Of a DNA stretch of 64,000 nucleotides, positions 1 to 64,000 are shown piece by piece; within the stretch, counting starts at the first letter, position 1, and every line of letters begins with the position of its first letter. The notes beneath the pieces are model-generated. The model was not told where the DNA came from, did no database searches, and saw only the letters and a list, made by a program, of their open reading frames with translations. Made by a program: the position numbers and the translations under genes. Origin of the DNA: a virus (Duplodnaviria; Caudoviricetes); the IMG/VR virus record IMGVR_UViG_3300011442_000001, positions 1-64,000 of that record. The stretch is one strand, 5' to 3'.

Positions 1-938
1 TCCTTGGCAATTTCTAAATTCTGTTTCGTGGCTCTTTTTGAGGAGAGAACATCCAAGAACTGTGGCTCGGAGGGAACCTTGAGAGTTACAGCCAGCTTTC
101 TTATCCTATTAATAATGTGGGCATTTCTGCTGGACTTGAACGCCAGAAAAATCATCTTATAGCGGTAGAAAATCTCCGCCAGACGTTGTACACCATACTT
201 CCCTACATACATGACCAGAAGTGCTTCCGTAACGGAATTTTTCTTCGCCTTGATTTCAATGAAAGTTCTGGCATTTTTGATGAGCATGGTTTGCCCGGTT
301 GTTTTGTAGACAAGATAACGCAGAAATTCTTCAGGATTACTTGGAACCATCTTGAAGGAATCGTACAGGAGGATGGAGAATTCCCGATTTCTCACCTGAG
401 AGATTTCTTCAGGAGTTACCTTGGTTACTGTCAGGATTTCCAGCACGGCTTGCAGGGTCTCATCCTTCAGGGCAATTCCGGTGTTCAAAAGCCCCAGAGT
501 TTTCTCCTTCAATTCCCCCAGAGTATATCCGTGAATAACTTTCAATTCAAGTTTCGGCATTTCTGGAATCTGAAGTTCTTCAAGGGGAATATACACCATT
601 TCTGGATGTTCTTCTCCTGTAAGATATTCAATTCCATATGTAGTGAAATAGTGGATGATTTGTTCTATCACAAGTTGATAGATGGAAGCTGTGGCAATTT
701 TCTCCCACGATTTGTGGAAGGAGGAATTAGCCTGTTCTCCAGAAATGCCAATTCTCTCATAAATATTTGCCAAACTTCCAATTGAATAGTTCCCCAAAAC
801 TTCAGGGGAAAAGATAAAACCCCTCTTAACAGTAGCATTAAGCAGGGTTTTATATGGAACTTCTACTTTTCCTTTATCCTGTACGGGAAGTCCATTGAAA
901 AGGTACAGGGTAGCATCAATCAAAGAAACTGCTGACAT
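1..938 (-). CDS. Conserved phage alpha-helical protein, N-terminal part, running off the window edge; possibly a TROVE/Ro-like-TerD fusion family member
   Basis: Not in the ORF track because it has no stop in the window. ATG at 938 with AGGAGA RBS, open to base 1: MSAVSLIDATLYLFNGLP...NSSFHKSWEKIATASIYQLVIEQIIHYFTTYG... The family assignment is from recall of the FHKSW...HYFTTYG motif and needs HHpred. Confidence 0.75.
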   Translation of the reverse strand, partial: MSAVSLIDATLYLFNGLPVQDKGKVEVPYKTLLNATVKRGFIFSPEVLGNYSIGSLANIYERIGISGEQANSSFHKSWEKIATASIYQLVIEQIIHYFTTYGIEYLTGEEHPEMVYIPLEELQIPEMPKLELKVIHGYTLGELKEKTLGLLNTGIALKDETLQAVLEILTVTKVTPEEISQVRNREFSILLYDSFKMVPSNPEEFLRYLVYKTTGQTMLIKNARTFIEIKAKKNSVTEALLVMYVGKYGVQRLAEIFYRYKMIFLAFKSSRNAHIINRIRKLAVTLKVPSEPQFLDVLSSKRATKQNLEIAK

Positions 939-959
939 TTTTCTCCTATTCTGTTAAAC

Positions 960-1526
960 TTAAAAGAACGGGAAAATATCAATTAACTTTTCCCGAAATT
1001 CCGCTGTGAATCCATCACAGCACTGTACACTAAATTCATACTTACTGGAATAGTAGGAAATTTCTGCATGTACTGACTTGACTTGTTCTGGGAACTTAGT
1101 ATCCCATAAATGATGCACACAATTCAACCATGAAGAATTATCTGGAAAGGACAGGGAATATTGTCTCATGGCTTGCAGTATATATTCTTGGTCTAAGTTT
1201 TTGTACCCCAAAGCTACAGAAATCTGCTCATAACCTTCAATACCCCACTTTAGATTAAAAACTACATAGGAATCTGACTCTCCTTTTCTTTCCAGAAACT
1301 TGTTGGTTTTCTTAATCAAGAAATGGTTAAGAAGAACTTCTTTTGCCGGAGGAATAGTCAGATTCTTCTCAGAAGCTTTTGTGACCTGTTTTCTAGTTAA
1401 AACCAGACGAGAATGCCTGCCAGAAATTACGAAATGATTTGGGTCTAAGGTGAAAAGAATTTCTTTCGCCTGACCGTTTATCAGCACAGATTGTTTCATG
1501 ATATTTTTCCTTATTTTTCTAGACAT
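960..1526 (-). CDS. Hypothetical protein (start may be 1499)
   Basis: 188-aa ORF co-oriented with neighbours. Confidence 0.6.
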   Translation of the reverse strand: MSRKIRKNIMKQSVLINGQAKEILFTLDPNHFVISGRHSRLVLTRKQVTKASEKNLTIPPAKEVLLNHFLIKKTNKFLERKGESDSYVVFNLKWGIEGYEQISVALGYKNLDQEYILQAMRQYSLSFPDNSSWLNCVHHLWDTKFPEQVKSVHAEISYYSSKYEFSVQCCDGFTAEFREKLIDIFPFF

Positions 1527-1579
1527 TGGCGAGTAGTAAAGTTTCGCAAAAGGAATTTAGAGGAACTACTTATGCCAAT
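1525..1579 (-). ncRNA. Structured repeat motif, copy 1 (GGC-ANA-stem-TCCTYTAAA...stem'-C-GCC)
   Basis: Minus strand GGC ATA AGTAGT TCCTCTAAA...T ACTACT C GCC; outer stem extended by ATT/AAT. Confidence 0.65.
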
Positions 1580-1590
1580 TTATTTGCGAC

Positions 1591-1642
1591 GGGCGGGAAG
1601 TAAGTAAATTGTATGAGAATTTTAAAGGAAGTTCCTTTGCCC
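1591..1642 (-). ncRNA. Structured repeat motif, copy 2
   Basis: Minus strand GGGC AAA GGAACT TCCTTTAAA...T ACTTCC C GCCC; one C-C mismatch in the inner stem. Confidence 0.6.
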
Positions 1643-1698
1643 AAATAGCGGGAGATAAATCAAAGAATATTTGTTTGTTAGAGGAATCTCCTATGCCT

Positions 1699-2073
1699 TT
1701 ATTCTCTTTCTTGGAAGACTGTTCTTCCAGTGTACTTTCTCCCAGAATCAAACGACAGGGAGTTATCCACATATCTTTCAAAGATAATTGCAATTGCTTT
1801 ATCTATGCTTTCTTCATAGAAAAGCTCACTATCCATAACTTCGGGATAAATTGCATTCAAAAAAGCCTGTCCAAATCTTTGACCAATATACTTGTGATTT
1901 GGAAACTTTTCTTTTGTGAAAAAATCTAGATAAAAATCCACATAGGAGTGACTGGAAATTCCTTCCAACTCTTCTGAAATAACAAATCCCTCACAACTTC
2001 CTTTACTATTTACACAGCAATAATCTTCATTGAGAGGAATTATCTCATGACAGTGAGAACAAATTTTTAACAT
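1699..2073 (-). CDS. Hypothetical protein with N-terminal Cys cluster
   Basis: 124-aa ORF, CSHC...CC...C. Confidence 0.6.
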   Translation of the reverse strand: MLKICSHCHEIIPLNEDYCCVNSKGSCEGFVISEELEGISSHSYVDFYLDFFTKEKFPNHKYIGQRFGQAFLNAIYPEVMDSELFYEESIDKAIAIIFERYVDNSLSFDSGRKYTGRTVFQERE

Positions 2074-2076
2074 GAT

Positions 2077-2298
2077 TTACTCCAGTACTTCAATGGTGAT
2101 TTTCACAGGAAGAATCTCTGTAAACCAATCTTTCTGAAAAGAACTTAAAACATGATGCTGCCAATATTCTGCTTCACCTCTTGTCAAAAATTTTTCGGCA
2201 CGTTCCAAGGTAAAAACCGATGTTTCTTCTCTTTTGAAAAACATATCACGCTTTACATTGGAAAGAATCCAACGATTTTTGACCAAAATTTGGGCCAT
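2077..2298 (-). CDS. Hypothetical protein
   Basis: The ATG at 2298 has an AAGGAG RBS; the longer 2340 start would overlap structured motif copy 3. Confidence 0.6.
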   Translation of the reverse strand: MAQILVKNRWILSNVKRDMFFKREETSVFTLERAEKFLTRGEAEYWQHHVLSSFQKDWFTEILPVKITIEVLE

Positions 2299-2316
2299 TT
2301 TATTTCTCCTTGATTT

Positions 2317-2373
2317 TACTGGCGGAATGTAGATAGACATGTGAGGTTTTTAAAGGAACATTCTGTGCCGGTA
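2317..2373 (-). ncRNA. Structured repeat motif, copy 3
   Basis: Minus strand GGC ACA GAATGT TCCTTTAAA...T ACATTC C GCC; intergenic. Confidence 0.65.
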
Positions 2374-3140
2374 TTTTACTTGGTTTCTGTCGGATGCAAT
2401 TCTGCATCCCACTGCTTGAGAAGTTTGGAGACATCTTCCGGGGTACATCCTGCCATGATTAACTTCAAAGATGCACCAGCTTCGTTGCAAAATCCAGCCA
2501 TAAATAGCTGGTAAATTTCTAGAACTCTTTTAGCTTCCATTTATTCTCACTATCTTGTGTAAGTTCTAGTGTAGATTTGGTCTACGACACAGCCGGGATG
2601 AACTCTTTCCACATAATGATGCATGGTTTCTCCAAATCGAAGATGCACAAACTCTACTTGAGAATTCCCCTCAGCATTTTCTAGAACAACAACATAGAAT
2701 TCATTGTCATATACTTCTTCCATAACATTCTCCTAGGTATTATTTCCTGTTCTATTGAAGAACATAATTATGGCCCAAATAGGCCAGAAAATTGCTTTTA
2801 GAATTACTAATACAATTACTTCTCCGAGTCTAAACTCTGCAAAAAAAGTAGTGATAAAACCTGCCACGTAAAGCACGATAAAAAAGATTATCATTGATTT
2901 GTCCTAAAAAATCATCTTAAGTAATGATAAGATAAGGAATAGAAACATCCCTACATCAAACAGAGCCACCAAAAGCATCAGAAAAAGTTTGCAAACAGTC
3001 TCTAAATCTTTCATAGTAATTATCCTGAAAAATACTTGACGATTTCTGAGAAAAGCATAAATACCGTCGCTGTACCGAAAATTAGAATTAAAATAGCAGC
3101 TAAATCTTCAAACGATAAGTTTTGCAAACTTTTTTTCATT

Positions 3141-3410
3141 TTATTTCTCCTTAACTATTTCTACGCCATTAGATGGAATTAATCCACCATGAATAGACAG
3201 AATTTTGTAGGGAACTCCACCAACAGCTTCTGAGAGTTCTTCCACAGTTATTTCCACAATGTCAAATCCTCCAACGGAAACTGCCTTGGCAGAATTATTG
3301 ATAGAAGCATACTCAGCCTGCTCATAAGTATTTCCTCCAACAAAACTTTCCCCATCATGAAGTAGCATAGTTTTATTCTCGTTCTTGACACGAAATCTTA
3401 ATAGAAACAT
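3141..3410 (-). CDS. Hypothetical protein
   Basis: 89-aa ORF with RBS, tightly packed with neighbours. Confidence 0.6.
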   Translation of the reverse strand: MFLLRFRVKNENKTMLLHDGESFVGGNTYEQAEYASINNSAKAVSVGGFDIVEITVEELSEAVGGVPYKILSIHGGLIPSNGVEIVKEK

Positions 3411-3411
3411 T

Positions 3412-3687
3412 TTATCCTCTGCTTTCTATGAAAAACATTACAGATTCCAGAGTTGAAATTTTACGAGATGTTATCTCTAACTCGTCAAGACACCAACTAT
3501 CCACGTAATCTACTGTGGGAATATCATGCAAAAAATTGCAATATCCCGTCAATAAAGCTAATGCTTGCAGAATTGTTTCATGTAAATCTGCAAAGTTATC
3601 TGGGCGAATATGCCTATGCTTCATAAAGTCAAAAATTTTAGCAGAATTTGAAGCTCTTTCTTGCCCTTTGGTTATTCTATGTGCCAT
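3412..3687 (-). CDS. Hypothetical protein
   Basis: 91-aa ORF, AAGGAG RBS. Confidence 0.6.
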   Translation of the reverse strand: MAHRITKGQERASNSAKIFDFMKHRHIRPDNFADLHETILQALALLTGYCNFLHDIPTVDYVDSWCLDELEITSRKISTLESVMFFIESRG

Positions 3688-3728
3688 AATATTTCTCCTT
3701 AGCTTTTGGCCTATTAAATTTGTACGTA

Positions 3729-3803
3729 GTCCCTGTCTTGGGATTCGAACCCAAAACCTACAGCTTAGAAGGCTGGTGCTCTGTCCGTTGAGCTAGACAG
3801 GGA
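3729..3803 (-). tRNA. tRNA-Arg(UCU)
   Basis: Acceptor TCCCTGT/ACAGGGA, D arm AGCTCAACGGACAGAGC, anticodon loop CTTCTAA, T loop TTCGAAT; no encoded CCA. Confidence 0.9.
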
Positions 3804-3980
3804 AAATCTCCCCAATTTCTTGAGGAGAACTTTCACAGAAATTACCGTATATCTAATTCCAGACCGGGAATGATGGTTGTTGGCCGCACCCCGCCAGCAA
3901 AATTCCCCCCAAAATCACCAGCAAGGTAAGTATGAACTTTTTCATTTGCAGAAACTCCTTTCTAAATTGTCTGAAATTTC

Positions 3981-4226
3981 TTACCAAGAACGAACTAAAT
4001 TTTCTCCTTTCTTTTTCTTGAATTTCTTTCCACCACGACAGTTTGAACAGAGATTTATCCCACAGGATTTTACTTTCTGTCCAGCAACCATTTTGGGAGG
4101 AAGCTTGACCACTTTTACATGGTCTTTACTGCCACAGTTCTCACAGGAAATACGCTCACGAGTTCTTGCGTCAGGTCTTGTTTCCAATTCATGCAGAGCC
4201 TTTTCATCATCCTGAAACTTGTACAT
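3981..4226 (-). CDS. Small zinc-finger-like protein
   Basis: CENC...CSNC pairs. Confidence 0.6.
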   Translation of the reverse strand: MYKFQDDEKALHELETRPDARTRERISCENCGSKDHVKVVKLPPKMVAGQKVKSCGINLCSNCRGGKKFKKKKGENLVRSW

Positions 4227-4507
4227 TATTTCCTCTGCTTGGAACCTGTCGGGCGGGATTTCTTGAAAGAACGCTTGACATTTACCTGACGCTGTTTCTT
4301 GGCAAGTTTCACTGCCTTTTTTGTGGAGGATTTATCCTTACGGGTAATTCCAACCCCACGTTTCTTTTCTGAATGCTGAGAAGTTGCATGGGAAAATATT
4401 CCACGAACTTGCAGACGAAGCTGGCGGCTAAGTTCTTCCGCTATCTTCTTTTCAGCAGTTTTCTGCTCAAGCATTTTTCCCATTCCAGCAAAATCAAGCT
4501 CATTCAT
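4226..4507 (-). CDS. Basic hypothetical protein
   Basis: 93 aa, Lys/Arg-rich C-terminus, AGGAG RBS. Confidence 0.6.
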   Translation of the reverse strand: MNELDFAGMGKMLEQKTAEKKIAEELSRQLRLQVRGIFSHATSQHSEKKRGVGITRKDKSSTKKAVKLAKKQRQVNVKRSFKKSRPTGSKQRK

Positions 4508-4544
4508 TTTATTTCTCCTAATTAGATTTGATTGAAATTACTTA

Positions 4545-4829
4545 CTACATTCCTGCACGGATTAGCAGGACATGATTAATCCAAAAAGCCAGAGGAACAA
4601 GTATCAGGCAAAGCAGGCCAAGAATTCTCAGCCAACGTCTGACATTTGCCTTGTCCACATTACTGTAGTTTTTGTTGTTGTCATATACCTGCATAGTTCC
4701 TTTGTCAGTTTTGATGACAGTTCTGCCATCCTTTTTCTGGTGAAGTTCAACACCATTTTTTCCAGCGACATAGTCCACAACTTCATGTCCGTTTACGGGA
4801 TTAAACAGGGTGGTCTTTTTCTTAGCCAT
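4545..4829 (-). CDS. Hypothetical protein with C-terminal transmembrane helix
   Basis: Likely start MAKKK at 4829 after GGAGG; hydrophobic ILGLLCLILVPLAFWI. Confidence 0.55.
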   Translation of the reverse strand: MAKKKTTLFNPVNGHEVVDYVAGKNGVELHQKKDGRTVIKTDKGTMQVYDNNKNYSNVDKANVRRWLRILGLLCLILVPLAFWINHVLLIRAGM

Positions 4830-5139
4830 TTTCTTCCTCCGTTTCCTTGGCAACACCCGATGCGACAACTTCTACAGCGGGGTAAACGTACATAATCTCA
4901 CCAAGAATGTTCTCAAAAAGTTTTGTGGCAGTTTCCAGCGACATCCCCTTCAGGTGAAACTCAATAACAATTCTTTCTTCATTTACCATCAGATTTTCTC
5001 CTAGACAATAACCAGCACAAGTCCTACCACAATTGCTAGTGGTACTAGACATGAACCGATTCCTGTAAGAACTGCTCCATCAAAAACTACTGGAATTAGT
5101 GGGGCAATTCCTACGCAAAGTAGACACACACCGGCAAAT

Positions 5140-5661
5140 TTATGAATCATAAGCTTCCTCTTCCTGCGAAAATTTCAACCAAAGTTGTTTAGAATTTGGT
5201 GGTTGATTTGGTATTCTAATATCTTCCAAACTAATTTCCAATTCTTTCTCTATGAAAGGAAGATATAAAAATCTACTAAAAATTCCGTTCCACGTCCAAT
5301 ATTTCTTCAAATTTTCCAGAAGAAACCTAGCAGAAACTTCATGCCATAATTTGTATTTTTCTGCTGTAACTTCTCCTCCACCAGCTTCTACGATACAATT
5401 ATCCCACAAAATTCCAATATGAGGAGGAGTCCAGATTTCATCATTATTAAATTCAGCAGAAAAAGACAAAGATTCATTCTGTTGAAATCTTTTAAATTCT
5501 TCGCTGTAGTAAAGATACACAATGGACATATTTGCCAATTTTTCGGGCATATTTTTCTCTAGCCATCTGTGGAAAGAGAGCGCGAAAACTCCGCAGCCCC
5601 CATTATTGATGGTAGGAATGCATCCAAAAAACTTGATAACTTCTTCTGGAGTTTTCTTCAT
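5140..5661 (-). CDS. Hypothetical protein, possible Cys-His enzyme
   Basis: INNGGCGVFA...PHI...E motif. Confidence 0.55.
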   Translation of the reverse strand: MKKTPEEVIKFFGCIPTINNGGCGVFALSFHRWLEKNMPEKLANMSIVYLYYSEEFKRFQQNESLSFSAEFNNDEIWTPPHIGILWDNCIVEAGGGEVTAEKYKLWHEVSARFLLENLKKYWTWNGIFSRFLYLPFIEKELEISLEDIRIPNQPPNSKQLWLKFSQEEEAYDS

Positions 5662-6038
5662 GATTTGCCTCTAATGAGAAAGAATTGCCATGCAAAGCAG
5701 GGAAAGTGCGCCAGCAAGGAGCATCTGCCTTTCTCCAACAATTCCCATAGTAGAAAGAAGGCTGTAAAAAAGCACAAAAATTACTACACCACAGATTAGT
5801 ATAACAAATATTTTCATGATACTCTCCTATCGGGAAAGAGTGCAAAGAATAGCCATAAATAGAATGAATACAATTAGCCAGAAGAATTTACTGACAAAAA
5901 TCTGGCGAAAAAAGCTCTTACGTCTTTCTTCAAACTTAGGATAAGAATCACTCTCAGATTCTTTCAACTTACTAAATAAATCATCTAGGTCAGGTTTCTT
6001 GCTCACTTTTTACCTCATTTCTTTTATAGAAAAAAGAC

Positions 6039-6082
6039 TTACAGAAGCCTTTTAGGGTAGGGGACTTAAAAGGCTTCTGTAA
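6039..6082. terminator. Strong hairpin / terminator
   Basis: Perfect 16-bp inverted repeat TTACAGAAGCCTTTTA/TAAAAGGCTTCTGTAA downstream of the lipoprotein gene. Confidence 0.7.
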
Positions 6083-6112
6083 ATCCCCCTAAATTTTATT
6101 CAATTGTTTTTT

Positions 6113-6832
6113 CTAGCTGTTCCCGTGGTCTTCGTTATGGTGGTCTTCCGATGAATTTTCGCCGTCGTGCTTGTTCTGGTCATCATGGTCGTTATTGTCT
6201 GGCTTATCGTTCCCGTAATGATTCCCATGATTTTCGCCGTCATCATTACACGGAGGCGGGGTAGGAGTTTGGCAGGGAGGTTCCGTGGGCTTGGGCTTGT
6301 GAGTTTTCGTAGGTGGAACTTCCGTGGGAACCTGCGTAGGAGTTTTTGTGGGTTTCACTGTTGGCTCAGGACTCGGAGTGGAAGTTGCCGGGGGAACTGG
6401 CGTGGAAGTTTCCACAAAAGTTGGAGCAGGAATGATGGTGTTCTCCGCCGTTGGTACACTCGTTGTAACTTCTGTGGGGAAAACTGTGGCCGTAACCCGT
6501 ACCCGAATTTTCTTGACAATATTTGCCAATTTTGCGATGGGGGTTTCCACGACACCCTTTCCATCATATGTCAGGCAATATGGGTCAGGGCTGATGTACA
6601 AATCTCCTGTGGCCCTGTCTGCGCTACAATCTCCGCCGCCGATGTAGTTGATATGTTCAGAAAGAATTTCCACAGGTTTTTCAACCAGAACAGGCTGGGA
6701 AATTTCCTTCTGAACTGCTGTTGGAGTGGGCTGGGGAGTTGCTGTGGGAGAACATGCGGAAAAAAGCACGACAAGGGCTACTGCAACAACCAGCAGACAG
6801 TACGCAGTGGTATATTTAATTGTGCAAAACAT
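6113..6832 (-). CDS. Pro/Thr-rich lipoprotein with His/Asn/Asp-rich tail
   Basis: Hydrophobic signal ending in the lipobox LFSAC, PTATPQPTPT-type linkers, NHGNHYGND tail. Confidence 0.75.
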   Translation of the reverse strand: MFCTIKYTTAYCLLVVAVALVVLFSACSPTATPQPTPTAVQKEISQPVLVEKPVEILSEHINYIGGGDCSADRATGDLYISPDPYCLTYDGKGVVETPIAKLANIVKKIRVRVTATVFPTEVTTSVPTAENTIIPAPTFVETSTPVPPATSTPSPEPTVKPTKTPTQVPTEVPPTKTHKPKPTEPPCQTPTPPPCNDDGENHGNHYGNDKPDNNDHDDQNKHDGENSSEDHHNEDHGNS

Positions 6833-7243
6833 TTCGAAATCTCCTTGTAGAATTTTACTTACAGAACTTGCTCATATTTTAGGTACTAAAGATAGAAAGG
6901 ATTTTTAACCAGTTTCATATCTATAATTTTGTATCAGGCAGCTTTCCGCTTCTGCCGCATAGAATTACCTCCTTTTTTATTTGTTGAATTATTCAGGATT
7001 CTCTTCCCTCAAAAAATCTAGGAAGACTTTCTGGCGTCGTATTCTGCCTTATTTTTTGCCATTTGTAGCTTCTGTTCTTCCGAAGAAAGGCTGGCAAACT
7101 CTGCCATACGAACTTTGGCACGTTCCACACGACTGCGTTTCTTGTAATTTCTGACTGTGGTTCTCATATCAAATCTCCTTGTCATAAATTTTTAAGAGGA
7201 ATTATTTCTAATCCTCCACAACACAAATTTTCTCAATTTCTTT

Positions 7244-7855
7244 CTATTCCGGTTCTGACAACTCTTCGTAAGGATATGTTACTGATAAACTCTCTGAGAC
7301 ATTTTCTATAGAACTTTTTTCTATTATTTTTCTCATCTGTTCTGTGTGGACAGTACTTTCGACAGGAATACCAAAATAATCCATAATATCTGACCACTCA
7401 GTTCCGTGTAGGACACATCGTATTTCCTTATTATAAATCTGTTCTGCCAGTGCGTGGCAAACTTCGTGGGGAATTGTTAGAAAATAAATCTCACCGGGAA
7501 ATGCTCTAAGAACAGGCATAGAAATTCTAATAGAATGTTTGGTTATAATTCTATCAGGAAATTTTCCTTGGATATATTGTCCACAATCTCCCATAATTAT
7601 CATGAACTGTTTTAGAGTCAAATTATTTCTAGGAAAGAAATTAGCTTCAATTTTTTCAGCCTTCAGGCCAAATTCCCTGCAACCATACCAGTACCAATCT
7701 CTGACAAGATTATTGCACATAGTCCATAGAACTTTTTGTGTGCCATTTTCTGCAACTTCCTCAAATCTCTCGAATCTATGGGATAAAGATTCAGGACTAT
7801 GTTTAAAAAATCTGGAAGGATTTCTAGAAATTTGATAATCCACATTAGTCAACAT
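7244..7855 (-). CDS. SprT-like zinc metalloprotease
   Basis: TIPHEVCHA...HGTEW motif. Confidence 0.75.
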   Translation of the reverse strand: MLTNVDYQISRNPSRFFKHSPESLSHRFERFEEVAENGTQKVLWTMCNNLVRDWYWYGCREFGLKAEKIEANFFPRNNLTLKQFMIIMGDCGQYIQGKFPDRIITKHSIRISMPVLRAFPGEIYFLTIPHEVCHALAEQIYNKEIRCVLHGTEWSDIMDYFGIPVESTVHTEQMRKIIEKSSIENVSESLSVTYPYEELSEPE

Positions 7856-7896
7856 TTTTCACCTCAAATAATTTGAAGAACTTTTCTGATTAAACC

Positions 7897-8145
7897 TCAA
7901 TTCCATTCCTTGATAGTGTATTCTCCAGAAAGAACCCACACATCAATGTGTATATTTTCTCCTGATGGTTCCACCAGACAAACTTTTTTAGAAAGAAGAA
8001 ACAGATAAACTTCCCTCCATGTTTTCATGCAATAAATATTGCACTCAGTTTCCAGACAATTATGGTACATCATATTTCCCTTAGCAATTTCTATGGAAAT
8101 ATAATCACTGCCGTTTTCAGGAATACTTTCAAGAACTATGTACAT
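7897..8145 (-). CDS. Hypothetical protein
   Basis: 82-aa ORF in operon. Confidence 0.55.
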   Translation of the reverse strand: MYIVLESIPENGSDYISIEIAKGNMMYHNCLETECNIYCMKTWREVYLFLLSKKVCLVEPSGENIHIDVWVLSGEYTIKEWN

Positions 8146-8154
8146 GATTTTTCT

Positions 8155-8580
8155 CTATTCTACATCTACAACTTGGGCAACTTTATTGCCACGAATTTTA
8201 CTGCAATCATAATGATGATGTTTATTAGGAACTTTACCAAACTTTATCATAACAAATTCCCACAAACAGGAATGAAGAACTCCGTCCGGCCACATTTCCT
8301 TGAAAAATTCATTGGCAATAATATGGGCAACTTCGTGGGGTACAGTTTGGGAAAGAAAAGTATCCATATTTTCCTGAGCAAGTTGCCAGTTATACTCGAT
8401 ACGAAAAAAGCTACAATTATTTCCTGTCCAAGCTTTTCCAGAAGTTTTTCCAGTCAAATCGAAGGTAATTTCCACTGGTTTTTCTTGCTGGGGAAATAGC
8501 TGGATTCCTAGACTGTACCATTTCATTGTAGTTTGGCGGATAATTTCCTGCTGGTCTTTCCACTCCAAAAGGTTATTCAT
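8155..8580 (-). CDS. SprT-like zinc metalloprotease
   Basis: FDLTGKTSGKAW...TVPHEVAH...H..LW...HHY, typical SprT pattern. Confidence 0.8.
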   Translation of the reverse strand: MNNLLEWKDQQEIIRQTTMKWYSLGIQLFPQQEKPVEITFDLTGKTSGKAWTGNNCSFFRIEYNWQLAQENMDTFLSQTVPHEVAHIIANEFFKEMWPDGVLHSCLWEFVMIKFGKVPNKHHHYDCSKIRGNKVAQVVDVE

Positions 8581-9200
8581 TTTACCTCCACGAATTTTCC
8601 ATCAACGTCCTTGTAGGAAATCAGCCTGAAGAATTCGTTAACAATTATCTCTGTCTTAATTCCGTCAATCCAAAATCGGGTGATTTTTTCACCAAAACTG
8701 TTTTGGTCAATTTCATAGTGGCATTTTTCAGGTGATTTTTTGATGGTCTGCTCATAAACTTCCATGAAAATCTCCACCAGAGGAACTTCCTGAGCAGTTT
8801 TGATGGAGCGAATAGTAGAAATCCACTCATGAGAAAATCCATCAGAACCGATTGTAGAAACTGGGTCTGAATTTTTCACAAAACTTCTGAAAGTGATTTC
8901 TGCATCATCCAGATTAATAGGCTTGCGTGAGATTATTTTCTGTGGAAGTTGGCGGAGCTTTTCTGTCTTGACTTTTCCCTTGAAAAGTTCTCCACGGGCA
9001 TTTACTGTAAGAGTTTCACCCTCGGAAAGCTGGGCAAATATCTCCATGAATTCCCAGTGAGAAATGAGCAGTGAGGAAATACGAGAAAGCTTGTCGGATT
9101 CTTTTCTGGCAGAAAGTTCATTCCAAGCTTTATCAGCCTTTTGTGCCAGATATTTCTTGGTATTTTCCTCTGAGATTTTTACTACGTCAAGTTCTTCCAT
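8577..9200 (-). CDS. Hypothetical protein (first early gene)
   Basis: 207-aa ORF, AGGAG RBS. Confidence 0.65.
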   Translation of the reverse strand: MEELDVVKISEENTKKYLAQKADKAWNELSARKESDKLSRISSLLISHWEFMEIFAQLSEGETLTVNARGELFKGKVKTEKLRQLPQKIISRKPINLDDAEITFRSFVKNSDPVSTIGSDGFSHEWISTIRSIKTAQEVPLVEIFMEVYEQTIKKSPEKCHYEIDQNSFGEKITRFWIDGIKTEIIVNEFFRLISYKDVDGKFVEVK

Positions 9201-9373
9201 GATATTTTACTCCTGATTACTTCGGTGTCCGATTTCGACAAAATTCCTGCTATTTTCTTCCGATTCCTACTGTAAAATCCCATAAGATTTCCAGTGCGGA
9301 AGATTTTTCTGTCAATTCCTGTGGGAAAGTTCCTGAGAAAATTCCTAGTAGGCGTATACCGCCCGCTATGATT

Positions 9374-9382
9374 ATTATAGCA
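9374..9382 (-). promoter_or_regulatory. Extended -10 promoter for the leftward early genes
   Basis: TGcTATAAT on the minus strand about 175 nt upstream of 9200. Confidence 0.5.
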
Positions 9383-9422
9383 TGTGGGGAGGATAGTAAA
9401 CCTTAAAAGATTCACTTTTGCT

Positions 9423-9890
9423 AAAGTAGAGTAGAATATATCGAATAACGATAAATTCCTGTGCTTTAAGTATGCGTGTTACCATTTTTTAGTTGTATAT
9501 ACGTATAAGGTGGATTCTACATTTGTGGAGAATTCTACGGGAAATTTTCCTGAGATTTGCTTCCCTGAATTTTCTCAATTTCTCAGGAGCGCCGTTTCAA
9601 TGTCTTTTCCCCCTTTTCCCAAAAAATCTCAGCAGAAAACTGGCTAGACAGGAATCCGCCCGCCGTACCCGGCTTTTGGTGTTGTCTATACTGCCTATAA
9701 TCTGGTCGTTGAACTGTACCAGAGAATCCACCATGAAAATTTTAGCGGGGAAAGTTCACAGGGAAAATTTTAGTGTATCTTGTAAGATACACTCATTAAT
9801 CTAGTACTTATTTTCGTGGTAAATTTTTCTAGGAATATGGAATCACGAAACAAATAAAGCACAGGAATCCGCTAAAAAGTAGAGTAGAAT
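9423..9890. repeat. 15-bp direct repeats bracketing 14-bp inverted repeats
   Basis: AAAGTAGAGTAGAAT at 9423-9437 and 9876-9890; ATTCCTGTGCTTTA at 9455-9468 and its reverse complement at 9855-9868. Confidence 0.8.
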
Positions 9891-10245
9891 CGAGTTTACA
9901 TTTTTTAAGGTATGGGTCTTAATTATCCCTGTATAATGTATGCATGGGGCAAAATTGGATGACGGGTAACCGGATAATTGACAAGTACAATGATAGTAGC
10001 GCAGGTGACAGGGAGTGGTATTTGGGGATTGCTCCTAGAGCTTGGATACGGCGAAAATCTAGGAAAGTCAAATCATAGGAAAGTTTAGGGTATAGCGATA
10101 ACACGCATACAATATAGATTGTAAATTACTCTAAGCGATAACCAAGCAGTAAGACTCTACTGCTGAAAAATTAGGTCAAGCCTTACCCTAAAGGCTTTAA
10201 GCTTTTCTACTCTTGAAAATTCCTTACTGTGAAAGTGAGAATAGA

Positions 10246-10431
10246 ATGTCAACGTTAATAGATTTCGAATCCTATATGCTAAACTTGAAGAATCAAGCGG
10301 TAGCGTGGGCGGTAGGAAATTTAACACAGGAATTTGTAATACAGCGTTATGATTGTTTGGCCCAAGTACATGTACAGATTACAGGGAAAGATAATAAACC
10401 TGTAACCATGAAAGTATTCTACGGGTACTAA
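10246..10431 (+). CDS. Small hypothetical protein
   Basis: MSTLIDFESY...; first gene of the only plus-strand cluster. Confidence 0.45.
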   Translation: MSTLIDFESYMLNLKNQAVAWAVGNLTQEFVIQRYDCLAQVHVQITGKDNKPVTMKVFYGY

Positions 10432-10432
10432 G

Positions 10433-10609
10433 ATGTTTTACATGATCCGTATTGAGCTAATGACCGGAGAAAAGGAAACAAGGGATTTTAGAGATTTTGA
10501 CTCTGCCTTCGTTTTTTGGGAAGGTATGAAAACTGCTACACTGTTAAAGAGCATGGAATTTCTAGAGTGTAGTCCGTATATGGCATTTTTTGGTGAATGT
10601 AAAGCATAG
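10433..10609 (+). CDS. Small hypothetical protein (58 aa, below track cutoff)
   Basis: MFYMIRIELMTGEKETRDF...; starts 1 nt after the previous stop. Confidence 0.45.
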   Translation: MFYMIRIELMTGEKETRDFRDFDSAFVFWEGMKTATLLKSMEFLECSPYMAFFGECKA

Positions 10610-10682
10610 TACAACAATACAGTAAGGAATTTTTCAGAGTAGAAAAGCATAGGCAATATTCCAAGTTTAAGGATGTAATAAA

Positions 10683-11060
10683 ATGGCTAAAGAAGCAGTT
10701 TACACAGTGTTTAAGACAGTTGACGACGTTACCACTGAAATCATGACTGGTGAAAGCAAAAAGAATTTGCGTCGCGAATTGACGGGAATCTTGGCAACCA
10801 AGAATGTAGACAGTGAAGCGGGGAAATCTGCCGTTGACTTTTTGGGCGGTACGGCGTGGGCTGAATTGTTTGCGGCTGCCGGGAATCCCGATGACCTGAT
10901 TACAGTGAAAATTGACGGGGAATCCAAAGCGGAATACAAGCGGTCAAATGTTGCAAAGCGCGTTGAAATCGCCGCATCTGTCGCGGATTTCACCGGGAAA
11001 ATTTTCACCCTGAAATCTGAAAAGACCGAGTCCGCATCGCAGGTCGTAGACGTGGAGTAA
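10683..11060 (+). CDS. Hypothetical protein
   Basis: 125 aa, AAGGA RBS, followed by hairpin TCCCGCTA...TAGCGGG. Confidence 0.7.
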   Translation: MAKEAVYTVFKTVDDVTTEIMTGESKKNLRRELTGILATKNVDSEAGKSAVDFLGGTAWAELFAAAGNPDDLITVKIDGESKAEYKRSNVAKRVEIAASVADFTGKIFTLKSEKTESASQVVDVE

Positions 11061-11134
11061 GGAAAGAATCTGAGCGAATCCCCGCTAAATTTTACTCTAG
11101 CGGGGATTATCATGTAAGAATTGGAGAATATAAA

Positions 11135-11233
11135 ATGCACTGGCTATTGGCAGTTATCATTATTACAATTTCACTGGCTGCAATGTTCGCGAATCAGGTC
11201 TGTGTCATGGTGGGGAATGTGGCGTGCAAGTAA
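11135..11233 (+). CDS. Small membrane peptide (32 aa)
   Basis: GGAG RBS; MHWLLAVIIITISLAAMFANQVCVMVGNVACK. Confidence 0.4.
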   Translation: MHWLLAVIIITISLAAMFANQVCVMVGNVACK

Positions 11234-11548
11234 ACTCCCCGTGACAATCCTGTAAAATCCATCTGACAGAATCTAGTAAGAAAATTCCCCGTGATAAACT
11301 CCCCCATAATGGGCGGAAAAATTCACGGGGATTTTTTTTGGCGAGCGCCCCTGTGTACCCCAAAGACTCCTGTAAAATATTCTTAAAAAAATTTCCAAAA
11401 AAATATTCTGTATCTCCAGTGAATCAGGGAGTAACCTTAAATTTTTAAATTTTTTTTTAAAATAGGCTAACGGTAGGGTAGTTTCGGGAATAGGGTAAAC
11501 TTCTGTAATTTTTTTGTAGAGTAAATCCTTCTGTATCGCTCTGTAACG

Positions 11549-11574
11549 AAAAAAATCCCCCATTACGGGGGATT
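11549..11574 (-). terminator. Rho-independent terminator after the lysis genes
   Basis: Minus strand AATCCCCC-GTAAT-GGGGGATT followed by a T tract. Confidence 0.7.
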
Positions 11575-11632
11575 ATGTGGATTTATCTGTTAAATTGAAA
11601 TTTGACCCCTTGGCGTTGATTTCTAGGGGGTT

Positions 11633-12376
11633 CTAGGAGAAGCTTGTGGCTGGAATGGTGGGATTCCCTATAGGTAGCTTGTCGAACCAGTTTAAAGGAG
11701 CATATAGCTGGTATCTTGATAGTATGGGTATTCTTACTGGAATGTATGAGCCATTCTTAGCCAGTCTTACGATATAATTTACCCTTCCTGTTTTTGTAAC
11801 GGTAGTTCCCCAGTACCAAAGCCAGAATTTTTCTATTGTTTGCATTGGGTCAGGGATTGTTTCTGAAGTAAGTAGTCCGTCTATTAGTAAATAGCCATTT
11901 CTCTCCACACCTTTAAGGGTAGCTCCCCCGTTTATTATTGGGGAGTGAAAAGCTGGGTACTTTTGTTCAGTATCTTCCTGTAGAATGCAGTTCTTTCTGC
12001 CCGGAAAGCCGGTGTTGTTCATCCAAGCCAATCCCCCACCGAGTAAGGTGCAGAAGCTTTTGTCCGTCAGTTCTGGATTTAGCTCTCTCCAGAACCACTG
12101 CCAGTCACAGTTTAAAGGTGTCTGGTGCTGTGGGTATACTCTATATACTTCTGGCATACCTTTCTTCAAAGGATTCTCAGGATTATTTACGACTGTTCCC
12201 CTGACCGGCCCGGAGTGGTATCCGTCTCCCTTATAGACCCAGCCAATCTTTTCGTCCAAGTCGTAGTTTATCATCTCTACATCGTGGGGTTTTCTGTAGT
12301 ACTGGTTTAGATTCTGCTCCACCTTTGTTACTTCGCCAGCGTAGGTTCCCCAGTTCAGGGAAAGCTCTACGTTCAT
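11633..12376 (-). CDS. Lysis-module protein of unknown function
   Basis: ATGA overlap with the endolysin; 247 aa. Confidence 0.7.
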   Translation of the reverse strand: MNVELSLNWGTYAGEVTKVEQNLNQYYRKPHDVEMINYDLDEKIGWVYKGDGYHSGPVRGTVVNNPENPLKKGMPEVYRVYPQHQTPLNCDWQWFWRELNPELTDKSFCTLLGGGLAWMNNTGFPGRKNCILQEDTEQKYPAFHSPIINGGATLKGVERNGYLLIDGLLTSETIPDPMQTIEKFWLWYWGTTVTKTGRVNYIVRLAKNGSYIPVRIPILSRYQLYAPLNWFDKLPIGNPTIPATSFS

Positions 12377-13368
12377 TGCTTAGTCACCATCCCTTTGTAT
12401 AGAGTTCCATCTTGTAACTTCAAAGTAATTTCCATTGTATCCGGGGAAGTGGAAGTAGCCGGTCTAAAGTTGGTGTAACTGCTGGTGAGAGCAATATAGC
12501 CGTTTATTGGTTCAACTATTCGATACCAGTTGTAGCCGTCTGCTTCTGTTTTCTCACTGACTATGCTAATAGTGAGTGGGCCGGTAATTATTGTGGCTGG
12601 TGTTGCTTGCAAGTCCGCTGCGGGTCTAACGTTACTCTCCAATCCCGGCTTTAAATCTGCGTAATATAATATCATGTCTTCTCCTTCTGGTGGAACTATC
12701 ACTGGAGTTCCTCCCATATATAGCTCAAATTTCTCTGCGTCGCCATTAAATCTATTATGGTCTACTTCCTTGCTTTCCACACCTGTACCTCCAGATAGGA
12801 TGATTTCATCCTGCCAGATAAGGCACGCTGTCCAAGGTAGGGGAATTTTCACCAATTCCGGGTGGGCAGTATAGGCGGCGAGCCAGAGTATGTACTTCCC
12901 AAACCAAGCTTTTGAAGATGCGTTGGAAGGCGAGTGGTCTACCCAGTAATAATAGGCTGTGTAGATACCTATTCTAGAATCAGGAAAGCCTGAAAGTCTC
13001 TGTAGTTCTACAATAAAGGCATACAACTGATTCCAATCAGTCCAGCTTCCGTCTTCATAGTCTACGAATAGTATCCCCTCTGGCTGGTCATTTTTCACTA
13101 AACTCCAGAACCGTTGTGCCTGAGACTTGCCACTGCTGTCTTTGTCCCCAAACCAGTAGGCACTTCTTGGAATCCCTGCTTCCTTGGCGTGAGACCAGTT
13201 ATATTCAAAATCTTCGTCCTGCCAAGTGTCCTGCCCCGCTCGTATGATTACAAAGGAAGTTCCATAAGCCTTCATCATTTCAAAGTCTATACCCTGCACA
13301 GTATCATTTTTGTCTTGATACCAACTTAGGTCATAGCCAAATATACCTTCATCTTGGAAATTATCCAT
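12373..13368 (-). CDS. GH25 muramidase endolysin with SH3-like C-terminal domain
   Basis: GYDLSWYQ, FVIIRAG, DYE (DxE), GIYT, LWLAAY, IWQ, VDHN motifs; C-terminal WYRI...GYIA. Confidence 0.9.
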   Translation of the reverse strand: MDNFQDEGIFGYDLSWYQDKNDTVQGIDFEMMKAYGTSFVIIRAGQDTWQDEDFEYNWSHAKEAGIPRSAYWFGDKDSSGKSQAQRFWSLVKNDQPEGILFVDYEDGSWTDWNQLYAFIVELQRLSGFPDSRIGIYTAYYYWVDHSPSNASSKAWFGKYILWLAAYTAHPELVKIPLPWTACLIWQDEIILSGGTGVESKEVDHNRFNGDAEKFELYMGGTPVIVPPEGEDMILYYADLKPGLESNVRPAADLQATPATIITGPLTISIVSEKTEADGYNWYRIVEPINGYIALTSSYTNFRPATSTSPDTMEITLKLQDGTLYKGMVTKQ

Positions 13369-13379
13369 ACCAAACCTCC

Positions 13380-13754
13380 TTATTTGATTATTGTTATTTG
13401 TCTCGATAACTGTTCCAATATAGGAAGGAATTTTACTACTGCTACTAAAATTCCCAAAGTAAAGGCTATGGTTTGTATAACAATCGCTCCCCCTACAAAC
13501 CTAGTCCAATATCTAATATCCCGCAGAAAAGCATCATGATTGCGTACAGTTTCTCTAAGAGGCGGTTCCCCGTTCCCTAAAAGGATTACCTTGTTCAATA
13601 TGCTTATATCCTTTTGAATATCGTTTAAAGCTGTGTTCATTGTTATGATATTCATATTTATCTTTTGACTGTCCGTTAATGTTGGTGTTAAATCTATTGG
13701 TGCTATTTCACTCATTATGAGTCTCCCGTCTCTATCCCAAAGTTTTTCGTTCAT
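13380..13754 (-). CDS. Coiled-coil plus TM protein, possible holin
   Basis: C-terminal hydrophobic helix, adjacent to the lysin. Confidence 0.55.
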   Translation of the reverse strand: MNEKLWDRDGRLIMSEIAPIDLTPTLTDSQKINMNIITMNTALNDIQKDISILNKVILLGNGEPPLRETVRNHDAFLRDIRYWTRFVGGAIVIQTIAFTLGILVAVVKFLPILEQLSRQITIIK

Positions 13755-14239
13755 TTTATTAATAATCCTGTCAATAGTCCTATAATTCCTATTACCAAAC
13801 TTATAACACTTATAACAGTTGCTCTATTTACGTCTGATTGCTTTGCACTTCCAGCCAGCGTATCCTTAAAGGTATTAAGCGCTCTTACATCTCCCTTTAA
13901 AGACACAACATCCACAGGAAGGCTAGCCCTGTCTTCCCTGTATTTTGAAAAATCCTTTAGTTCTCTCCGTAAAGACTCGATTTCAGAATCCATTTCAACT
14001 CTTGTAGGAGACTTTGAAGACTGTTCTCTAAGGGCTTCTCGGAACTCGTTCATACCGTCCAGCCTTTTTTCCATACCCAGTCTAGCCAGTTCTGTTCTCT
14101 TTTCTATGTCGGAGAGTTTGGATTCAAAATACTTCTTTATCCATTCTATTTCTGATTCTATAAGTTCCATTCTTCTGATTCTGACGCTGTGTTCGGAAAG
14201 CCTCTCCATAGTTACTTTATCATTCAAGTTTGGTTCCAT
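13751..14239 (-). CDS. Coiled-coil plus C-terminal TM protein (lysis accessory)
   Basis: Heptad-like region followed by VISVISLVIGIIGLLTGLL. Confidence 0.55.
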   Translation of the reverse strand: MEPNLNDKVTMERLSEHSVRIRRMELIESEIEWIKKYFESKLSDIEKRTELARLGMEKRLDGMNEFREALREQSSKSPTRVEMDSEIESLRRELKDFSKYREDRASLPVDVVSLKGDVRALNTFKDTLAGSAKQSDVNRATVISVISLVIGIIGLLTGLLIK

Positions 14240-14254
14240 TTTTATTTCTCCTTT

Positions 14255-15634
14255 TTATGCTTGCTGTACTACAGACAGAGTAGCTGTGTTTACGTCCAGA
14301 TTTCCACCAGATGAGTGATATACGTTGCACTCCACATAATCATTTACTGCCAAAAGAAACTGGTCTGTCAAACCTACCTGATGTCCTCCAGCACTTACAG
14401 CATTGTTGGTGTTGATGGAAGAACTACCGCCGTTTATCCAGATTTGAGTAGAGCGAATACCAGTAGCGTTTGCGGCATACACAACATAAGAACTGACAAC
14501 ATAATATCCAGCCTTCTTAATCGTAATTCTGGTATTGTTAGTGGAATTGTCATGCATTGTGTTGGTATCATAATATTCTGATGTAAAGGCTATTCTGGTA
14601 TCTGTGCTTGTTGAAATAGTCTGTGCTGTGCTTCTGGCTGCTTTACATTTGTCCAGTGTTACCCAAGCACCATCTTTTCTTACGTAATCAACTCCATCAA
14701 TGGGTGCTTCTGCTATTAGCTTTCCTTCTGGAGTATAGGCAAGGCCGCTACCTGTAACATAGAACTTCTCATTCCCCTGATTTTTCAAGGAAAGCAATTT
14801 ACCAGAAGCGTTTATTACATTGTCACTATCAAACATAACTACCGTTCCAGCAGGAAGGGCATTATGGGTATATAGAAACCTATCAGTGCTATTGCTTATA
14901 AATCTTATTGCTCCACCGCTAAATGTACCGCCAGTGGCAGTAGCTTCCTGCATCGTTAGAAGGTAGGCATTATCTGTGTTGTTATTTGAGATTCCCCTAT
15001 ATCCAAATATAAGAGGAGAACTGGCAAAGCTTTGAGTGCTGTTAAGTCTCTCGAAATCAGCCGTGTATGAGTCACCCTCAGTCAGGATAAATATACCACC
15101 GTTACCGGGAGTAGAATTAACTATATCTAGTTGGTCTGTAACAGGGTCATTTGATGCATCCAATCTTAGATATAAAGCATCTGCCGCTGTTTCGTCCAAC
15201 CCACCTCCCCCACCTGACGCAGTAATAACTATCTGAACCTCTCCTCCACCCAAGTCGTTTGTTACAACCCCCGCCCCTGAGAAGTGAATACTTGTTACAT
15301 CCAAGTAGTCTACGAGAGTGTTGTCATTTTCTACAACAATAGACCCCCCGCTTTCCAGTATGTTTAGTCTATAGCGTATGTGATTTAGATTATCCACCAG
15401 AGACCAGCCAGAAGCTCCGGTTACTCCAGAAGGAAGAGTATCTGATGTAGCCGCTTCCAAGGTATCATAAGCCACATAAAACTGGGCAAGTCTTCCTATG
15501 AAGCCTCCGGGCGGAATTCCCACTCCACCACCGGCCCCTCCCACTCCTCCCAAATTGATAGGAGCAGTCTTGACCGTTCTGGCGGCAGACTCTATCATGT
15601 CAAGGACTGCGTATTCAAATTTCTGTAGTGTCAT
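14255..15634 (-). CDS. Tail fibre / receptor-binding protein with foldon-like motif and C1q-like tip
   Basis: Gly-rich; EAPIDGVDYVRKDGAW; C-terminal F..EYYD...RITIKKAGYYVV...LAVNDYVE. Confidence 0.75.
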   Translation of the reverse strand: MTLQKFEYAVLDMIESAARTVKTAPINLGGVGGAGGGVGIPPGGFIGRLAQFYVAYDTLEAATSDTLPSGVTGASGWSLVDNLNHIRYRLNILESGGSIVVENDNTLVDYLDVTSIHFSGAGVVTNDLGGGEVQIVITASGGGGGLDETAADALYLRLDASNDPVTDQLDIVNSTPGNGGIFILTEGDSYTADFERLNSTQSFASSPLIFGYRGISNNNTDNAYLLTMQEATATGGTFSGGAIRFISNSTDRFLYTHNALPAGTVVMFDSDNVINASGKLLSLKNQGNEKFYVTGSGLAYTPEGKLIAEAPIDGVDYVRKDGAWVTLDKCKAARSTAQTISTSTDTRIAFTSEYYDTNTMHDNSTNNTRITIKKAGYYVVSSYVVYAANATGIRSTQIWINGGSSSINTNNAVSAGGHQVGLTDQFLLAVNDYVECNVYHSSGGNLDVNTATLSVVQQA

Positions 15635-16179
15635 CTTTCCACCTTATAGCCTAATCTGGTCAAAACTTTTACCATAGAGTTTATACTAAAATCCTTTTTC
15701 AGTATATTACATCTGTAGCAGCAAGGAACTACATTATTTATCGTGTACCCCGCATTGTTGTCTAACCTATCAATTCCATTATACAGGTATCTACCGTTTT
15801 CTCCAACGTGTGCTTTTATTTCGTTTTTAGGTTCTGCATCACAGTAGAAACAAGATTTACTCGTAATGTCTTTTACCTGCTCATCAGATAACTCCCATAG
15901 TAGATTTCTCTTCTGGGCATTTTTCTTATAGCCCCTTATAACAGCATTTAGTCCAGCTTCTCCTTGTTTTTTCATTCTACTTTCTTTTTGCAAGCAGCCA
16001 CAACTTTTAGTGTGGCTGTCTAAAAGTTTATAGGAATCTACCCATAATTCATTTCCACAATCACATTTACAAAACCATTTAGGACGACCTACTATTGCCC
16101 TGTCTGGAGTTTCTCCGATAACAGAAAGTCTTCCAAATTTCTTTAGATATAGATTTTTAGGTTTATTGTTTGGTGTCAT
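15631..16179 (-). CDS. Free-standing HNH homing endonuclease
   Basis: FGRLSVI...WFCKCDCGN...TKSCGC N-terminus; CFYC...NGIDRLDN..GY...NVVPCCYRCN. Confidence 0.85.
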   Translation of the reverse strand: MTPNNKPKNLYLKKFGRLSVIGETPDRAIVGRPKWFCKCDCGNELWVDSYKLLDSHTKSCGCLQKESRMKKQGEAGLNAVIRGYKKNAQKRNLLWELSDEQVKDITSKSCFYCDAEPKNEIKAHVGENGRYLYNGIDRLDNNAGYTINNVVPCCYRCNILKKDFSINSMVKVLTRLGYKVER

Positions 16180-16193
16180 TTTTCTCCGTAAGT

Positions 16194-19100
16194 CTAGACA
16201 GCATCGTCTAGGCGTATTTGGGTGGCTCTAGTCTGAGGAAATCCTGTACCATAATCTGTAAAAGAAAACGCAGCGGGGTCTTGCTGGTAAAATCTCTGTA
16301 CGTTTCCACTGGCGGTGATGAAGATGTATTGTCCTCCAACTCCATAGTTTGAAGTTTCTATTCTGGTTCCGTATCCAGAAGGTACATCAAACATCTTTGA
16401 GAAACCTCCAGAATAGGTTAGAGCATCACTTCCGAAAATCCCACTACCATGAATGTACAGAATTGTGGAAGAAATTCCCAAACCAGAACTTAGTGTTCCG
16501 GGGGATGGCTGTAAAAAGGTATAACGATAGTCATTTACCATTTGGCCTGAGAAGGCGGCCAAGCCTGACGGTGCAGACTCTACAGTTGTCAGAGTAGTTT
16601 CATACACATAGTTGGATACAAAGGTAGTATCTCCAGAACCCACAGTTAGAACAGGAGCATTGTTTGAAATATCCAATCTAATAGGATAAGCTTCCTCTTC
16701 AATAAGAGTAAAGGTGGTAGCATCGTCTCTTCTTAGAACCTGATAAACAGCCGCTTCCCATTCTGGACTTCCCAAGTCTACATAATAAACTCCTGCTACT
16801 GGTTGAACAGCCGTATAGTCATTTGAATCCGAGATAAAGAAGTTACCAAAACTTATTGTACGAATAGAAAAACTAGGCACAGAGTTTGAACCGTCATCCT
16901 GTGTGTAAAGCTTTCTACCTAAATCGAAGGATGTAAAGTCGAAAGGAACCAGCCAGTCAAATCCATCAGCATCATCAATAAATACGCTTGCGTAAACTGA
17001 TGCCCCAAAGCCTCCAAAACCAGTACTACAAAAACCATTAGGGTAAACATTAGCTGGAGGAACAATTGTTCCTATTACAGAAAGACTGTCAGCACTTACT
17101 ATATTAAAAGTACTGCTATTTAAAGCAATATATTGATTTTGGTTATTAGCAAACATCGGGAAGACTGTAGATTTCTTAAAGTAATACGGTATAGTAGTAC
17201 TATTTCCAGCACTTGTATAAGTTAAGAACGTAGCACCGTCCCAGACAAAGCTATTCAATCCAATTGAGTTTCCATGACCCACTATAATTGCATTACTTGT
17301 GGTAAGTTGAAGCCAATTTCCCTCAAAGACTCCGGTAAATCTTCTTATGTTGGAATATGCTGACATTACTTGAGTGTCATTATAAACTTCGTTGTATTGA
17401 ACTACTGACGCATTGCCGGAAAAAAGAAATTCCCTAGTGCTGAAAATTAAATTAGGAGGAGCAGTAATATCATTATAGAACATTTCTATTCTTCCAATGA
17501 TTTGTACGTCCTGTCCGTTTTGAAATATATGAAAGTATGGTGGATTATTACCATTATCTATAGCATCTGGGAATGTGGGTGCTGAATGACCAGTATCACT
17601 AAAGTAATAATATCTTCCAGATGTTAGATATTCGTCAGTAATAAAATCTAACACTGGGTCATTTATTAGTGTTGCTGTTTCCATAGAAATGCTAGTAACT
17701 TCTATAAACAAATGCGATTCTGCTGTAAAGACAGTTGAGTTATTCTGACTTCTTATATGAGTCATTAATACTTTTATCACATTACCTGAAACCACAGAAT
17801 CGAGACGGAAAGCTCTTTCTAAGAAGGCAGTCCCGCCAGTCTGTAAAGTTACTGTTTGTATAAGAGTTTGACTTCCCCACGTATTAGCAAGAGCATTCCA
17901 ATCTATGTAGTAAAAATCTATGCTGCCCTGGCTGGGCTTTTTGTAGTAGAAAATTCTGTGGGTATCAGACCCCAGGTTAGGATATATACCAAGTACTGTA
18001 CCAATATTAGTCTGTGCTGATGATACTGTCTCTGTTCTGGCTACATTCCATGCACCAGCACTGAATGTTCTAGTATACTTATCTTTTCTAGCCACCTTGT
18101 CCGCCCCAACAGCCACAATAAAGCTATACCCCGAAATCTGGTCATCAATGGCTATCATAGAGCTTTGATTCTGGACTCTAACTGAGAGGCTTTCCATGCT
18201 GCCTCTGACTTCGTTATTGATGTCTACAATGCTCTGTGCGTCAGGGAATATGGTGTAGGAAGTGTAATCCTTGGAGTTAGCAAATCCCTGAGTGTAGTGA
18301 TGTCCGTAGTTGTGGTCAGTACCCAGAACAGGGGGAGCGGCTGTTCCTCCCGTACCTACAGAAATATAATCGTTCTTCCCGTCATTATCCAAATCCACAA
18401 CAAAGTAGTTATAGTTTCCTGACAAGGATACAGGATATGATGTTCCGGCCAGATTTCCAGAAAGAACATCATACTCCACTATCCAGCTTCTATTACCACT
18501 AGCAGTGGTAGAGAAACCAGAAGCATTCATGAAGTAATCCCCCATGTTTATTCCAGACATTGTATCAACACCAAACTTTACAGTGTTACCTATCTTATCT
18601 ATAATAACTGCTCTAGCCATAAGACCAGAAAAGGCAATGAAGTTACCACTGGCATCTACAACGCTCTCTTCAGAAGACATAAAACTGCTAAAAGAAATCC
18701 CGTTCCAAGGAAGTTCATCAATGGCATAGAACATCTCTCCTCTAGTACCCACAGAGCCAAAAACTCCGTTGTTTACATGCAGGTCAGTAATAGCCAAATC
18801 TGTTAGACCCGTAGAGAAGTTATACCAAGTTGGGTCGAATTTGATATGTTTTCTCCATACCCCATCCCCGTAGAAGGAAACATAAACATAGTCTCCGAAA
18901 TCAAAGAAGCCAAACAATCTTGGGCATCTTTCGTCCAGAACCACATTGGTTATAAGTCCGCCCTTGCTCATGGACACACCGAATGTAGTAACCAGTCCTC
19001 TACCTTTGTAAATATTGCTGGTAACTCTTAGAGCGGTTCCTAGATTGAAATCTCTTGCCCCCCAGACTGACAAATGCTTTTCCACAGTAATACGGGAAAA

Positions 19101-19874
19101 CTCTTTGACAATCTGGTTTGCCATACCATAAGCTGTTTCATTGTCTGGAATGTTTGAGTTTGAAATGACAATTGGACGAATATCATTATGGTCATAGTTC
19201 CAAGGAGTATGAACGGTTACAGAAGCTTTTGCATTGGTTCCGGCAAAAGGGTCATACGCCCCAAAGACAAGAGCCTTATTTCTAAGCATCTTATCGTCTT
19301 TGATAACCTCTATATTGAGAATGTCAGTCTTTCCTACACTGTCCCTATCTTCTGCTAAGTCTGTCTGCAAAGAACCAATAATAGCCTTACCGTTCCCGTC
19401 AAAGTAAAAATACCAGCCACTCATTTGTAGAAGGGTTGTGATTTGCTCATAGACTGTAGTCAGCCCTAGATTGGTAAAGTTCGATAGAAGATTTCCCTGA
19501 GAAGTTGTATTAAACTCAAAATCAACTCCAGCCTCGGTCAGGAATTTTTCAATCCAGTAACGAGTGTAGCTAGGGTAATCCACTGTATATGAATCGGGGA
19601 TAAAGTAATCTACTATCCTTTTGGAATTGTCCTGACAATCCAGAGAAATAGTTCCTCTAGGAATGTTGTTTTCTACGCTTGAAACATAATATCTAACTTT
19701 GAAATCCCCATTTTCGTAAATATCAATATTGTCCCAAGGTACAAAGGTTCTCCCTATTGTGTTTATAACCTGTAGGGTTAAAGTTCCAATTCCTGTGCAT
19801 ATCTTATGCACTCTTTCATATTCAGTAACAAAACCCGTAATTGTTGTTCCATTGTGTTTTACCTGAACATTCAC
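16194..19874 (-). CDS. Large tail tip / baseplate hub-central fibre protein
   Basis: 1226 aa, beta-rich, positioned after the tape measure and distal tail genes. Confidence 0.7.
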   Translation of the reverse strand: MNVQVKHNGTTITGFVTEYERVHKICTGIGTLTLQVINTIGRTFVPWDNIDIYENGDFKVRYYVSSVENNIPRGTISLDCQDNSKRIVDYFIPDSYTVDYPSYTRYWIEKFLTEAGVDFEFNTTSQGNLLSNFTNLGLTTVYEQITTLLQMSGWYFYFDGNGKAIIGSLQTDLAEDRDSVGKTDILNIEVIKDDKMLRNKALVFGAYDPFAGTNAKASVTVHTPWNYDHNDIRPIVISNSNIPDNETAYGMANQIVKEFSRITVEKHLSVWGARDFNLGTALRVTSNIYKGRGLVTTFGVSMSKGGLITNVVLDERCPRLFGFFDFGDYVYVSFYGDGVWRKHIKFDPTWYNFSTGLTDLAITDLHVNNGVFGSVGTRGEMFYAIDELPWNGISFSSFMSSEESVVDASGNFIAFSGLMARAVIIDKIGNTVKFGVDTMSGINMGDYFMNASGFSTTASGNRSWIVEYDVLSGNLAGTSYPVSLSGNYNYFVVDLDNDGKNDYISVGTGGTAAPPVLGTDHNYGHHYTQGFANSKDYTSYTIFPDAQSIVDINNEVRGSMESLSVRVQNQSSMIAIDDQISGYSFIVAVGADKVARKDKYTRTFSAGAWNVARTETVSSAQTNIGTVLGIYPNLGSDTHRIFYYKKPSQGSIDFYYIDWNALANTWGSQTLIQTVTLQTGGTAFLERAFRLDSVVSGNVIKVLMTHIRSQNNSTVFTAESHLFIEVTSISMETATLINDPVLDFITDEYLTSGRYYYFSDTGHSAPTFPDAIDNGNNPPYFHIFQNGQDVQIIGRIEMFYNDITAPPNLIFSTREFLFSGNASVVQYNEVYNDTQVMSAYSNIRRFTGVFEGNWLQLTTSNAIIVGHGNSIGLNSFVWDGATFLTYTSAGNSTTIPYYFKKSTVFPMFANNQNQYIALNSSTFNIVSADSLSVIGTIVPPANVYPNGFCSTGFGGFGASVYASVFIDDADGFDWLVPFDFTSFDLGRKLYTQDDGSNSVPSFSIRTISFGNFFISDSNDYTAVQPVAGVYYVDLGSPEWEAAVYQVLRRDDATTFTLIEEEAYPIRLDISNNAPVLTVGSGDTTFVSNYVYETTLTTVESAPSGLAAFSGQMVNDYRYTFLQPSPGTLSSGLGISSTILYIHGSGIFGSDALTYSGGFSKMFDVPSGYGTRIETSNYGVGGQYIFITASGNVQRFYQQDPAAFSFTDYGTGFPQTRATQIRLDDAV

Positions 19875-20515
19875 ATTGATTCTCCGATTCTAGTCCAGCC
19901 TCTATGACTCTTTTTGTCTCCTCTATCTACCTGGTTCATATTTCGGTAGGTAAGTCCTTTAATATCGCAGAATTTTTTGAGACCAATAATATTTCTATAT
20001 GTAATGCCATCTGGAGAAATAAACCCACAGTAAACCTTTTTAGAGGTTGATATTCCTGTTTTTGATTTACTTATCTTTTCTTTAGTCTCTTTACTTTTTG
20101 GGATACCAAGACTATAGGTAAGAAGCTTATCTTTTAGATACTGCGGAAGTTTTTTTCCGTAAGTCCAAGGTTTGTTTCCTTTATTTGCTTTTCCTATTTT
20201 ATCTTTTGTTTCTTGAGATAATTTTCTTCCCATAGGACTTCCTGCTATTCTGTCCAAATTATAGTTTGGATTCAAGAGGTCAATGAATCTTTGTTCGTAT
20301 AATATAAGATTTTCTTTGTCACAATAAATTAAAGGTTTTATAGTAAATGCAACTTCTCCATACTTATTCCACGCTGCTTGGAGATATTTATTTTTGTGAG
20401 TTCCTTTTCTTAGTGTACACACATGGGTAGCCCTTCTTTTAGAAAAGTCTACCGCACTACCGATATAGAACTTATTATTGATATTGTTTCTTATCTCGTA
20501 TATTGCTGAGTTCAT
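19871..20515 (-). CDS. Free-standing GIY-YIG homing endonuclease with NUMOD3-like repeats
   Basis: AIY...FYIGSA...R..H...E...YN; SQETKDKIG/SKETKEKIS; start probably MNSAIY. Confidence 0.9.
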   Translation of the reverse strand: MNSAIYEIRNNINNKFYIGSAVDFSKRRATHVCTLRKGTHKNKYLQAAWNKYGEVAFTIKPLIYCDKENLILYEQRFIDLLNPNYNLDRIAGSPMGRKLSQETKDKIGKANKGNKPWTYGKKLPQYLKDKLLTYSLGIPKSKETKEKISKSKTGISTSKKVYCGFISPDGITYRNIIGLKKFCDIKGLTYRNMNQVDRGDKKSHRGWTRIGESM

Positions 20516-20526
20516 AATATGCCTTT

Positions 20527-21486
20527 CTAACGACGCAATTCTAATGTTGTTATATATCCTGCTTTGTCCCATTTGTGTTCTACGCTATAAACGTACCACT
20601 TTCCTGAAACTCCTATATCTGATAATGTCACGTCTGCTATTGTGCGGGGAAAGATATTAGTCTGCCCTACCATTGTAATAGATACCTGTTGAGTTAGCCT
20701 GTTCAAAATCTCCAAGTTGTAGTTTGCCGACTGCTGTGCCATAGATTGTGTATCAATAACACCCGGAGCGGCCACTACCACCGTTCTATAAAATCCAGAA
20801 GGAAGATAGGGAGATGTTGCCTGTGCGTGAGCGGCTATACTATTTGACCCGTAAACAAGAACTTTGTTTCTAATATCATGGTCTGATTTTTGATAGGCTG
20901 CTTCTACAATCAAATCTGCCAAAGTTATTGTGTAATCCGCCGGTTCTGAACCTACCGGATAAGGTCTTCTATTGATTAGATGAACTTGCCCGTTATTATC
21001 CGCATACAAGGTGTAGGCTATAATATTAGCCAAGAACTTTGCATAATCATAGCATCCAGTCAGATTCACTTCCACAGGATTGTTTATAGCAAAAGTAAAG
21101 CTGGTACTTTCCATATCAAAGCTTGTTAGACCAGACAGACGTAAAATATCTTCTATCAGGTCTTCGGCTGTGATGTTCTGTCTGCTGAATGGGTGTTCCG
21201 GGTCATCTGATGCTATGAAGAAATCCACGGCTCGTATAAGAGCATTGGCTATGCTTATTGTATACTGCTTCTCTGGCTCTTTAAGTTCAATGTTCTTTAC
21301 GAAACCAGTAATGCATTTGAAGTTGTCTCCCACATAGCCAATATAAACAGTAGCGGCATCTCCAATATCCAGTGATGTATTTATCGCTGTAACTACGGCT
21401 GTAGAAGTAGCGGCAACATGACTGTCATTGAAGGCAACGGAGAGAATGTTTGAAGTATTTGTACATGTTGCATATAGTGTCTGCAT
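20527..21486 (-). CDS. Tail/baseplate hub protein
   Basis: Position; C-terminal WYVYSVEHKW..GY.TTLEL typical of hub proteins. Confidence 0.65.
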   Translation of the reverse strand: MQTLYATCTNTSNILSVAFNDSHVAATSTAVVTAINTSLDIGDAATVYIGYVGDNFKCITGFVKNIELKEPEKQYTISIANALIRAVDFFIASDDPEHPFSRQNITAEDLIEDILRLSGLTSFDMESTSFTFAINNPVEVNLTGCYDYAKFLANIIAYTLYADNNGQVHLINRRPYPVGSEPADYTITLADLIVEAAYQKSDHDIRNKVLVYGSNSIAAHAQATSPYLPSGFYRTVVVAAPGVIDTQSMAQQSANYNLEILNRLTQQVSITMVGQTNIFPRTIADVTLSDIGVSGKWYVYSVEHKWDKAGYITTLELRR

Positions 21487-21488
21487 GA

Positions 21489-21851
21489 TTAATCACTTGT
21501 TGGGTAAAGTTCAAAGTCAAAAATATACATAGGAGCGTCTTCTGCCAAGTCTGGTCTAAGTGTCTGGCAGGTATTTGGTATCTGTTTGAAAACAGCCTTC
21601 TTTACGTAATAGTTTCCCAAAGTTCCCATAGGGCTAACCAAAGTATAAGCTGTGGCTGTTTTTCTAAGAGCCATGAGGGCCGCTTTATCTGTATCTCCTA
21701 CTACATAGGCGTTGATTGATTTAACTTCACTTTCATATCCGAAGAACTGTAGAACAGTTTCATCATCTAAGGGCTGTAGTCTGGGAATGATTGCACTCCC
21801 GTCTCCTGTATTTTCTTGCACAAAAATTCTAATTGAGTTTAATGTCCACAT
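21489..21851 (-). CDS. Distal tail protein-like
   Basis: 120 aa, immediately after the tape measure gene. Confidence 0.55.
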   Translation of the reverse strand: MWTLNSIRIFVQENTGDGSAIIPRLQPLDDETVLQFFGYESEVKSINAYVVGDTDKAALMALRKTATAYTLVSPMGTLGNYYVKKAVFKQIPNTCQTLRPDLAEDAPMYIFDFELYPTSD

Positions 21852-21860
21852 ATTTACCTC

Positions 21861-24800
21861 TTAGATTATATATCTCTTAGTAATCGTACCCTGAGAAGCC
21901 TCAAACTTCACCAAGTCAGATGACAAATAAGGTGAGATGATGCTTGCTAGTACTCTACCGTCTACCAATAGCTGTACAGAGTTCTCAAATCTCATGTCCA
22001 GTCTTGCCTGAACTGACTGTGGAGCTACGTCTGTCATGCTCCTTCCTCCTACAGAACCTCCACCACCTACGTTTGCACGTCCAGAAAGAGGAGCCTCATG
22101 CTGTGTTAGTCCTTGCCAGAAGCTACTCAAGGCTTGCTTCAACTGGTCTACAAAAGAGGTTGGCTGATTTTCTTTGCTCATTTTGTCATATCTATCTTCG
22201 TGAGCAAGTCTGGAAGGCGCACCAGAATTCATTCTGTCATATCTGTCCCCCAAGAAAACCTTGGATGTATCATTCATCTTGTCATAACGGTCTTCTTTTG
22301 GATTTCCGGGTCTCTTGAATAGATAAGGGTCTGCATTGTTCCACTTATCTGTAGCATTCATCAAAGCCTGAGTATTTAATTCTGTAGCAGAAGTATTTCC
22401 ATCTACTGCCTGAGAATCTACGGCTGGCATTCCACCACCCATTCCACCTTGGTCTTTAGGTTTGTAGTAAGCGGCCTGAAGAGGAACCCAGAAAGTAGCA
22501 CCTTCAGGTATGTTATACATACCGTCAAGTTGTTTCTGGTTCAAGTCAACAATCTTTTCCAAAGCTAGTTTGACAGCTAGGTTATCGCCGTGTAGTACTG
22601 CTGTAACATAGTCACTGAATATAACTCCAATGTCTTCCGGGTTCTGTTTGTACTGAGGGAATTCCTGCGACAGGTATTTGGTGAAGTAGTCTATCTTTCC
22701 CTGTAGTCCAGCACCCTGCTGAGAAGTAATATCCAACTGCTGAATACCAAATGGATTCTCTTTCTGGGAACGAAGTTTTCCTTCTTCCTGTAGCTGCTGA
22801 ATAGCCGACTGTCTGAACTGCTGGTCTGTCTCTGTAACTGACTTGAAGAATTCATCTCCAGAGTCTTTGATTGTAACTGCAAACTCATCGAAGCTATCCT
22901 TCAAGGCGTCATATTGTGTATCCGAGAACTGTAAAAATCCTTGGTAGAACTGTCCCTGTAGTTTCTGAGTTCTCTGTTCTACAAGTTGATTTTCACCTGT
23001 TGTAAGTGGTTTTGACAAATCTCCCTGAATTGATGGGATTTTCAGATTATTCAGAGTAGTCTGCTTGTAAATATCGCTAAGGATATTAGCACCAGATGTC
23101 TTTAGTTCCTTTAGTTTGTTTGAAACCTCCGCCAAATTATCAAATCCTAAACTCTTTAGAGTATCCTTATCCTGAAGTTCTGGAGAATTAAGTAAGTTTG
23201 TAAGGTCTTCTATCTGTCCTACAATAGCTGTCAGTTCTGGAATGCTATTCTGTGCGCCTGTTACGATGATTGTGTTGAAAGCGTCGAAAGCATCGGCGGC
23301 ACTATTTACGTTGCCATCTACTTTTATGAACTCGTCTCCCAAAGCTGTGTAGTATTGCAAAGCTTTGGTATCAAATCCGCCAATAGCTTCATTTCTACGG
23401 GCATATTCAGCACCCGTAACTTCTCCAGATATTCTCTGGTTAGCTAGGGTGGACTTTGCTTGACTTTGTTCTGCTTGAACCAAGTTCCCAAATCTAACTT
23501 CATTAGCCTTTACCTGAGATGTGAATGGAGTACTTAGTCCACTTTTTGTGTCATCAACAGCTTTAATAGCGGCCATAATTACATCATAAGCTTTTTGTGC
23601 TTCTGGCGAAGCTTGTAGATAAGTACCATATTCAGGAGTAGCTTTAAGTTCCTGTTTGTTAGTAAAAGCTGTTTGTATCTGGTCAGGAGTTACTCCTAGT
23701 TGCTTTAGAGCGGCAGTATTTCCTAGAATATTGGGGTTCAATAGAGAAGCCAATTTTCCTTTGTCCTGTGTCTTGATAGCGTCGTTAATTCCGTCTATAA
23801 GATTTTTGGCCGCTCTTTCAGAACCAGATGTTATAAATCTACCTACAGCCTCGTTTCCTCCGCCAACTGATTTATACAATCCTGCCTGTGCTTCTTGTAG
23901 AGCTTTATTTCTATCTGCCTCGTCTGTCAAATCTTGTCTAGGCTTTTCCCCAAATCCGGGTTTAGTATTGTATCCGAATATATCTGTGCTTCTTGCTATG
24001 GTGCTATTTACAAATGCCTCAGCAATTGCAGTACCTATAGCGGCTCCAATAAATGCGCCTTGAGGCCCTGTAAAGGAGCCTACAATTCCTCCAATTACTC
24101 CTCCAGCCAAATCTGCCCCCGCCTTTATTCCTCCAAACTTATCTTCTTTGTTTAGACCATTCATTAATGCTGGAATAGCAGCTAGTAGAAGTCCTTGAAC
24201 TGCTCCAGAAGATGCATTATTACCTAATACATTTTGGGTTAGGAAGTTCTGTCCTTTTTGACCACTAGTTAGTCTGGGTGACATTCCCGGTAAATATGGT
24301 TGACCTCCGGGGCCAGTAGCCTGTGGAATAGATTCTACCAAACCTCCCAAGCCAGCTTGAACAGAAGGAATTCCTTTGTATTTTAGAGCCGCAGAAGCCG
24401 CTACAAAGGCAACAAGTGCCGGTGTAGTTTTGCCTAGAACTCCTAGCAAACTATTGAACAAGCCTACCAGCTTTGTCATTCCGTTTACACTTCCCTGAAT
24501 GATTGATAGGAAACCTCCCTCTGTACCCAAAGTTTGAGCAAGAGTTGTGAAAGCATTAGCCAGTCTGGTTAAGGAAGTTTGAACTGTTTGTAGCTGTTTA
24601 TCTAAAGCCGCCGCAGCATCTCCATTAGCTCTTGAAGACTCATTAGATACTGCAATAGCTCTACTGTAATTCTCAAGGAAGGTAGATACAGCCGCCTGTC
24701 TACGAGTACCACCACCGATGGCTAGAGTTAGCTTTGAGAACTGAGTATCATCAATAAGTTTCTTATCTCTCAAAGAAGCAATTTCTAATAGAATATCCTT

Positions 24801-26960
24801 CAAGCTTCTCATGTTTCCGGTAGCGTCTTTTGTGGCGATACCCAAATCTTCTAAGGCTCTTATACCTTGGTCTGACTGGAATCCAGAAATAATGGCACGA
24901 GAGGTATTAGCTACTTCCTGTCCACTTTGATTTGTTGATTCTGCCAAGGTTGCTAGAATACCGTTTAGGTCGTCTGCACTTAGCCCGGCAGTGTTAGCCG
25001 CATCTCCCACAGTAGCAAAACCCGTAGCAAGGGTTGCCAAATCTACATTGGCTACTTTGGTAACTCTTACCCAACTATCTAGAAGCTTGGTTGTGCTGTT
25101 GAAATCTCCACCAGTTTGTCTAACTGCCGCAGATAAAGTGTCAATAGCAGAAGCTTGGTCTAGACTTGAAAGCTTGGATAGAACTAGAGCATCTGCCAAA
25201 AGCTTTTGAGCAGTAGCCAATCTTGTTACTTGGTCTCCCTGACCACCTGTAGCTCTATAAGCTTGAGTAAATGCGTCAATAACTCCAGAGATTGCTTCAC
25301 CAGATTTATTAGCTGCATCTGCTGCGATTTCAAAGATTTTAGACTGACCAGTAAAAGCACTATTTACAGAGATTGTAGCTTCTGCTAGTTTTGTCTGGTT
25401 GGCTATCATCTCCTGTGTAAGTTCTTGTAGCTTTCTCATTGGGCCGTAGATAGCCGCAAGAGCAATAGACCACTTGGTTAGTTCACCAATGTCTCTGGTA
25501 ATACCCTGTCCGAAAGTTCTGAATTGATTTGAGATACCCGGAGATGCCCGCCCAGAAGGTGATGAATAAATGTCTAGGTTTCTTTTGATGCCTAGCTCAT
25601 CGTCTCTCTGAAACTGGAGTTGATTTATTCCTCCAGTACCTCTGGTTCTGATGTTCTTTAAATCAGTATCTACATTGAACCCTTGTTGTTCAGCTATTCT
25701 GATGGCATTAGCATATCTTTTGTCGGCTCGAATAATATCTCTAAGCCCCTTGATACGTTCTGCTTCTGCCGCCGCCGCCTCACTCATATTCTGTTTGTAC
25801 TGTTTATTAGAAGCCTGAGATTCCCACTGTCCCCACGTTCTATTATCGGCTCTACCGCTATCTCTGGGAGGTTCGTCCCCATAGAACCGCCCTTGATAGG
25901 ACTGTCCCTGACCTGCTGTTCCCTGTCCCACTCTAAACTGAGGCATACGAAGATTTTCTGACCTAAACTCAGCAGAATAGCCGAATAGTTCTCTGTCAGT
26001 AGGTGTAGTAGTGGCCTTTGGAGCATTGTGTACTGTGGTACGTGGCCCATTTAGTTCTATCTGACTAGTACCTGTTTGAGCCTGTTTGTACTGATTAACT
26101 TTATCAATCAGTGTTTTGTAGAGCAGTATCGAGTCTTCTAGTTCTTTGGCTCTGTTGGAACCAGCAGTTAGTTCTGTGCTACTTAGTTCCTTTATTTTGG
26201 TTTCTAGACTTTTTATTACCCCTTCCAGTATTCTAGTATCATTGGCTTGTTTTTCTACATTTCCACCAATAGGAGTTCCTGCTTTAAATGCGGCAGTAGA
26301 AGCGTCCACTCTTTCCTGAAGTTTGGCAGCGGCTCTTTGTTTTTCCGCATCTAAAGACTGAATTTCTCTTAATGTAATGGCATCCCGTAAAAGTAGATTT
26401 TGTCTGGCATTTACTCCAGCATCTATTCTTCCAGCGGGGGCAGTAGTAGGAGCTTCATTACCTGTCTTTAAATGTCCAAGTGGGTCGTATTGATTTCTTA
26501 GTCTGGACTGGAAAGAAGCAATGGCGGCTTCCGCCTTCTTTATGTCTCTGGCAATTCCTTGATAAAGAGGGTCGTCTTTAGAAAGGTCTTTCCAAGCATC
26601 ACCATACAAGGCTATCTTATTCTGTAGGGTTGTGATTGCCTTTGTTAAAGCTTCCGCCTGTTTGGTCTGCTTCTCCAAAGCATCCAGACGCTTAGATTCG
26701 TTATCAGCATTTACAACAGAAGTCTTTCTAGTTTGTAGACTATTTACTTTCTCCTGTGCCTTCTCTATCTTTGTTGTTAGAGCATCAATCTGCTCGTTGA
26801 ACTGCTGAATCTGAAAAGTACCAAGACCCCCTTGGGCAATGGTATTTTTAAATCCTTGTATCTTCTCCTGCATCTTTCCAATCTGAGAAGAGGTCTTTTC
26901 AAGGTCAGTATTTATTTTTTCTACAAGTTTAGCTAGAATATCAAAATCTTGGTCAGCCAT
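21861..26960 (-). CDS. Tape measure protein
   Basis: 1699 aa, Ala/Gly/Leu-rich helical protein with a TP901-like core, downstream of the frameshifted chaperones. Confidence 0.9.
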   Translation of the reverse strand: MADQDFDILAKLVEKINTDLEKTSSQIGKMQEKIQGFKNTIAQGGLGTFQIQQFNEQIDALTTKIEKAQEKVNSLQTRKTSVVNADNESKRLDALEKQTKQAEALTKAITTLQNKIALYGDAWKDLSKDDPLYQGIARDIKKAEAAIASFQSRLRNQYDPLGHLKTGNEAPTTAPAGRIDAGVNARQNLLLRDAITLREIQSLDAEKQRAAAKLQERVDASTAAFKAGTPIGGNVEKQANDTRILEGVIKSLETKIKELSSTELTAGSNRAKELEDSILLYKTLIDKVNQYKQAQTGTSQIELNGPRTTVHNAPKATTTPTDRELFGYSAEFRSENLRMPQFRVGQGTAGQGQSYQGRFYGDEPPRDSGRADNRTWGQWESQASNKQYKQNMSEAAAAEAERIKGLRDIIRADKRYANAIRIAEQQGFNVDTDLKNIRTRGTGGINQLQFQRDDELGIKRNLDIYSSPSGRASPGISNQFRTFGQGITRDIGELTKWSIALAAIYGPMRKLQELTQEMIANQTKLAEATISVNSAFTGQSKIFEIAADAANKSGEAISGVIDAFTQAYRATGGQGDQVTRLATAQKLLADALVLSKLSSLDQASAIDTLSAAVRQTGGDFNSTTKLLDSWVRVTKVANVDLATLATGFATVGDAANTAGLSADDLNGILATLAESTNQSGQEVANTSRAIISGFQSDQGIRALEDLGIATKDATGNMRSLKDILLEIASLRDKKLIDDTQFSKLTLAIGGGTRRQAAVSTFLENYSRAIAVSNESSRANGDAAAALDKQLQTVQTSLTRLANAFTTLAQTLGTEGGFLSIIQGSVNGMTKLVGLFNSLLGVLGKTTPALVAFVAASAALKYKGIPSVQAGLGGLVESIPQATGPGGQPYLPGMSPRLTSGQKGQNFLTQNVLGNNASSGAVQGLLLAAIPALMNGLNKEDKFGGIKAGADLAGGVIGGIVGSFTGPQGAFIGAAIGTAIAEAFVNSTIARSTDIFGYNTKPGFGEKPRQDLTDEADRNKALQEAQAGLYKSVGGGNEAVGRFITSGSERAAKNLIDGINDAIKTQDKGKLASLLNPNILGNTAALKQLGVTPDQIQTAFTNKQELKATPEYGTYLQASPEAQKAYDVIMAAIKAVDDTKSGLSTPFTSQVKANEVRFGNLVQAEQSQAKSTLANQRISGEVTGAEYARRNEAIGGFDTKALQYYTALGDEFIKVDGNVNSAADAFDAFNTIIVTGAQNSIPELTAIVGQIEDLTNLLNSPELQDKDTLKSLGFDNLAEVSNKLKELKTSGANILSDIYKQTTLNNLKIPSIQGDLSKPLTTGENQLVEQRTQKLQGQFYQGFLQFSDTQYDALKDSFDEFAVTIKDSGDEFFKSVTETDQQFRQSAIQQLQEEGKLRSQKENPFGIQQLDITSQQGAGLQGKIDYFTKYLSQEFPQYKQNPEDIGVIFSDYVTAVLHGDNLAVKLALEKIVDLNQKQLDGMYNIPEGATFWVPLQAAYYKPKDQGGMGGGMPAVDSQAVDGNTSATELNTQALMNATDKWNNADPYLFKRPGNPKEDRYDKMNDTSKVFLGDRYDRMNSGAPSRLAHEDRYDKMSKENQPTSFVDQLKQALSSFWQGLTQHEAPLSGRANVGGGGSVGGRSMTDVAPQSVQARLDMRFENSVQLLVDGRVLASIISPYLSSDLVKFEASQGTITKRYII

Positions 26961-26962
26961 TA

Positions 26963-27957
26963 CTATCCTTCGACATCACTGATTAGTATGTCTACGTCTT
27001 GTTTTGTTTTGTGGTCTAGAACTTTCTCAAGCCATTCGTCTAGTTCTTCAGAAGTTCCATCCCAAAGTATCTTATCTGGAGGTCTCTTTTCTTTAGGAAG
27101 CTCGTTTAGTGCATCAATTTGCTGAAGCTTCCTGATAACGAAACTAATCGTATACGGGAGTTGATATAAGTTTTTCACCATAGGGTCTAGTGGAAAACCC
27201 AACGCTTTAGAGACACTCCATAAGGAGGCTACTGCGTTGCTTCCCGCAATTTTTTTAGGTCGTCCATCCCCACTCCCAAAGTACCGTAAGCCTTCTTGAA
27301 TTCATTCTTTGTTTCTTCTCCAAGGTTATCAAAGTCTTCAAAAGAAGAAAATGACTTTTCCTTGTAGTTTTCATCCCTGAAACAGCCAAGATAAAGTTCC
27401 ATATCTGTGTAGGCTCTTAGAGCCTCTCTTTCGCAGAATTCATCTATTAGAGTGTTTACATATCTCTTATAGAGAACTTCCTTACTTTCGGTTAGCAAAA
27501 ATTTCTTTAGCTTGTCTACTTCTTTTTTGATGAAAGCATTTACTGCATCTGCCTTCTTCTGAGAGTAGGCATCAACTTCCGCCTGAAACTTTTCCATCTT
27601 AGCTAGAGAAGAGTTGGACTTAGGAGCCTTTGGAAATGGTACATCCACTTCCTTTAGGGCTGTATTTGTAATATCTCTCATGGAGAATACTATAATATAG
27701 TTGGCTAGGTCTTCCTCCGTCATTACATCCATCTGCTGAATAGTAGCCCATCTAAGGTCACTATCTACATTGGATAGTTCTTTTCTGAGTTCCGCACTCT
27801 TACGAAGTGCATATACTCTCGCTCTATTCACATCTGCGTCTCCTAGCAGCTTCATGTAAACCAAAGCCTGTACTACTCCCTTAGAATCCAGTAGTTCAAA
27901 TGTCTTCCCCCAGACAAACAATCTACTGATGTCTACATCATTACGTTCTGCATCCAT
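26963..27957 (-). CDS. Tail assembly chaperone pair (gpG 27229-27957; gpGT by -1 frameshift to 26963)
   Basis: CTA AAA AAA TTG at 27250-27256; the -1 frame reads IAGSNAVASLWSVSKALGFPLDP into ORF 26963-27202. Confidence 0.85.
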
Positions 27958-27963
27958 TTTTTC

Positions 27964-28365
27964 CTATTCCTTTCTTTTTAAATATTTCAAAGCATTATTA
28001 ATTATCTTTGGACTATCCTGTAATAAACCTATTCCGGCATTACACTTTAAGCATAACAATCCTCTAATCCTACCTGTTTTATGGTCATGGTCTATAAATA
28101 GTTTTCTTTTAAATTTTCCACAAATCTCGCAGCAACCATCTACTGCTTGATATAATTCATTGTATTTAGTTTCATTTATATTATAAACCCTATTTAAGTA
28201 GGAGTTCCTGTTGTAGATGCTATTTCTGTTTTTGTTGAATTTCTTTTGGTCTCTGTTCGCACACTCTTTACAATAGTACCGTCTCCCTAATTTTTTGTTT
28301 TTATCTCTGTGAAATTCTTCCAAATCCTTGATTTCTAAACATCTACAGCATTTTCTTTTCATCAT
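27964..28365 (-). CDS. Endonuclease VII-family free-standing endonuclease
   Basis: CCRC...CKEC; CEICG...IDHDHKTGRIRGLLCLKCNAGIG. Confidence 0.9.
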   Translation of the reverse strand: MMKRKCCRCLEIKDLEEFHRDKNKKLGRRYYCKECANRDQKKFNKNRNSIYNRNSYLNRVYNINETKYNELYQAVDGCCEICGKFKRKLFIDHDHKTGRIRGLLCLKCNAGIGLLQDSPKIINNALKYLKRKE

Positions 28366-28377
28366 ACTCCTTATAAC

Positions 28378-28435
28378 AAAAAGAACGCTAAAATAGACCT
28401 CCGATATGGGAGGAAGCTATAATAGCGTCCTTTTT
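28378..28435 (-). terminator. Long interrupted hairpin after the major tail gene
   Basis: AAAAAGGACGCTA...CCTCC...GGAGG...TAGCGTTCTTTTT. Confidence 0.6.
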
Positions 28436-28475
28436 ATATTATCCTTGTTAAGCTATTTCAGTTGTTATTCAACAA

Positions 28476-29663
28476 TTAGTGTGAACCAGAGTAAATGATT
28501 ACCTGTGCGTCCATACTTCTGAAGTTGAATGTCTGTTGAGCATTGTTGTTTACGTTTGAAGTGTATCCATCGCTTGTGATTGTAATCGAAGGTAGGTATA
28601 CGGTCTTCAAAACAGTTGGGGACGCATCGTCGTCGCATGGGTCAACCAACTCAATCTTTAGGGTTAGTGTAACATCGGTGCATCCTTCCCCCGGTTGCCA
28701 CTCGATACCACTACCAACCACACCTTCTGTCAAAAGAGAAATCAAGTCAGTGTCGGTGTCCAAGACCGTGATAGTTCCATCAATTGTAGGAACTTGTCTC
28801 TGGTATCCAACTACTGCTCTATTTCCCAATTCCTTTACAGCCTGAACATTCAAGTTACCATTGATATTAACAGATTGAACTCTGGTAATACTGTTGGCAG
28901 AAATCTTGACTTTTACGTCTTTACCACGAATAGCGGCTGGCATTGAAGCATCACTTACATCTGCCCAGTTGTTACCGGCTGGATTTGAGTGATAGACTGC
29001 AAGAACCTGTGCTGTTCTAGTGTCGCCAGTTGTTAGTGTTGTACCAACGATTCTGTACTGACCTGTAGCAGGTACGCCTGAAGTTTCTGTTAGGTAGCTA
29101 CCGTCCAGAGTTACAGACAGACCGTAATTTCCATTCTTTAGCTGAATAGGTGTTTGTGTAAGCGTGAAAGATGTCGTTCCAGTTGTGAACTTATCTACGA
29201 CTACATCATACTTAAGGTATCTGCGTTCAGAACCAATAGCTGTGTAGTCTTCTGTGGAATCTCCATCAACTTGATAGTTGAAGGTAAAGTCTCTGATTTG
29301 TAGTCTGTGTCCGTGAATGGACTTTACATAATCTGAAACCGTTGCATCTTTTACGTACAAGATTGTATCAACTTCACTTAGTTCGGAAACATCTACGCCT
29401 AGTGCTGGATATGCTGTTGCATCTGTACCAGTCAAGGCGGCAAATATTTTGATTCCGACATCGAAAGCTGAGAAAGTTACCGTGACGTTAGGAGTGTCCT
29501 TTACTGTACCAACGTGTTGCGGATTGCCAAGTTCATCCTTGTCTTCGGCAGGAATTTCAGTTGTGAAACTTACCCGCTGAACTCTGGATGCCTTGAATTT
29601 GTCCCTTGGCCCTACAACGTGAAGTTGTAGTTCCTTTGATGGGACTGCTAATCTTTGAGCCAT
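28476..29663 (-). CDS. Major tail (tube) protein
   Basis: 395 aa, Thr/Val-rich, upstream of the chaperones, strong GGAGG RBS. Confidence 0.75.
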   Translation of the reverse strand: MAQRLAVPSKELQLHVVGPRDKFKASRVQRVSFTTEIPAEDKDELGNPQHVGTVKDTPNVTVTFSAFDVGIKIFAALTGTDATAYPALGVDVSELSEVDTILYVKDATVSDYVKSIHGHRLQIRDFTFNYQVDGDSTEDYTAIGSERRYLKYDVVVDKFTTGTTSFTLTQTPIQLKNGNYGLSVTLDGSYLTETSGVPATGQYRIVGTTLTTGDTRTAQVLAVYHSNPAGNNWADVSDASMPAAIRGKDVKVKISANSITRVQSVNINGNLNVQAVKELGNRAVVGYQRQVPTIDGTITVLDTDTDLISLLTEGVVGSGIEWQPGEGCTDVTLTLKIELVDPCDDDASPTVLKTVYLPSITITSDGYTSNVNNNAQQTFNFRSMDAQVIIYSGSH

Positions 29664-29674
29664 TTGTCATCCTC

Positions 29675-30136
29675 CTAAACTTTATCATTTTTAGTGATAA
29701 GAATTAATTGTCCTCTATAATAGAGTTTTTCGTTGAGGTTTCGAAGTATAGGTATTGGTTCGAATGTTCTACTAACCACACTCAGGTGATTGATTAGGCT
29801 CGGAGAAGCAGAAGGAGGAAATCCTTCATTATAATCGTAGACATTAATACCATTCTTAGCCTCGCTCAGTACTTTGTAACCAAAGTCTTTTCTTTGAGAT
29901 TTAGTAAGAGCAAAGACATCTATAAACCATCTTCTTACTCTAATACCATCTCTGTTACCTAGTTCAAACTCTTCCTCGGTTATTTTGCCTTCCACTACTG
30001 AAACAGTGGGAAGAACAAGAACTTCCCTAGGAAATTCATCAACTATGTTTATTTGCCCGAAGACTTGGAATATTCCTCTTACCCAGTAGTTAATACTCAG
30101 GTCTTCCAATCTGTAAATATCCATTAGCTCTGCCAT
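29675..30136 (-). CDS. Tail terminator-like protein
   Basis: Position and size; PTVSV...WFIDVFA. Confidence 0.6.
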   Translation of the reverse strand: MAELMDIYRLEDLSINYWVRGIFQVFGQINIVDEFPREVLVLPTVSVVEGKITEEEFELGNRDGIRVRRWFIDVFALTKSQRKDFGYKVLSEAKNGINVYDYNEGFPPSASPSLINHLSVVSRTFEPIPILRNLNEKLYYRGQLILITKNDKV

Positions 30137-30137
30137 A

Positions 30138-31166
30138 TTATATCTCTATTGTTCCTTCTAGTTTTTTGAGAGTAATGAATATATTAACTCCAGAGCCGGA
30201 CTTAGCAATATTTACTTTTCTGGTTTTGAACAGTTCATCATTCTCCATTAGCCGTATAGCTTTTGCAAGAACATCCTTATCAATAAAAGCTTTCTTATCT
30301 CCAAAGCTTTTGAATATCTTCTCGTTTAGACGCATGTCCGTTTTTATCTTCTCTACTTCAGAAGAATACTCATCTCTCTTAGCCTGATGCTCGTCAACTA
30401 TTTCCTGTATTTCCTTGCTTTCTTGAAACCTTTTTTCCTGTGCTTCTCTCATAAATTTAAGGAAATCTTTTTCTATTGTTCTTTCAGCAGTACCAATAAA
30501 GTCTGTGGGGCTTGCTGGAACAGGGTTGTAACCTCCGGGTCTGTCGGAAGCCAGTTCTACACTTCCACTGTTTAGAATTCTCCAGAATGGGGCTTTGCCA
30601 TGTGGCGTTACTGATAATCTTCCAGATATTGTTTTTCCTTCTAGGTCAAAGCCGTAGACATTATCGTACCACCAGTCAGTAGCTTTTTCACCCTTAGTAT
30701 CGTCGTCTAGTCCCTTAGTTTTCAGGACTGCTTCACGATAGTTGCTGATGCCTTCTGCCCAATCATCCAAATCTCCAGCTACTTCCTCGTACACAATTTG
30801 CAGGTCAAGGTTTGTTCCCCATCCCGCTCCAGTAACTAGATACTTATAAATATCCTTGTTGTTCGCTACAGCGTATAAGTGGATTTTATAAGTTCTGTCA
30901 CTAAACTCTATATTAGTTTCTATAGCACTATCTATAGCCTGAATTAGAGTAGTCTCTGGAATGTTCCCAGATTTAAGGGACGTTATGTATCCTGTAGCTA
31001 TTTGATTTGGATAGTCGTCATTCTTTCTTCTAGCCAGCCTAGCTCTGGCATTTTTTAGAAGACGGCTATATTGGTCTCTTGTATTCTTAGCGGACTCCAA
31101 TTCTTCCTGAAGCCTGCTAAAATCAACCTGTGTTTCTTCAAGTAATTGTTTAGTCCGTTTTGCCAT
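30138..31166 (-). CDS. Neck / tail completion-like protein
   Basis: Position; APFWRILNSG motif. Confidence 0.5.
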   Translation of the reverse strand: MAKRTKQLLEETQVDFSRLQEELESAKNTRDQYSRLLKNARARLARRKNDDYPNQIATGYITSLKSGNIPETTLIQAIDSAIETNIEFSDRTYKIHLYAVANNKDIYKYLVTGAGWGTNLDLQIVYEEVAGDLDDWAEGISNYREAVLKTKGLDDDTKGEKATDWWYDNVYGFDLEGKTISGRLSVTPHGKAPFWRILNSGSVELASDRPGGYNPVPASPTDFIGTAERTIEKDFLKFMREAQEKRFQESKEIQEIVDEHQAKRDEYSSEVEKIKTDMRLNEKIFKSFGDKKAFIDKDVLAKAIRLMENDELFKTRKVNIAKSGSGVNIFITLKKLEGTIEI

Positions 31167-31170
31167 AGGT

Positions 31171-31401
31171 TTACTTTATTAGGAATTCGATGTTACCAAA
31201 AGTAGCTTTTACATAAGCTCTTGTCAGATTGTTTAGCTCGTCCAAGATAAACTTTCTTACTTCCGCATATTCTTGCGGGTCAGTAATAACTGTTTCCAGT
31301 TTTTGTAAAATCTTAGCCTGTGCCACTTTGTTCTTTGTTCCTATTGTTCTTATCAGTTCCAATACATCTACTTCCTGAAATACTCCTTCTCCTTTTGCCA
31401 T
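31171..31401 (-). CDS. Hypothetical protein
   Basis: 76-aa ORF in operon. Confidence 0.6.
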   Translation of the reverse strand: MAKGEGVFQEVDVLELIRTIGTKNKVAQAKILQKLETVITDPQEYAEVRKFILDELNNLTRAYVKATFGNIEFLIK

Positions 31402-31403
31402 TT

Positions 31404-31853
31404 TTATCTACCTTTCTCTTTTAGCCTTACCAGTATCCTGTTCACTGTAGGGACACCCCTGACATCCACATCAACCACGTCGAACTCTCTATCATCCACA
31501 ATTACGTACTCAGCTTCATTGATAAGTTCTGGAATTCCTCCACTGTACATCACCTTTACGGTAACTGTACCATCATCAATAATACCGCCCGTCTGCCAAG
31601 ATTTGTTGTCTACCTTACCATAGGTAATATGGGCTTGCAATTCCACACCGCTGAGGGTATATATCCAGTAAACTCCTGAACATTGTGGGCAGAATGAATT
31701 TGTGGAAGTATCTGCAATTGGGTCTAGAGAGCAGAGGTCACAACCAGAAACAGAGATGACTTCGTAAAAGTATACGGGTCTCCCTATCTGGTCAATCATT
31801 TCTTGGACGAAATCCCTTTCATTAGCAGGAAAAAGAGGCAACATTATGTACAA
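31404..31853 (-). CDS. Head closure / head-tail joining protein with Zn ribbon
   Basis: CDLC...CPQC; position. Confidence 0.6.
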   Translation of the reverse strand: MYIMLPLFPANERDFVQEMIDQIGRPVYFYEVISVSGCDLCSLDPIADTSTNSFCPQCSGVYWIYTLSGVELQAHITYGKVDNKSWQTGGIIDDGTVTVKVMYSGGIPELINEAEYVIVDDREFDVVDVDVRGVPTVNRILVRLKEKGR

Positions 31854-33043
31854 ACTTCCTCGAAGATGTCACCCCAACGCTGGGCAATCGTCTTCCATTG
31901 ATAATCAGGTCTTGAGAACTTATCCTTCCCCTTTTCAGAAAAGTACTTCAATATATCCCTGTCTTTATAGTAAATCTCCAAGCATCTTGCTACTTCTTCG
32001 GGAGTTGTTACTCTACCTACTGTTTGACTGTTGTCGAAAGTCCAGTCATAGAAGGTCTCCAGTAATAGACCGCTATCTATGAACATCTCCTGACATGAGC
32101 TGTGTCTCGGAACAAGTTGAGCCGCTCCAGTTACAGCATGTTCTACATTAGTCAATCCCCATCCTTCTCCCATAGAAGTATTGATTCCAACATCACAAGC
32201 GTTGTAGATAAGGTTTAGTCTTTCCTTTGAAACTCTTTGAATTCCGTTGGCAAGGCTGGTGAAGATAAGTCTATTATCCATCTTCCAGCGTTTTGCTTCC
32301 TTAACTACGTCAATATGAGCGTCTCTTATTCCACAATGCATATAAAGCTTTACATTGTCTGGTTTGTCCTCTGCGAATTGGGCAAATCCCTGCATCGTAA
32401 TATCCAGCTTTTTTCTGGGTTGGTTACGATTGGCATTAAGAACAATGAAAGTTTCTTCTACATGCTTTAGACCCTTTAACTTGCTTCCAAAAAGTTCCAC
32501 TTTTGACTGCTTTCTATCTTCACTAATCTGATAGAAGTCTTCTAGGTCTACTCCGTGAGGCATAACTCCCAGTATCATTTCTGGCATACAACTAGGCTGT
32601 GTTACCACGGACTTACCAAACTCAGTATAGGTGTATGCTTCACTGACTATATCGAAGTCTCTATACCATTCCGAGTCATGCCATTTAGAATCTACCGGAA
32701 AGTAGACTACAATAGGAGGTAACTTTTTGGTTACATTCTTTTTGATGGCGTCTAGGTAATATGAGATTACCCAAGAGTCATTCAGAATAAATACCAAATC
32801 GAAGTCTATTTGGTTCATCAGGCTACACATTCTGTCCAAGCCGTAGATATTTCCCATTCCTCTGACCATTGCTGGATAGATTGGGAAGTCATAACTATGT
32901 GGGTCTCCACTGTAGTTTACTCCCAAGCCTGTAAAATCGAACCTGTCTTTGTTGTACTTTATTATGTTATGTGCTACGGTAGAAAATCCAGTTTCTACCA
33001 CCAAATCGCTTGCAAAAAGAACCTTTAGTTTTTCCTTATCCAT
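31844..33043 (-). CDS. GT4-family (GT-B) glycosyltransferase
   Basis: TGFSTVA, PHGVD, NRNQPRKK, EGWGLTNVEH (EX7E motif). Confidence 0.9.
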   Translation of the reverse strand: MDKEKLKVLFASDLVVETGFSTVAHNIIKYNKDRFDFTGLGVNYSGDPHSYDFPIYPAMVRGMGNIYGLDRMCSLMNQIDFDLVFILNDSWVISYYLDAIKKNVTKKLPPIVVYFPVDSKWHDSEWYRDFDIVSEAYTYTEFGKSVVTQPSCMPEMILGVMPHGVDLEDFYQISEDRKQSKVELFGSKLKGLKHVEETFIVLNANRNQPRKKLDITMQGFAQFAEDKPDNVKLYMHCGIRDAHIDVVKEAKRWKMDNRLIFTSLANGIQRVSKERLNLIYNACDVGINTSMGEGWGLTNVEHAVTGAAQLVPRHSSCQEMFIDSGLLLETFYDWTFDNSQTVGRVTTPEEVARCLEIYYKDRDILKYFSEKGKDKFSRPDYQWKTIAQRWGDIFEEVCT

Positions 33044-33056
33044 GTCCTAATCCTTT

Positions 33057-33581
33057 CTATGCTGATGTAGTACCACTACCACCAGAATCATCGTACTCTT
33101 CTGCTCCGGGGATTGATGTTCTCACAACTCCTGTAAGTCTTCTAGTAGGAGGAAGTAAATACATTTCCAATTCTGCCCAATCCCTAGCGAGAGATGAATC
33201 TTTCATTCTTCCGCTTTCGATATTGGACACCGCTATTTCTGCATCTCTCCAGCTACCAACTGTCCAAGAAGAATTCTGTAGAACTCCACTTTTTGTCAGT
33301 ATGGATGCCATAATTACAATAGGTATTTCGTCCTGTTGCTGTATGGTAGGAGGTGCATCCATAAGGAAAGTACTTCCTGCATATCTAGAGACCACGTAAG
33401 TAGTCTCGTCAATTGTGTAACGAATTCTCCACCAGCGTTGCAGAGACTTAAGAGAAGATACTAACGACACCCTTAGCCATTCGTCCAGATAGCGATAAGC
33501 TGTAGCATCCGTGTCTCCGAGTCTGGCTCTTAGTTCTGGTATCAGATAATCTAAATCGGTTGTCGTAGTTATTCCTGCCAT
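33057..33581 (-). CDS. Head-tail adaptor-like protein
   Basis: LRARLGD motif; position after capsid genes. Confidence 0.6.
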   Translation of the reverse strand: MAGITTTTDLDYLIPELRARLGDTDATAYRYLDEWLRVSLVSSLKSLQRWWRIRYTIDETTYVVSRYAGSTFLMDAPPTIQQQDEIPIVIMASILTKSGVLQNSSWTVGSWRDAEIAVSNIESGRMKDSSLARDWAELEMYLLPPTRRLTGVVRTSIPGAEEYDDSGGSGTTSA

Positions 33582-34102
33582 TATGCCTCTTGATTGTTAG
33601 GAGTAATATACTCCGCTGTCTGAAGTTCTGAAATTCTTTTTTCTATTGCAGATGTAACCTTTTCAGATTTTTCTAGTTCTTCAGCGATACCTCTCATTCT
33701 GAAAAGTACCGGAATAGACTCAATCTTGTTAATTCTGTTCACGAAAGCAATCCACTTTGAATTTACAATCACAGTTAGTTCTTCATCACTTGCCTGTTCG
33801 ATTGTCACTGGTGGTTCATAGTTTTCAGGTAACTTGTAGCTAACAAGAACACCCTTTTTGAAGTGACCTCTATTAACTCTTTTCAAGAAACCATCTTCCT
33901 GTTGTGACCAGACTTTTACATACGAGTCTTCGTCTTTCTTCTTCGGGTCTCCGTGCAGAATTACATCTACAGGTTTCTTTTGAACGTTATCCCAAACTGT
34001 TACTGCTACCTGTGCTAGGATAGTCTTTATGTAACAAGCAAACGGCTTCTCGTTCTCCATTGAAGAATACATATCATTTTGTGCTAAAACATCTTGGTTC
34101 AT
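33581..34102 (-). CDS. Hypothetical head-associated protein
   Basis: 173-aa ORF with RBS. Confidence 0.6.
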   Translation of the reverse strand: MNQDVLAQNDMYSSMENEKPFACYIKTILAQVAVTVWDNVQKKPVDVILHGDPKKKDEDSYVKVWSQQEDGFLKRVNRGHFKKGVLVSYKLPENYEPPVTIEQASDEELTVIVNSKWIAFVNRINKIESIPVLFRMRGIAEELEKSEKVTSAIEKRISELQTAEYITPNNQEA

Positions 34103-34237
34103 TTATTAAAATCCTTTCCTTCATTTTATATACAGCAATCTGCTGTTAATATCCTTATTTACCTACCAGTTGAGTACTGATAGTTTTTACTGCCCAATTT
34201 CCTCTTGCGGCCTTCCATGCGTCCACCACGGCTCGCA

Positions 34238-35104
34238 TCATAGCGCCAGCCTGTAAGCGGTGGTTGCATTATTTAAGCCGCCCGCGATATAGACGTAACT
34301 GCCAATAGCACATGCCCCGGTTTGCAGGCTGGCATAAGGCAGGGACACGGCATGAGTAGTCCATGAGTCCGTCAGTGTGTCATAAACATAAATCGCCGTT
34401 GTTCCGGCAAAGGTCGCATCTGCTCCGCCGATCACATAGAGCTTGTTACCGATGACCTCCACTTCCTTGTAGCAGGTTCCTGCAGGCAGCGCCGCAACGG
34501 TACTCCATGAGTCACCCGCCGGATCATACTTATAGACCGTTGTTACCGGGTGGAGGGATGTCGGGTAATCGGTCATATCATTTGTTGCACCGATGGCATA
34601 AATATATCCATTGCAAGCCGCGCCAAAATCACCAAGAGCCTTTGCAACAGGTAGAGCCGCCTTTGTGCTGTCCCATGTGTCGTTGCTCGTGTCATACACG
34701 TACATCTGTGTTCGTGGAACATTACTGCCTGACAATCCTCCAAAGACGTAAATCTTCGTCCCAATGACGGCGCTCCCCATATCCTCCAACCCAACAGGAC
34801 AAGCGGTCTTTTCCGTCCATGTGTCCGCAGAAGGGTCATACTCGTACACGTTGCCATAATATGCCGGGACGTTCTGGTTATAGCCGCCGATGTAGTAAAG
34901 TTTGCTTCCTACAGCTCGCATGATGGCAGATTGCCGGAACGCCTGTGCATAAGGCAAATCTGTCAACACTCTCCACTGGTCAACGGATGGGTTGTATTCA
35001 TACATCTTTTTTCCACTGGCTCCACCGGCGCAATATATCTTGCCGTTACATACTTCCATTCCGTGTTGAGACATAGAAGCCGGGATTGTGGCAAGCTGTA
35101 CCAC
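34238..35104 (-). CDS. Kelch-repeat beta-propeller, probably translated as a -1 frameshift extension of 35131-36540
   Basis: Six repeats of K(I/L)YxxGG...YDPxxDxW; no SD sequence directly before the GTG. Confidence 0.85.
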   Translation of the reverse strand: MVQLATIPASMSQHGMEVCNGKIYCAGGASGKKMYEYNPSVDQWRVLTDLPYAQAFRQSAIMRAVGSKLYYIGGYNQNVPAYYGNVYEYDPSADTWTEKTACPVGLEDMGSAVIGTKIYVFGGLSGSNVPRTQMYVYDTSNDTWDSTKAALPVAKALGDFGAACNGYIYAIGATNDMTDYPTSLHPVTTVYKYDPAGDSWSTVAALPAGTCYKEVEVIGNKLYVIGGADATFAGTTAIYVYDTLTDSWTTHAVSLPYASLQTGACAIGSYVYIAGGLNNATTAYRLAL

Positions 35105-35130
35105 GTTCGGCGTATTCGGCTCGCCAGCCT

Positions 35131-36540
35131 CTAAAAACCCTGCAACACGGCAAGCGCCGCCGCCGGGATGGTGTAGGGATAGGACACGAAGAAAGCGCCG
35201 GTTGTAAAGCCTGTCACTTTTGCCGTGGTCAAGAGCGCACCGGATGAGGCGGACGAATAGGTCAGGACGGTTCCCGCTGCATTGGCAGGGTTGATAGGTC
35301 GCGCCTGTACTCCGATGTGATTGGCCGCCAGAACATTATTGAAGATCCAAATCTGGTAGACCGTCGCGTTTGTCCACGTCCGCGCCTGGGATGCGCGCTC
35401 GGTGGCTGTTCCACTAACTACCTCAAATATTTTCATGGTGCTGTTGGCCTGGTCGCATTGGATATACCAGCGATCATTATCTGATGTGTAACGGAGATTG
35501 ATTATCAATACTTCATTCGTGGCACACGTCCACTTGAAATAAATGTACCCGTTCGCATCGTGCGTGATTGAGTCGCCGCTGGCCGGTGTCTGGTTATTCC
35601 CGGTTGCGATCCCCGTCAGGCTGTTCCAGGGACTAGGCAGGATTGCGACCTTCATTGCGTCAACTGTGAAATTTAAAGCATTGGCGCGGACACCTACGCC
35701 CGGATACCAGTTACCCGTCCCGGTCAAATCGGCCCAAATAAATTTATCTCCAATCACTTCTAGTGCGCCGGTGGTTTGCAGGATGGAATAGCGCACATGC
35801 GGGAAGGAGAGAGTGACAATCAGATTACCTGATGTGAAACCATCGCTGGCAGCGGAGATTATGTTATTTCCCGCCGCCACGATGTTTGTAGTTGCCCTGG
35901 CGTTCCCTGCCGCAGTGTTCCCCCATCCCGCGATAACGTTTGTGTTGCCTGTGGTCACGGCGGCAAGCGTGATTGCAGCACATAGCCCAGCGGCCCGCGT
36001 GGTCTGTGGCCCTGAGTATCCTTCATTGTTTACGCCCGTCCCATTGACCACCAGTTTCCCACCGGCAAGGCTCATAATGCTATTCGCGTCCGTAATTGTC
36101 GCGGTTCCTGGCCCCGGCTCCGCTGTGCGCGGCGTGGCAATTGGCGCGGCGTCGTCCGTGGTAAACGTATCGTTGAACAACATCAAAATGGTGACAATGC
36201 TAAATTGAGTTGCGGCAACGTTGCCATTCCCGGCCCCGTCTACACAGACACCCGCGCCAATATCCACGGTCATTGTCCCGGCTACGGACGGCGCAAGGTC
36301 GAACGTGTAAACCGCTCCCGATCCGGCGAAGTTTGACAATGTAACCGTCCCGCCCGAAATAGCTGCGGTCACATCGCCCGAAGTAAACCCGGTCACGGTC
36401 TCCGAGAATGTAGCCGTGAAATTCAGCGGCGTGGTTGCCGTTGGCCCGGTCTGCGTGCAGGTGATCGCCACAGTCGGCGCGATGTTGTCAGCCGCTCCCC
36501 CACTCGCCAGGTACATCAATAACGCCGCGCGCCTATTCAT
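35131..36540 (-). CDS. Ig-like domain virion/surface protein
   Basis: DNIAPTVAIT...TATFSETVTGF...DGAGN bacterial Ig-like fold; high GC. Confidence 0.75.
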   Translation of the reverse strand: MNRRAALLMYLASGGAADNIAPTVAITCTQTGPTATTPLNFTATFSETVTGFTSGDVTAAISGGTVTLSNFAGSGAVYTFDLAPSVAGTMTVDIGAGVCVDGAGNGNVAATQFSIVTILMLFNDTFTTDDAAPIATPRTAEPGPGTATITDANSIMSLAGGKLVVNGTGVNNEGYSGPQTTRAAGLCAAITLAAVTTGNTNVIAGWGNTAAGNARATTNIVAAGNNIISAASDGFTSGNLIVTLSFPHVRYSILQTTGALEVIGDKFIWADLTGTGNWYPGVGVRANALNFTVDAMKVAILPSPWNSLTGIATGNNQTPASGDSITHDANGYIYFKWTCATNEVLIINLRYTSDNDRWYIQCDQANSTMKIFEVVSGTATERASQARTWTNATVYQIWIFNNVLAANHIGVQARPINPANAAGTVLTYSSASSGALLTTAKVTGFTTGAFFVSYPYTIPAAALAVLQGF

Positions 36541-36585
36541 TGCCGCCTCCCGAACTCAGAAACTTTATTTTATTCATGCTATTTA

Positions 36586-37080
36586 TTAAGATTCGTAGAC
36601 TAAATGGGCGTAAACGCCACTAGCGGCATAAACTCCCAAAGAAGTAATTCCACCATAAGGCCCAGCTATTCTTACATTACCGTCAGGAACATAAATTCCA
36701 GCCGCCGTAGGAGAAGCTGTAGTATTGACAGCCCCATAAACTTTTCCGCCCTCTGCCATAATCCAGATAGTTTTTGTTCCATTGGGAATGGTGGCATTTT
36801 GGTTTGCAGCACTAAGAAAAGAAAGAACCTGCTGTCCCAAATAAGTTCCGGGAAGCAATGAAGCTACGCCACTAATTGTAACTATTTCATTGTCTAAAGA
36901 AACCTTGACATCTGATGCACGTAATTGGGTATCAGTAAGTGGGCCAGACACAGGGACTGGGGTAGCCCTAAGCTGGGCGTCAGTCAGTCCACCAGAAATG
37001 GTAACAGTTCCTCCTCCACCAGAGTCATCAATATCTACAAAATTTCCAGTATCAGCATCTATAACAGTATGAGTTGTCAT
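36586..37080 (-). CDS. Virion accessory/decoration protein
   Basis: Internal repeat LTDAQLRA/LTDTQLRA; follows the capsid gene. Confidence 0.55.
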   Translation of the reverse strand: MTTHTVIDADTGNFVDIDDSGGGGTVTISGGLTDAQLRATPVPVSGPLTDTQLRASDVKVSLDNEIVTISGVASLLPGTYLGQQVLSFLSAANQNATIPNGTKTIWIMAEGGKVYGAVNTTASPTAAGIYVPDGNVRIAGPYGGITSLGVYAASGVYAHLVYES

Positions 37081-37138
37081 TTAATAATTCCTTATATAAG
37101 TAGGGGAGGAGTATTTCATCCTCCCCCTTTTATTTGTT

Positions 37139-37576
37139 TTAGCTTACGTTTCTAGAAACGTTTTTTAGAGCCATAAGCTCTCCAATGCATAAGTAGTCCT
37201 GCTCAGTATAGTGTGAATTATTTCCTCTTTCTATTCTACTTAAACAATAATTTATCATTATGTCTAATTCTTCTCTCTTGCAAAAAGAATAATTCACAAC
37301 CATTTCACAAAATTTCAGTATTTCCTTTAGTCCAGTTATAACTAATCTATAAATAGTACCGTTCTTAGCAGAACGAAGGTGACAACCTATGTTATTAGAT
37401 TCCAGGAATACTTCAATTTGGTTCAGTATTTTTCTATCTCTCTGTGTTATAACTATTTGTGGAAGAATTAGTTCTGTCTTTATTTCTTTGTTTCTTCCAT
37501 ATCTAAAATGAGAATATAGTCCAACACTCCCTTCCCCATCAAAAAATCCTGCTAAATATTCAATTGTAATTTTCAT
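37139..37576 (-). CDS. Free-standing single-motif LAGLIDADG endonuclease
   Basis: YLAGFFDGEGSV...ITQRD; start MKITIE at 37576 after GGAGG. Confidence 0.9.
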   Translation of the reverse strand: MKITIEYLAGFFDGEGSVGLYSHFRYGRNKEIKTELILPQIVITQRDRKILNQIEVFLESNNIGCHLRSAKNGTIYRLVITGLKEILKFCEMVVNYSFCKREELDIMINYCLSRIERGNNSHYTEQDYLCIGELMALKNVSRNVS

Positions 37577-37657
37577 TCTACCTCCGATAGTAGAATGAGG
37601 GGAGAGTGACATCTTCGGACGGATGCCATTCGCTTTTCCGAAAGCTATCTCCCCTCA
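37574..37657 (-). promoter_or_regulatory. Structured leader sequestering the endonuclease RBS
   Basis: 10-bp closing stem with two inner hairpins, plus an 8-bp CATTCTAC/GTAGAATG stem containing the ATG with GGAG in the loop. Confidence 0.65.
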
Positions 37658-37676
37658 ATATTATTTTATTTACAGG

Positions 37677-39266
37677 CTATGAAACATCCAAAACGAATAT
37701 TCCATCTGCACGGTCAATAATCATACCGAACTGCTGGTAAAGTTCCAAATACCACTGTGGAGGAGTTGGCTCCATGTTTGTCCACTGCTTATCCTTTACG
37801 TCTCCATAAGTAATGAATTCACCTACGCCCTCGCCGATAACAAGAATCTTGTCTTCAGGTAGTAGAGCATTGTAGTCAGCAGGGTTGTCGTAAATCTGGT
37901 CTAGGGCTACTAGAGGTACACCGTAGTAACGTCCAAGAATACCATTCTGCATGATTTCTAGGATTGTCTCAGGTGCAAAACCTACGTTTGTACCGTCTGA
38001 CCAGAATGCACCAAACTTGGTGATAGGAGTCATTGCGGCACGTGTTCCAATAACAACCTTTGCACCAGAAGTGTGAAGATTAACATAGTTAATCGCATTC
38101 TCTAGTGCTGTGGCTGTAATAGGCCCACCAACTGCTGTGAAGTTATTTGGAGTATTTACAGATGTCCAGACTGTTGAAAGGGCAGTAAATACTTTGTTTA
38201 GATAGTAATCAGCAAGCTTGGCTGACATTTCCTTACGGATGTCCTCCACGCTACCAATTTCTCCAGAAGCTAGTTCCCCGAATTGTTACTACTTTTATTT
38301 TTAAAAGCGGTTATACATTTCTGTATAACTCTTTATGTCTCCATAAAGACCGGACTATATCTTCGCTAAAAAGCGTTTGGCATATAGTCTCTGAGGATTT
38401 TGAGAGATTTTTCTACTTTATCTTGATGTCCATGCAATAACTTAATTCTTCTCATTATATCTACATCCCATTCGTCATAATAAACGTTCTTACTTCCAAT
38501 CATAGAGTATCTCTTACTACACCACTCTTGAAGTAAAATAGCTTCTTCTTTTTTACCTACTAGATTTTCAATTAGTATAGGAAGAAACTTCATAACTCTT
38601 CTTATACCAGATACTTCTATTCTGTATCTCTTTTTCCACTTTTCTGTAGCTTCCTTTTCGTTTACCCAGAAAGGAATTTCTAGTAGCTTTAGTATTTCTA
38701 TTATTTTATTTATTATTTGAATATCTGTATTTATAATTGTTATTACTGGTCTTATCAATGGTTGCTTGCCTTTTCTTGCGTGAAAGGTCATTGTTACTGT
38801 CCCTTCACCATCAATTATTCCGCATAACCAACCAATATCTCTCAATCTTTCCTGCTGATTTTCCATTTTTATTATCCTTTCTCTTGTCACTTAGTTAGTA
38901 AGAAGGCTTTAGGAGGTTCCAGCATTTAGCCAAATTTTACATGAGCAGGGCTGTAGGGGATAATCCTAACTCATTGTAAGTAACCTTCACATCTGCTCCG
39001 TCCAACACATAGTTGATACGGTCACGAACTGTGATTTCACTTGCTAGATGAATGGAACCGGGAACTAGAGTACGAACCTTGATTCCCTTGCGTACTTTCT
39101 TTACGAGAGCATCGCCGGGGTTCAAAGAACGAGTCGTCAATAGCATACTTACAAAATCATTTGTAAGATGATTGGGTTGCACATACTCAATAATAAGCTG
39201 TGCTAGAGCCTCGCGGTCGCCAGCCTTAAGCAACTCAGCGATGGCTTCCTTATAATTCTTTTCCAT
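37677..39266 (-). CDS. Major capsid protein, spliced: join(39266..38969, 38278..37677), 299 aa
   Basis: Splicing restores ...VTYNE-W-ELASGEIGSVEDIRKEM...; position after the protease and decoration genes. Confidence 0.9.
38279..38968 (-). mobile_element. Group I intron (690 nt) in the major capsid gene
   Basis: P1 ATGAGT/GCTCAT with U-G splice-site pair; AAATGCTGGAA (P), AATCAGCAG (Q), TCAGAGACTA (R), AAGATATAGTCC (S); terminal G. Confidence 0.93.
38366..38866 (-). CDS. Intron-encoded LAGLIDADG homing endonuclease
   Basis: WLCGIIDGEGTV; start probably MENQQER, overlapping the intron Q and R elements. Confidence 0.88.
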   Translation of the reverse strand: MENQQERLRDIGWLCGIIDGEGTVTMTFHARKGKQPLIRPVITIINTDIQIINKIIEILKLLEIPFWVNEKEATEKWKKRYRIEVSGIRRVMKFLPILIENLVGKKEEAILLQEWCSKRYSMIGSKNVYYDEWDVDIMRRIKLLHGHQDKVEKSLKILRDYMPNAF

Positions 39267-39287
39267 GTTATTAAAATCCTCCGATTT

Positions 39288-39857
39288 TTATCTGTTGATT
39301 TGTACAGTCAAAGCACCTGTTTCAGTGTCATAGTCCTGTACGAATCCGATAACGCCAACAGCATTTGTTGCTGTGTACTTAGGCTTACCTCTGTCAGCAC
39401 CGGCAGTGTGTTCTACGATAAGAGCCGCACCGGGAGTCTGCAAAGCTGAGTTGTAAATATACTGCCCAGAAGGTAGTGTGAAATACCCGTCAGTGAAAGC
39501 AAGGGCCTTGTATCCTGATGGAATAGCCTGACTTTCCTGATTGCCGGGATGTGTCAACCACATCTTTAGCCCCGTTAGAGGGCCAGCAGTCGCATTAACC
39601 CATCCACCTCTGAAGTCAAAGGTAGTCTGAGGCCAGTCAACAATAGGTGTTGGTCTGTTGTCTACTGCAAAAGTGACACAATACTTAGCACGAGTAGCCT
39701 CTTCCTCTGTAGTAGGAAGCTTGGCTCCGGGCAAATCTGTGTCGGTATTCATGAAAGACCCGCCTAGTGCGTTGGCTGTAAGAACTACGAAACGTCCTTC
39801 CGTAATTTCTTCCTGAACAACAACACCAATCACGTCTTCAAAACGATTGATTTCCAT
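39288..39857 (-). CDS. Head decoration / minor capsid protein
   Basis: 189 aa between the scaffold and capsid genes. Confidence 0.6.
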   Translation of the reverse strand: MEINRFEDVIGVVVQEEITEGRFVVLTANALGGSFMNTDTDLPGAKLPTTEEEATRAKYCVTFAVDNRPTPIVDWPQTTFDFRGGWVNATAGPLTGLKMWLTHPGNQESQAIPSGYKALAFTDGYFTLPSGQYIYNSALQTPGAALIVEHTAGADRGKPKYTATNAVGVIGFVQDYDTETGALTVQINR

Positions 39858-41216
39858 TTAATTATCCTCCGAGATTTTCTTCTTATTCCGTTGCTCACGC
39901 AAGTATTCCGCTATATCCGAAACGCTAGGCTTCTCGGCATCTTCGTTACCTGTAAGTGCAGGAATTTCTATTTTCTTTTTTGAAGCATCTGAGCTTTTCT
40001 TACCTGCTTCTGCGACATTTGCGGCAACTTCCTGAACAAAGAAAGCCAAAGCTTCCTCGTCCATCTTTAGAAGTTTCTCTGCATGGTCAGCAAAATACTG
40101 GTCATCTTTCTCTAGTCCAGCTTCAACAAACTGTTTCTTGATTGACTCTATCTTCTCAAGTTTCTCAGTCTCAGCATCAATGCTTGCCTTGTATTCCTTG
40201 AGAGTAGTTAGTTCTGGTTCGATAGCATTTATTTTTTCTGTTAAGGTTGCAATGGCTTGCTCTTTGTCAGCGATAAGTTTATCCTTGTCTGCCAACTGAG
40301 CAAGTGCGTCCGTCAACTTAGGCTCCATTTCTGCTATCTGAGCCTGTAGTTCCTCAATTGTTTTCAACTCTTCCTCCGTAATTTTTGGGTTAGACAAAAA
40401 CAAGGATGTTACTTCTTCATTACTTGCTCCAGCTTCAAACTTACCAATCAGAGTTTCTACAACCTTTACGGTTTTATCTTTCTCTGGAACTGATGATGAT
40501 TGAAGTTCCGCAATTGCATCCTTTAATCTTGTTCTATCTATCTTTCCTTCGTTGTCCATTATAGGAAAGAGTCTTTCCTCACCTTTAACGTAGAGGAAAG
40601 AGGAGTCTGGTAGCTCACTGATGTAAGCCTTACTCCATTTTTTAGCCGCTACAGATAGTACTCTAGTACGTCCCTCGTAGGCGGGTTCTCCCACCACAGT
40701 TGCCGCCCTTAGAACAGTTCCGGTTAAGTCTATACTATTCTGGTCAACATTATATTGAGCATCTTCGTACAAAATTTCCCAAGAAATATCCACCGGCTTT
40801 TTACTGGCAAACTGTTGTTTTATATATTCAACGTCAGCAGGTCTTTCTTCTCCCCACAAAGCCGCCAATGCTACGATAGCCATTGAGCCATCAGGCATTG
40901 GAACTTCTTTCAGGTGGGTAATGGAACCCAAAGGCTCTGTTCCTTGATGTCCCCTGCTGATTTCTCCCTTCGCCATCTTCACTGGCATGTGAATTCCACT
41001 TCGAATCAGGTTTGCAAATTCTTCTTTGGGAATTCTCTGCCCATTTCCGTTTCTCATATCGTCAGTTAGAACGAATTTTGTCCAAACGACTGTGGGATTA
41101 ACCATTATAGAAGAGAAAGCTTCCCCCATTTCCGCCCTAGCTTCATTTTCACTTAACAATTCTACCATATCTACCAGATTTGTGGCGAATTTTGACGTGT
41201 TTTTTGTCATTTTCAT
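39858..41216 (-). CDS. Prohead protease-scaffold fusion
   Basis: NGNGQRI...H...ISWE...PAY protease-like domain; ELPDSSF...RLFPI small domain; acidic coiled coil. Confidence 0.75.
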   Translation of the reverse strand: MKMTKNTSKFATNLVDMVELLSENEARAEMGEAFSSIMVNPTVVWTKFVLTDDMRNGNGQRIPKEEFANLIRSGIHMPVKMAKGEISRGHQGTEPLGSITHLKEVPMPDGSMAIVALAALWGEERPADVEYIKQQFASKKPVDISWEILYEDAQYNVDQNSIDLTGTVLRAATVVGEPAYEGRTRVLSVAAKKWSKAYISELPDSSFLYVKGEERLFPIMDNEGKIDRTRLKDAIAELQSSSVPEKDKTVKVVETLIGKFEAGASNEEVTSLFLSNPKITEEELKTIEELQAQIAEMEPKLTDALAQLADKDKLIADKEQAIATLTEKINAIEPELTTLKEYKASIDAETEKLEKIESIKKQFVEAGLEKDDQYFADHAEKLLKMDEEALAFFVQEVAANVAEAGKKSSDASKKKIEIPALTGNEDAEKPSVSDIAEYLREQRNKKKISEDN

Positions 41217-42748
41217 TCTCCAGAACCAGTTTTAGCCGGTGTTTTCGGTTTTATAGCTGGCTTTTTATCCCCATTAGGTTGCTGTCCTTCTAGAAGAATT
41301 GAGTTTTTACTATTAGGAGTAGGCCCGAACTCAGACAAGCCTCTGTCTTTGAGTTCTTTTGTCTCCTCTTCTAGTAAAGCTACTTCTTTGCTAAACTCGA
41401 AACCAAGTTCCTTGTCTACGGAAGTTCTACTTAGACCACCACTCTCGTAAGAGAAACGTAGGCCGTCTAGGAAGTTTTGGAATTTGTGGAGGTTCATTGC
41501 TTTGAATGAAACCGTTGGAACGCTATTGAATTTGTTGCGTTTTGATATTTCCAAACAAATGTCCCTAAGAACTTCTATGATTTTTCTTCTAAATCCTTCA
41601 GCAGTTTTTATAGGAGATAGTGTAGCTATTTCGGAATCGGATGTTCCAGATTTCTGTGCTTCTCCGGTAATCAGAACTCTAGGAAACCCTAGTCCGAACA
41701 AAATTTCCTCGTTGATGTCATTATACTTTCCGACATTCAGTAATGTTTCTGTTTCAGGAAAGACCCAGTTTATCTCTACCGTGTGATTTGTGATTAGCTG
41801 GAAAATTCTTTCCAAAGTATTTGCATCCCGCCCTCTCATTCTTAGCTGAGATGCAATGCTCTCTACGTACTCTGCGTCTTCTTCAGATTGTGTAATAGGG
41901 AAATCCTTATCACCAATCTTAACGTGCATGATGGCACTGATAACCTTATCCATAATCGAGTAGTCCATTCTACGCATCTTTCTCTTGTGGTGCAAAGCTT
42001 CCAGAGCAGATTGAACATATGGAATTGGATAAGGATTGTCAGACGTGTATTGTCTACGGATAACATAATCGTTTTCCAATAGAAATACTGTCTGACCTTC
42101 AATGATTGCCTTTACAAACTCAGGAAACTGAGTTACTAAAGTTTCATAGAGTACGGGGTCTTTCGTTCCATCTGGATAAACTCCCTTTGATTTTATGAAG
42201 GAGATTACGTCTGTTGGAACCTTTACAAAGTAGGAGGGCTTGTCACCCAGAACTACTTTCTTAATTTGAATTGTTTGTGGGTCTCTTACCCACATGGAAT
42301 CTGGAAGTTCCAAGGAGCTATATTTCTTCACTCCAAGAGAGAAGATAAAGTCCTTGTCTACTTTTCCATATCCTACTTCTGGAACAACAAGTCCAGACAA
42401 TAAATACTCGGTAGCCATCTGCTCTGCAAAGCAAACCATCTTTGGTGCTATTGCTTCGAAGACTCTGAATTCATTGTCAGAGAGTTTGTTCTTGGAGAAA
42501 ACCAAATCGGTAATTCCAATCTCCACCAGTTTATCTATCACTGTGGAAACGAGAGGCTCTGTTTTGTAGAAGAATCTACTATGCTGAATCGAAAGCAGAA
42601 AGTCAGTCTGCTGATTCACTGTTGTTGTAAACTTGGGTACGACAGTCCAAGGGTTATCAGTCTGTTGAAGCAGTTCTGCCTTTCCCTTAGATAGTTGCTT
42701 ATCCTTTGGTGCTACTGCTATTGCAGTTTTCTTTTTAGTTGTTGTCAT
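41213..42748 (-). CDS. Portal protein
   Basis: 511 aa, between terminase and protease. Confidence 0.8.
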   Translation of the reverse strand: MTTTKKKTAIAVAPKDKQLSKGKAELLQQTDNPWTVVPKFTTTVNQQTDFLLSIQHSRFFYKTEPLVSTVIDKLVEIGITDLVFSKNKLSDNEFRVFEAIAPKMVCFAEQMATEYLLSGLVVPEVGYGKVDKDFIFSLGVKKYSSLELPDSMWVRDPQTIQIKKVVLGDKPSYFVKVPTDVISFIKSKGVYPDGTKDPVLYETLVTQFPEFVKAIIEGQTVFLLENDYVIRRQYTSDNPYPIPYVQSALEALHHKRKMRRMDYSIMDKVISAIMHVKIGDKDFPITQSEEDAEYVESIASQLRMRGRDANTLERIFQLITNHTVEINWVFPETETLLNVGKYNDINEEILFGLGFPRVLITGEAQKSGTSDSEIATLSPIKTAEGFRRKIIEVLRDICLEISKRNKFNSVPTVSFKAMNLHKFQNFLDGLRFSYESGGLSRTSVDKELGFEFSKEVALLEEETKELKDRGLSEFGPTPNSKNSILLEGQQPNGDKKPAIKPKTPAKTGSGE

Positions 42749-42749
42749 A

Positions 42750-44294
42750 TTATATCCATAACGCCTTGAGTAATTTTACCTTGCGAGTGGCTTGTGAGAA
42801 TTCCATTGTCATATGGAATGCTCCTACTCCACACAGCATCGCAGAAGTAAAGTGGTCTTCTCCACGTTTGCCTCCTCTTTCTGTCAGAGTCTTGTAAGAA
42901 ATATCCCCATTTGGATTTTTAGTATAGGTCATTCTTTCCAGTTCAGTAACCAAGTCCAAGTCAGTTGAGGAGTAAACAACTCTGTGATTGTTTGTCATCT
43001 CTTGCAGAATGGAAACGAAGAATGGTTTTAGCTTTACTTTGTTTTCTTCCCCGTCAGAGTTTATTCCCAATGAAAGCCATGATGAAAAGTTTACGGGGTA
43101 TATTCTTTTCTTGTAATTCTTATGAACATAGTCTGTATGTTCCTGCCAAGTCTGAATGGAATTGAGACCGGCATTACCGGCATCCACGGCAATCAGCATT
43201 GGGCCGTACTTTGTATCCAAGAAATCAATTAACTTCTCCTGAACCGGATAGGCAACCTTGGTTAGCTTAACTCTACAGTGTATTTTCAGTCTATCCTTTT
43301 CGTCTAGATAGAAAACTACAATAGCCGTAGGTTCCGTGTACCCCATGTCTATTCCAAACAATATACCATAGTTTTGTGGAGGAAGCGGAAGTAAGTCCAG
43401 CTTGGTAATCATTTCTGTAATACCTTCTGCACGAATACCATCAATTTCTACTTTGTAAACTGGATAGCTGTCTATCTTCATCAGGTTTCTATCGAACAGT
43501 GCGAAGACAGGTCTTCCGTGCTGGCCCAGAACATAGTGGGTATAGTCTTCTGAATCTTCTCCACCGTACTGTGCTTTGGCATCTTCTATATCCTGCTCTG
43601 TAATTCTAGGATTATCAAAGGCAGAAACTCTGTGCTTGCTGTAGGCATCATTTTCCATGTCTACTGTGTAGAGAACATTATGCTCTCTCATTCCAGTAGG
43701 TACTCCTGATACCAGTTCTCTGTGTCCGGGTGTCCACACATTTAGAGATGGTTGCATTTCGTTGAAGGCATTGTTAGGAAAATATCCACCTTCGTCTACC
43801 TCAATCCAAGGAGTGTGCAAAGCAATTAGGTTCGCCCCTGTTCCAGATTGTCCAGCAATGCGGCATAGCAATACAGCACCGTTCTTCAGTGTAATCTTAA
43901 ACTCAGAACTATTTACTCCGCTCTTTGTGTCAATGAAATTCTTTAGGAAGGAGTTTGTCTTGAACAGTCTAACCAGATTGGTAAATACAGGTTCAAGGTG
44001 AACTTTGCTAGGAACCGTAAATAAAACATAGTCGTCAGGAAAGATGTTGTAGACTAAAATCCAGAGAAGTAATGAATACTGACTAACTGTTTTTCCTGTG
44101 GCACGAGCAGTACAAATGGAAACCTTTGGATGAAAGTCTGCCATTATCTCTACCTGATACCAAGAGAATCCGAAAGGTTCGTCAAGTCCTTCGTCGTTAT
44201 CTATGTTGTAGATAAATTCGGGGGCTAGGACTGGGTTCTTTAGTATTTCATAAAGTATTAAGTCTTCTTGTGTTACTTTCTCGATAATCGCCAT
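42750..44294 (-). CDS. terL: Terminase large subunit
   Basis: Walker A ARATGKT, Walker B EVDE, coupling SGVP, nuclease GIDMG...VDAG...EDH. Confidence 0.9.
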   Translation of the reverse strand: MAIIEKVTQEDLILYEILKNPVLAPEFIYNIDNDEGLDEPFGFSWYQVEIMADFHPKVSICTARATGKTVSQYSLLLWILVYNIFPDDYVLFTVPSKVHLEPVFTNLVRLFKTNSFLKNFIDTKSGVNSSEFKITLKNGAVLLCRIAGQSGTGANLIALHTPWIEVDEGGYFPNNAFNEMQPSLNVWTPGHRELVSGVPTGMREHNVLYTVDMENDAYSKHRVSAFDNPRITEQDIEDAKAQYGGEDSEDYTHYVLGQHGRPVFALFDRNLMKIDSYPVYKVEIDGIRAEGITEMITKLDLLPLPPQNYGILFGIDMGYTEPTAIVVFYLDEKDRLKIHCRVKLTKVAYPVQEKLIDFLDTKYGPMLIAVDAGNAGLNSIQTWQEHTDYVHKNYKKRIYPVNFSSWLSLGINSDGEENKVKLKPFFVSILQEMTNNHRVVYSSTDLDLVTELERMTYTKNPNGDISYKTLTERGGKRGEDHFTSAMLCGVGAFHMTMEFSQATRKVKLLKALWI

Positions 44295-44927
44295 CTATAA
44301 TTCCTGTGGAGTTGTACGAGTCTCAGACCCTGGCTCTCCGCCCCATTTCTTGATATAGTTCTTCTTTGCCATATTGAACTTGGTGTGATGTTTTCTTTCT
44401 TGGTCTGGGGTCATGTGTTTCATGGTAGAACTACCTAGATGCTGAACTTTTGCCTGACTGAACTTTACTCCAAATCCTGCAAGCGTCAGTCTTCTAAAGT
44501 AGTCGTTGTCTTCGAAGTACCCGTAATTAGGGGAAATTTTTTCATCGAATAATCCAACTTCCTGTATAATCTTTTCAGGGATTAGAAAACAAGAAAAGAC
44601 GTTCATATATCCCAGACCTGCGGGGGAGATTATATTGTTATCATCATAATCATCTACCATTTGTTTAACTGAGTCCTGCTCAAATAGAACATCGTCGTTA
44701 CAAATAATCCTTATACCTGCGGTCAAGCCTATCATTAAGTTCCAGGATTTAGCTACTCCATAATTGTAAGGTGACTTTATATAGCGTAGATTTGGAAGTG
44801 ATGCCGGTACATGTCCTAATCCATTGTCTAAAACAACTATCTTATCTACCGTGTTACTTCTTAGTGAATGTATGCATCTATCTAGTTCTTCGTAAGAGTT
44901 TAATGTTGGTATACAAACATTAACCAT
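44295..44927 (-). CDS. GT2-family glycosyltransferase
   Basis: VCIPTLN, VLDNG, NDD, GLFDE...YFEDND. Confidence 0.85.
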   Translation of the reverse strand: MVNVCIPTLNSYEELDRCIHSLRSNTVDKIVVLDNGLGHVPASLPNLRYIKSPYNYGVAKSWNLMIGLTAGIRIICNDDVLFEQDSVKQMVDDYDDNNIISPAGLGYMNVFSCFLIPEKIIQEVGLFDEKISPNYGYFEDNDYFRRLTLAGFGVKFSQAKVQHLGSSTMKHMTPDQERKHHTKFNMAKKNYIKKWGGEPGSETRTTPQEL

Positions 44928-44942
44928 TTCGCAATCCTTTCT

Positions 44943-45866
44943 CTATACACTAGGAAGTCCATAGCAATTTCTATATGCACTATAGGCTTCTATTGTTTGC
45001 TTGGGTAAATAGTCTCTCCAGTTGTCCATGTCTTTTAGCATAGCCGCTGTGGTTGTGTATCCCAGAACTTCATCTTCCAGATTCTTTTTTATAGACTGTA
45101 TGTTTCTGTCTTGAGTTACTGTAGCAGGGCCAAATACAGGTCTTGTGTTTAGAAGATACTGGCAAATGTATCCTCCCCAAATATCATCCATTCTACCTAC
45201 TCCGGGGAGAACCATATAGTAAGGTAATGCCTCTCTGGAGATAAAAGTATTTTGGCTATTGAAGGGAGCGTAATCTGAAGATGTAACAAAGGTTTCCAAA
45301 TTCAAAGTAAGGTCGTGTGGATTATAGAGTTTTCTGCACACAGCATCTATATCGGGGTCTCCGTCCCACAAATCTGCCTGTAGATGGACGGTCATTTTCT
45401 TTTTATCTTGGTGCAGTATAGTGCTACTGGTTTTGGCATATTCCAATGGATAACCCCTGTGCCAGAGTTCCTTGTGATTAGTAGCCTGCAAAATATCAAA
45501 CACACCGCTAGAGTTCGAATAACAATCTACTTCTACATCTTTGCCTACTAAAATTTTCTCTCCCCAATTGTGGTAAGGAATATTATCGTCATCTATGCTG
45601 GCTACTATATCAGCACCCAACTCGTAGGCAAAAACAAAACCAAGGTTCCTTCTCATTACACAATTCCAACCTATTGTATCGCTTAGTTTCTTGTATCTTT
45701 CTTCCTGAAACTTAGGGTCTAGGTAGATAACATCAATGTTTTTGTATTGTGCATGGGGAGTCTTTATGTCGCCCACTACTATCATTTTCCAATCCTTCAT
45801 CTGAACAAACTTTAGAGTAGCCTCGGAAGGAGGGTAAATACTGGTGGTCACTATAAATTTCTTCAT
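44943..45866 (-). CDS. STELLO/RGP (GT75-like) glycosyltransferase or NDP-sugar mutase
   Basis: IVVGDIKTP, RRNLG, IDDDN, WHRGYP, GDPDIDA, NSQNT, RMDDIW. Confidence 0.8.
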   Translation of the reverse strand: MKKFIVTTSIYPPSEATLKFVQMKDWKMIVVGDIKTPHAQYKNIDVIYLDPKFQEERYKKLSDTIGWNCVMRRNLGFVFAYELGADIVASIDDDNIPYHNWGEKILVGKDVEVDCYSNSSGVFDILQATNHKELWHRGYPLEYAKTSSTILHQDKKKMTVHLQADLWDGDPDIDAVCRKLYNPHDLTLNLETFVTSSDYAPFNSQNTFISREALPYYMVLPGVGRMDDIWGGYICQYLLNTRPVFGPATVTQDRNIQSIKKNLEDEVLGYTTTAAMLKDMDNWRDYLPKQTIEAYSAYRNCYGLPSV

Positions 45867-46708
45867 ACTTTGTGCATCTCCAATCCAGCTTCAAGATGTC
45901 CCCAGTTTATTGTATTGGTTGTTTCTTGCATGAATACTGCAAGTTGTGCATCGTTCATTCCGCCAGTTCCTCCCATACCTCCAGCATGTCCAATATGCCA
46001 GATAGGGATTGTCCAGTCCACGTCTATCCCAAATCCAAACAGGCTAGCTTTTCTTTGTACGTTACTATCAGTGTATCCTCTTCCTACAAGACGTTCCTCA
46101 TATCCTCTTATGGTGTACCAGATGTCTCTATGAGCTATCTGCAAGTCTCCACAATTACTTACTAGAGAATACTTATCGTCAGGGAATACTTGAATTCTAG
46201 GATGTTGGGAGTGTGATGGTTCCAGTAATTCCATGCGTGGCATAAAAGTTCCGGGTTCGCTTCTTCCTCCCAAAGGTCTCAAATCAAACAGGGAGATGTC
46301 TCTTCTGCCTACAGTGAAGAATGTATTCTTGTCTTTTATCTTCTCAATGTGTCTTCTTTGTGGAGCCAGAATGTCTATGTTGGAAGATGCCAAGAAATCA
46401 GTTCCTAGTCTTCTAAGACCTATGTTCCTTGCCATAACTTCACAAACTCCCTGTGCATCTGGATTATCTCCAATCCATTCTTTCGCCTGTTTCTGAGTAA
46501 CCTTAATCCAGTAAATGTTATCATACTTTAGCAGGTCTTTTTCTATCTCTTCCACTACAGTAGGCTTGCCTTCTTCTGTCGCCCAATCCACGTATATAAC
46601 TTGGTCGAAATAGGCTGACATTGTGTTCAAACAATAAGTAGCTCTCTCTAAAAGGTTTCCGCCATAGTCGTCATTTCTTCCAATAATTGTAACACCGTAA
46701 GTACTCAT
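45863..46708 (-). CDS. GT-A fold glycosyltransferase
   Basis: GRNDDYGG, VDW, ARNIGLRR, NID, GDLQ...RGYEE. Confidence 0.75.
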   Translation of the reverse strand: MSTYGVTIIGRNDDYGGNLLERATYCLNTMSAYFDQVIYVDWATEEGKPTVVEEIEKDLLKYDNIYWIKVTQKQAKEWIGDNPDAQGVCEVMARNIGLRRLGTDFLASSNIDILAPQRRHIEKIKDKNTFFTVGRRDISLFDLRPLGGRSEPGTFMPRMELLEPSHSQHPRIQVFPDDKYSLVSNCGDLQIAHRDIWYTIRGYEERLVGRGYTDSNVQRKASLFGFGIDVDWTIPIWHIGHAGGMGGTGGMNDAQLAVFMQETTNTINWGHLEAGLEMHKV

Positions 46709-47445
46709 AGTCCTAGTATATTTATAATTTCCTTTGCTGTGGGATTTACGGGATAAAAATTCTTGTCGCTATAGATAACATGTCTCATATCCCAATGGAT
46801 ACCATCATGAGGAGATACCCTTTTGACATCACATCCGTTGGCAAGCACCAATTGGGAAGACATCAAACCAATGAAACCCTTTGACTTGGCTATCCAAGGA
46901 AGCGTCTCTACTAGGTCGAGACCACACTTGTTGAGTGCCGTCCCATCTCCTATCAAGTCTCCCAAGCCGCCGATGATAACCGTCTTTATTGGACTGCTCT
47001 TTATCAAATCAAGAAACATGTTCTTATATGATGTCTCGCCTCGTGGGGCTAGTACTATATAAGGTTCGTCAAGTGTTTCTACATCGTCGTATTCATATTC
47101 TATTTTACCGTTCCATGTTGAACCTACAGAACGTGCTATAAAATCAGGTAGTGCAGAATCAGGAACAGACCTAAATCCTAGGTGGTAAGTTGTCTCATAC
47201 AGGGAAACATCTACAGGAACTTTGGAAGGCCTTACTCCCATGTCCATTCCTTCTATAACATAAGTTGGAGAAAGGATACATCTACGGATGTAACTCTGTC
47301 TTTCCAAAAGTCTTCTGACTATTGGATAACAATATTCGCTCGTCCAGAAGTCGCCTTGTTGTCCTTTTGCCTCACAGATATATTTCACAGTAGGAAGAGA
47401 ATAAAGAAGGTCTCCAACTTTGCCGGGGTGGGTAAATGCTAACAT
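46705..47445 (-). CDS. GT9 (heptosyltransferase-like) glycosyltransferase
   Basis: GKVGDLLYSLP N-terminus; FIGLMSSQLVLA. Confidence 0.7.
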   Translation of the reverse strand: MLAFTHPGKVGDLLYSLPTVKYICEAKGQQGDFWTSEYCYPIVRRLLERQSYIRRCILSPTYVIEGMDMGVRPSKVPVDVSLYETTYHLGFRSVPDSALPDFIARSVGSTWNGKIEYEYDDVETLDEPYIVLAPRGETSYKNMFLDLIKSSPIKTVIIGGLGDLIGDGTALNKCGLDLVETLPWIAKSKGFIGLMSSQLVLANGCDVKRVSPHDGIHWDMRHVIYSDKNFYPVNPTAKEIINILGL

Positions 47446-47690
47446 TACTTATCCTTAAAATAAGTGTAGGTTTTGGTGGCTGTGAATCCGGTCTCGTTGA
47501 AGTAATTATTGATTGCACCTATCAACTGGCTTCTCTTGGCGTTCTGGTCTTGGGCTTTTATAGCCGCACTTAGTCTCTCTTCCTGCGAAAGCTTTTCGTT
47601 CATTATGTCTTCTTGAGCCATCCAGCATCTCAAGTTTGTAGTAATTAGAGCATCTATCAATTCCCCTATAGTCTTATTTTCTATTCCCAT
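47445..47690 (-). CDS. DUF4254-like small helical protein
   Basis: TIGELID.L...N...W..QE....N..RS.L...I pattern. Confidence 0.55.
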   Translation of the reverse strand: MGIENKTIGELIDALITTNLRCWMAQEDIMNEKLSQEERLSAAIKAQDQNAKRSQLIGAINNYFNETGFTATKTYTYFKDK

Positions 47691-47692
47691 GT

Positions 47693-48946
47693 CTATTCCT
47701 TTCCTACAATCTCAAATTTTGGTAGAGGAAAAACCAATTTCCCTCCCTCTTCCATATACTTTTTTATATGCTTTCTGGCTAGAAGATTATCTCTAAAGTG
47801 CCAAGGAAGTACCAATAGGTAATCTGGCTTCAATGCCAATGCTTCTGTTTCTGGAATGATAAAGATGTTTGAACCTATGGTCTTCAATCCCCACTTGTCT
47901 TTGTTTATTTCTGCGGCATAAGGAACAAGGTCTCTAGTAACTCCGCATACTTGTAGTAAAGTATTTCCCTTTGTACTTGCTCCCAAAACTGTAACAGTTT
48001 TACCTAAAGATTTCATGGAAGAAAGAAAGCTATGTAAATTGAATATTGTTTCCTTTACACATTCACTGAGCTTTTCAAAGGAGTTCCTGTCTAGATATTC
48101 CCCTTCTCTTAGAAAGGAATTGAATACCGACTCTCTAATTCTATATCTACCTTCGTGGGATGCGGTTACTCTTACGCTTCCGCCATTCACATCATTGTAG
48201 GAGACATCAATAACATCCAGCCTGTGTGCTTTGAATAACTTGATAACATCAAATAACTTGTAGTACTCCAAATGCTCGTGGCAGATATTGTCAAATGCAT
48301 TAATTTTTATCATGGATAAAAAGTCTGTGAACTGTATCACGAAAACTCCATCTTCATGAAGAATAGATACTACATCTCTGACAAACTTGTTAGGGTCTGG
48401 CAGGTCATAAAACATTGCTATTGCAGTGACTACTTTAGCTTTTGCATTGGCCCATTCAGGGTGGTTGGGATGTTTATGATAAGTGTCCCACTGCTCTTTG
48501 GAGAAGTATTCTGGTATCCAAGTGGTTACGTTATTATCTTTTGGTCTTATATTCAGAGCAGGTTCAAATCCTACTTTATTAGCTACTTCTCTTGTATATA
48601 ATCCCAACAGAGTTCCATCGTTGCATCCAATGTCTACGATAGTATCTTCTCGTTGTATAGGAACTCTTCTCTCTATCTCATCCACAATGTCCTTAAGGGA
48701 TGAAACCATACTGGCATTTAGGGAAGAAGAGTACCAGTATTGTCTGTACATCTGGTCTAGTTCCACTGTGTACTTCAGTTGTACAAGTCCACAATGTTGA
48801 CATTCCACCAGAGTTAGTGGAACCTTTTCCTGTAATGAGATACTGGTTAGATTGTCAATAAAAGCAGAAGGGAATATATTACCCAGTGCTAAAACTTCCT
48901 TCAGAGTTGTGCCTCTGCAAATCCTACATTCTTTTAATTCTTCCAT
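47693..48946 (-). CDS. NDP-sugar C-methyltransferase
   Basis: CRIC...C..CGLVQL, DIGCNDG, HEHLEYY, GASTKGN, LPWHF. Confidence 0.9.
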   Translation of the reverse strand: MEELKECRICRGTTLKEVLALGNIFPSAFIDNLTSISLQEKVPLTLVECQHCGLVQLKYTVELDQMYRQYWYSSSLNASMVSSLKDIVDEIERRVPIQREDTIVDIGCNDGTLLGLYTREVANKVGFEPALNIRPKDNNVTTWIPEYFSKEQWDTYHKHPNHPEWANAKAKVVTAIAMFYDLPDPNKFVRDVVSILHEDGVFVIQFTDFLSMIKINAFDNICHEHLEYYKLFDVIKLFKAHRLDVIDVSYNDVNGGSVRVTASHEGRYRIRESVFNSFLREGEYLDRNSFEKLSECVKETIFNLHSFLSSMKSLGKTVTVLGASTKGNTLLQVCGVTRDLVPYAAEINKDKWGLKTIGSNIFIIPETEALALKPDYLLVLPWHFRDNLLARKHIKKYMEEGGKLVFPLPKFEIVGKE

Positions 48947-48961
48947 TTTCCTGTACCTTTC

Positions 48962-49732
48962 TTAAAGCATCGATTCCGGTGTAACAGTTTTACTATTGGT
49001 TCCTCTGTTCTTCAGAAGTTCCTTTGTTCCCACGATAACCTTTTCCCCACATTTTGAACCATCAGGCATTGTTCTTCCACAGATAAGATGAATTTTGTTT
49101 CTGTCTTCCTGTGGGAAAGTTGTCCAGAAAGTTCCTAGTAGCATGTCACATTTAGGGCAGAATATATAGGACATCTTGGATTCGTAGAACTTCTTGCCCT
49201 TAGCTTGTAGGTCAGCTAGATATGCTATTGTAGATGCTTCTCTATCAGACTTTCTAACCTTACGAGTAATGTTCAAATCCTGTTGGAACTTACTTATGTC
49301 TGCTCTAAGGTCTGACATTACCTTGTGTATTTTTTCCACAGAGAAGATTGAAGATTCTGTAATACCCTCTGCTCTTTTTCTGAAGATATACTGTTCGTAG
49401 TCTTCCAGAGTAATCTGAGCCTGTATCAAGGCTCTTAGAGTATCCATGTCATTTATTTTCATATCTGACAGGTCGTAGTCATTCTCAAACTCGTCGAGCT
49501 TCTTACTAATTCTGCTCTCAAAGGCTGTAGACTGCTCAATACCTAAATTCTTTTTATCTAAAATTTCCTCAAACTCTCGGTCAGAAAGGTTTTTATATTG
49601 AGCAAGGTTACGCATTCTGCTCTGCTTCCCAGTACGTTTCTTCTGCCTTGTCTGCCCGTCGTCTAGAATTATTTCATCATTTTCATCCATAAATTCTCTT
49701 CCTTTCCTAGTTTCTAAGGATAATTGTACCAT
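48962..49732 (-). CDS. Probable terminase small subunit
   Basis: Helical protein with a C-terminal Zn ribbon, first gene after a terminator and upstream of terL; assignment is positional. Confidence 0.5.
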   Translation of the reverse strand: MVQLSLETRKGREFMDENDEIILDDGQTRQKKRTGKQSRMRNLAQYKNLSDREFEEILDKKNLGIEQSTAFESRISKKLDEFENDYDLSDMKINDMDTLRALIQAQITLEDYEQYIFRKRAEGITESSIFSVEKIHKVMSDLRADISKFQQDLNITRKVRKSDREASTIAYLADLQAKGKKFYESKMSYIFCPKCDMLLGTFWTTFPQEDRNKIHLICGRTMPDGSKCGEKVIVGTKELLKNRGTNSKTVTPESML

Positions 49733-49762
49733 ATTTCCCCATTTTGAGGTGTAAATTAAAAT

Positions 49763-49792
49763 AAAAAAGGACAGAAATCAAATTTCTGTCCT
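49763..49792 (-). terminator. Rho-independent terminator ending the replication module
   Basis: AGGACAGAAAT-TTG-ATTTCTGTCCT followed by a T tract. Confidence 0.8.
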
Positions 49793-49820
49793 AATTTGTT
49801 GCTTAGAATCTATTTAGTTA

Positions 49821-50132
49821 TTACTTGCTGGCATAATACTTTTGCGAAAATGCCTTGAAAGACTTGTACCCTATTACATAAAGTCCCGAAGATACTAATG
49901 CTCCAAGGATTGCTACAAGTAGTGCCTTTGCCCAAGAAATCCAGTCTGTAGGAAGGTTATACCCATCTACTCCTAGTATAGCCAAGAGCAAAACTGCAAC
50001 AGCATTCGCTAATACTAGCAAAGCCGCCAAGACTTTTGGTGGAAACTCAAAGTTAGGATTGCCTGTTGCTTTGGCAACCAACTGCTTCAAGCCCTCTACC
50101 AAAAATACTGAGAGTGCCGCTGACGTAATCAT
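49821..50132 (-). CDS. Three-TM membrane protein, holin-like
   Basis: Hydrophobic helices, basic C-terminus. Confidence 0.55.
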   Translation of the reverse strand: MITSAALSVFLVEGLKQLVAKATGNPNFEFPPKVLAALLVLANAVAVLLLAILGVDGYNLPTDWISWAKALLVAILGALVSSGLYVIGYKSFKAFSQKYYASK

Positions 50133-50145
50133 TTGTTATTTCTCC

Positions 50146-50742
50146 TTATTCTAGAATAAATTGTTTAGCGATTGCATCTAGAACTGTATCTAACTTGCTC
50201 GCTAATAAGTCGTTTTCAGATTCTCTGTTACGGACGGAGAAGTGGTACATTCCTATCTCTTCCAAGTCCAACTTTTCAATCATTGTTTCAGGAAGACTAT
50301 TCTCTGAAACATCTTTAGCAAGGCTACCGCCTAAGCCTCCCCTGTCTATCATTCTAATCGTTACAACTTCTAGTAAAGGGTTGGATGTGAGATATTTTGA
50401 TTCGTTCTCAAATCTCCAGTCATCTACTACCACAAAGTTGAAGGGCAGTAATCCTGCTTGTTTATCCATCTGTTGAAGCAAGTGCCTTACCCAAATATTA
50501 ATGTCATACTCTCTTCCCACTTTTCCGACATCCTGCAAAAGCTTCCTACCTCTATCATCCTTTTCTCCGTCCCATCCAAAGTAGGCTTTAGCCATAAACT
50601 TTATAGGGCTAGCTAGAGAATACCTAAAGGTAGTAATCCCCTCAAAACCGTCCAATCTTGTTTTTAGCATATTAGCGACAGTGGTTTTCCCGCTACCTGC
50701 TTTCCCGCTAATCAGTATTACTACTGTTTTTCTCGTTCTCAT
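50146..50742 (-). CDS. Deoxynucleoside monophosphate kinase
   Basis: GKAGSGKT, RKLLQ.VG, DDWRFENE, SE. Confidence 0.85.
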   Translation of the reverse strand: MRTRKTVVILISGKAGSGKTTVANMLKTRLDGFEGITTFRYSLASPIKFMAKAYFGWDGEKDDRGRKLLQDVGKVGREYDINIWVRHLLQQMDKQAGLLPFNFVVVDDWRFENESKYLTSNPLLEVVTIRMIDRGGLGGSLAKDVSENSLPETMIEKLDLEEIGMYHFSVRNRESENDLLASKLDTVLDAIAKQFILE

Positions 50743-50965
50743 TTCCTAATCCTATTCTGGCTGATATAGCTGATATATCTTCCGCCTGTAAAAATCCTAT
50801 TTCCAACAATTTGTAAAGCAAGGAAAGATAGCCTTGTTTGTCTATGATAAAAGAGTCTGGAGCGGCTATAAACAAATGCCCGTCCCGTTGCTTTATCACG
50901 ACACTATTGAGTAAGGGTATTTGTGTTATCAGCACCGTTGTCATTCTTAGCCTTTCGAGCGACAA
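50708..50965 (-). CDS. Hypothetical protein
   Basis: ORF in operon. Confidence 0.5.
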   Translation of the reverse strand: MSLERLRMTTVLITQIPLLNSVVIKQRDGHLFIAAPDSFIIDKQGYLSLLYKLLEIGFLQAEDISAISARIGLGNENEKNSSNTD

Positions 50966-51209
50966 TCAGACTACGGAAACCCTTGTCATACGCTTCCTCT
51001 CTTAGCTGAGTAAGAGCAGAAACCATAGCTGTCTCATGGGCATTATCAAAATCAGAACTAATGCTCTTGGTTTCAATGGTCTCCTCTTCCGTAGTCCCAT
51101 CATCGAAGTAGTTAGTTTCTATCATAAGAACAGTTACAGTCCAAAAACCACCTTCGTCCACTGTCCCTTTATTATCGTTTACAAATCCTTTGCCAATCAA
51201 TTTAGCCAT
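50904..51209 (-). CDS. Hypothetical protein
   Basis: ORF with AAGGAG RBS. Confidence 0.6.
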   Translation of the reverse strand: MAKLIGKGFVNDNKGTVDEGGFWTVTVLMIETNYFDDGTTEEETIETKSISSDFDNAHETAMVSALTQLREEAYDKGFRSLIVARKAKNDNGADNTNTLTQ

Positions 51210-51219
51210 TCTTACTCCT

Positions 51220-52176
51220 TTATTTTACAGGCAAACTTACTACCAGATTTGGGTTGGTTTTCTTTGTGATGATAGAAGTTCTGCCTCTACCATAAGCACC
51301 GCACTGACACACAAATAATGGAAACTTACTTACTCCCGTATAGTGGAATTTATTATCCAACCAAGTAATATTTGAACTACCACAATTTGGACAAACAGTT
51401 TCATTAGAGTCAATGTATAGTCCAATATTAGGATGATTTCTAATCCAAGGTCTAAGTTTTAAATAAACATTTTCCAAAAGAATAGTATCACCAATATTGT
51501 ATTCTTGCATGTAGGTTAATGCTTTTTCTTCTCCTCTGACGCAACGTTTCCATAATTCTATATCAGTATCCTTCTTAGCTTCAAATCCAAAAATTCTTGC
51601 TAGGGCGTTTAGATTATTGTGTGTAAATCCAAACTGTTGTCTAGCTACAAGAAGAGTATCAATAGTTTTATATGGACTTGGGGGTGGAAGATTATTCACA
51701 ATAAATCTTGTGTTCATGTTTGGAATATCAAATCCATCTCCGTTGTGGGCAATAGCTATGTCACATTCATCCAGTAACTTCCAGAAATCTTTTGTAATTC
51801 TGGAGTCGTCTTCTTGAATGGCTTCCTTTCCGGTAAGCCTGGCTGTCATGACATTTCCATCGTACAGCCATTTGGCACTCCAAGTTAGCATGAACCATTC
51901 TGAAATAACTTGTTCTTCTGTAATGTTAGCTCTCCAAATACTCTTCTGAAATACATAAGCACTTAATGGGGCTGTTTCAATATCAAAGAGCAAAACCTTT
52001 GGGAACTTTCTCAGAACGGCGTCATCCCCTTGCAGAAACTTCAAGTAACATGAAGGATGTGACAATGCTGTGTGCCTGTGCTTGCACCTAAAGTTGATAA
52101 TATTGGTCTTGGTCATTAATGGTTTCCTTATCTTTAGTAGTAGGTAGGTAATGGTTCTTCGGGACTTTCTTAGCAA
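51220..52176 (-). CDS. RNase H-like / DnaQ-type 3'-5' exonuclease with Zn ribbon
   Basis: FDIET, HNGDGFD, IDT, YNIGD, CPNC...CQC; true start probably ~52116. Confidence 0.8.
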   Translation of the reverse strand: MLRKSRRTITYLLLKIRKPLMTKTNIINFRCKHRHTALSHPSCYLKFLQGDDAVLRKFPKVLLFDIETAPLSAYVFQKSIWRANITEEQVISEWFMLTWSAKWLYDGNVMTARLTGKEAIQEDDSRITKDFWKLLDECDIAIAHNGDGFDIPNMNTRFIVNNLPPPSPYKTIDTLLVARQQFGFTHNNLNALARIFGFEAKKDTDIELWKRCVRGEEKALTYMQEYNIGDTILLENVYLKLRPWIRNHPNIGLYIDSNETVCPNCGSSNITWLDNKFHYTGVSKFPLFVCQCGAYGRGRTSIITKKTNPNLVVSLPVK

Positions 52177-52558
52177 GCTTGTGTCTAAATCTGCTCTTTA
52201 TATAGTTTAGCAAAATATCTACCTGCTCATCGTTTAGTTTATATTTGGTTTTCATATAGTCTAGATAGCCGTCATCTGTAAAATAGTCGCCCATGTAAAA
52301 GGCAACCCTATCACATATAGCTGTAAACTTTTTGTACAATGCTTTCCTTTGATTTACTGGGCGCTCGTCAAATCTTCCTATGTCTCCTGCCATCTCACTA
52401 ATTACTTCCAAGTCTTTATCTGATAGAAATCCCCTTTCTCTTAGCTCCTTTATAGCTTTTTCCACCAGAATAAGGTCATTGTATTCATCGCTATCTATAT
52501 CCAGTGTTTCCCTGATATAGTTCTTTTTATTCAGCAAGGATTGAATTATCCAAGACAT
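52088..52558 (-). CDS. Hypothetical protein
   Basis: 156-aa ORF in operon. Confidence 0.6.
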   Translation of the reverse strand: MSWIIQSLLNKKNYIRETLDIDSDEYNDLILVEKAIKELRERGFLSDKDLEVISEMAGDIGRFDERPVNQRKALYKKFTAICDRVAFYMGDYFTDDGYLDYMKTKYKLNDEQVDILLNYIKSRFRHKLAKKVPKNHYLPTTKDKETINDQDQYYQL

Positions 52559-53246
52559 TTCTCTCTTCTCCTCTGCTTCCCTGCAAACATCCAGTCTTCC
52601 AAGGACATCTAAAACATGAGTGATTGAACATTCCTAATCTTTCATATTCATCATGCCTTACTGCTTTTATCATTCTGGGTATTATCTTCTCGAACACTTC
52701 CCTTACGTAGAAGTCGTTTCTAACGAACGGGATAAGCTGACCTGTGGAAAGTCCTGCCACACAAAGACTTGCTGGATGGTTTCCAAAAATCCTTTTAAAT
52801 GCCCAGTCATAAATAATACACTGAATATCATTATCCAATCTTGAAGGAAGCTTTGCAGAGGATTTCCAATCAAGTACATTGCCTCTGTAAATTCTATCTA
52901 TCTTTCCGACAATAAAAACATCGTCATACAAGGGTATCTTGAAATTGTACTCAATCAGGTCTTTCTCTCCAAGCAGTCCTGCAAAGTTCAGGAAGAATAT
53001 ATCAAGCATAAAGGATAAGTTGGTAGCGTCTGCTTTTCTCAAATCCCTAACCTTGACCTCATTGTCCAGAATGCTCTTTGCCTTTTCCCTGTTGTTCCAT
53101 CCCTTCTCAATAACATAATGTATAACTTCCCCCGCAACCATATCCTTAGATACTTCTGCGGGAACAGTTTTCTTGAAGCGATATAATACCTTTTGTGGAC
53201 AACGAACAAAATCATTTATTGAACTGGCCGATAAATAAATAGGCAT
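52527..53246 (-). CDS. Cas4/RecB-like PD-(D/E)XK exonuclease
   Basis: SASSI...CP, GKIDR...DWKS, Q...Y, CFRCPWKTGC Fe-S motif. Confidence 0.85.
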   Translation of the reverse strand: MPIYLSASSINDFVRCPQKVLYRFKKTVPAEVSKDMVAGEVIHYVIEKGWNNREKAKSILDNEVKVRDLRKADATNLSFMLDIFFLNFAGLLGEKDLIEYNFKIPLYDDVFIVGKIDRIYRGNVLDWKSSAKLPSRLDNDIQCIIYDWAFKRIFGNHPASLCVAGLSTGQLIPFVRNDFYVREVFEKIIPRMIKAVRHDEYERLGMFNHSCFRCPWKTGCLQGSRGEERNVLDNSILAE

Positions 53247-53617
53247 TATGCCAACACTCTTTCCTGATATACCAAAGTCTTGAACATGTCGTGCATCTGC
53301 TTATAGACTTCGAACTGATTTCTTTTCAGTTCTAGGGAAGCCTGTATCTCCGCCAGTTCGTCCCTTACTAATACTAGTCTTCCGTCCAATCCTCCAAACT
53401 TGAAAGCATTCTCATAATAGGAGACCGCTACAGGTTTTCCGTTTACAAAGAAATGCTCATCGGTCATAACCTGCCGAAAAGATTCACCCTCTTTTGCTTT
53501 TATACTATTCTCCAGCTTCATCTTTGCAACTGAGAGTTTCTTTATTTCCTCTGCCAAGTTCATGAAGTCTTCAAAGGAAGGCATGGCTTCCATTATTCTT
53601 TGAGAATTAGTCTGCAT
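53246..53617 (-). CDS. Coiled-coil hypothetical protein
   Basis: 123-aa helical ORF. Confidence 0.55.
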   Translation of the reverse strand: MQTNSQRIMEAMPSFEDFMNLAEEIKKLSVAKMKLENSIKAKEGESFRQVMTDEHFFVNGKPVAVSYYENAFKFGGLDGRLVLVRDELAEIQASLELKRNQFEVYKQMHDMFKTLVYQERVLA

Positions 53618-53996
53618 AATCTACTCCTCCATGAATGACAATATATATTCTATCTTCGTAGCGAACCTTGGTTCCGGTAAAACCTCCAAACAAACTGACA
53701 TATTTATCAGACCATACTTTTTCATTAGCTTCAAGTACAATCACTCCTCCTGTGGAAAGAACAGAAAAAGCATAAAGAAAGTTCTCCCAATTATACCCAC
53801 TAGGAATAACTACATAATCATATTGTAGCACGAGCTTTGTTCTTTTGTTTGTTACAAGAAATTTTCTTTCTTTCAGTTCTTGGAACAGTTCTTCTGCTAG
53901 GGTGCTGGTCTCTGTCATTACGAATCCCACCGACTCCTTTTGCAGAATAGAGTTATGTCTCAAGATGGAAATTACATCATCTTTAAATCCACTCAT
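53607..53996 (-). CDS. Hypothetical protein
   Basis: ORF in operon. Confidence 0.55.
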   Translation of the reverse strand: MSGFKDDVISILRHNSILQKESVGFVMTETSTLAEELFQELKERKFLVTNKRTKLVLQYDYVVIPSGYNWENFLYAFSVLSTGGVIVLEANEKVWSDKYVSLFGGFTGTKVRYEDRIYIVIHGGVDYAD

Positions 53997-54384
53997 TTTG
54001 TATCCTTTCTTCTATATCACTATAGGTGTCACATATTTTGAAAAGCTTTTCAGGCTTTAGTATACTTCCCAACTCAACAGATGTATCCGATAAAAAGCTG
54101 GTAAGATGTTCTACTGAAGACCTGATTCCGTTGTAGGAATTGTAAACTCTATAAGGGTTTATAGGCAGGTCATTAACAAATCCGTCGAATTCAAATACAT
54201 CATTTATAACTCTAACTACTTCTTCCGAGGGAAGTTCCAAGAACTTTACGATGTTGTCATTACACGCTCCGGCAACACACAAGGATAGAATATCCAGATT
54301 GGCATACATCTCCACCAGCCAACCATCAATTCCAAACCGCTCCTTATAAAAGTCTTTGATTATTTCCCAATCGGTATTAGTCAT
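53983..54384 (-). CDS. Hypothetical protein
   Basis: ORF in operon. Confidence 0.55.
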   Translation of the reverse strand: MTNTDWEIIKDFYKERFGIDGWLVEMYANLDILSLCVAGACNDNIVKFLELPSEEVVRVINDVFEFDGFVNDLPINPYRVYNSYNGIRSSVEHLTSFLSDTSVELGSILKPEKLFKICDTYSDIEERIQNEWI

Positions 54385-54800
54385 TTTGTCTTATCCAATT
54401 CTTTCTGTAAATCGGTTATATGGTTTATAATTGTCGAGAATGTTTCTACGTCCAAGGCTACGAATATCTTCACACCTTCTCTAGAACCTGAGAACTTTCC
54501 CATCAACATAGGTATGGAGAATGTTCCTTCTGCTTCCATCTTTACCTTATCCAGCCATTCCTTTTTTAGGGCAAATTGTGTAGCTCCTCCATATCCTACC
54601 TTACATTCTACTTTGAATTTTCTAGGAATAGACTTAACCACTCCAACAATATCAGAAGTCAACATAGGCTCACCTAAAGTTGTTCCTATCGCACCACTGC
54701 CCGGAATCCTTTTCCATAGGCTATTTTCGATTAAAAGGTTAAGGGTTTCTGTGGCTAGTCTTTCAAAATCATCCCCTTTACGTTTTTGCGGATTACTCAT
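54381..54800 (-). CDS. Holliday junction resolvase (Hjc-like)
   Basis: KRKGDDFER...SD...VECK. Confidence 0.8.
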   Translation of the reverse strand: MSNPQKRKGDDFERLATETLNLLIENSLWKRIPGSGAIGTTLGEPMLTSDIVGVVKSIPRKFKVECKVGYGGATQFALKKEWLDKVKMEAEGTFSIPMLMGKFSGSREGVKIFVALDVETFSTIINHITDLQKELDKTK

Positions 54801-55020
54801 TTATTATTTCACCTTTTATCTTTTCCATAGCCTTTTGTATTTTCATAGAGTCTTCATGTCTCTTTCTATCCTGTATAATGATAAACAGAGTATAGGCACA
54901 GGCTACCCCCAATCCTCTCCACAAGTCTCCTATGAATAGTATTGCTCCGCAAGCTACACAGGAAAAGAGTACTATGAAGTACATCCAGTTAATTAGTTCC
55001 TCAATAAAATGTTTTATCAT
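54793..55020 (-). CDS. Small two-TM membrane protein
   Basis: Hydrophobic segments. Confidence 0.5.
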   Translation of the reverse strand: MIKHFIEELINWMYFIVLFSCVACGAILFIGDLWRGLGVACAYTLFIIIQDRKRHEDSMKIQKAMEKIKGEIINE

Positions 55021-56309
55021 GCCTCTCCTATCCTGTAGCTTGGGCCATCAAAACTCAATGGTACTGTTCCTGATGGGCCGTTTCTATGCTTAAGAACTAT
55101 GAACTCCATCTTGTTCTTGTGCTTTGTTTCCTTGTTATAATGCTCGTCTCTGTAGAGTCCTACAGCAAAATCTGGGTCTTCTTCCAGTGCGCCTGACATC
55201 TTGAAGTCTGACATCAAAGGTCTTTTATCTTCTCTGGATTCCAGATTTCTATTTAGCTGAGAAAGAAGTACAAAACAAATTCCAAGATTATTTGACATCA
55301 GTTTTGCCAGTCTGCTCAGTCTACCAATAGCCTGTGTCTGTTGTTCGTCTCTATCTGTAGCTATCTGAATGTAATCCAGATAAACTATTTCTATTCCATG
55401 CTTTGTTCTAAACTTATTGATTGTACCCTCTATATAGGAAGGGTCATTGCACATGAAGTTTGTATCCAGATATATGGGTAGCTTGCTTATCTTCTGGAAT
55501 GAATCATAAATCTGTTTAGTCTGTCTGTTATCCAGAACTCCCAAACGTATGTCTGTATTAGGAATTCCTGTATCTATGGAAACAAGTCTTTCCAGAAGTT
55601 CCTGATTTCTCATTTCACGCTCTATCAAGAGCGAAGGAACTCCAGCCAGTCCATCCTGTAAAACCGAGTTACAAACCAGAGCAGTCTTTCCCATTCCCGG
55701 TCTTCCACCGATTACCCACAAATCTCCAGAGCATTTTCCTCCTGTTGCTTTATCGAGAATAGGAATGCCCCACGTTGTTCCTCTAATTCCTGGGTTGTTC
55801 TTTCTTTCTAGAATTGTTTGATAGGCATCCTTTACTAAGTCTCCAACATGGAATACGTTCTCCAAGTTACGGGCTTCCAGCAAGGAGTCCAAACTCTTTC
55901 TGGTTGACATTATCATTTCATCAATATTGGATGCATTAATCTTGTCTTTTTCTACCCCAGAAGTCAAAGATATATAACTTCTAGCTTTATAAGATGTTAC
56001 TACTATGCTGACAAATTCTGTGAAAGACTCCACGGCCACGTTCTTCGAAAGAAGGAATTCTATCTGCCTTTCTCCTCCGATGTCGTCCAGAATATTTTTT
56101 GATTTCATGCTCTGTACTACTAGAGTTGGGTCTGGTACTAGGTTCTTTTCCTTTAGTTCTACCATCTCCTTGAAGAGGATTTGATTGGGCTTGGAAGAAA
56201 ACATCCACTCCTGTAGTCCATTAATTGAGTCTATCATAGCAGGATGTTGTAAAAGTGTAGACAGCACCACCAGTTCGGCGTCCATAGAAAATAGCTTGTT
56301 ATCAGACAT
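55017..56309 (-). CDS. dnaB: Replicative DNA helicase
   Basis: GGRPGMGKT, LDYIQ, LSQLNR..E.R.DKRP..SD...SG.LE.D.D, KHRNG. Confidence 0.95.
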   Translation of the reverse strand: MSDNKLFSMDAELVVLSTLLQHPAMIDSINGLQEWMFSSKPNQILFKEMVELKEKNLVPDPTLVVQSMKSKNILDDIGGERQIEFLLSKNVAVESFTEFVSIVVTSYKARSYISLTSGVEKDKINASNIDEMIMSTRKSLDSLLEARNLENVFHVGDLVKDAYQTILERKNNPGIRGTTWGIPILDKATGGKCSGDLWVIGGRPGMGKTALVCNSVLQDGLAGVPSLLIEREMRNQELLERLVSIDTGIPNTDIRLGVLDNRQTKQIYDSFQKISKLPIYLDTNFMCNDPSYIEGTINKFRTKHGIEIVYLDYIQIATDRDEQQTQAIGRLSRLAKLMSNNLGICFVLLSQLNRNLESREDKRPLMSDFKMSGALEEDPDFAVGLYRDEHYNKETKHKNKMEFIVLKHRNGPSGTVPLSFDGPSYRIGEA

Positions 56310-56697
56310 TTTTATCTAATCCTTCCGGTGACGGTGCATCTTTATGTTTTTCTTTTTTTACTCTCTCTATATCCCTGTCTATGCCGTTCACATAAGATAG
56401 AAGAGATTCTCTTGCTTGCATTACAGAGTCATCGTACTCTTTTTCAAACCTTCCAAGACAAATTGCGTAGAGAAGCGGTGAAGGTTCCTCCACCTTTTCA
56501 GGATAAGTTCCTGACATTTTCAGGATGGAGTAGAATACGTTGAACCTTCCGAAAGCTTTTACAAGCCTATTGCACATCATTGTTTCAGATTTGGTAGGAA
56601 TTATGTTATATAATGAACAATAGAACTCTGCCAGAATCTTACCCGGAGTTTCAGTTTCCTTTAGCTTTATTAGGTAGTATTCTGAATTATTTTCCAT
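56302..56697 (-). CDS. Hypothetical protein upstream of the helicase
   Basis: 131-aa ORF. Confidence 0.55.
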   Translation of the reverse strand: MENNSEYYLIKLKETETPGKILAEFYCSLYNIIPTKSETMMCNRLVKAFGRFNVFYSILKMSGTYPEKVEEPSPLLYAICLGRFEKEYDDSVMQARESLLSYVNGIDRDIERVKKEKHKDAPSPEGLDKNV

Positions 56698-56732
56698 AAG
56701 TATAGGGGAGGATTTCTCCTCCCCTCCTTTCC

Positions 56733-57548
56733 TTAGAAGTTGAATAGTGATTGTGCGGCGTCGTCAATATCCTGAGCGGGGTTGTCTGTCAACTCCATAT
56801 CAGAATTGAAGATAGCAGTCTTAGCATCGGTCTTGGCCTTTCTAATTGCGAAGACATCCTTCAAAGAATGCCCATTGAATACCTCAAGCATCTCTTCCGG
56901 TTCCAGCTTGATTGTAGCCTTTTCAAGGTCATACAATTCCTGCCCTTCCTTCAATTCAATCAAACCAGCCTTATTAGGAAAGTATCTTGGAGTAGGAGTA
57001 GTAACCTTATCACGCTTGACTCCACGAACCAAAATCATCCAATCGTAAGAACGGATGTCTACTCTTTTGTCGTCTTCGTCACGAACGCTGTTTGAAATAA
57101 CCTTCAAATCTGTGAATAATCTCTCGCTTCCAGATAGAACTTTAACTTCATCCAGTGGACGAACAGTTCCCAAAGCAGTTCCGCAACCTGAGCAAACTTC
57201 TCCCTGTGCTTTGTTTACTGTCTGGCACTTCTCGCAAACCTTTACAGGAGTGCGGTCTAGGACGTTGATGTAGTATCTGTCTCTGCGTGGATACCAGCCC
57301 TTTACATCACGGAAATCCTCTGGATGTTCGTACATAATTTTCTTGTTGTTCTGACATAGTGGGCATTCATCACCCAAACATGCTAGATACATGAAGTTGA
57401 TGTAGTGGATATAGTGCTTCACTTCATGGCCGTCCAGAATGCGAACAACATGCTCTCCTTCGTCCAGTGTTAGAAATTCTGTCTTTCTAAACTTTGAGGA
57501 CTGACGTTCTTTCTTATCTTCAATAAAATTGCCAAATTCGTCGGACAT
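56733..57548 (-). CDS. gp32-like single-stranded DNA-binding protein
   Basis: VRIL...H...C....CPLC...RYYINV.DR; acidic C-terminus ending in F. Confidence 0.75.
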   Translation of the reverse strand: MSDEFGNFIEDKKERQSSKFRKTEFLTLDEGEHVVRILDGHEVKHYIHYINFMYLACLGDECPLCQNNKKIMYEHPEDFRDVKGWYPRRDRYYINVLDRTPVKVCEKCQTVNKAQGEVCSGCGTALGTVRPLDEVKVLSGSERLFTDLKVISNSVRDEDDKRVDIRSYDWMILVRGVKRDKVTTPTPRYFPNKAGLIELKEGQELYDLEKATIKLEPEEMLEVFNGHSLKDVFAIRKAKTDAKTAIFNSDMELTDNPAQDIDDAAQSLFNF

Positions 57549-57549
57549 G

Positions 57550-57891
57550 TTATATGGTCTCCTTTTCTGTGGGTTCTACTTCTATGGCAGGTTTCTTAGA
57601 TGGAGTGTAGATTGCTTCCATCTCTGCCTTTAGTTCCTGCATGGTCTGAGTTCTTTCTAGTTCCAAATGTTCGATAACATCCTTTACCTTACTTGTTATC
57701 ATGGAATCAATCAGTTCATAATAGTGACGATAAGAAATCTCGATTGATAAATACATGTTCATGTACATCAATCCAATTACCTTTTCGTTCCTAGCGACCT
57801 CTTCAGGGATGTCTGTAATTGCGCTACTGAACTTTATGTTTTTGAAATCCCCCAATGAGTACAGTCTTTCGGCATATAGTGTTCTCTGCAT
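57550..57891 (-). CDS. Hypothetical protein
   Basis: 113-aa ORF. Confidence 0.55.
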   Translation of the reverse strand: MQRTLYAERLYSLGDFKNIKFSSAITDIPEEVARNEKVIGLMYMNMYLSIEISYRHYYELIDSMITSKVKDVIEHLELERTQTMQELKAEMEAIYTPSKKPAIEVEPTEKETI

Positions 57892-58925
57892 TAATCCTCC
57901 AATACTTCGTCTGTTATTTCGTCTTCCAAATCGTTTAGCAAATCGGCAATGTTTGTTTGGTAATTCACTATATTATACACCCTCTCTGTTATCCTGTCAA
58001 GGGTTTCCTTAGAATTCATTAATTTCTCTCTGGTCTCTGCCTTTCCCTTTCCTAGGTTTATATCCTCAAACTTGTAGTAAGGGCCGTTCATTGTCATGAC
58101 ACCCAACAGCTTTGCGAAGTCTAGAAGGTCTGACATATAATCAATGCCCTGCCCAAAGATGATAGGAATGGTGAAACTTCTCAAAGGTGGGGCTAACTTG
58201 TTCTTCTTAACTGTGAACTTGGTTAGGATACCAACAATCTCTTTGCCTCTTGTAAGCTTGTCACCCTTTCTAAGGGCTACAATTACCGCTGACTCGTGTT
58301 GAAGCTGGTGACCTCCCGGCATCTTGTAGTCTTTGACATATGAACCTACGTTATCACGAACTTGATTTACGACAAGAACAGCTACGCCCGTTGTTCTAAT
58401 AGCGTATACGTTGCGCTTGATAAACCTTCCAACCAATTTAGGAAGCTGGCCCATTGTATCTTTATCAAATTCAACTTCTTTTTCTTTTTTGGACGCCATA
58501 GCACCTATAGAATCTATTACAACCAGTTCAAATTCTTGAGATTCTATTCCCTTCTCTGCCATCATAAAAGCATCCTCTGCCGAGTCAGGAGAAAGGATTG
58601 TGATGTTTTCTGTTTTAGTATCTTCCCCAAGAACAGCTTTTAGAAGAGATGTATTCAGCAGATTCTCCACGTCAATGTAAAGAACTTTACCGTCTGCATT
58701 TGCTACTTGCTTGGCAGTATTCAAAGCCACAGTAGTTTTTCCACTACCTTCAGGGCCATATACTGTAGTAATCATTCCTCTAGGAATTCCTCCTACCCCT
58801 ATGGAAGTATCCAAAGATAGACAGCCAGTGGAAATTGCCTCAATCTTTTTTGTATGATTATCTAGAACCTGCTCACCAAATTTTTCCAGAATATATTCAT
58901 TGAAACTCTTTCCTTTTTTAGTCAA
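57891..58925 (-). CDS. recA: RecA/UvsX-like recombinase
   Basis: ISTG...LD...GGIPRG....YGPEGSGKT, VIDS, NQVR, PGG, KNK.APP; start probably TTG at 58925. Confidence 0.93.
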   Translation of the reverse strand: MTKKGKSFNEYILEKFGEQVLDNHTKKIEAISTGCLSLDTSIGVGGIPRGMITTVYGPEGSGKTTVALNTAKQVANADGKVLYIDVENLLNTSLLKAVLGEDTKTENITILSPDSAEDAFMMAEKGIESQEFELVVIDSIGAMASKKEKEVEFDKDTMGQLPKLVGRFIKRNVYAIRTTGVAVLVVNQVRDNVGSYVKDYKMPGGHQLQHESAVIVALRKGDKLTRGKEIVGILTKFTVKKNKLAPPLRSFTIPIIFGQGIDYMSDLLDFAKLLGVMTMNGPYYKFEDINLGKGKAETREKLMNSKETLDRITERVYNIVNYQTNIADLLNDLEDEITDEVLED

Positions 58926-59090
58926 CTTTCTCTTCCTTTCTGTATAAGAATGCTTGTACTTGAGGCACTGTAGAATAGAAATCATGTAAAATCTTTATGG
59001 CGTCTCCGGTCTTTATAACGGTATCTTCCACAAATACGAGGGAAACAGTAAATGTCTCCATGCCGTCCTGCTGGTAATATATTTTTACTT

Positions 59091-59348
59091 TTAACTCTTC
59101 TTGCATTCTACCTCTGCTGTAATCAAAATTGTCAGGGCTGTATACCGAGAACCCTTGATGGGAAGGGTAATATCTCTTTGATATTTTATCATATCAATAG
59201 CCAATCCCGTTTCTTTCTCATAGTCTGTTATCATGTCGGCTATGGTTTTTTCTAGTTCTCTCTTTTTATCGAAAGCCTTTCTTATTCTTTCTACCTCTTG
59301 CCCCACACTCCTTGTAGTTACTAACTCAAATTGGTTCATATGTTCCAT
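59091..59348 (-). CDS. Hypothetical protein
   Basis: 85-aa ORF. Confidence 0.5.
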   Translation of the reverse strand: MEHMNQFELVTTRSVGQEVERIRKAFDKKRELEKTIADMITDYEKETGLAIDMIKYQRDITLPIKGSRYTALTILITAEVECKKS

Positions 59349-59350
59349 TT

Positions 59351-61222
59351 TTACTTACTCCATCTTGTCTTTAGTACATCGTCTGCCTTTGCAGGTATCG
59401 AGCCTAAGAACCTTTGTTCTACTTCCTCCATTGTTTCCTTCATGAACTTTATTGCTTCATGTTTTACACTATCATGAACCATTGCAACTAGTTCATCATG
59501 GATTTGCAATAGCAGTCTAAAGTTTCTTCCAAAAGGGTTTCTCTTGGAAATTTCTATCATGGCTAACTTTATAACGTCAGCGCCACCTCCCTGAATAATA
59601 CAATTCTTTCCTTCACGAAGAACTCTCGCTTGCCACTTATCAAATTGTTTCATTGACATATAAGTAGGTTTTGGAAGATTATATCTTCTTCTTCCAATTG
59701 GAGTTATGGAATATCCCTTTTCCAAAATCAGTCTTCCGGCACTCTCCATAAACTTCTGTAATTGTGGATAACCGTTCCAGAAGTTATCTATAATCTCTTT
59801 AGCTTCTGGAATGGAAATCTTTAGATTATGATGTAGACCGAACTCCGTGCTACCATACAGAATGGCAAAATTAACTGTCTTGCCTCTACTACGTTCGTCT
59901 TTTGTTACTTCCTGCTTTCCGTAAAGAATCTGAGCAGTAGCAGTATGCATGTCGGAACCATTTTGATATGCCTCTATAATTCTAGGTTCTTTGCTTATAG
60001 CTCCGGCAAGTCTATATTCTTCCTGAGAATAATCAACTGCCGCAAATACAAATTCTTCGTCAGGAATAAAACATTCTCTGTATCCTCCATGAGTAGGTAC
60101 GTTCTGCATGTTTGGATTCTTGGAAGAGAAGCGCCCTGTTCTGGTTCCTGTTGTGAAATACTCCGTATGTATCTTTCCAGTAACCGGATGGATTAGTTCC
60201 ACAACATTTTTACCGTAAGCATCTATCTGCTTGTTGACACCACGAATTAACAATAGCTGGTCAATGACAGGCTCTCCTGCATATTCCTGTATGGTTTTCT
60301 CGTTGGTATTCTTGGCAGGTATTCCCATAAGATTAATAACGGAAAGCATTTGTTGCCAAGATTTAGGATTGAAGTTTTCCACAAACCATTGTCTCATAAA
60401 GGATGTATCTGTTACTTCCTCCAGAGACTTTCTTCTGGCCTTACCAGTTACAGGAATGGATAATTTTTCTGCCAGCCTTAGACCGTTCTCTGCCTTCAAA
60501 GTCATGGCAAAATCAGCTATCATTTCCTTTAGCTCCCCGGTCATTCTATCTCTTAGCTGTACAGCACTGCGTTCTACTTCCAGCCAAGCAGGAGCATCCA
60601 ACCTAATCCCGTCTATCTCCATTTGAGCAACTACAGGAGTTAGTTCATTTTCTACGTTGATAACATAAGTCTGATGAGTCTCTTCCAACTGCTTCATCTG
60701 CTCTTGGTAAATCAAAGGAAGAACTATAACATCCAAAGCAGAGTACTGCAACATTCTCTCAGTGAAAGGTTTATCGTCTGGGAAGTTTATGAAATCATTT
60801 CTGGATTCTTTATCCATAAAATAATCTGTGTATTTTTCCACCAGAGTAACAAGACTATAGAACGACTCTCCCTTTCCGGCATTCAAAACTACTTCTGCTG
60901 TCTGTGTATCGTAAATATGGGTAAGAAGAATTCCAGTGGCAAACTGGATAAACTTCATGTCGAATTTGGCATTGTGGAAGATAAGAGTATTCTTTCCTAC
61001 TTCCAAGTATCTGATAATTCTTTCCAGTATACTGTACCCAACCTTACGTACATCAACTATATAAGTCTGCTCTCCCAAATGCAATTGCAGAAGAAGAATC
61101 TTATCAAGCATCCAGTCAAGTCCTGTGGTTTCTGTATCTGCACCAATTACCCCTTGATGCTTTATAATTTCTAGAATAAGTTCATCTACTTCTTCTTCTG
61201 TATCCAGAACTTTATATAGCAT
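59351..61222 (-). CDS. polA: Family A DNA polymerase (3'-5' exonuclease + polymerase)
   Basis: DTETTG, HNAKFD, YSALD, TGRFSS..PN.QN.P, DYSQ.E.R, R..GK..NF...YG, QG..AD, QIHDEL. Confidence 0.95.
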   Translation of the reverse strand: MLYKVLDTEEEVDELILEIIKHQGVIGADTETTGLDWMLDKILLLQLHLGEQTYIVDVRKVGYSILERIIRYLEVGKNTLIFHNAKFDMKFIQFATGILLTHIYDTQTAEVVLNAGKGESFYSLVTLVEKYTDYFMDKESRNDFINFPDDKPFTERMLQYSALDVIVLPLIYQEQMKQLEETHQTYVINVENELTPVVAQMEIDGIRLDAPAWLEVERSAVQLRDRMTGELKEMIADFAMTLKAENGLRLAEKLSIPVTGKARRKSLEEVTDTSFMRQWFVENFNPKSWQQMLSVINLMGIPAKNTNEKTIQEYAGEPVIDQLLLIRGVNKQIDAYGKNVVELIHPVTGKIHTEYFTTGTRTGRFSSKNPNMQNVPTHGGYRECFIPDEEFVFAAVDYSQEEYRLAGAISKEPRIIEAYQNGSDMHTATAQILYGKQEVTKDERSRGKTVNFAILYGSTEFGLHHNLKISIPEAKEIIDNFWNGYPQLQKFMESAGRLILEKGYSITPIGRRRYNLPKPTYMSMKQFDKWQARVLREGKNCIIQGGGADVIKLAMIEISKRNPFGRNFRLLLQIHDELVAMVHDSVKHEAIKFMKETMEEVEQRFLGSIPAKADDVLKTRWSK

Positions 61223-61561
61223 TTATCTTCCTTTCTTTTTGTAATATCTCCAGAATTTTCTAACCAGTTCGTCCAGAATAGTTGCATACTTTTCTTCATT
61301 GTTTTTAGTGATGGCATCCCTACCAGACCATATTATTTCGCAAAGAACGTGAAACATTTCGTGTACTACAGTATCTTCCCTGATACCTGACTTCACGAAA
61401 TGCAATTCCCCAAACAACCCATTTCTAGGACTTTCTCTGGTAGGTTCAAAATAGGCCCATCTACCCCCTCCCCAATTATTGAAAGTTTCTGGATGAACAT
61501 CCCAGACAGTTACATCAATCCATTGCCTTTTCTTGTTGAAGTAGATAAGGAACTTATCCAT
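61223..61561 (-). CDS. Hypothetical protein with HExxH motif
   Basis: VVHEMFH. Confidence 0.55.
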   Translation of the reverse strand: MDKFLIYFNKKRQWIDVTVWDVHPETFNNWGGGRWAYFEPTRESPRNGLFGELHFVKSGIREDTVVHEMFHVLCEIIWSGRDAITKNNEEKYATILDELVRKFWRYYKKKGR

Positions 61562-62045
61562 TGAATTCTAAATCTATGCCTTTTAGTTTTTCTTCCAACA
61601 ACTTTGTACACTCTTCGTCCAAAAGAAACCAATCCATTTTCTTTAAAGTCCATTGAAGATAAAGGGGATTTTCGTTGATAACATATTCCACAGTTTTACC
61701 TTTATACTTTCCGTAGGTGAATTCCCAATTTTTCTTGAAATGATATACTTTCTTTTCAGGAATAGGGATGTATATTTCTTTTGGGAATTCTATGTTCCAG
61801 TCTCTAGTATAGTGCTTGGATTCCTCCTCCAAAGAAAATATCATTGCTAGCATATTCAAGCAATTAGATTTACCATATTCTTTGCAATACTCGTCAATGT
61901 AAGCACCACCATCCCCATATACACAGGTTCTAGAATCCATGTAGATTCCAAAATCATCCTGCCTTCTAGCCGCTGTAAACTTCACAAAGTAAGCTACAAG
62001 GGAATCAATCTCATCCTCAGACATAGACCTCAAGTTCTTTTTCAT
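61554..62045 (-). CDS. Protein with C-terminal FxxGKYKG...YLxW small domain (ExoX C-terminal/DUF3820-like)
   Basis: FTYGKYKGKTVEYV....PLYLQW. Confidence 0.6.
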   Translation of the reverse strand: MKKNLRSMSEDEIDSLVAYFVKFTAARRQDDFGIYMDSRTCVYGDGGAYIDEYCKEYGKSNCLNMLAMIFSLEEESKHYTRDWNIEFPKEIYIPIPEKKVYHFKKNWEFTYGKYKGKTVEYVINENPLYLQWTLKKMDWFLLDEECTKLLEEKLKGIDLEFNG

Positions 62046-62209
62046 CCAAAATCCTTTCTACTTTACTCCCGTAGAGCAACTAGAACACGCCCACCAGATT
62101 CCTCTACAACATTCACAAATCTTGAGGAATTTAATCTTACCATCATTGTATTCTTCACTGTATGTTGTGAAACCAAAAGAACAATTTTTGCAAATAGAAA
62201 TTCCCATAA

Positions 62210-62416
62210 TCAGAACCTTTCATGAAAAGAACTAAAGTCTTCTGCCAATAAATACAGACAGGCTATTACTTCCTTCGGATTATTAATATTAATATCAAAA
62301 CCATAAAGCTTTGCGTCTCTTACAACTTCCAATCCCCTTCTATATAAGTCTTCTATTCTCTGTCTGTGTTCCATTTTCTCCAGAGTACTAGAAGACCAAT
62401 GTAAATGGTCGTTCAT
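62210..62416 (-). CDS. Hypothetical protein
   Basis: AGGAG RBS, directly after the promoter. Confidence 0.55.
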   Translation of the reverse strand: MNDHLHWSSSTLEKMEHRQRIEDLYRRGLEVVRDAKLYGFDININNPKEVIACLYLLAEDFSSFHERF

Positions 62417-62446
62417 TATAAACTCCTGACTAACACATTAGTAATA

Positions 62447-62482
62447 AGTATACCACTTAAACATTAATTTGTCAAGTGGTAT
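62447..62482 (-). promoter_or_regulatory. Consensus-like sigma70 promoter with overlapping inverted repeat
   Basis: TTGACA (62475-62470), 17-nt spacer ending in TGg, TATACT (62452-62447); inverted repeat ATACCACTT/AAGTGGTAT. Confidence 0.8.
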
Positions 62483-62769
62483 TTATTAGAAACAGGTTAG
62501 AGATTTAGCGTTGTAGTATCTGAGCTATTATAAGAAAAAGCCCAGACAGCATCAAAAGCACACCCTCTAGCACAGTATTACTTCCCCATATCCCTGCTAT
62601 TCTGGCCCCCGCACATATCAAGTATAACCCTATAAGTACGTAAAACACGGTCATCATTCTATCTTCTCCTTAAATAAAACTAGGAAGTAGGCAGGTTTTT
62701 GACTTTCTATTTCCCGTTTAGCCGCTGACTTATACCACGTGAGTCTGGTCGGACACTACTTCCTAAAAT

Positions 62770-63048
62770 CTATTCTTCTATCTTATCTTCAAAATATATC
62801 CTATATTCAGGATACTTCTTCAAAAGTCTTTCCATAAATTCTGCGTCAGACTTTCGCTCATCTTCTTCCCTAGTATCAATCTCTGCTTTTCCTTTTTTTC
62901 TCCATTGAGAAAAGCAAATTGCTACCATTTGTTCGTTAGACCATTTTGCATCATCTTGTTTTTTGTCGTTCTCTGTGTGCATAAACCTGACGCATCTCCC
63001 CATAAAGCTGTTCTGTTTTTCGTCTTTCGCTGGTCTTGGAATTGGCAT
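62770..63048 (-). CDS. Small protein with P.P...E....F..RC.......Q..AIC.S.W motif
   Basis: Motif recalled from phage head-associated proteins; AGGAGG RBS. Confidence 0.6.
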   Translation of the reverse strand: MPIPRPAKDEKQNSFMGRCVRFMHTENDKKQDDAKWSNEQMVAICFSQWRKKGKAEIDTREEDERKSDAEFMERLLKKYPEYRIYFEDKIEE

Positions 63049-63235
63049 ATCTACCTCCTAGTTAAACAAAGAGAAGACTATTAACCCAGATATACCGATA
63101 GCAAGTAATATAATAATTACTATTGTTACTGCTAACCATCTAGGCAATGTCTTCTCTTTCTTAGGGGTATGCTGTTTTTCTGCTTTATCTCTAGTTTCTG
63201 TCGTAGGCATATCAGACTCCTTTCTCTAGAACTTA

Positions 63236-63312
63236 TGGTATGGGAGAGAGGCTTCGAACCTCCACGCACTCGCTTCCAAAGCGAGCCATCTGCCAGTTGA
63301 ACGTACTCCCAT
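63236..63312 (-). tRNA. tRNA-Pro(UGG)
   Basis: Acceptor ATGGGAG/CTCCCAT, anticodon arm CTCGC-TTTGGAA-GCGAG, GGTTCGAAG, encoded CCA. Confidence 0.85.
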
Positions 63313-63362
63313 ATATGCATCCGAGTTTTTTACAGAAACCCGGAAGGGAAAACTGGCAATAG

Positions 63363-63435
63363 AGCCTCCACTCAGGAGTTGAACCGAGTTCTGCCGTTTA
63401 CAGGACGGCGGTTTTACCGCATAAACTACAGAGGC
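63363..63435 (-). tRNA. tRNA-Thr(UGU), atypical
   Basis: GCCTCTG/TGGAGGC; GCCGT-CCTGTAA-ACGGC with C33; one extra base in the T arm. Confidence 0.65.
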
Positions 63436-63440
63436 ATTTG

Positions 63441-63523
63441 TTTGGCGGAAAGTATTTGGGAGGCTGTGACGGCGGGGTTCTCACCCGCTCGTCACAAAAT
63501 TTAAAGGAACTTTCTGTGCCAAA
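63441..63523 (-). ncRNA. Structured repeat motif, copy 4, within the tRNA cluster
   Basis: TTTGGC ACA GAAAGT TCCTTTAAA-[12-bp hairpin]-T ACTTTC C GCCAAA. Confidence 0.7.
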
Positions 63524-63524
63524 G

Positions 63525-63596
63525 TATGTCCCAAAGGTATCGAGCCTTCCTACTCCGCTTTTCAGGCAGAAGCTAATCCATCTCAGCTAGGGACAT
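63525..63596 (-). tRNA. tRNA-Phe(GAA)
   Basis: ATGTCCC/GGGACAT; TCTGC-CTGAAAA-GCGGA; T loop CTCGATA (C instead of T54). Confidence 0.75.
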
Positions 63597-63601
63597 ATAA
63601 A

Positions 63602-63826
63602 CTATTTAATTTTTCTGGTACTACGTTTGGTAATCTTCATTTCTCCTTTATCTACAGGAGGGACATTCTTCTTGAATATTCTAATTACTCCAGCAACTTC
63701 AAAAACTAGTTCCAAAGTTCCAAGACCAATAACATAATTGAAGCTTGACATGGAAACTGCATTGCATCCTGCCGCAGTACACATAATAACCATGCTGTGA
63801 AACAAAAGCCAAATATAGAATACCAT
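63602..63826 (-). CDS. Small membrane protein
   Basis: Hydrophobic 74-aa ORF. Confidence 0.45.
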   Translation of the reverse strand: MVFYIWLLFHSMVIMCTAAGCNAVSMSSFNYVIGLGTLELVFEVAGVIRIFKKNVPPVDKGEMKITKRSTRKIK

Positions 63827-64000
63827 TATCTATTTTCCTCTTTTGTAAATTCCTATAACACCTTTTATTTCAACTACCATTTCTACCCCTCCGACCACAG
63901 CTATTGTAGCAAGGGCTTCAGGAGAACTTGGAGTACAGCCCGCCTCATTACAGGCAATTACAATTCTCCACAGCATAAAGAATAAATATATAGTCATGTT

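What the first reader, a model, noticed from the sequence alone, without database searches (positions are those of the whole stretch)
1525..2373. Unannotated family of small structured RNA-like elements with compensatory base changes (three copies here, a fourth in the tRNA cluster)
Seen: four intergenic elements (1525-1579, 1591-1642, 2317-2373, 63441-63523) share the minus-strand consensus GGC-A(C/T/A)A-[6-nt stem]-TCCTYTAAA-[variable]-T-[stem']-C-GCC. The inner stem differs in each copy yet stays paired (AGTAGT/ACTACT, GAATGT/ACATTC, GAAAGT/ACTTTC, and GGAACT/ACTTCC with one mismatch). The 3x1 internal loop layout and the unpaired TCCTYTAAA are retained in all four. This pattern indicates selection on RNA structure plus a protein- or RNA-recognition sequence, not simple duplication. 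Inference: a phage-encoded family of small RNAs whose 5'/3' ends pair into a bulged stem, architecturally reminiscent of Y RNAs. Their partner may be the alpha-helical protein encoded just downstream (1-938), forming an RNP for RNA repair or counter-defence.
Basis: partly seen in the sequence, partly recalled or inferred. Interest (0 to 1): 0.9.

Follow-up and report, generated by a model that had tools for sequence, protein, structure and literature searches.

The report
Handle RNAs partnered with TerD protein
The repeats are real copies of a widespread, uncatalogued family of small folded RNAs that almost always sit beside one uncharacterised 627-residue protein gene in phages and bacteria, and together they look like an undescribed counterpart of the Ro60/Y-RNA particle.

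Summary
Observation confirmed and extended. The 93-kb phage genome holds eight copies, all on the coding (minus) strand. Each folds as GGC / A-N-A / 6-bp stem / UUCCUYU... variable insert ...U / stem' / C / GCC.

Covariation is very strong: 136 distinct copies from other genomes are 99.3% paired, with 253 double compensatory changes. No Rfam family matches the handle.

ORF 1-938 is the N-terminal half of a 627-aa protein (helical domain plus TerD-fold domain, no Pfam or PHROG family). In 160 loci fetched by that protein alone, 151 carry the RNA. All 387 model hits lie on the gene's strand, mostly within 600 nt upstream.

In relatives the variable insert holds GC hairpins, T-arms or whole tRNA mimics, some with weak YrlA hits. 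In Chryseobacterium the order is rtcB-RNAs-protein, echoing rsr-yrlBA-rtcBA.

No TROVE/Ro60 kinship was detectable, so the system is Y-RNA-like by architecture, not by shown homology. Transcripts, RNA ends, binding and function remain untested.

Other agents of this scan reported the same system on other DNA. I found no paper describing it.

The parts
1528..1576 (-). Handle RNA copy 1 (GGC-AUA-AGUAGU-UCCUCUAAA...U-ACUACU-C-GCC). It lies 28 nt upstream of the ATG at 1499 of a 179-aa ORF.
   Evidence: CM R1 52.4 bits, E 1.5e-14. The minimum-free-energy fold gives the consensus structure.
1592..1641 (-). Handle RNA copy 2 (inner stem GGAACU/ACUUCC with one C-C mismatch).
   Evidence: CM R1 56.6 bits, E 5.8e-16; sequence.
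1647..1697 (-). It starts 2 nt after the stop codon of ORF 1699-2073.
   Evidence: CM R1 47.5 bits, E 6.7e-13; found.
2321..2369 (-). Handle RNA copy 4, 25 nt upstream of the ATG at 2295.
   Evidence: CM R1 52.7 bits, E 1.1e-14.
63444..63520 (-). Handle RNA copy 5. Its variable insert holds a GC-rich hairpin (about 63461-63496). It sits 3 nt after tRNA-Phe and 8 nt before tRNA-Thr.
   Evidence: CM R1 44.7 bits, E 5.7e-12; fold -29.1 kcal/mol with handle and inner hairpin; tRNA coordinates.
3..938 (-). N-terminal 312 codons of the 627-aa partner protein 'c0' (P0001). The rest lies across the 123-bp terminal repeat at genome 91879-92824. It has a helical N domain and a TerD-fold C domain.
   Evidence: Reconstruction across the terminal repeat. 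At least 238 homologues of about 620-650 aa with no Pfam domain. AlphaFold2 model with pLDDT 86. TerD match Z 12.2, rmsd 3.0 A over 146 residues. Synteny with the RNA.
63524..63596 (-). tRNA-Phe(GAA), immediately 5' of copy 5 on the transcript. Listed as flanking context for release of the RNA by tRNA processing.
   Evidence: ARAGORN; Rfam tRNA 39.5 bits.
63362..63435 (-). tRNA-Thr(UGU), immediately 3' of copy 5 on the transcript (flanking context).
   Evidence: ARAGORN; Rfam tRNA 38 bits.

Best explanation
The elements are genes, or co-transcribed segments, for small structured RNAs of one modular family. Each has a constant 'handle' and a variable apical insert.

The handle has these parts:
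- a 3-bp closing helix, GGC/GCC
- a conserved 3x1 internal loop, A-N-A opposite C
- a 6-bp helix that covaries freely
- then unpaired UUCCUYU on the 5' side and U on the 3' side

I infer that the handle is the docking site for the 627-aa helical+TerD protein ('c0') whose gene starts at 938, giving a ribonucleoprotein built on the plan of Ro60 with its Y RNAs.

The insert is nearly empty in the window's copies, apart from a GC hairpin in the tRNA-cluster copy. In relatives it displays T-arms or whole tRNA mimics. These would bring tRNA-recognising factors or damaged RNAs to the protein.

Copies inside tRNA arrays would be released by the RNase P and 3'-end cuts that mature the neighbouring tRNAs. 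Copies between ORFs would be released at their AU-rich flanks.

The likely role is tRNA/RNA damage control or counter-defence during infection.

Shown here: the fold, the strand, the family and the gene linkage. Inferred: transcription as discrete RNAs, binding to c0, and the role.
For: 1. Fold under selection. Searches show 98-99% pairing, 253 double compensatory cells and 21 G.U cells against 9 other mismatches. All eight genomic copies lie on the coding strand.
2. Tight linkage to c0, tested from both sides. Starting from the RNA, 43 of 60 loci have c0 directly downstream on the same strand. Every element-bearing viral record that is at least 84% complete has c0. Starting from the protein, 76 of 80 viral loci (210 model hits) and 75 of 80 cellular-genome loci (177 hits) carry the RNA. 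All 387 hits are on the c0 strand, mostly less than 600 nt upstream. An independent regex count gives 216 against 11 and 141 against 11 for same against opposite strand. No other neighbouring gene is conserved.
3. The elements are not only a leader of c0. Three of the eight copies lie in the tRNA cluster more than 60 kb from c0. In some contigs the copies lie downstream of c0.
4. Y-RNA-like modularity. Inserts in relatives hold T-arms, D plus anticodon arms, or complete tRNA mimics with the acceptor stem sealed by a loop such as UUCG. Sub-threshold YrlA hits occur. The opposite circular permutation also exists, with the handle replacing the anticodon loop of a tRNA-like gene (Rfam tRNA 50.3 bits with a 46-nt insert).
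5. RNA-repair and tRNA context. The order rtcB-RNAs-c0 holds in 43 Chryseobacterium-group loci. RtcB is also adjacent in viral loci L211 and L205. In 24 of 80 viral c0 loci, tRNAs lie within 3 kb, and all 147 are on the c0 strand. In Synechococcus phage S-CRM01 c0 sits inside the tRNA array. A 12/12 sigma-70 promoter drives tRNA-Leu, two handles and tRNA-Tyr in this genome.
6. The c0 model is confident (pLDDT 86). Its N domain carries invariant Arg and Lys residues.
Against: - Transcription, RNA ends and abundance are therefore unknown.
- No binding test was possible.
- Most copies sit just upstream of c0, which also fits a cis-acting leader.
- c0 has no detectable TROVE domain. The Pfam six-frame search found nothing. 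The structure searches of the N domain gave a best Z of 6.1 to unrelated helical proteins. hhalign against a genuine Ro60 gave probability 0.2%.
- The handle lacks the YrlA motif GNCGAAN0-1G (PMC4201824).
- RNA ligases are not general companions. RtcB and Rnl2 are absent from five other c0-bearing phage genomes. The RtcB synteny comes mainly from one bacterial lineage.
- The window's own copies carry no tRNA-like module.
Confidence: 0.6

Rival explanations
1. The elements are a cis-acting leader or operator. They are structured parts of the mRNA that control translation or stability of the downstream gene, for example by autoregulatory binding of c0 to its own 5' UTR. They are not free RNAs.
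For: Most copies lie within 600 nt upstream of c0 on the same strand. In the window, copies 1 and 4 end 25-28 nt before start codons with Shine-Dalgarno sequences. No promoter or terminator consensus flanks them, so they are parts of longer transcripts.
Against: Three of eight copies lie in the tRNA cluster, far from any c0 gene and flanked directly by tRNAs. Some contigs have copies only downstream of c0 (L216, L255, L267). Arrays of 2-6 diverged copies with tRNA-mimic inserts are not expected of an operator. In this genome a 179-aa ORF separates the array from c0. The two roles are not exclusive.
Confidence: 0.15
2. The elements are processing, punctuation or circularisation signals. The paired 5' and 3' flanks mark RNA segments for endonucleolytic release, and perhaps for ligation by RtcB. 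This would mature permuted or interrupted tRNA-like genes, with c0 as the processing factor.
For: The handle encloses permuted tRNA-like sequences, some with an encoded CCA and perfect Asn or Thr anticodon loops (L037, L047, L181, L273). In L258 it encloses a normal-order tRNA-like gene with CCA. RtcB is a tRNA-splicing ligase and is adjacent in Chryseobacterium. The elements occupy tRNA-like slots in tRNA arrays.
Against: About 70% of copies have inserts of only 20-35 nt with nothing to mature. Several tRNA-like inserts have acceptor stems sealed by stable loops without CCA, for example UUCG in L165. These are mimics rather than precursors. The capped-handle forms lack any anticodon loop. There is no bulge-helix-bulge motif. 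Most c0 phages carry no RNA ligase.
Confidence: 0.12
3. The element is a small self-cleaving ribozyme, or another autonomous catalytic RNA, that cuts polycistronic and tRNA-array transcripts.
For: Size of about 50 nt, tandem copies, conserved unpaired nucleotides at helix junctions, an optional variable insert, and positions next to tRNAs. All these are habits of phage ribozymes (my own knowledge of hammerhead, twister and HDV-like theta ribozymes).
Against: No Rfam ribozyme family matches, even at E<=10. There are only two short helices and no conserved pseudoknot partner for UCCU. Near-obligate linkage to one protein gene argues for a protein partner.
Confidence: 0.04
4. The element acts at DNA level, as a REP/MITE-like palindrome, a recombination site or an operator.
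For: It is an imperfect palindrome repeated in intergenic DNA.
Against: Strict strand polarity: 387 of 387 model hits lie on the c0 strand. G.U pairs outnumber all other mismatches combined by 21 to 9, and they would be A-C mismatches on the other strand. The stem sequences differ in every copy while pairing is kept, and the inserts are tRNA-shaped.
Confidence: 0.02

Closest known systems
Ro60 (Rsr) with Y RNAs YrlA/YrlB of bacteria and phages, including the Salmonella rsr-yrlBA-rtcBA operon (Chen et al. 2014, PMC4201824; Rfam RF02553)
   Same: The small RNAs have 5' and 3' ends that pair into a bulged stem with a conserved 5'-strand motif. A variable module is often a tRNA mimic whose acceptor stem is sealed. 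Several different RNAs occur per locus. They are encoded on the same strand next to the gene of a large protein with a helical domain plus a metal-binding domain. RtcB is adjacent in some genomes.
   Different: The handle differs: a 3x1 loop and UUCCUYU, against GNCGAAN0-1G with 5x8 and 3x4 loops in the Rfam consensus. The YrlA model scores only 36 bits on tRNA-bearing relatives and nothing on the window copies. The protein has no detectable TROVE domain and carries a TerD fold where Ro60 has vWA. Most family members have no tRNA module. Both circular permutations occur.
Phage T4 'species 1' and 'species 2' stable RNAs (rnaC, rnaD) in the T4 tRNA cluster (from my own knowledge, not checked here)
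   Same: Small stable non-tRNA RNAs encoded among phage tRNA genes. They are released by tRNA-processing enzymes and their function is unknown.
   Different: No sequence or structure comparison was made here. No partner protein is known for the T4 RNAs.
Circularly permuted tRNA genes of Cyanidioschyzon merolae and some archaea (from my own knowledge; reviews found)
   Same: In relatives (L037, L047, L181, L273) the tRNA 3' half precedes the 5' half, and the outer flanks pair.
   Different: There is no bulge-helix-bulge motif. The break lies in the anticodon stem. Many copies have sealed acceptor stems without CCA, so they look like mimics rather than precursors. Most family members carry no tRNA parts at all.
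TerD-family proteins (tellurite-resistance TerD; PDB 2qz7, 2kxt, 3ibz)
   Same: The C-terminal 170 residues of c0 have the TerD beta-sandwich (Z 12.2, rmsd 3.0 A over 146 residues; Foldseek probability 1.0). They keep DxD and GDxTD-type motifs.
   Different: Pfam finds no TerD family in c0 at E<=1. The domain is fused to a 380-residue helical domain of no known family and is linked to an RNA, which is not described for Ter systems.

Membership tests
YrlA / bacterial Y RNA (Rfam RF02553) | Scores at or above the Rfam gathering threshold (69 bits) with the YrlA covariance model | tested here: not met
   The window copies give no YrlA hit even at E<=10. Relatives with tRNA-like inserts score 36.2 and 36.6 bits.
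YrlA / bacterial Y RNA (Rfam RF02553) | Conserved 5' motif GNCGAAN0-1G thought to contact Ro60 (Chen 2014, PMC4201824) | tested here: not met
   The family consensus is GGC-A-H-A-R (79 non-redundant copies). It differs at the G-A core of the motif.
YrlA / bacterial Y RNA (Rfam RF02553) | 5' and 3' ends pair into a stem, with a variable or effector module at the apex | tested here: met
   Covarying basal helices enclose a variable insert. The true RNA ends were not determined.
YrlA / bacterial Y RNA (Rfam RF02553) | tRNA-like module (T arm, D arm, sealed acceptor stem) | tested here: not met
   None of the eight copies of this genome has one. Copy 63444-63520 has only a GC hairpin whose 7-nt loop UGAGAAC is not a T-loop. 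The feature is met in relatives (L037, L047, L165, L181, L196, L260, L273).
YrlA / bacterial Y RNA (Rfam RF02553) | Encoded next to a Ro60/TROVE gene | tested here: not met
   No TROVE match in the whole phage genome at E<=1. The neighbour is c0. In one planctomycete a canonical Ro60 lies about 2.5 kb from c0.
YrlA / bacterial Y RNA (Rfam RF02553) | Bound by Ro60 in vivo | not testable with these tools
   Needs immunoprecipitation.
Ro60 / TROVE proteins (for the partner c0) | TROVE domain detectable by profile | tested here: not met
   Pfam gives no family for P0001 or four homologues at E<=1. The six-frame TROVE search of the genome is empty. hhalign of the c0 profile against a genuine Ro60 gives probability 0.2%.
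Ro60 / TROVE proteins (for the partner c0) | HEAT-like ring fold similar to solved Ro60 structures | tested here: inconclusive
   For the N-domain model (residues 1-312, pLDDT 83) the best VIA Z is 6.1, to unrelated helical domains. No Ro60 chain is among the listed rows, and Foldseek finds nothing at E<=1e-3. The last 70 residues of the helical domain were not in that model.
Ro60 / TROVE proteins (for the partner c0) | C-terminal vWA domain | tested here: not met
   The C-terminal domain has a TerD fold instead.
TerD domain (C-terminal part of c0) | TerD beta-sandwich fold | tested here: met
   2qz7_B Z 12.2, rmsd 3.0 A, 146 aligned; 2kxt Z 10.6. Foldseek probability 1.0 for 2qng, 3ibz and 2kxt.
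Intrinsic terminator / sigma-70 promoter | GC hairpin followed by a U run, or -35/-10 hexamers at fixed spacing | tested here: not met
   No promoter-like or terminator-like site coincides with the elements in 900-3900. The insert length varies from 19 to more than 110 nt, so no fixed spacing exists.
Permuted or intron-bearing true tRNA genes | A complete cloverleaf with a 7-nt anticodon loop can be restored, plus a recognisable splice motif (bulge-helix-bulge) | tested here: not met
   The window copies have no tRNA parts. In relatives several acceptor stems are sealed without CCA, and the capped forms have a 46-nt handle in place of the anticodon loop. No bulge-helix-bulge motif is present.

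The most novel reading that the evidence does not exclude
The handle RNAs and c0 form a new class of ribonucleoprotein, unrelated by descent to Ro60/Y RNA. A constant RNA handle docks on a novel helical RNA-binding domain. Swappable inserts (tRNA mimics, T-arms, hairpins) act as baits or decoys for tRNA-directed enzymes. The Ca2+-binding TerD domain acts as a sensor or effector. Phages would use the particle to protect or repair their large tRNA sets against host anticodon nucleases. Bacteria would couple it to RtcB.
Probability: 0.35. Interest if true: 0.9.

Novelty: new variant of a known kind. Interest (0 to 1): 0.8.

Why it matters
Y RNAs with Ro60 are the only well-known case of a protein that carries modular tRNA-mimicking RNAs, and their bacterial function is still unclear. 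This finding gives a second, much more widespread RNA-protein pair built on the same plan, with no detectable kinship of either part.

Here it was seen in about 150 viral contigs and about 190 cellular contigs. It is present in culturable systems: Synechococcus phages S-CRM01 and S-CBWM1, and dozens of Chryseobacterium species where it follows rtcB. Pull-down, knock-out and structure work can therefore test it directly.

It also assigns a likely role to a large family of 'hypothetical' 620-650-aa phage proteins. It explains unannotated gaps, and at least one doubtful ORF, in phage tRNA arrays. It adds an RNA family with strong covariation that Rfam lacks.

Tried and rejected
It was useful only after a structural filter.
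- Real permuted tRNA genes: considered after L037 and L047. ARAGORN on duplicated units found the cloverleaf arms, but its anticodon and intron calls were arbitrary. I set the idea aside as the main reading because many inserts are empty and several acceptor stems are sealed.
- Guide-RNA idea: the eight variable inserts show only chance-level complementarity (11-12-mers, E>=0.09) elsewhere in the phage genome. The host genome is unknown.
- Promoter or terminator: none at the elements.
- Alternative pairing of UCCU with the 5' stem strand: not supported, because C14 and C15 are invariant while positions 7 and 8 vary and covary with the 3' strand.
- TROVE/Ro60 kinship of c0: the Pfam, PDB sequence, Foldseek, VIA-wide, ESM Atlas and hhalign searches were all negative or non-specific.
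- RNA ligase as an obligatory third partner: RtcB is absent from this genome, and RtcB and Rnl2 are absent from five other c0 phage genomes. This genome's Rnl2-like ligase is 11 kb away from c0.
I treat it as a plain GC hairpin like those in other copies.
- Literature: five full-text searches found no description of this RNA or protein family.
Full report
**What is there**

The window is the first 64 kb of a 92,947-bp phage contig with 40% GC and a 123-bp direct terminal repeat. Nearly all genes are on the minus strand, and the contig carries 23 tRNA genes.

The 9-mer alone is not significant.

Looser scans and a covariance model built from 14 copies (A1, R1) find exactly eight copies in the genome, all on the minus strand. 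Their E values run from 6e-12 to 3e-16, and the next best hit has E 0.53. The copies are:
- window 2321-2369
- window 63444-63520, between tRNA-Phe and tRNA-Thr
- outside the window, 68278-68328 and 68346-68399, between tRNA-Leu(CAA) and tRNA-Tyr
- outside the window, 91068-91118

**Anatomy**

From the 5' end the RNA reads:
- GGC
- A-N-A, unpaired
- a 6-nt stem strand ending in GU
- unpaired UUCCUYU
- a variable insert
- U
- the complementary 6-nt strand beginning with AC
- an unpaired C
- GCC

The flanks are AU-rich and not conserved (79 non-redundant copies). Seven of the eight genomic copies give this fold as their minimum-free-energy structure.

**Is the fold selected?**

On the 14-copy alignment, 98.4% of cells pair, five of the six inner pairs change on both sides, and no shuffle reaches the observed score.

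On 136 distinct copies collected next to the protein gene in other viral contigs, 99.3% of cells pair. There are 253 double-change cells, including GC-to-AU swaps in the closing helix. There are 21 G.U cells against 9 mismatches of all other kinds.

That alignment is fitted to the model. However, copies found by sequence motif alone pair just as well. The excess of G.U pairs and the strict strand polarity point to RNA rather than duplex DNA.

**Known families**

Rfam 15 at gathering thresholds finds only the tRNAs. Permissive scans (E<=10) over both window regions find nothing credible. No sigma-70 promoter or intrinsic terminator coincides with the elements.

The copies in the tRNA array lie in a unit headed by a perfect TTGACA-17-TATAAT promoter.

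**Relatives and inserts**

Two motif scans of IMG/VR, filtered for the fold, recovered the element in dozens of viral contigs, usually as 2-6 tandem diverged copies.

About 70% of copies have a 20-35-nt insert, like those of this window. Others carry:
- GC hairpins
- a lone T-arm
- a D arm plus an anticodon arm
- a complete tRNA-like body in permuted order (3' half, loop, 5' half), so that the RNA ends lie in the handle and the acceptor stem is closed, sometimes by a UUCG loop

These tRNA-bearing units give sub-threshold hits to Rfam YrlA (36 bits; gathering score 69). The match lies in the tRNA-like module and the GGC...GCC ends.

The opposite permutation also exists. In 58 loci a tRNA-like gene has the handle, capped by a 3-8-nt loop, in place of its anticodon loop. 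Rfam's tRNA model scores one such gene at 50.3 bits with a 46-nt insert.

The handle is therefore a module attached where the anticodon arm of a tRNA-shaped RNA would be, as in YrlA.

**The partner**

ORF 3-938 continues across the terminal repeat to give a 627-aa protein, P0001, which I call 'c0'. It has at least 238 homologues of 620-650 aa, with no Pfam, PHROG or source name.

The AlphaFold2 model (pLDDT 86, pTM 0.82) shows a helical N domain (residues 1-381) and a C-terminal beta-sandwich. The C domain has a TerD fold: 2qz7_B Z 12.2, rmsd 3.0 A over 146 residues, and Foldseek probability 1.0.

The N domain, modelled alone, matches nothing convincingly. The best Z is 6.1, and no Ro60 chain is listed. 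The ESM Atlas returns only viral hypothetical proteins. hhalign against a genuine Ro60 gives probability 0.2%.

**Linkage**

Starting from the RNA:
- 43 of 60 loci have c0 directly downstream on the same strand.
- c0 is the only conserved neighbour.
- All element-bearing viral records that are at least 84% complete contain c0.

Starting from the protein:
- Of 80 viral loci fetched by c0 alone, 76 have the RNA (210 model hits). Three of the four exceptions lack upstream sequence.
- Of 80 loci from cellular genomes, 75 have it (177 hits).
- All 387 hits lie on the c0 strand, mostly within 600 nt upstream and sometimes just downstream.
- A model-independent regex count gives 216 against 11 and 141 against 11 for same against opposite strand.

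**Context**

- c0 occurs in the cultured Synechococcus phages S-CRM01 and S-CBWM1 and in gut phage Phass-1. In S-CRM01 it is g174, inside the tRNA array, and the upstream handle is overlain by a doubtful ORF, g173c.
- In 24 of 80 viral c0 loci, tRNAs lie within 3 kb, and all 147 are on the c0 strand.
- In about 45 Chryseobacterium-group genomes the order is rtcB, a tRNA-like RNA with a capped handle, three plain handles, then c0.
- RtcB is also adjacent in two viral contigs.
- This mirrors rsr-yrlBA-rtcBA (PMC4201824; PMC7790460, abstract only).
- The ligase link is not general. This phage has no RtcB, only an Rnl2-like ligase 11 kb from c0. Five other c0 phage genomes have neither.
- Four of five c0-bearing bacterial genomes lack TROVE. 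In one planctomycete a canonical Ro60 lies about 2.5 kb from c0.

**Interpretation**

The best-supported reading is a modular small-RNA family whose constant handle docks on c0. The architecture is Y-RNA-like, but homology to Y RNA or Ro60 is not demonstrable.

Shown here: the fold, the strand, the family, the gene linkage, tRNA-mimic inserts in relatives, and the partial RtcB and tRNA context.

Inferred: discrete transcripts, binding, and a role in tRNA/RNA damage control or counter-defence.

The main rival is a cis-acting leader of c0. It cannot explain the tRNA-array copies, the downstream copies or the tRNA-shaped inserts, but it may coexist with the trans-acting role. A processing or circularisation signal for permuted tRNA-like genes remains possible for a minority of copies.

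**Novelty**

Five full-text searches found no description of this RNA or protein family. After I had reached this reading, the scan's own notes showed that other agents reported the same RNA-protein pair on other genomes. Those notes are not independent evidence. Two of them call c0 'Ro60-like' or ring-shaped, which my tests do not support.

Noticed in passing
genome 68514-68542 (outside the window; L122:4514-4542, minus strand): A perfect 12/12 sigma-70 consensus promoter (TTGACA-17-TATAAT) lies directly upstream of tRNA-Leu(CAA). This suggests a host with canonical -35/-10 promoters and strong transcription of this part of the tRNA array.
   Followed up: partly
genome 86772-90711 (L121:10773-14712, minus strand): A cluster of GATase-like, Amidoligase_2 and GGACT (gamma-glutamyl cyclotransferase-like) genes lies just downstream of the c0 region. 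This gene set is known from phage modification or peptide-tagging systems.
   Followed up: no
genome 80449-81099 (L121:4450-5100, minus strand): A short (216 aa) Rnl2-type RNA ligase (PF09414 E 1e-10; phrog_548 E 6e-29). It is the only RNA ligase in the phage, about 11 kb from c0.
   Followed up: partly
L341:3824-4815 (Chryseobacterium sp. chromosome, downstream of c0): A 107-nt tandem repeat with 9.4 copies at 93% identity lies immediately after the c0 gene. Its nature is unknown.
   Followed up: no
L341:1510-1599: A long, near-perfect hairpin lies between rtcB and the tRNA-like RNA. It may be a terminator, a processing stem or another structured RNA.
   Followed up: no
L274:2291-2437 (Synechococcus phage S-CRM01 g173c): The annotated 48-aa minus-strand ORF g173c overlaps the handle RNA upstream of g174 (the c0 homologue) and is probably not a gene.
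   Followed up: partly
L356:787-2433 (Bythopirellula sp., about 2.5 kb from its c0 gene): A canonical Ro60 (TROVE plus vWA_Ro60) is encoded close to c0 on the opposite strand. This is the only case seen here where both proteins occur together.
   Followed up: partly
L037:4309-4734 and L047:3494-3917: Phage-encoded tmRNA genes (Rfam 90 and 81 bits) lie inside large tRNA arrays next to the handle-RNA/c0 module.
   Followed up: no
L258:2633-2748: Here the handle encloses a normal-order tRNA-like gene with an encoded CCA and an odd anticodon loop; ARAGORN calls it tRNA-???. The leader and trailer of a tRNA-like RNA therefore form the handle.
   Followed up: partly
window 960-1499 (minus strand): A 179-aa ORF with no Pfam or PHROG match is inserted between the handle triplet and c0. 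In most other contigs the handles abut c0 directly.
   Followed up: partly

Follow-up and report, generated by a model that had tools for sequence, protein, structure and literature searches.

A Kelch propeller frame behind a slippery heptamer in a phage head module: a possible programmed −1 frameshift extension of a lectin-like protein

We analyzed a 64,000-nucleotide stretch of a caudoviricete virus (IMG/VR record IMGVR_UViG_3300011442_000001), called the window below. On its minus strand, an ORF at positions 35131–36540 encodes a protein of 469 aa, which was characterized by ORF reading, Pfam, AlphaFold2, Foldseek and family alignments. The ORF is preceded by the Shine-Dalgarno (SD) sequence GGGAGG (36546–36551, minus strand). 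The protein starts with an MxRR sequence and a hydrophobic peptide, followed by a Big_12 Ig-like domain at residues 18–112 (Pfam PF19078, E 3e-11), two ConA/galectin-like jelly-roll domains with predicted beta-sandwich folds and a C-terminal helix (residues 460–468). Its AlphaFold2 model has a pLDDT of 82, and the Foldseek matches of this model were tandem galectins, laminin-G pairs and phage LamG proteins. The closest homologue is 43% identical. Family alignments A1 and A2 placed the 0-frame stop at the usual C-terminus of the family, and the family member P0009, which like P0004 belongs to the nearest homologues, also ends with LQGF.

The 3′ end of the ORF reads GTG TTG CAG GGT TTT TAG. Its last two sense codons lie in the heptamer G_GGT_TTT (35134–35140, minus strand), which has the phase X_XXY_YYZ and is located within the overlap of the 0 and −1 frames. 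The stop codon TAG (35131–35133, minus strand) abuts the heptamer within the run TTTTTAG. The −1 frame reads GFLEAGEPNTPNVVQLATIP... at the junction and is free of stops for 298 codons past the heptamer, as far as the stop at 34240–34238. This continuation (34238–35134, minus strand) comprises a 13-residue linker, LEAGEPNTPNVVQ, and a complete Kelch beta-propeller, to which Pfam assigned Kelch_1 (E 1e-34) and related models. The AlphaFold2 model of the Kelch part (pLDDT 94.8) consists of all-beta blades forming a closed propeller. A conceptual −1 frameshift product has 767 aa. The original prediction had described a perfect slippery heptamer directly before the stop, an uninterrupted −1 path into the Kelch ORF and isoforms of 469 and about 767 aa, and all of these points were confirmed, including the position and phase of the heptamer and both lengths.

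The stop-to-stop opening of the −1 frame begins at 35335, and no ATG, GTG or TTG is present in this frame from 35335 to 35105. The first possible start is the GTG at 35102–35104 (minus strand), which codes for the residue that begins the first beta strand and would give a Kelch protein of 288 aa. In the model, this strand lies at residues 13–15 of P0002, and residues 1–8 of the −1 read-in are disordered. The GTG had been reported to lack a nearby SD sequence, and indeed no SD core was found within −18 to −4 of it, as opposed to the GGGAGG of the Ig-like ORF. A clear SD sequence precedes 44 of the 63 ORFs of the window. Since the stretch before the GTG is GC-rich and self-complementary, it is unfavourable for de novo initiation at 35104.

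To judge the weight of the heptamer, in-phase X_XXY_YYZ heptamers were counted in the whole window and found at 97 of 17,337 codon positions (0.56%). G_GGT_TTT is the only one with zero codons before a stop, and 298 open −1 codons lie beyond it. Given about 63 gene junctions, chance alone would produce a heptamer in the last two codons combined with a downstream ORF in the −1 frame in about one of ten windows, and the heptamer by itself is therefore not decisive. An SD-like stimulator is not present 5′ of the heptamer. In E. coli, G_GGU_UUU shifted at 0.065% without a stimulator, at 0.33% with the IS911 stimulators and at 3.8% with the strong IS3 pseudoknot (PMC4066793, Table S3). According to the same study, U_UUU is one of the three best tetramers in E. 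coli, and R_RR.U_UU.Y heptamers are still shift-prone (PMC4066793). With its 0.07–3.8% in E. coli, G_GGU_UUU shifts poorly, so that the isoform ratio, if any, is likely to be low.

A weak candidate for a 3′ stimulator, GGC-U-GGCG-A-GCC-GAAUA-CGCC (35109–35129, minus strand), follows the heptamer after a spacer of 4 nt, which is shorter than the usual spacing of about 5–9 nt for stimulatory hairpins or pseudoknots. On paper it can form either a GGCU/AGCC hairpin or an H-type pseudoknot with stems of 3 and 4 bp, 7 bp in total, whose loop lengths of 1, 1 and 5 nt appear sterically feasible. Of the compact pseudoknot that had been proposed here, the GGC/GCC and GGCG/CGCC pairings exist at the given distance, but local folding was no better than that of shuffled sequences: the minimum-free-energy fold past the heptamer is a 4-bp hairpin with z = 0.2. 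The energies of the candidate stems, taken separately, are about −3.7 to −6.1 and −5.3 kcal/mol, and the form with −6.1 kcal/mol is the 4-bp hairpin, a competitor of the knot. A search of Rfam with the stimulator region gave no match. Shuffled sequences contain few all-GC 3+4 knots with these loop lengths (an expected 0.13 per 2.3 kb), and the GC-rich island described below holds no second one; this definition was, however, set after the sequence had been seen, and a looser one yields about 20 occurrences per 2.3 kb. A stimulatory function of the pseudoknot is doubtful.

The relationship between the two frames was further analyzed by comparison with homologous proteins. The 767-aa product aligned with P0159, which is encoded by a single ORF, in one HSP (residues 118–767 against 21–666, E 6e-114) whose linker part has a gap of a single residue, and with the likewise single-ORF protein P0144 in one HSP (291–767 against 81–561, E 8e-80). 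This colinearity across the junction shows the two ORFs to be the halves of a single type of gene. Of the 27 nearest Kelch homologues, about 23 have the propeller C-terminal to another domain, a jelly roll, and two of these homologues are joined to the 469-aa family itself with a linker of equal length. P0115 is a fusion of Big_12, LamG and Kelch, and the phage loci L088–L091 also encode fusions of jelly rolls and Kelch. In the in-frame proteins combining jelly rolls and Kelch, the propeller is 36–58% identical and the central domain of P0159 about 30%. Other members of the 469-aa family carry different in-frame extensions at the same junction, namely an SGNH esterase in P0022–24 and P0034 and another domain in P0030. 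Kelch homologues of standalone size also exist (P0156, P0158, P0227–P0233); several 'standalone' homologues begin at a conserved internal Met of an LAxMP motif and may be truncated ORF calls.

Most relatives of the 469-aa family are followed by a separate gene that has its start at the stop or overlapping it (ATGA, TAATG). Scans with the family alignment A2 across viral, metagenome and genome contigs (90 loci) revealed no Kelch domain, and the downstream genes checked in these loci begin in the ordinary way, at the stop or shortly past it, except in L001. In this locus, the −1 frame behind a C_CCU site encodes a GH29 fucosidase-like domain, and folding of its junction gave z = 0.0. Viral scans based on Kelch returned only in-frame fusions or unrelated Kelch genes.

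With respect to the genomic context, a GC island (34238–36540, 50–60% GC versus about 40%) spans exactly both ORFs, which thus travelled together. This cassette lies in a variable slot between the capsid gene and a gene for a 173-aa protein (34103–37676, minus strand), which also contains a free-standing LAGLIDADG gene and a 164-aa ORF. In kin phages the slot is empty or has other content, none of the close relatives compared carries the cassette, and searches of the phage collection at the DNA and the protein level gave no matches. The cassette is of foreign origin and, as a whole, a recent arrival in the slot behind the capsid gene. In L001, L004, L006, L010, L014 and the window, a gene of the 469-aa family follows the major head gene at a distance of 0.4–2.3 kb; judging by this conserved position beside the capsid gene, the 469-aa protein is probably located on the capsid.

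Three other modes of decoding or function were considered and rejected. Stop-codon readthrough was ruled out by the different frames of the 469-aa and Kelch parts, and a function of the tail-chaperone type by the location of the gene in the wrong module; the standard tail-chaperone site of this phage, A_AAA_AAA, lies at 27256–27250. Transcriptional slippage was dismissed, as a run of five is too short for it.

The original prediction that a frameshift fuses the Ig-like protein to the Kelch propeller stands insofar as the colinear single-ORF proteins make the propeller best understood as a C-terminal extension, whereas a one-base deletion and independent initiation remain as alternatives to the shift itself. 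In the former case, an in-frame fusion like P0159 would have lost one T of a T6 in the linker, either by a real recent mutation or by an assembly error. The existence of colinear single-ORF fusions fits this explanation, and replacement of T5 by T6 at the junction restores exactly the 767-aa protein as a single ORF. Homopolymers are hot spots of both mutation and sequencing error, and the GC island contains only four runs of at least 5, this T5 included. Selection may also be relaxed on a recent import in a dispensable slot, and the weak shifting of G_GGU_UUU in E. coli points in the same direction. On the other hand, the indel would have had to hit a linker of about 13 codons in a gene of 767 codons and to yield both an immediate stop at the normal C-terminus of the 469-aa family and a perfect, in-phase X_XXY_YYZ heptamer. 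The ancestral GGT TTT TTA would have contained codons that are uncommon in the island (GGT 13 of 77 Gly codons, TTA 3 of 45 Leu codons). The 298 Kelch codons show no other decay and give the high-confidence model described above, and no frame is broken at the 214 further homopolymer runs of at least 5 inside ORFs of the window, which indicates that the assembly is not indel-prone. Loss of a T is regarded as unlikely. If it were real, the phage would make the 469-aa protein only, and the Kelch part would be a fresh pseudogene, perhaps with trace leakage. As a variant, mixed T5/T6 populations might act as a switch resembling phase variation, for which the tract is short.

The other alternative assumes two ordinary genes, with the 288-aa Kelch protein re-initiated by translational coupling at the GTG at 35104, 26 nt past the TAG at 35131, and a heptamer that arose by chance. 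Chance in-phase heptamers do occur, and one of them, TTTGGGA at 13458, enters a downstream gene elsewhere in the window. The GTG-encoded residue is exactly where the modelled propeller starts, after the disordered read-in, and a separate Kelch product would thus be structurally possible. A clear SD sequence is also missing in 19 of the 63 ORFs, homologues of standalone size are known, and a separate next gene at or over the stop is the rule in the 469-aa family. In these coupled relatives, however, stop and start overlap, while the GTG lies 26 nt from the stop in GC-rich, self-complementary sequence and lacks an SD sequence. The prevalence of fusions among the nearest homologues, including the two with the 469-aa family and the same linker length, and the possible truncation of several 'standalone' ORF calls also speak against separate genes, and we consider this explanation improbable.

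The reading we prefer, with a probability of roughly 0.5, is that the two ORFs form one accessory gene of the head module that is decoded in two ways via programmed −1 frameshifting. The majority of ribosomes would terminate at the TAG and release the 469-aa protein with its Ig-like domain and two lectin-type jelly rolls. A minority would move one base back on G_GGU_UUU, with the tRNA-Gly re-pairing from GGU to GGG and the tRNA-Phe from UUU to UUU, the stop codon being next in line. The shifted ribosomes would continue through the linker into the propeller to form the 767-aa isoform, which would add a further, probably sugar-binding module to a protein probably located on the capsid. The level of shifting is probably a few per cent or less. 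The sequence anatomy, the alignment with natural fusion proteins across the junction, the lack of start signals and the foreign origin of the cassette are directly shown. Slippage itself, its level, a role, if any, of the small GC structure and the location on the virion are inferred, as are the fixed isoform ratio and the virion display of the original prediction. More tentatively, an imported cassette might have brought its own recoding signal: a low-efficiency −1 shift at G_GGU_UUU_UAG, aided by the minimal GC knot and the adjacent stop, would give a few Kelch-tipped copies of the capsid lectin per virion, and the same family may reuse the trick with other cargo.

Coat and tail proteins of the phages T3, T7, A2, A118, A500 and PSA are known to gain C-terminal domains by −1 or +1 frameshifting, and the chance of recombination decides whether relatives carry the appended domain in or out of frame (PMC5009743). 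The earlier statement that Ig domains appended in this way are known in phages is borne out by this review, which covers A2, A118, A500 and PSA and through which we cite Fraser et al. (2006) for such domains on phage structural proteins (PMC5009743). The proposed event resembles those of T7 gene 10A/10B and T3 gene 10 in that a head-module gene would, through a −1 shift close to its end, yield a minor, C-terminally extended isoform in addition to the major short one; as in T7, where tRNA-Phe is on the U run of a G_GU U_UU-type site (PMC5009743), tRNA-Phe would be on the U run. Unlike in T7 and T3, the carrier is an accessory lectin-like protein and not the major capsid protein, the cargo is a propeller of 285 aa instead of about 50 residues or an Ig-like domain, and the present case is a prediction from sequence. 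As for the Ig-like domains of A2, A118, A500 and PSA, a mobile domain of the binding type occurs in frame (P0159, P0144) or out of frame (the window), but its fold is Kelch and not Ig-like. A canonical X_XXY_YYZ heptamer near the 0-frame stop is shared with the lambda-type tail assembly chaperone G/GT, which differs in gene, function and motif. The uncultured phages with P0159, P0144, P0115 and L088–L091 share the domain order and linker length, but encode these proteins in one frame and have no published function for them. In the library searched, none of the papers connects Kelch domains, phages and programmed frameshifting.

As a mechanism, such frameshifting is textbook knowledge for phages and only the cargo is new, which makes the gain modest. 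The 288-aa 'Kelch gene' with its GTG start is probably not an independent gene, and metagenomic Kelch ORFs that similarly lack a start may be mis-called. If the proposed decoding is true, C-terminal extensions of phage surface proteins made by frameshifting would go beyond small Ig-like add-ons, a full-size and probably glycan-binding propeller would be deliverable in sub-stoichiometric amounts, and recoding signals could move between phages together with a mobile cassette.

The Ig-like ORF, which encodes the 469-aa protein P0001, extends on the minus strand from position 36540 to 35131 and ends with GTG TTG CAG GGT TTT TAG. This 3' end contains the heptamer G_GGT_TTT (35140-35134, minus strand) in X_XXY_YYZ phase, with the stop codon directly 3' of it. 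In the window translation, a one-base back-slip leads to the reading ...QGF-LEAGEPNTPNVVQLATIP... without a stop until position 34238, and the conceptual -1 product assembled by script from the window comprises 767 aa. The original prediction was a programmed -1 frameshift at this heptamer, supported by an H-type pseudoknot and fusing the Ig-like protein to a Kelch propeller; its statements on the sequence were all correct when rechecked. In-phase heptamers of the X_XXY_YYZ type occupy 0.56% of the codon positions in the window, and a long -1 frame is entered from just three of them, at 27256, at 13458 and at the Ig-like/Kelch junction, the last being the sole one with zero codons before the stop. 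The site at 27250-27256 (minus strand), A_AAA_AAA, is of the tail-chaperone type and lies six codons upstream of the stop of a 242-aa ORF, with a -1 extension of 95 codons that reaches the tape-measure gene. At 13452-13458 (minus strand), TTTGGGA is in phase 23 codons before a stop, and the -1 frame runs for 359 codons into the next gene. The latter is probably a chance case, since the next gene has its own strong SD, and serves as a useful control for the frequency of frameshift look-alikes.

P0001 contains a Big_12 Ig-like domain (aa 18-112, Pfam), and its AlphaFold2 model (pLDDT 82) comprises two further beta-sandwich domains and a C-terminal helix. The sandwiches matched tandem galectins, laminin-G pairs and many phage LamG/ConA-like proteins in Foldseek. 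The -1 ORF encodes a Kelch propeller (Kelch_1, E = 1e-34) that resembles the NanM and galactose-oxidase propellers more weakly. In its AlphaFold2 model (pLDDT 94.8), the read-in residues 1-8 are disordered and the first strand is formed by residues 13-15. This strand coincides exactly with the GTG codon at 35104, the earliest ATG, GTG or TTG of the Kelch frame, which is open stop-to-stop from 35335.

To judge from their homologues, the Ig-like and Kelch ORFs are two halves of one gene type. The closest single-domain relatives of the Kelch part retrieved by an exhaustive HMMER search are 42-58% identical, and in about 23 of the 27 nearest Kelch relatives examined the propeller is C-terminal in a protein of 500-750 aa. 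The N-terminal parts of these fused relatives are LamG/ConA-like, some with Big_12 ahead, and the one-ORF layout of jelly-roll plus Kelch is also present in the phage loci L088-L091. P0159 (667 aa), a natural single-ORF protein of this kind, contains the central domain of P0001 (blastp, 118-466 versus 21-359, E = 2e-32) followed by the propeller, and the -1 product aligns with it in a single HSP (118-767 versus 21-666, E = 6e-114) with a one-residue linker gap. With P0144, another such protein, the -1 product aligns over 291-767 versus 81-561 (E = 8e-80). This colinearity supports well the original assignment of the Kelch propeller to the upstream protein. Among the relatives of P0001, termed the 469-aa family, in-frame extensions occur at exactly the same junction, namely an SGNH esterase (P0022-24, P0034) and another domain (P0030); standalone members terminate at the end position of P0001, and P0009 shares the terminal LQGF. 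Five Kelch homologues of standalone size (283-288 aa) lack the first strand, with P0192, P0230 and P0233 beginning at the conserved internal Met of LAxMP and P0229 and P0231 just before it. These may be truncated calls, with the ORF beginning at the first ATG available in a start-less frame, as here.

We consider a programmed -1 frameshift, which would join the Ig-like and Kelch ORFs, the best single explanation of the junction, with a probability of about 0.5. Separate translation of the Kelch ORF appears less likely. An SD core is present at -18 to -4 in 44 of the 63 window ORFs, including GGGAGG in front of the Ig-like ORF; for the Kelch GTG none was found within this range, and this codon lies 26 nt past the Ig-like stop within GC-rich self-complementary sequence. 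In most relatives of the 469-aa family, the downstream gene is a separate, normal gene with a start codon that either overlaps the stop or directly adjoins it, and the arrangement in the window, as read from its sequence, departs from this norm. We likewise rate it as less likely that a single ORF was split by a one-base deletion in the T run, either by mutation or as an assembly error, even though T6 in place of T5 would give the identical 767-aa protein in one ORF and the run is one of just four of 5 or more in the GC-rich island covering both ORFs. The window ORFs contain 214 other homopolymers at least 5 nt long and none of these breaks the frame, which argues against an assembly error. 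In favour of a true deletion, the cassette is new and possibly dispensable, but a random event would need to have struck a linker of roughly 13 codons within a 767-codon gene, created an immediate stop at the natural end of the 469-aa family and left a perfect in-phase heptamer. Moreover, the presumed ancestor GGT TTT TTA contains codons uncommon in the island.

With respect to the efficiency of a programmed frameshift, U_UUU belongs to the top three tetramers in E. coli, while R_RR.U_UU.Y heptamers were called still shift-prone (Sharma et al., PMC4066793). In this organism, G_GGU_UUU gave 0.065% without stimulator; the IS911 stimulators raised this to 0.33% and the IS3 pseudoknot to 3.8%, compared to 0.28, 3.8, and 43%, respectively, for G_GGA_AAG (PMC4066793, Table S3). 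The pseudoknot is the part of the original interpretation that stood up less well. Its pairings are present on paper, 4 nt behind the heptamer, but it is weak as a stimulator, with one stem of about -3.7 kcal/mol (-6.1 if it forms a competing 4-bp hairpin instead), another of about -5.3 kcal/mol, and local folding not better than that of shuffled sequences (z = 0.2 and -1.0). Its rarity depends wholly on the definition used (0.13 versus about 20 per 2.3 kb), and an Rfam search at the junction gave no match. The GC structure 3' of the heptamer is a weak candidate stimulator. The stop codon adjoining the heptamer may matter for pausing at least as much as this structure.

A possibly comparable junction was observed in the IMG/VR locus L001, where a member of the 469-aa family is directly followed, in the -1 frame, by a GH29 alpha-L-fucosidase-like domain (6344-7267; Pfam, E = 2e-30). 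The overlap is 16 nt, start codons are absent for 68 nt, a C_CCU tetramer is located two codons before the stop, and no structure stands out in the folding of the junction. Either frameshifting has appended another cargo to a member of this family or the assembly contains an error, and we regard the locus as a possible lead, not as evidence.

The genes for terminase, portal, a 452-aa protein, a 189-aa protein and capsid are followed by a free-standing LAGLIDADG gene, a 164-aa ORF and the Ig-like and Kelch ORFs, all on the minus strand; 3' of the Kelch ORF are 173-aa and 174-aa genes, a glycosyltransferase gene and tail genes. This order is preserved in kin phages, which were identified via the portal protein (54-72% identity). 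The slot that separates the capsid gene from the 173-aa gene (34103-37676, minus strand) differs in content: it is empty in L116, L117 and L118, where the capsid gene lies within about 100 nt of the 173-aa gene, and in the closest kin, L119, it is occupied by another ORF, of 775 aa and native GC content (P0226), with a jelly-roll-like N-terminal part and SGxLxSSG (SGxLxSSGxLxK) repeats. Because of this variation and because the Ig-like and Kelch ORFs form a GC island with sharp edges (50-60% versus about 40%), we regard the cassette as having been imported recently into a slot of variable content 3' of the capsid gene. That the LAGLIDADG endonuclease gene adjoins the imported cassette may not be coincidence. 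Another LAGLIDADG ORF (38366-38890) is flanked by the two pieces of the major capsid gene (38937-39266 and 37677-38249, minus strand), and these pieces are contiguous in a single frame in the kin L110, L112, L114 and L116-L119, which fits an intron-type insertion restricted to the phage of the window. In L114, a short copy of the 31 C-terminal capsid residues, 81% identical to those of the window capsid, is located about 650 nt past the capsid gene (5832-5924) and may have been left behind by an endonuclease or intron event.

In five viral contigs unrelated to one another, the major head gene is followed, after 0.4-2.3 kb, by a gene of the 469-aa family, and this recurrent position makes a head-associated role plausible. 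The family also has in common an M-x-R-R N-terminal peptide with a short hydrophobic stretch behind it (P0001 residues 1-17; family alignment), resembling a signal or anchor peptide, and in L004 (6422-6500) a beta-helix protein downstream of a family member begins with a Tat-like RRAFLK motif. Because of these two features, export from the cell may be an alternative to display on the virion.

Frameshift-appended domains have been described for gene 10 of T3 and T7, Lactobacillus phage A2 and the Listeria phages A118, A500, and PSA (Atkins et al., PMC5009743); a literature search yielded no paper on a frameshift-appended Kelch domain in a phage. Binding-type domains spread by non-homologous recombination, which places them either in frame or out of frame, and frameshifting then permits the expression of some of the latter (PMC5009743). 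The junction in the window fits the same logic, although its cargo is different and much larger.
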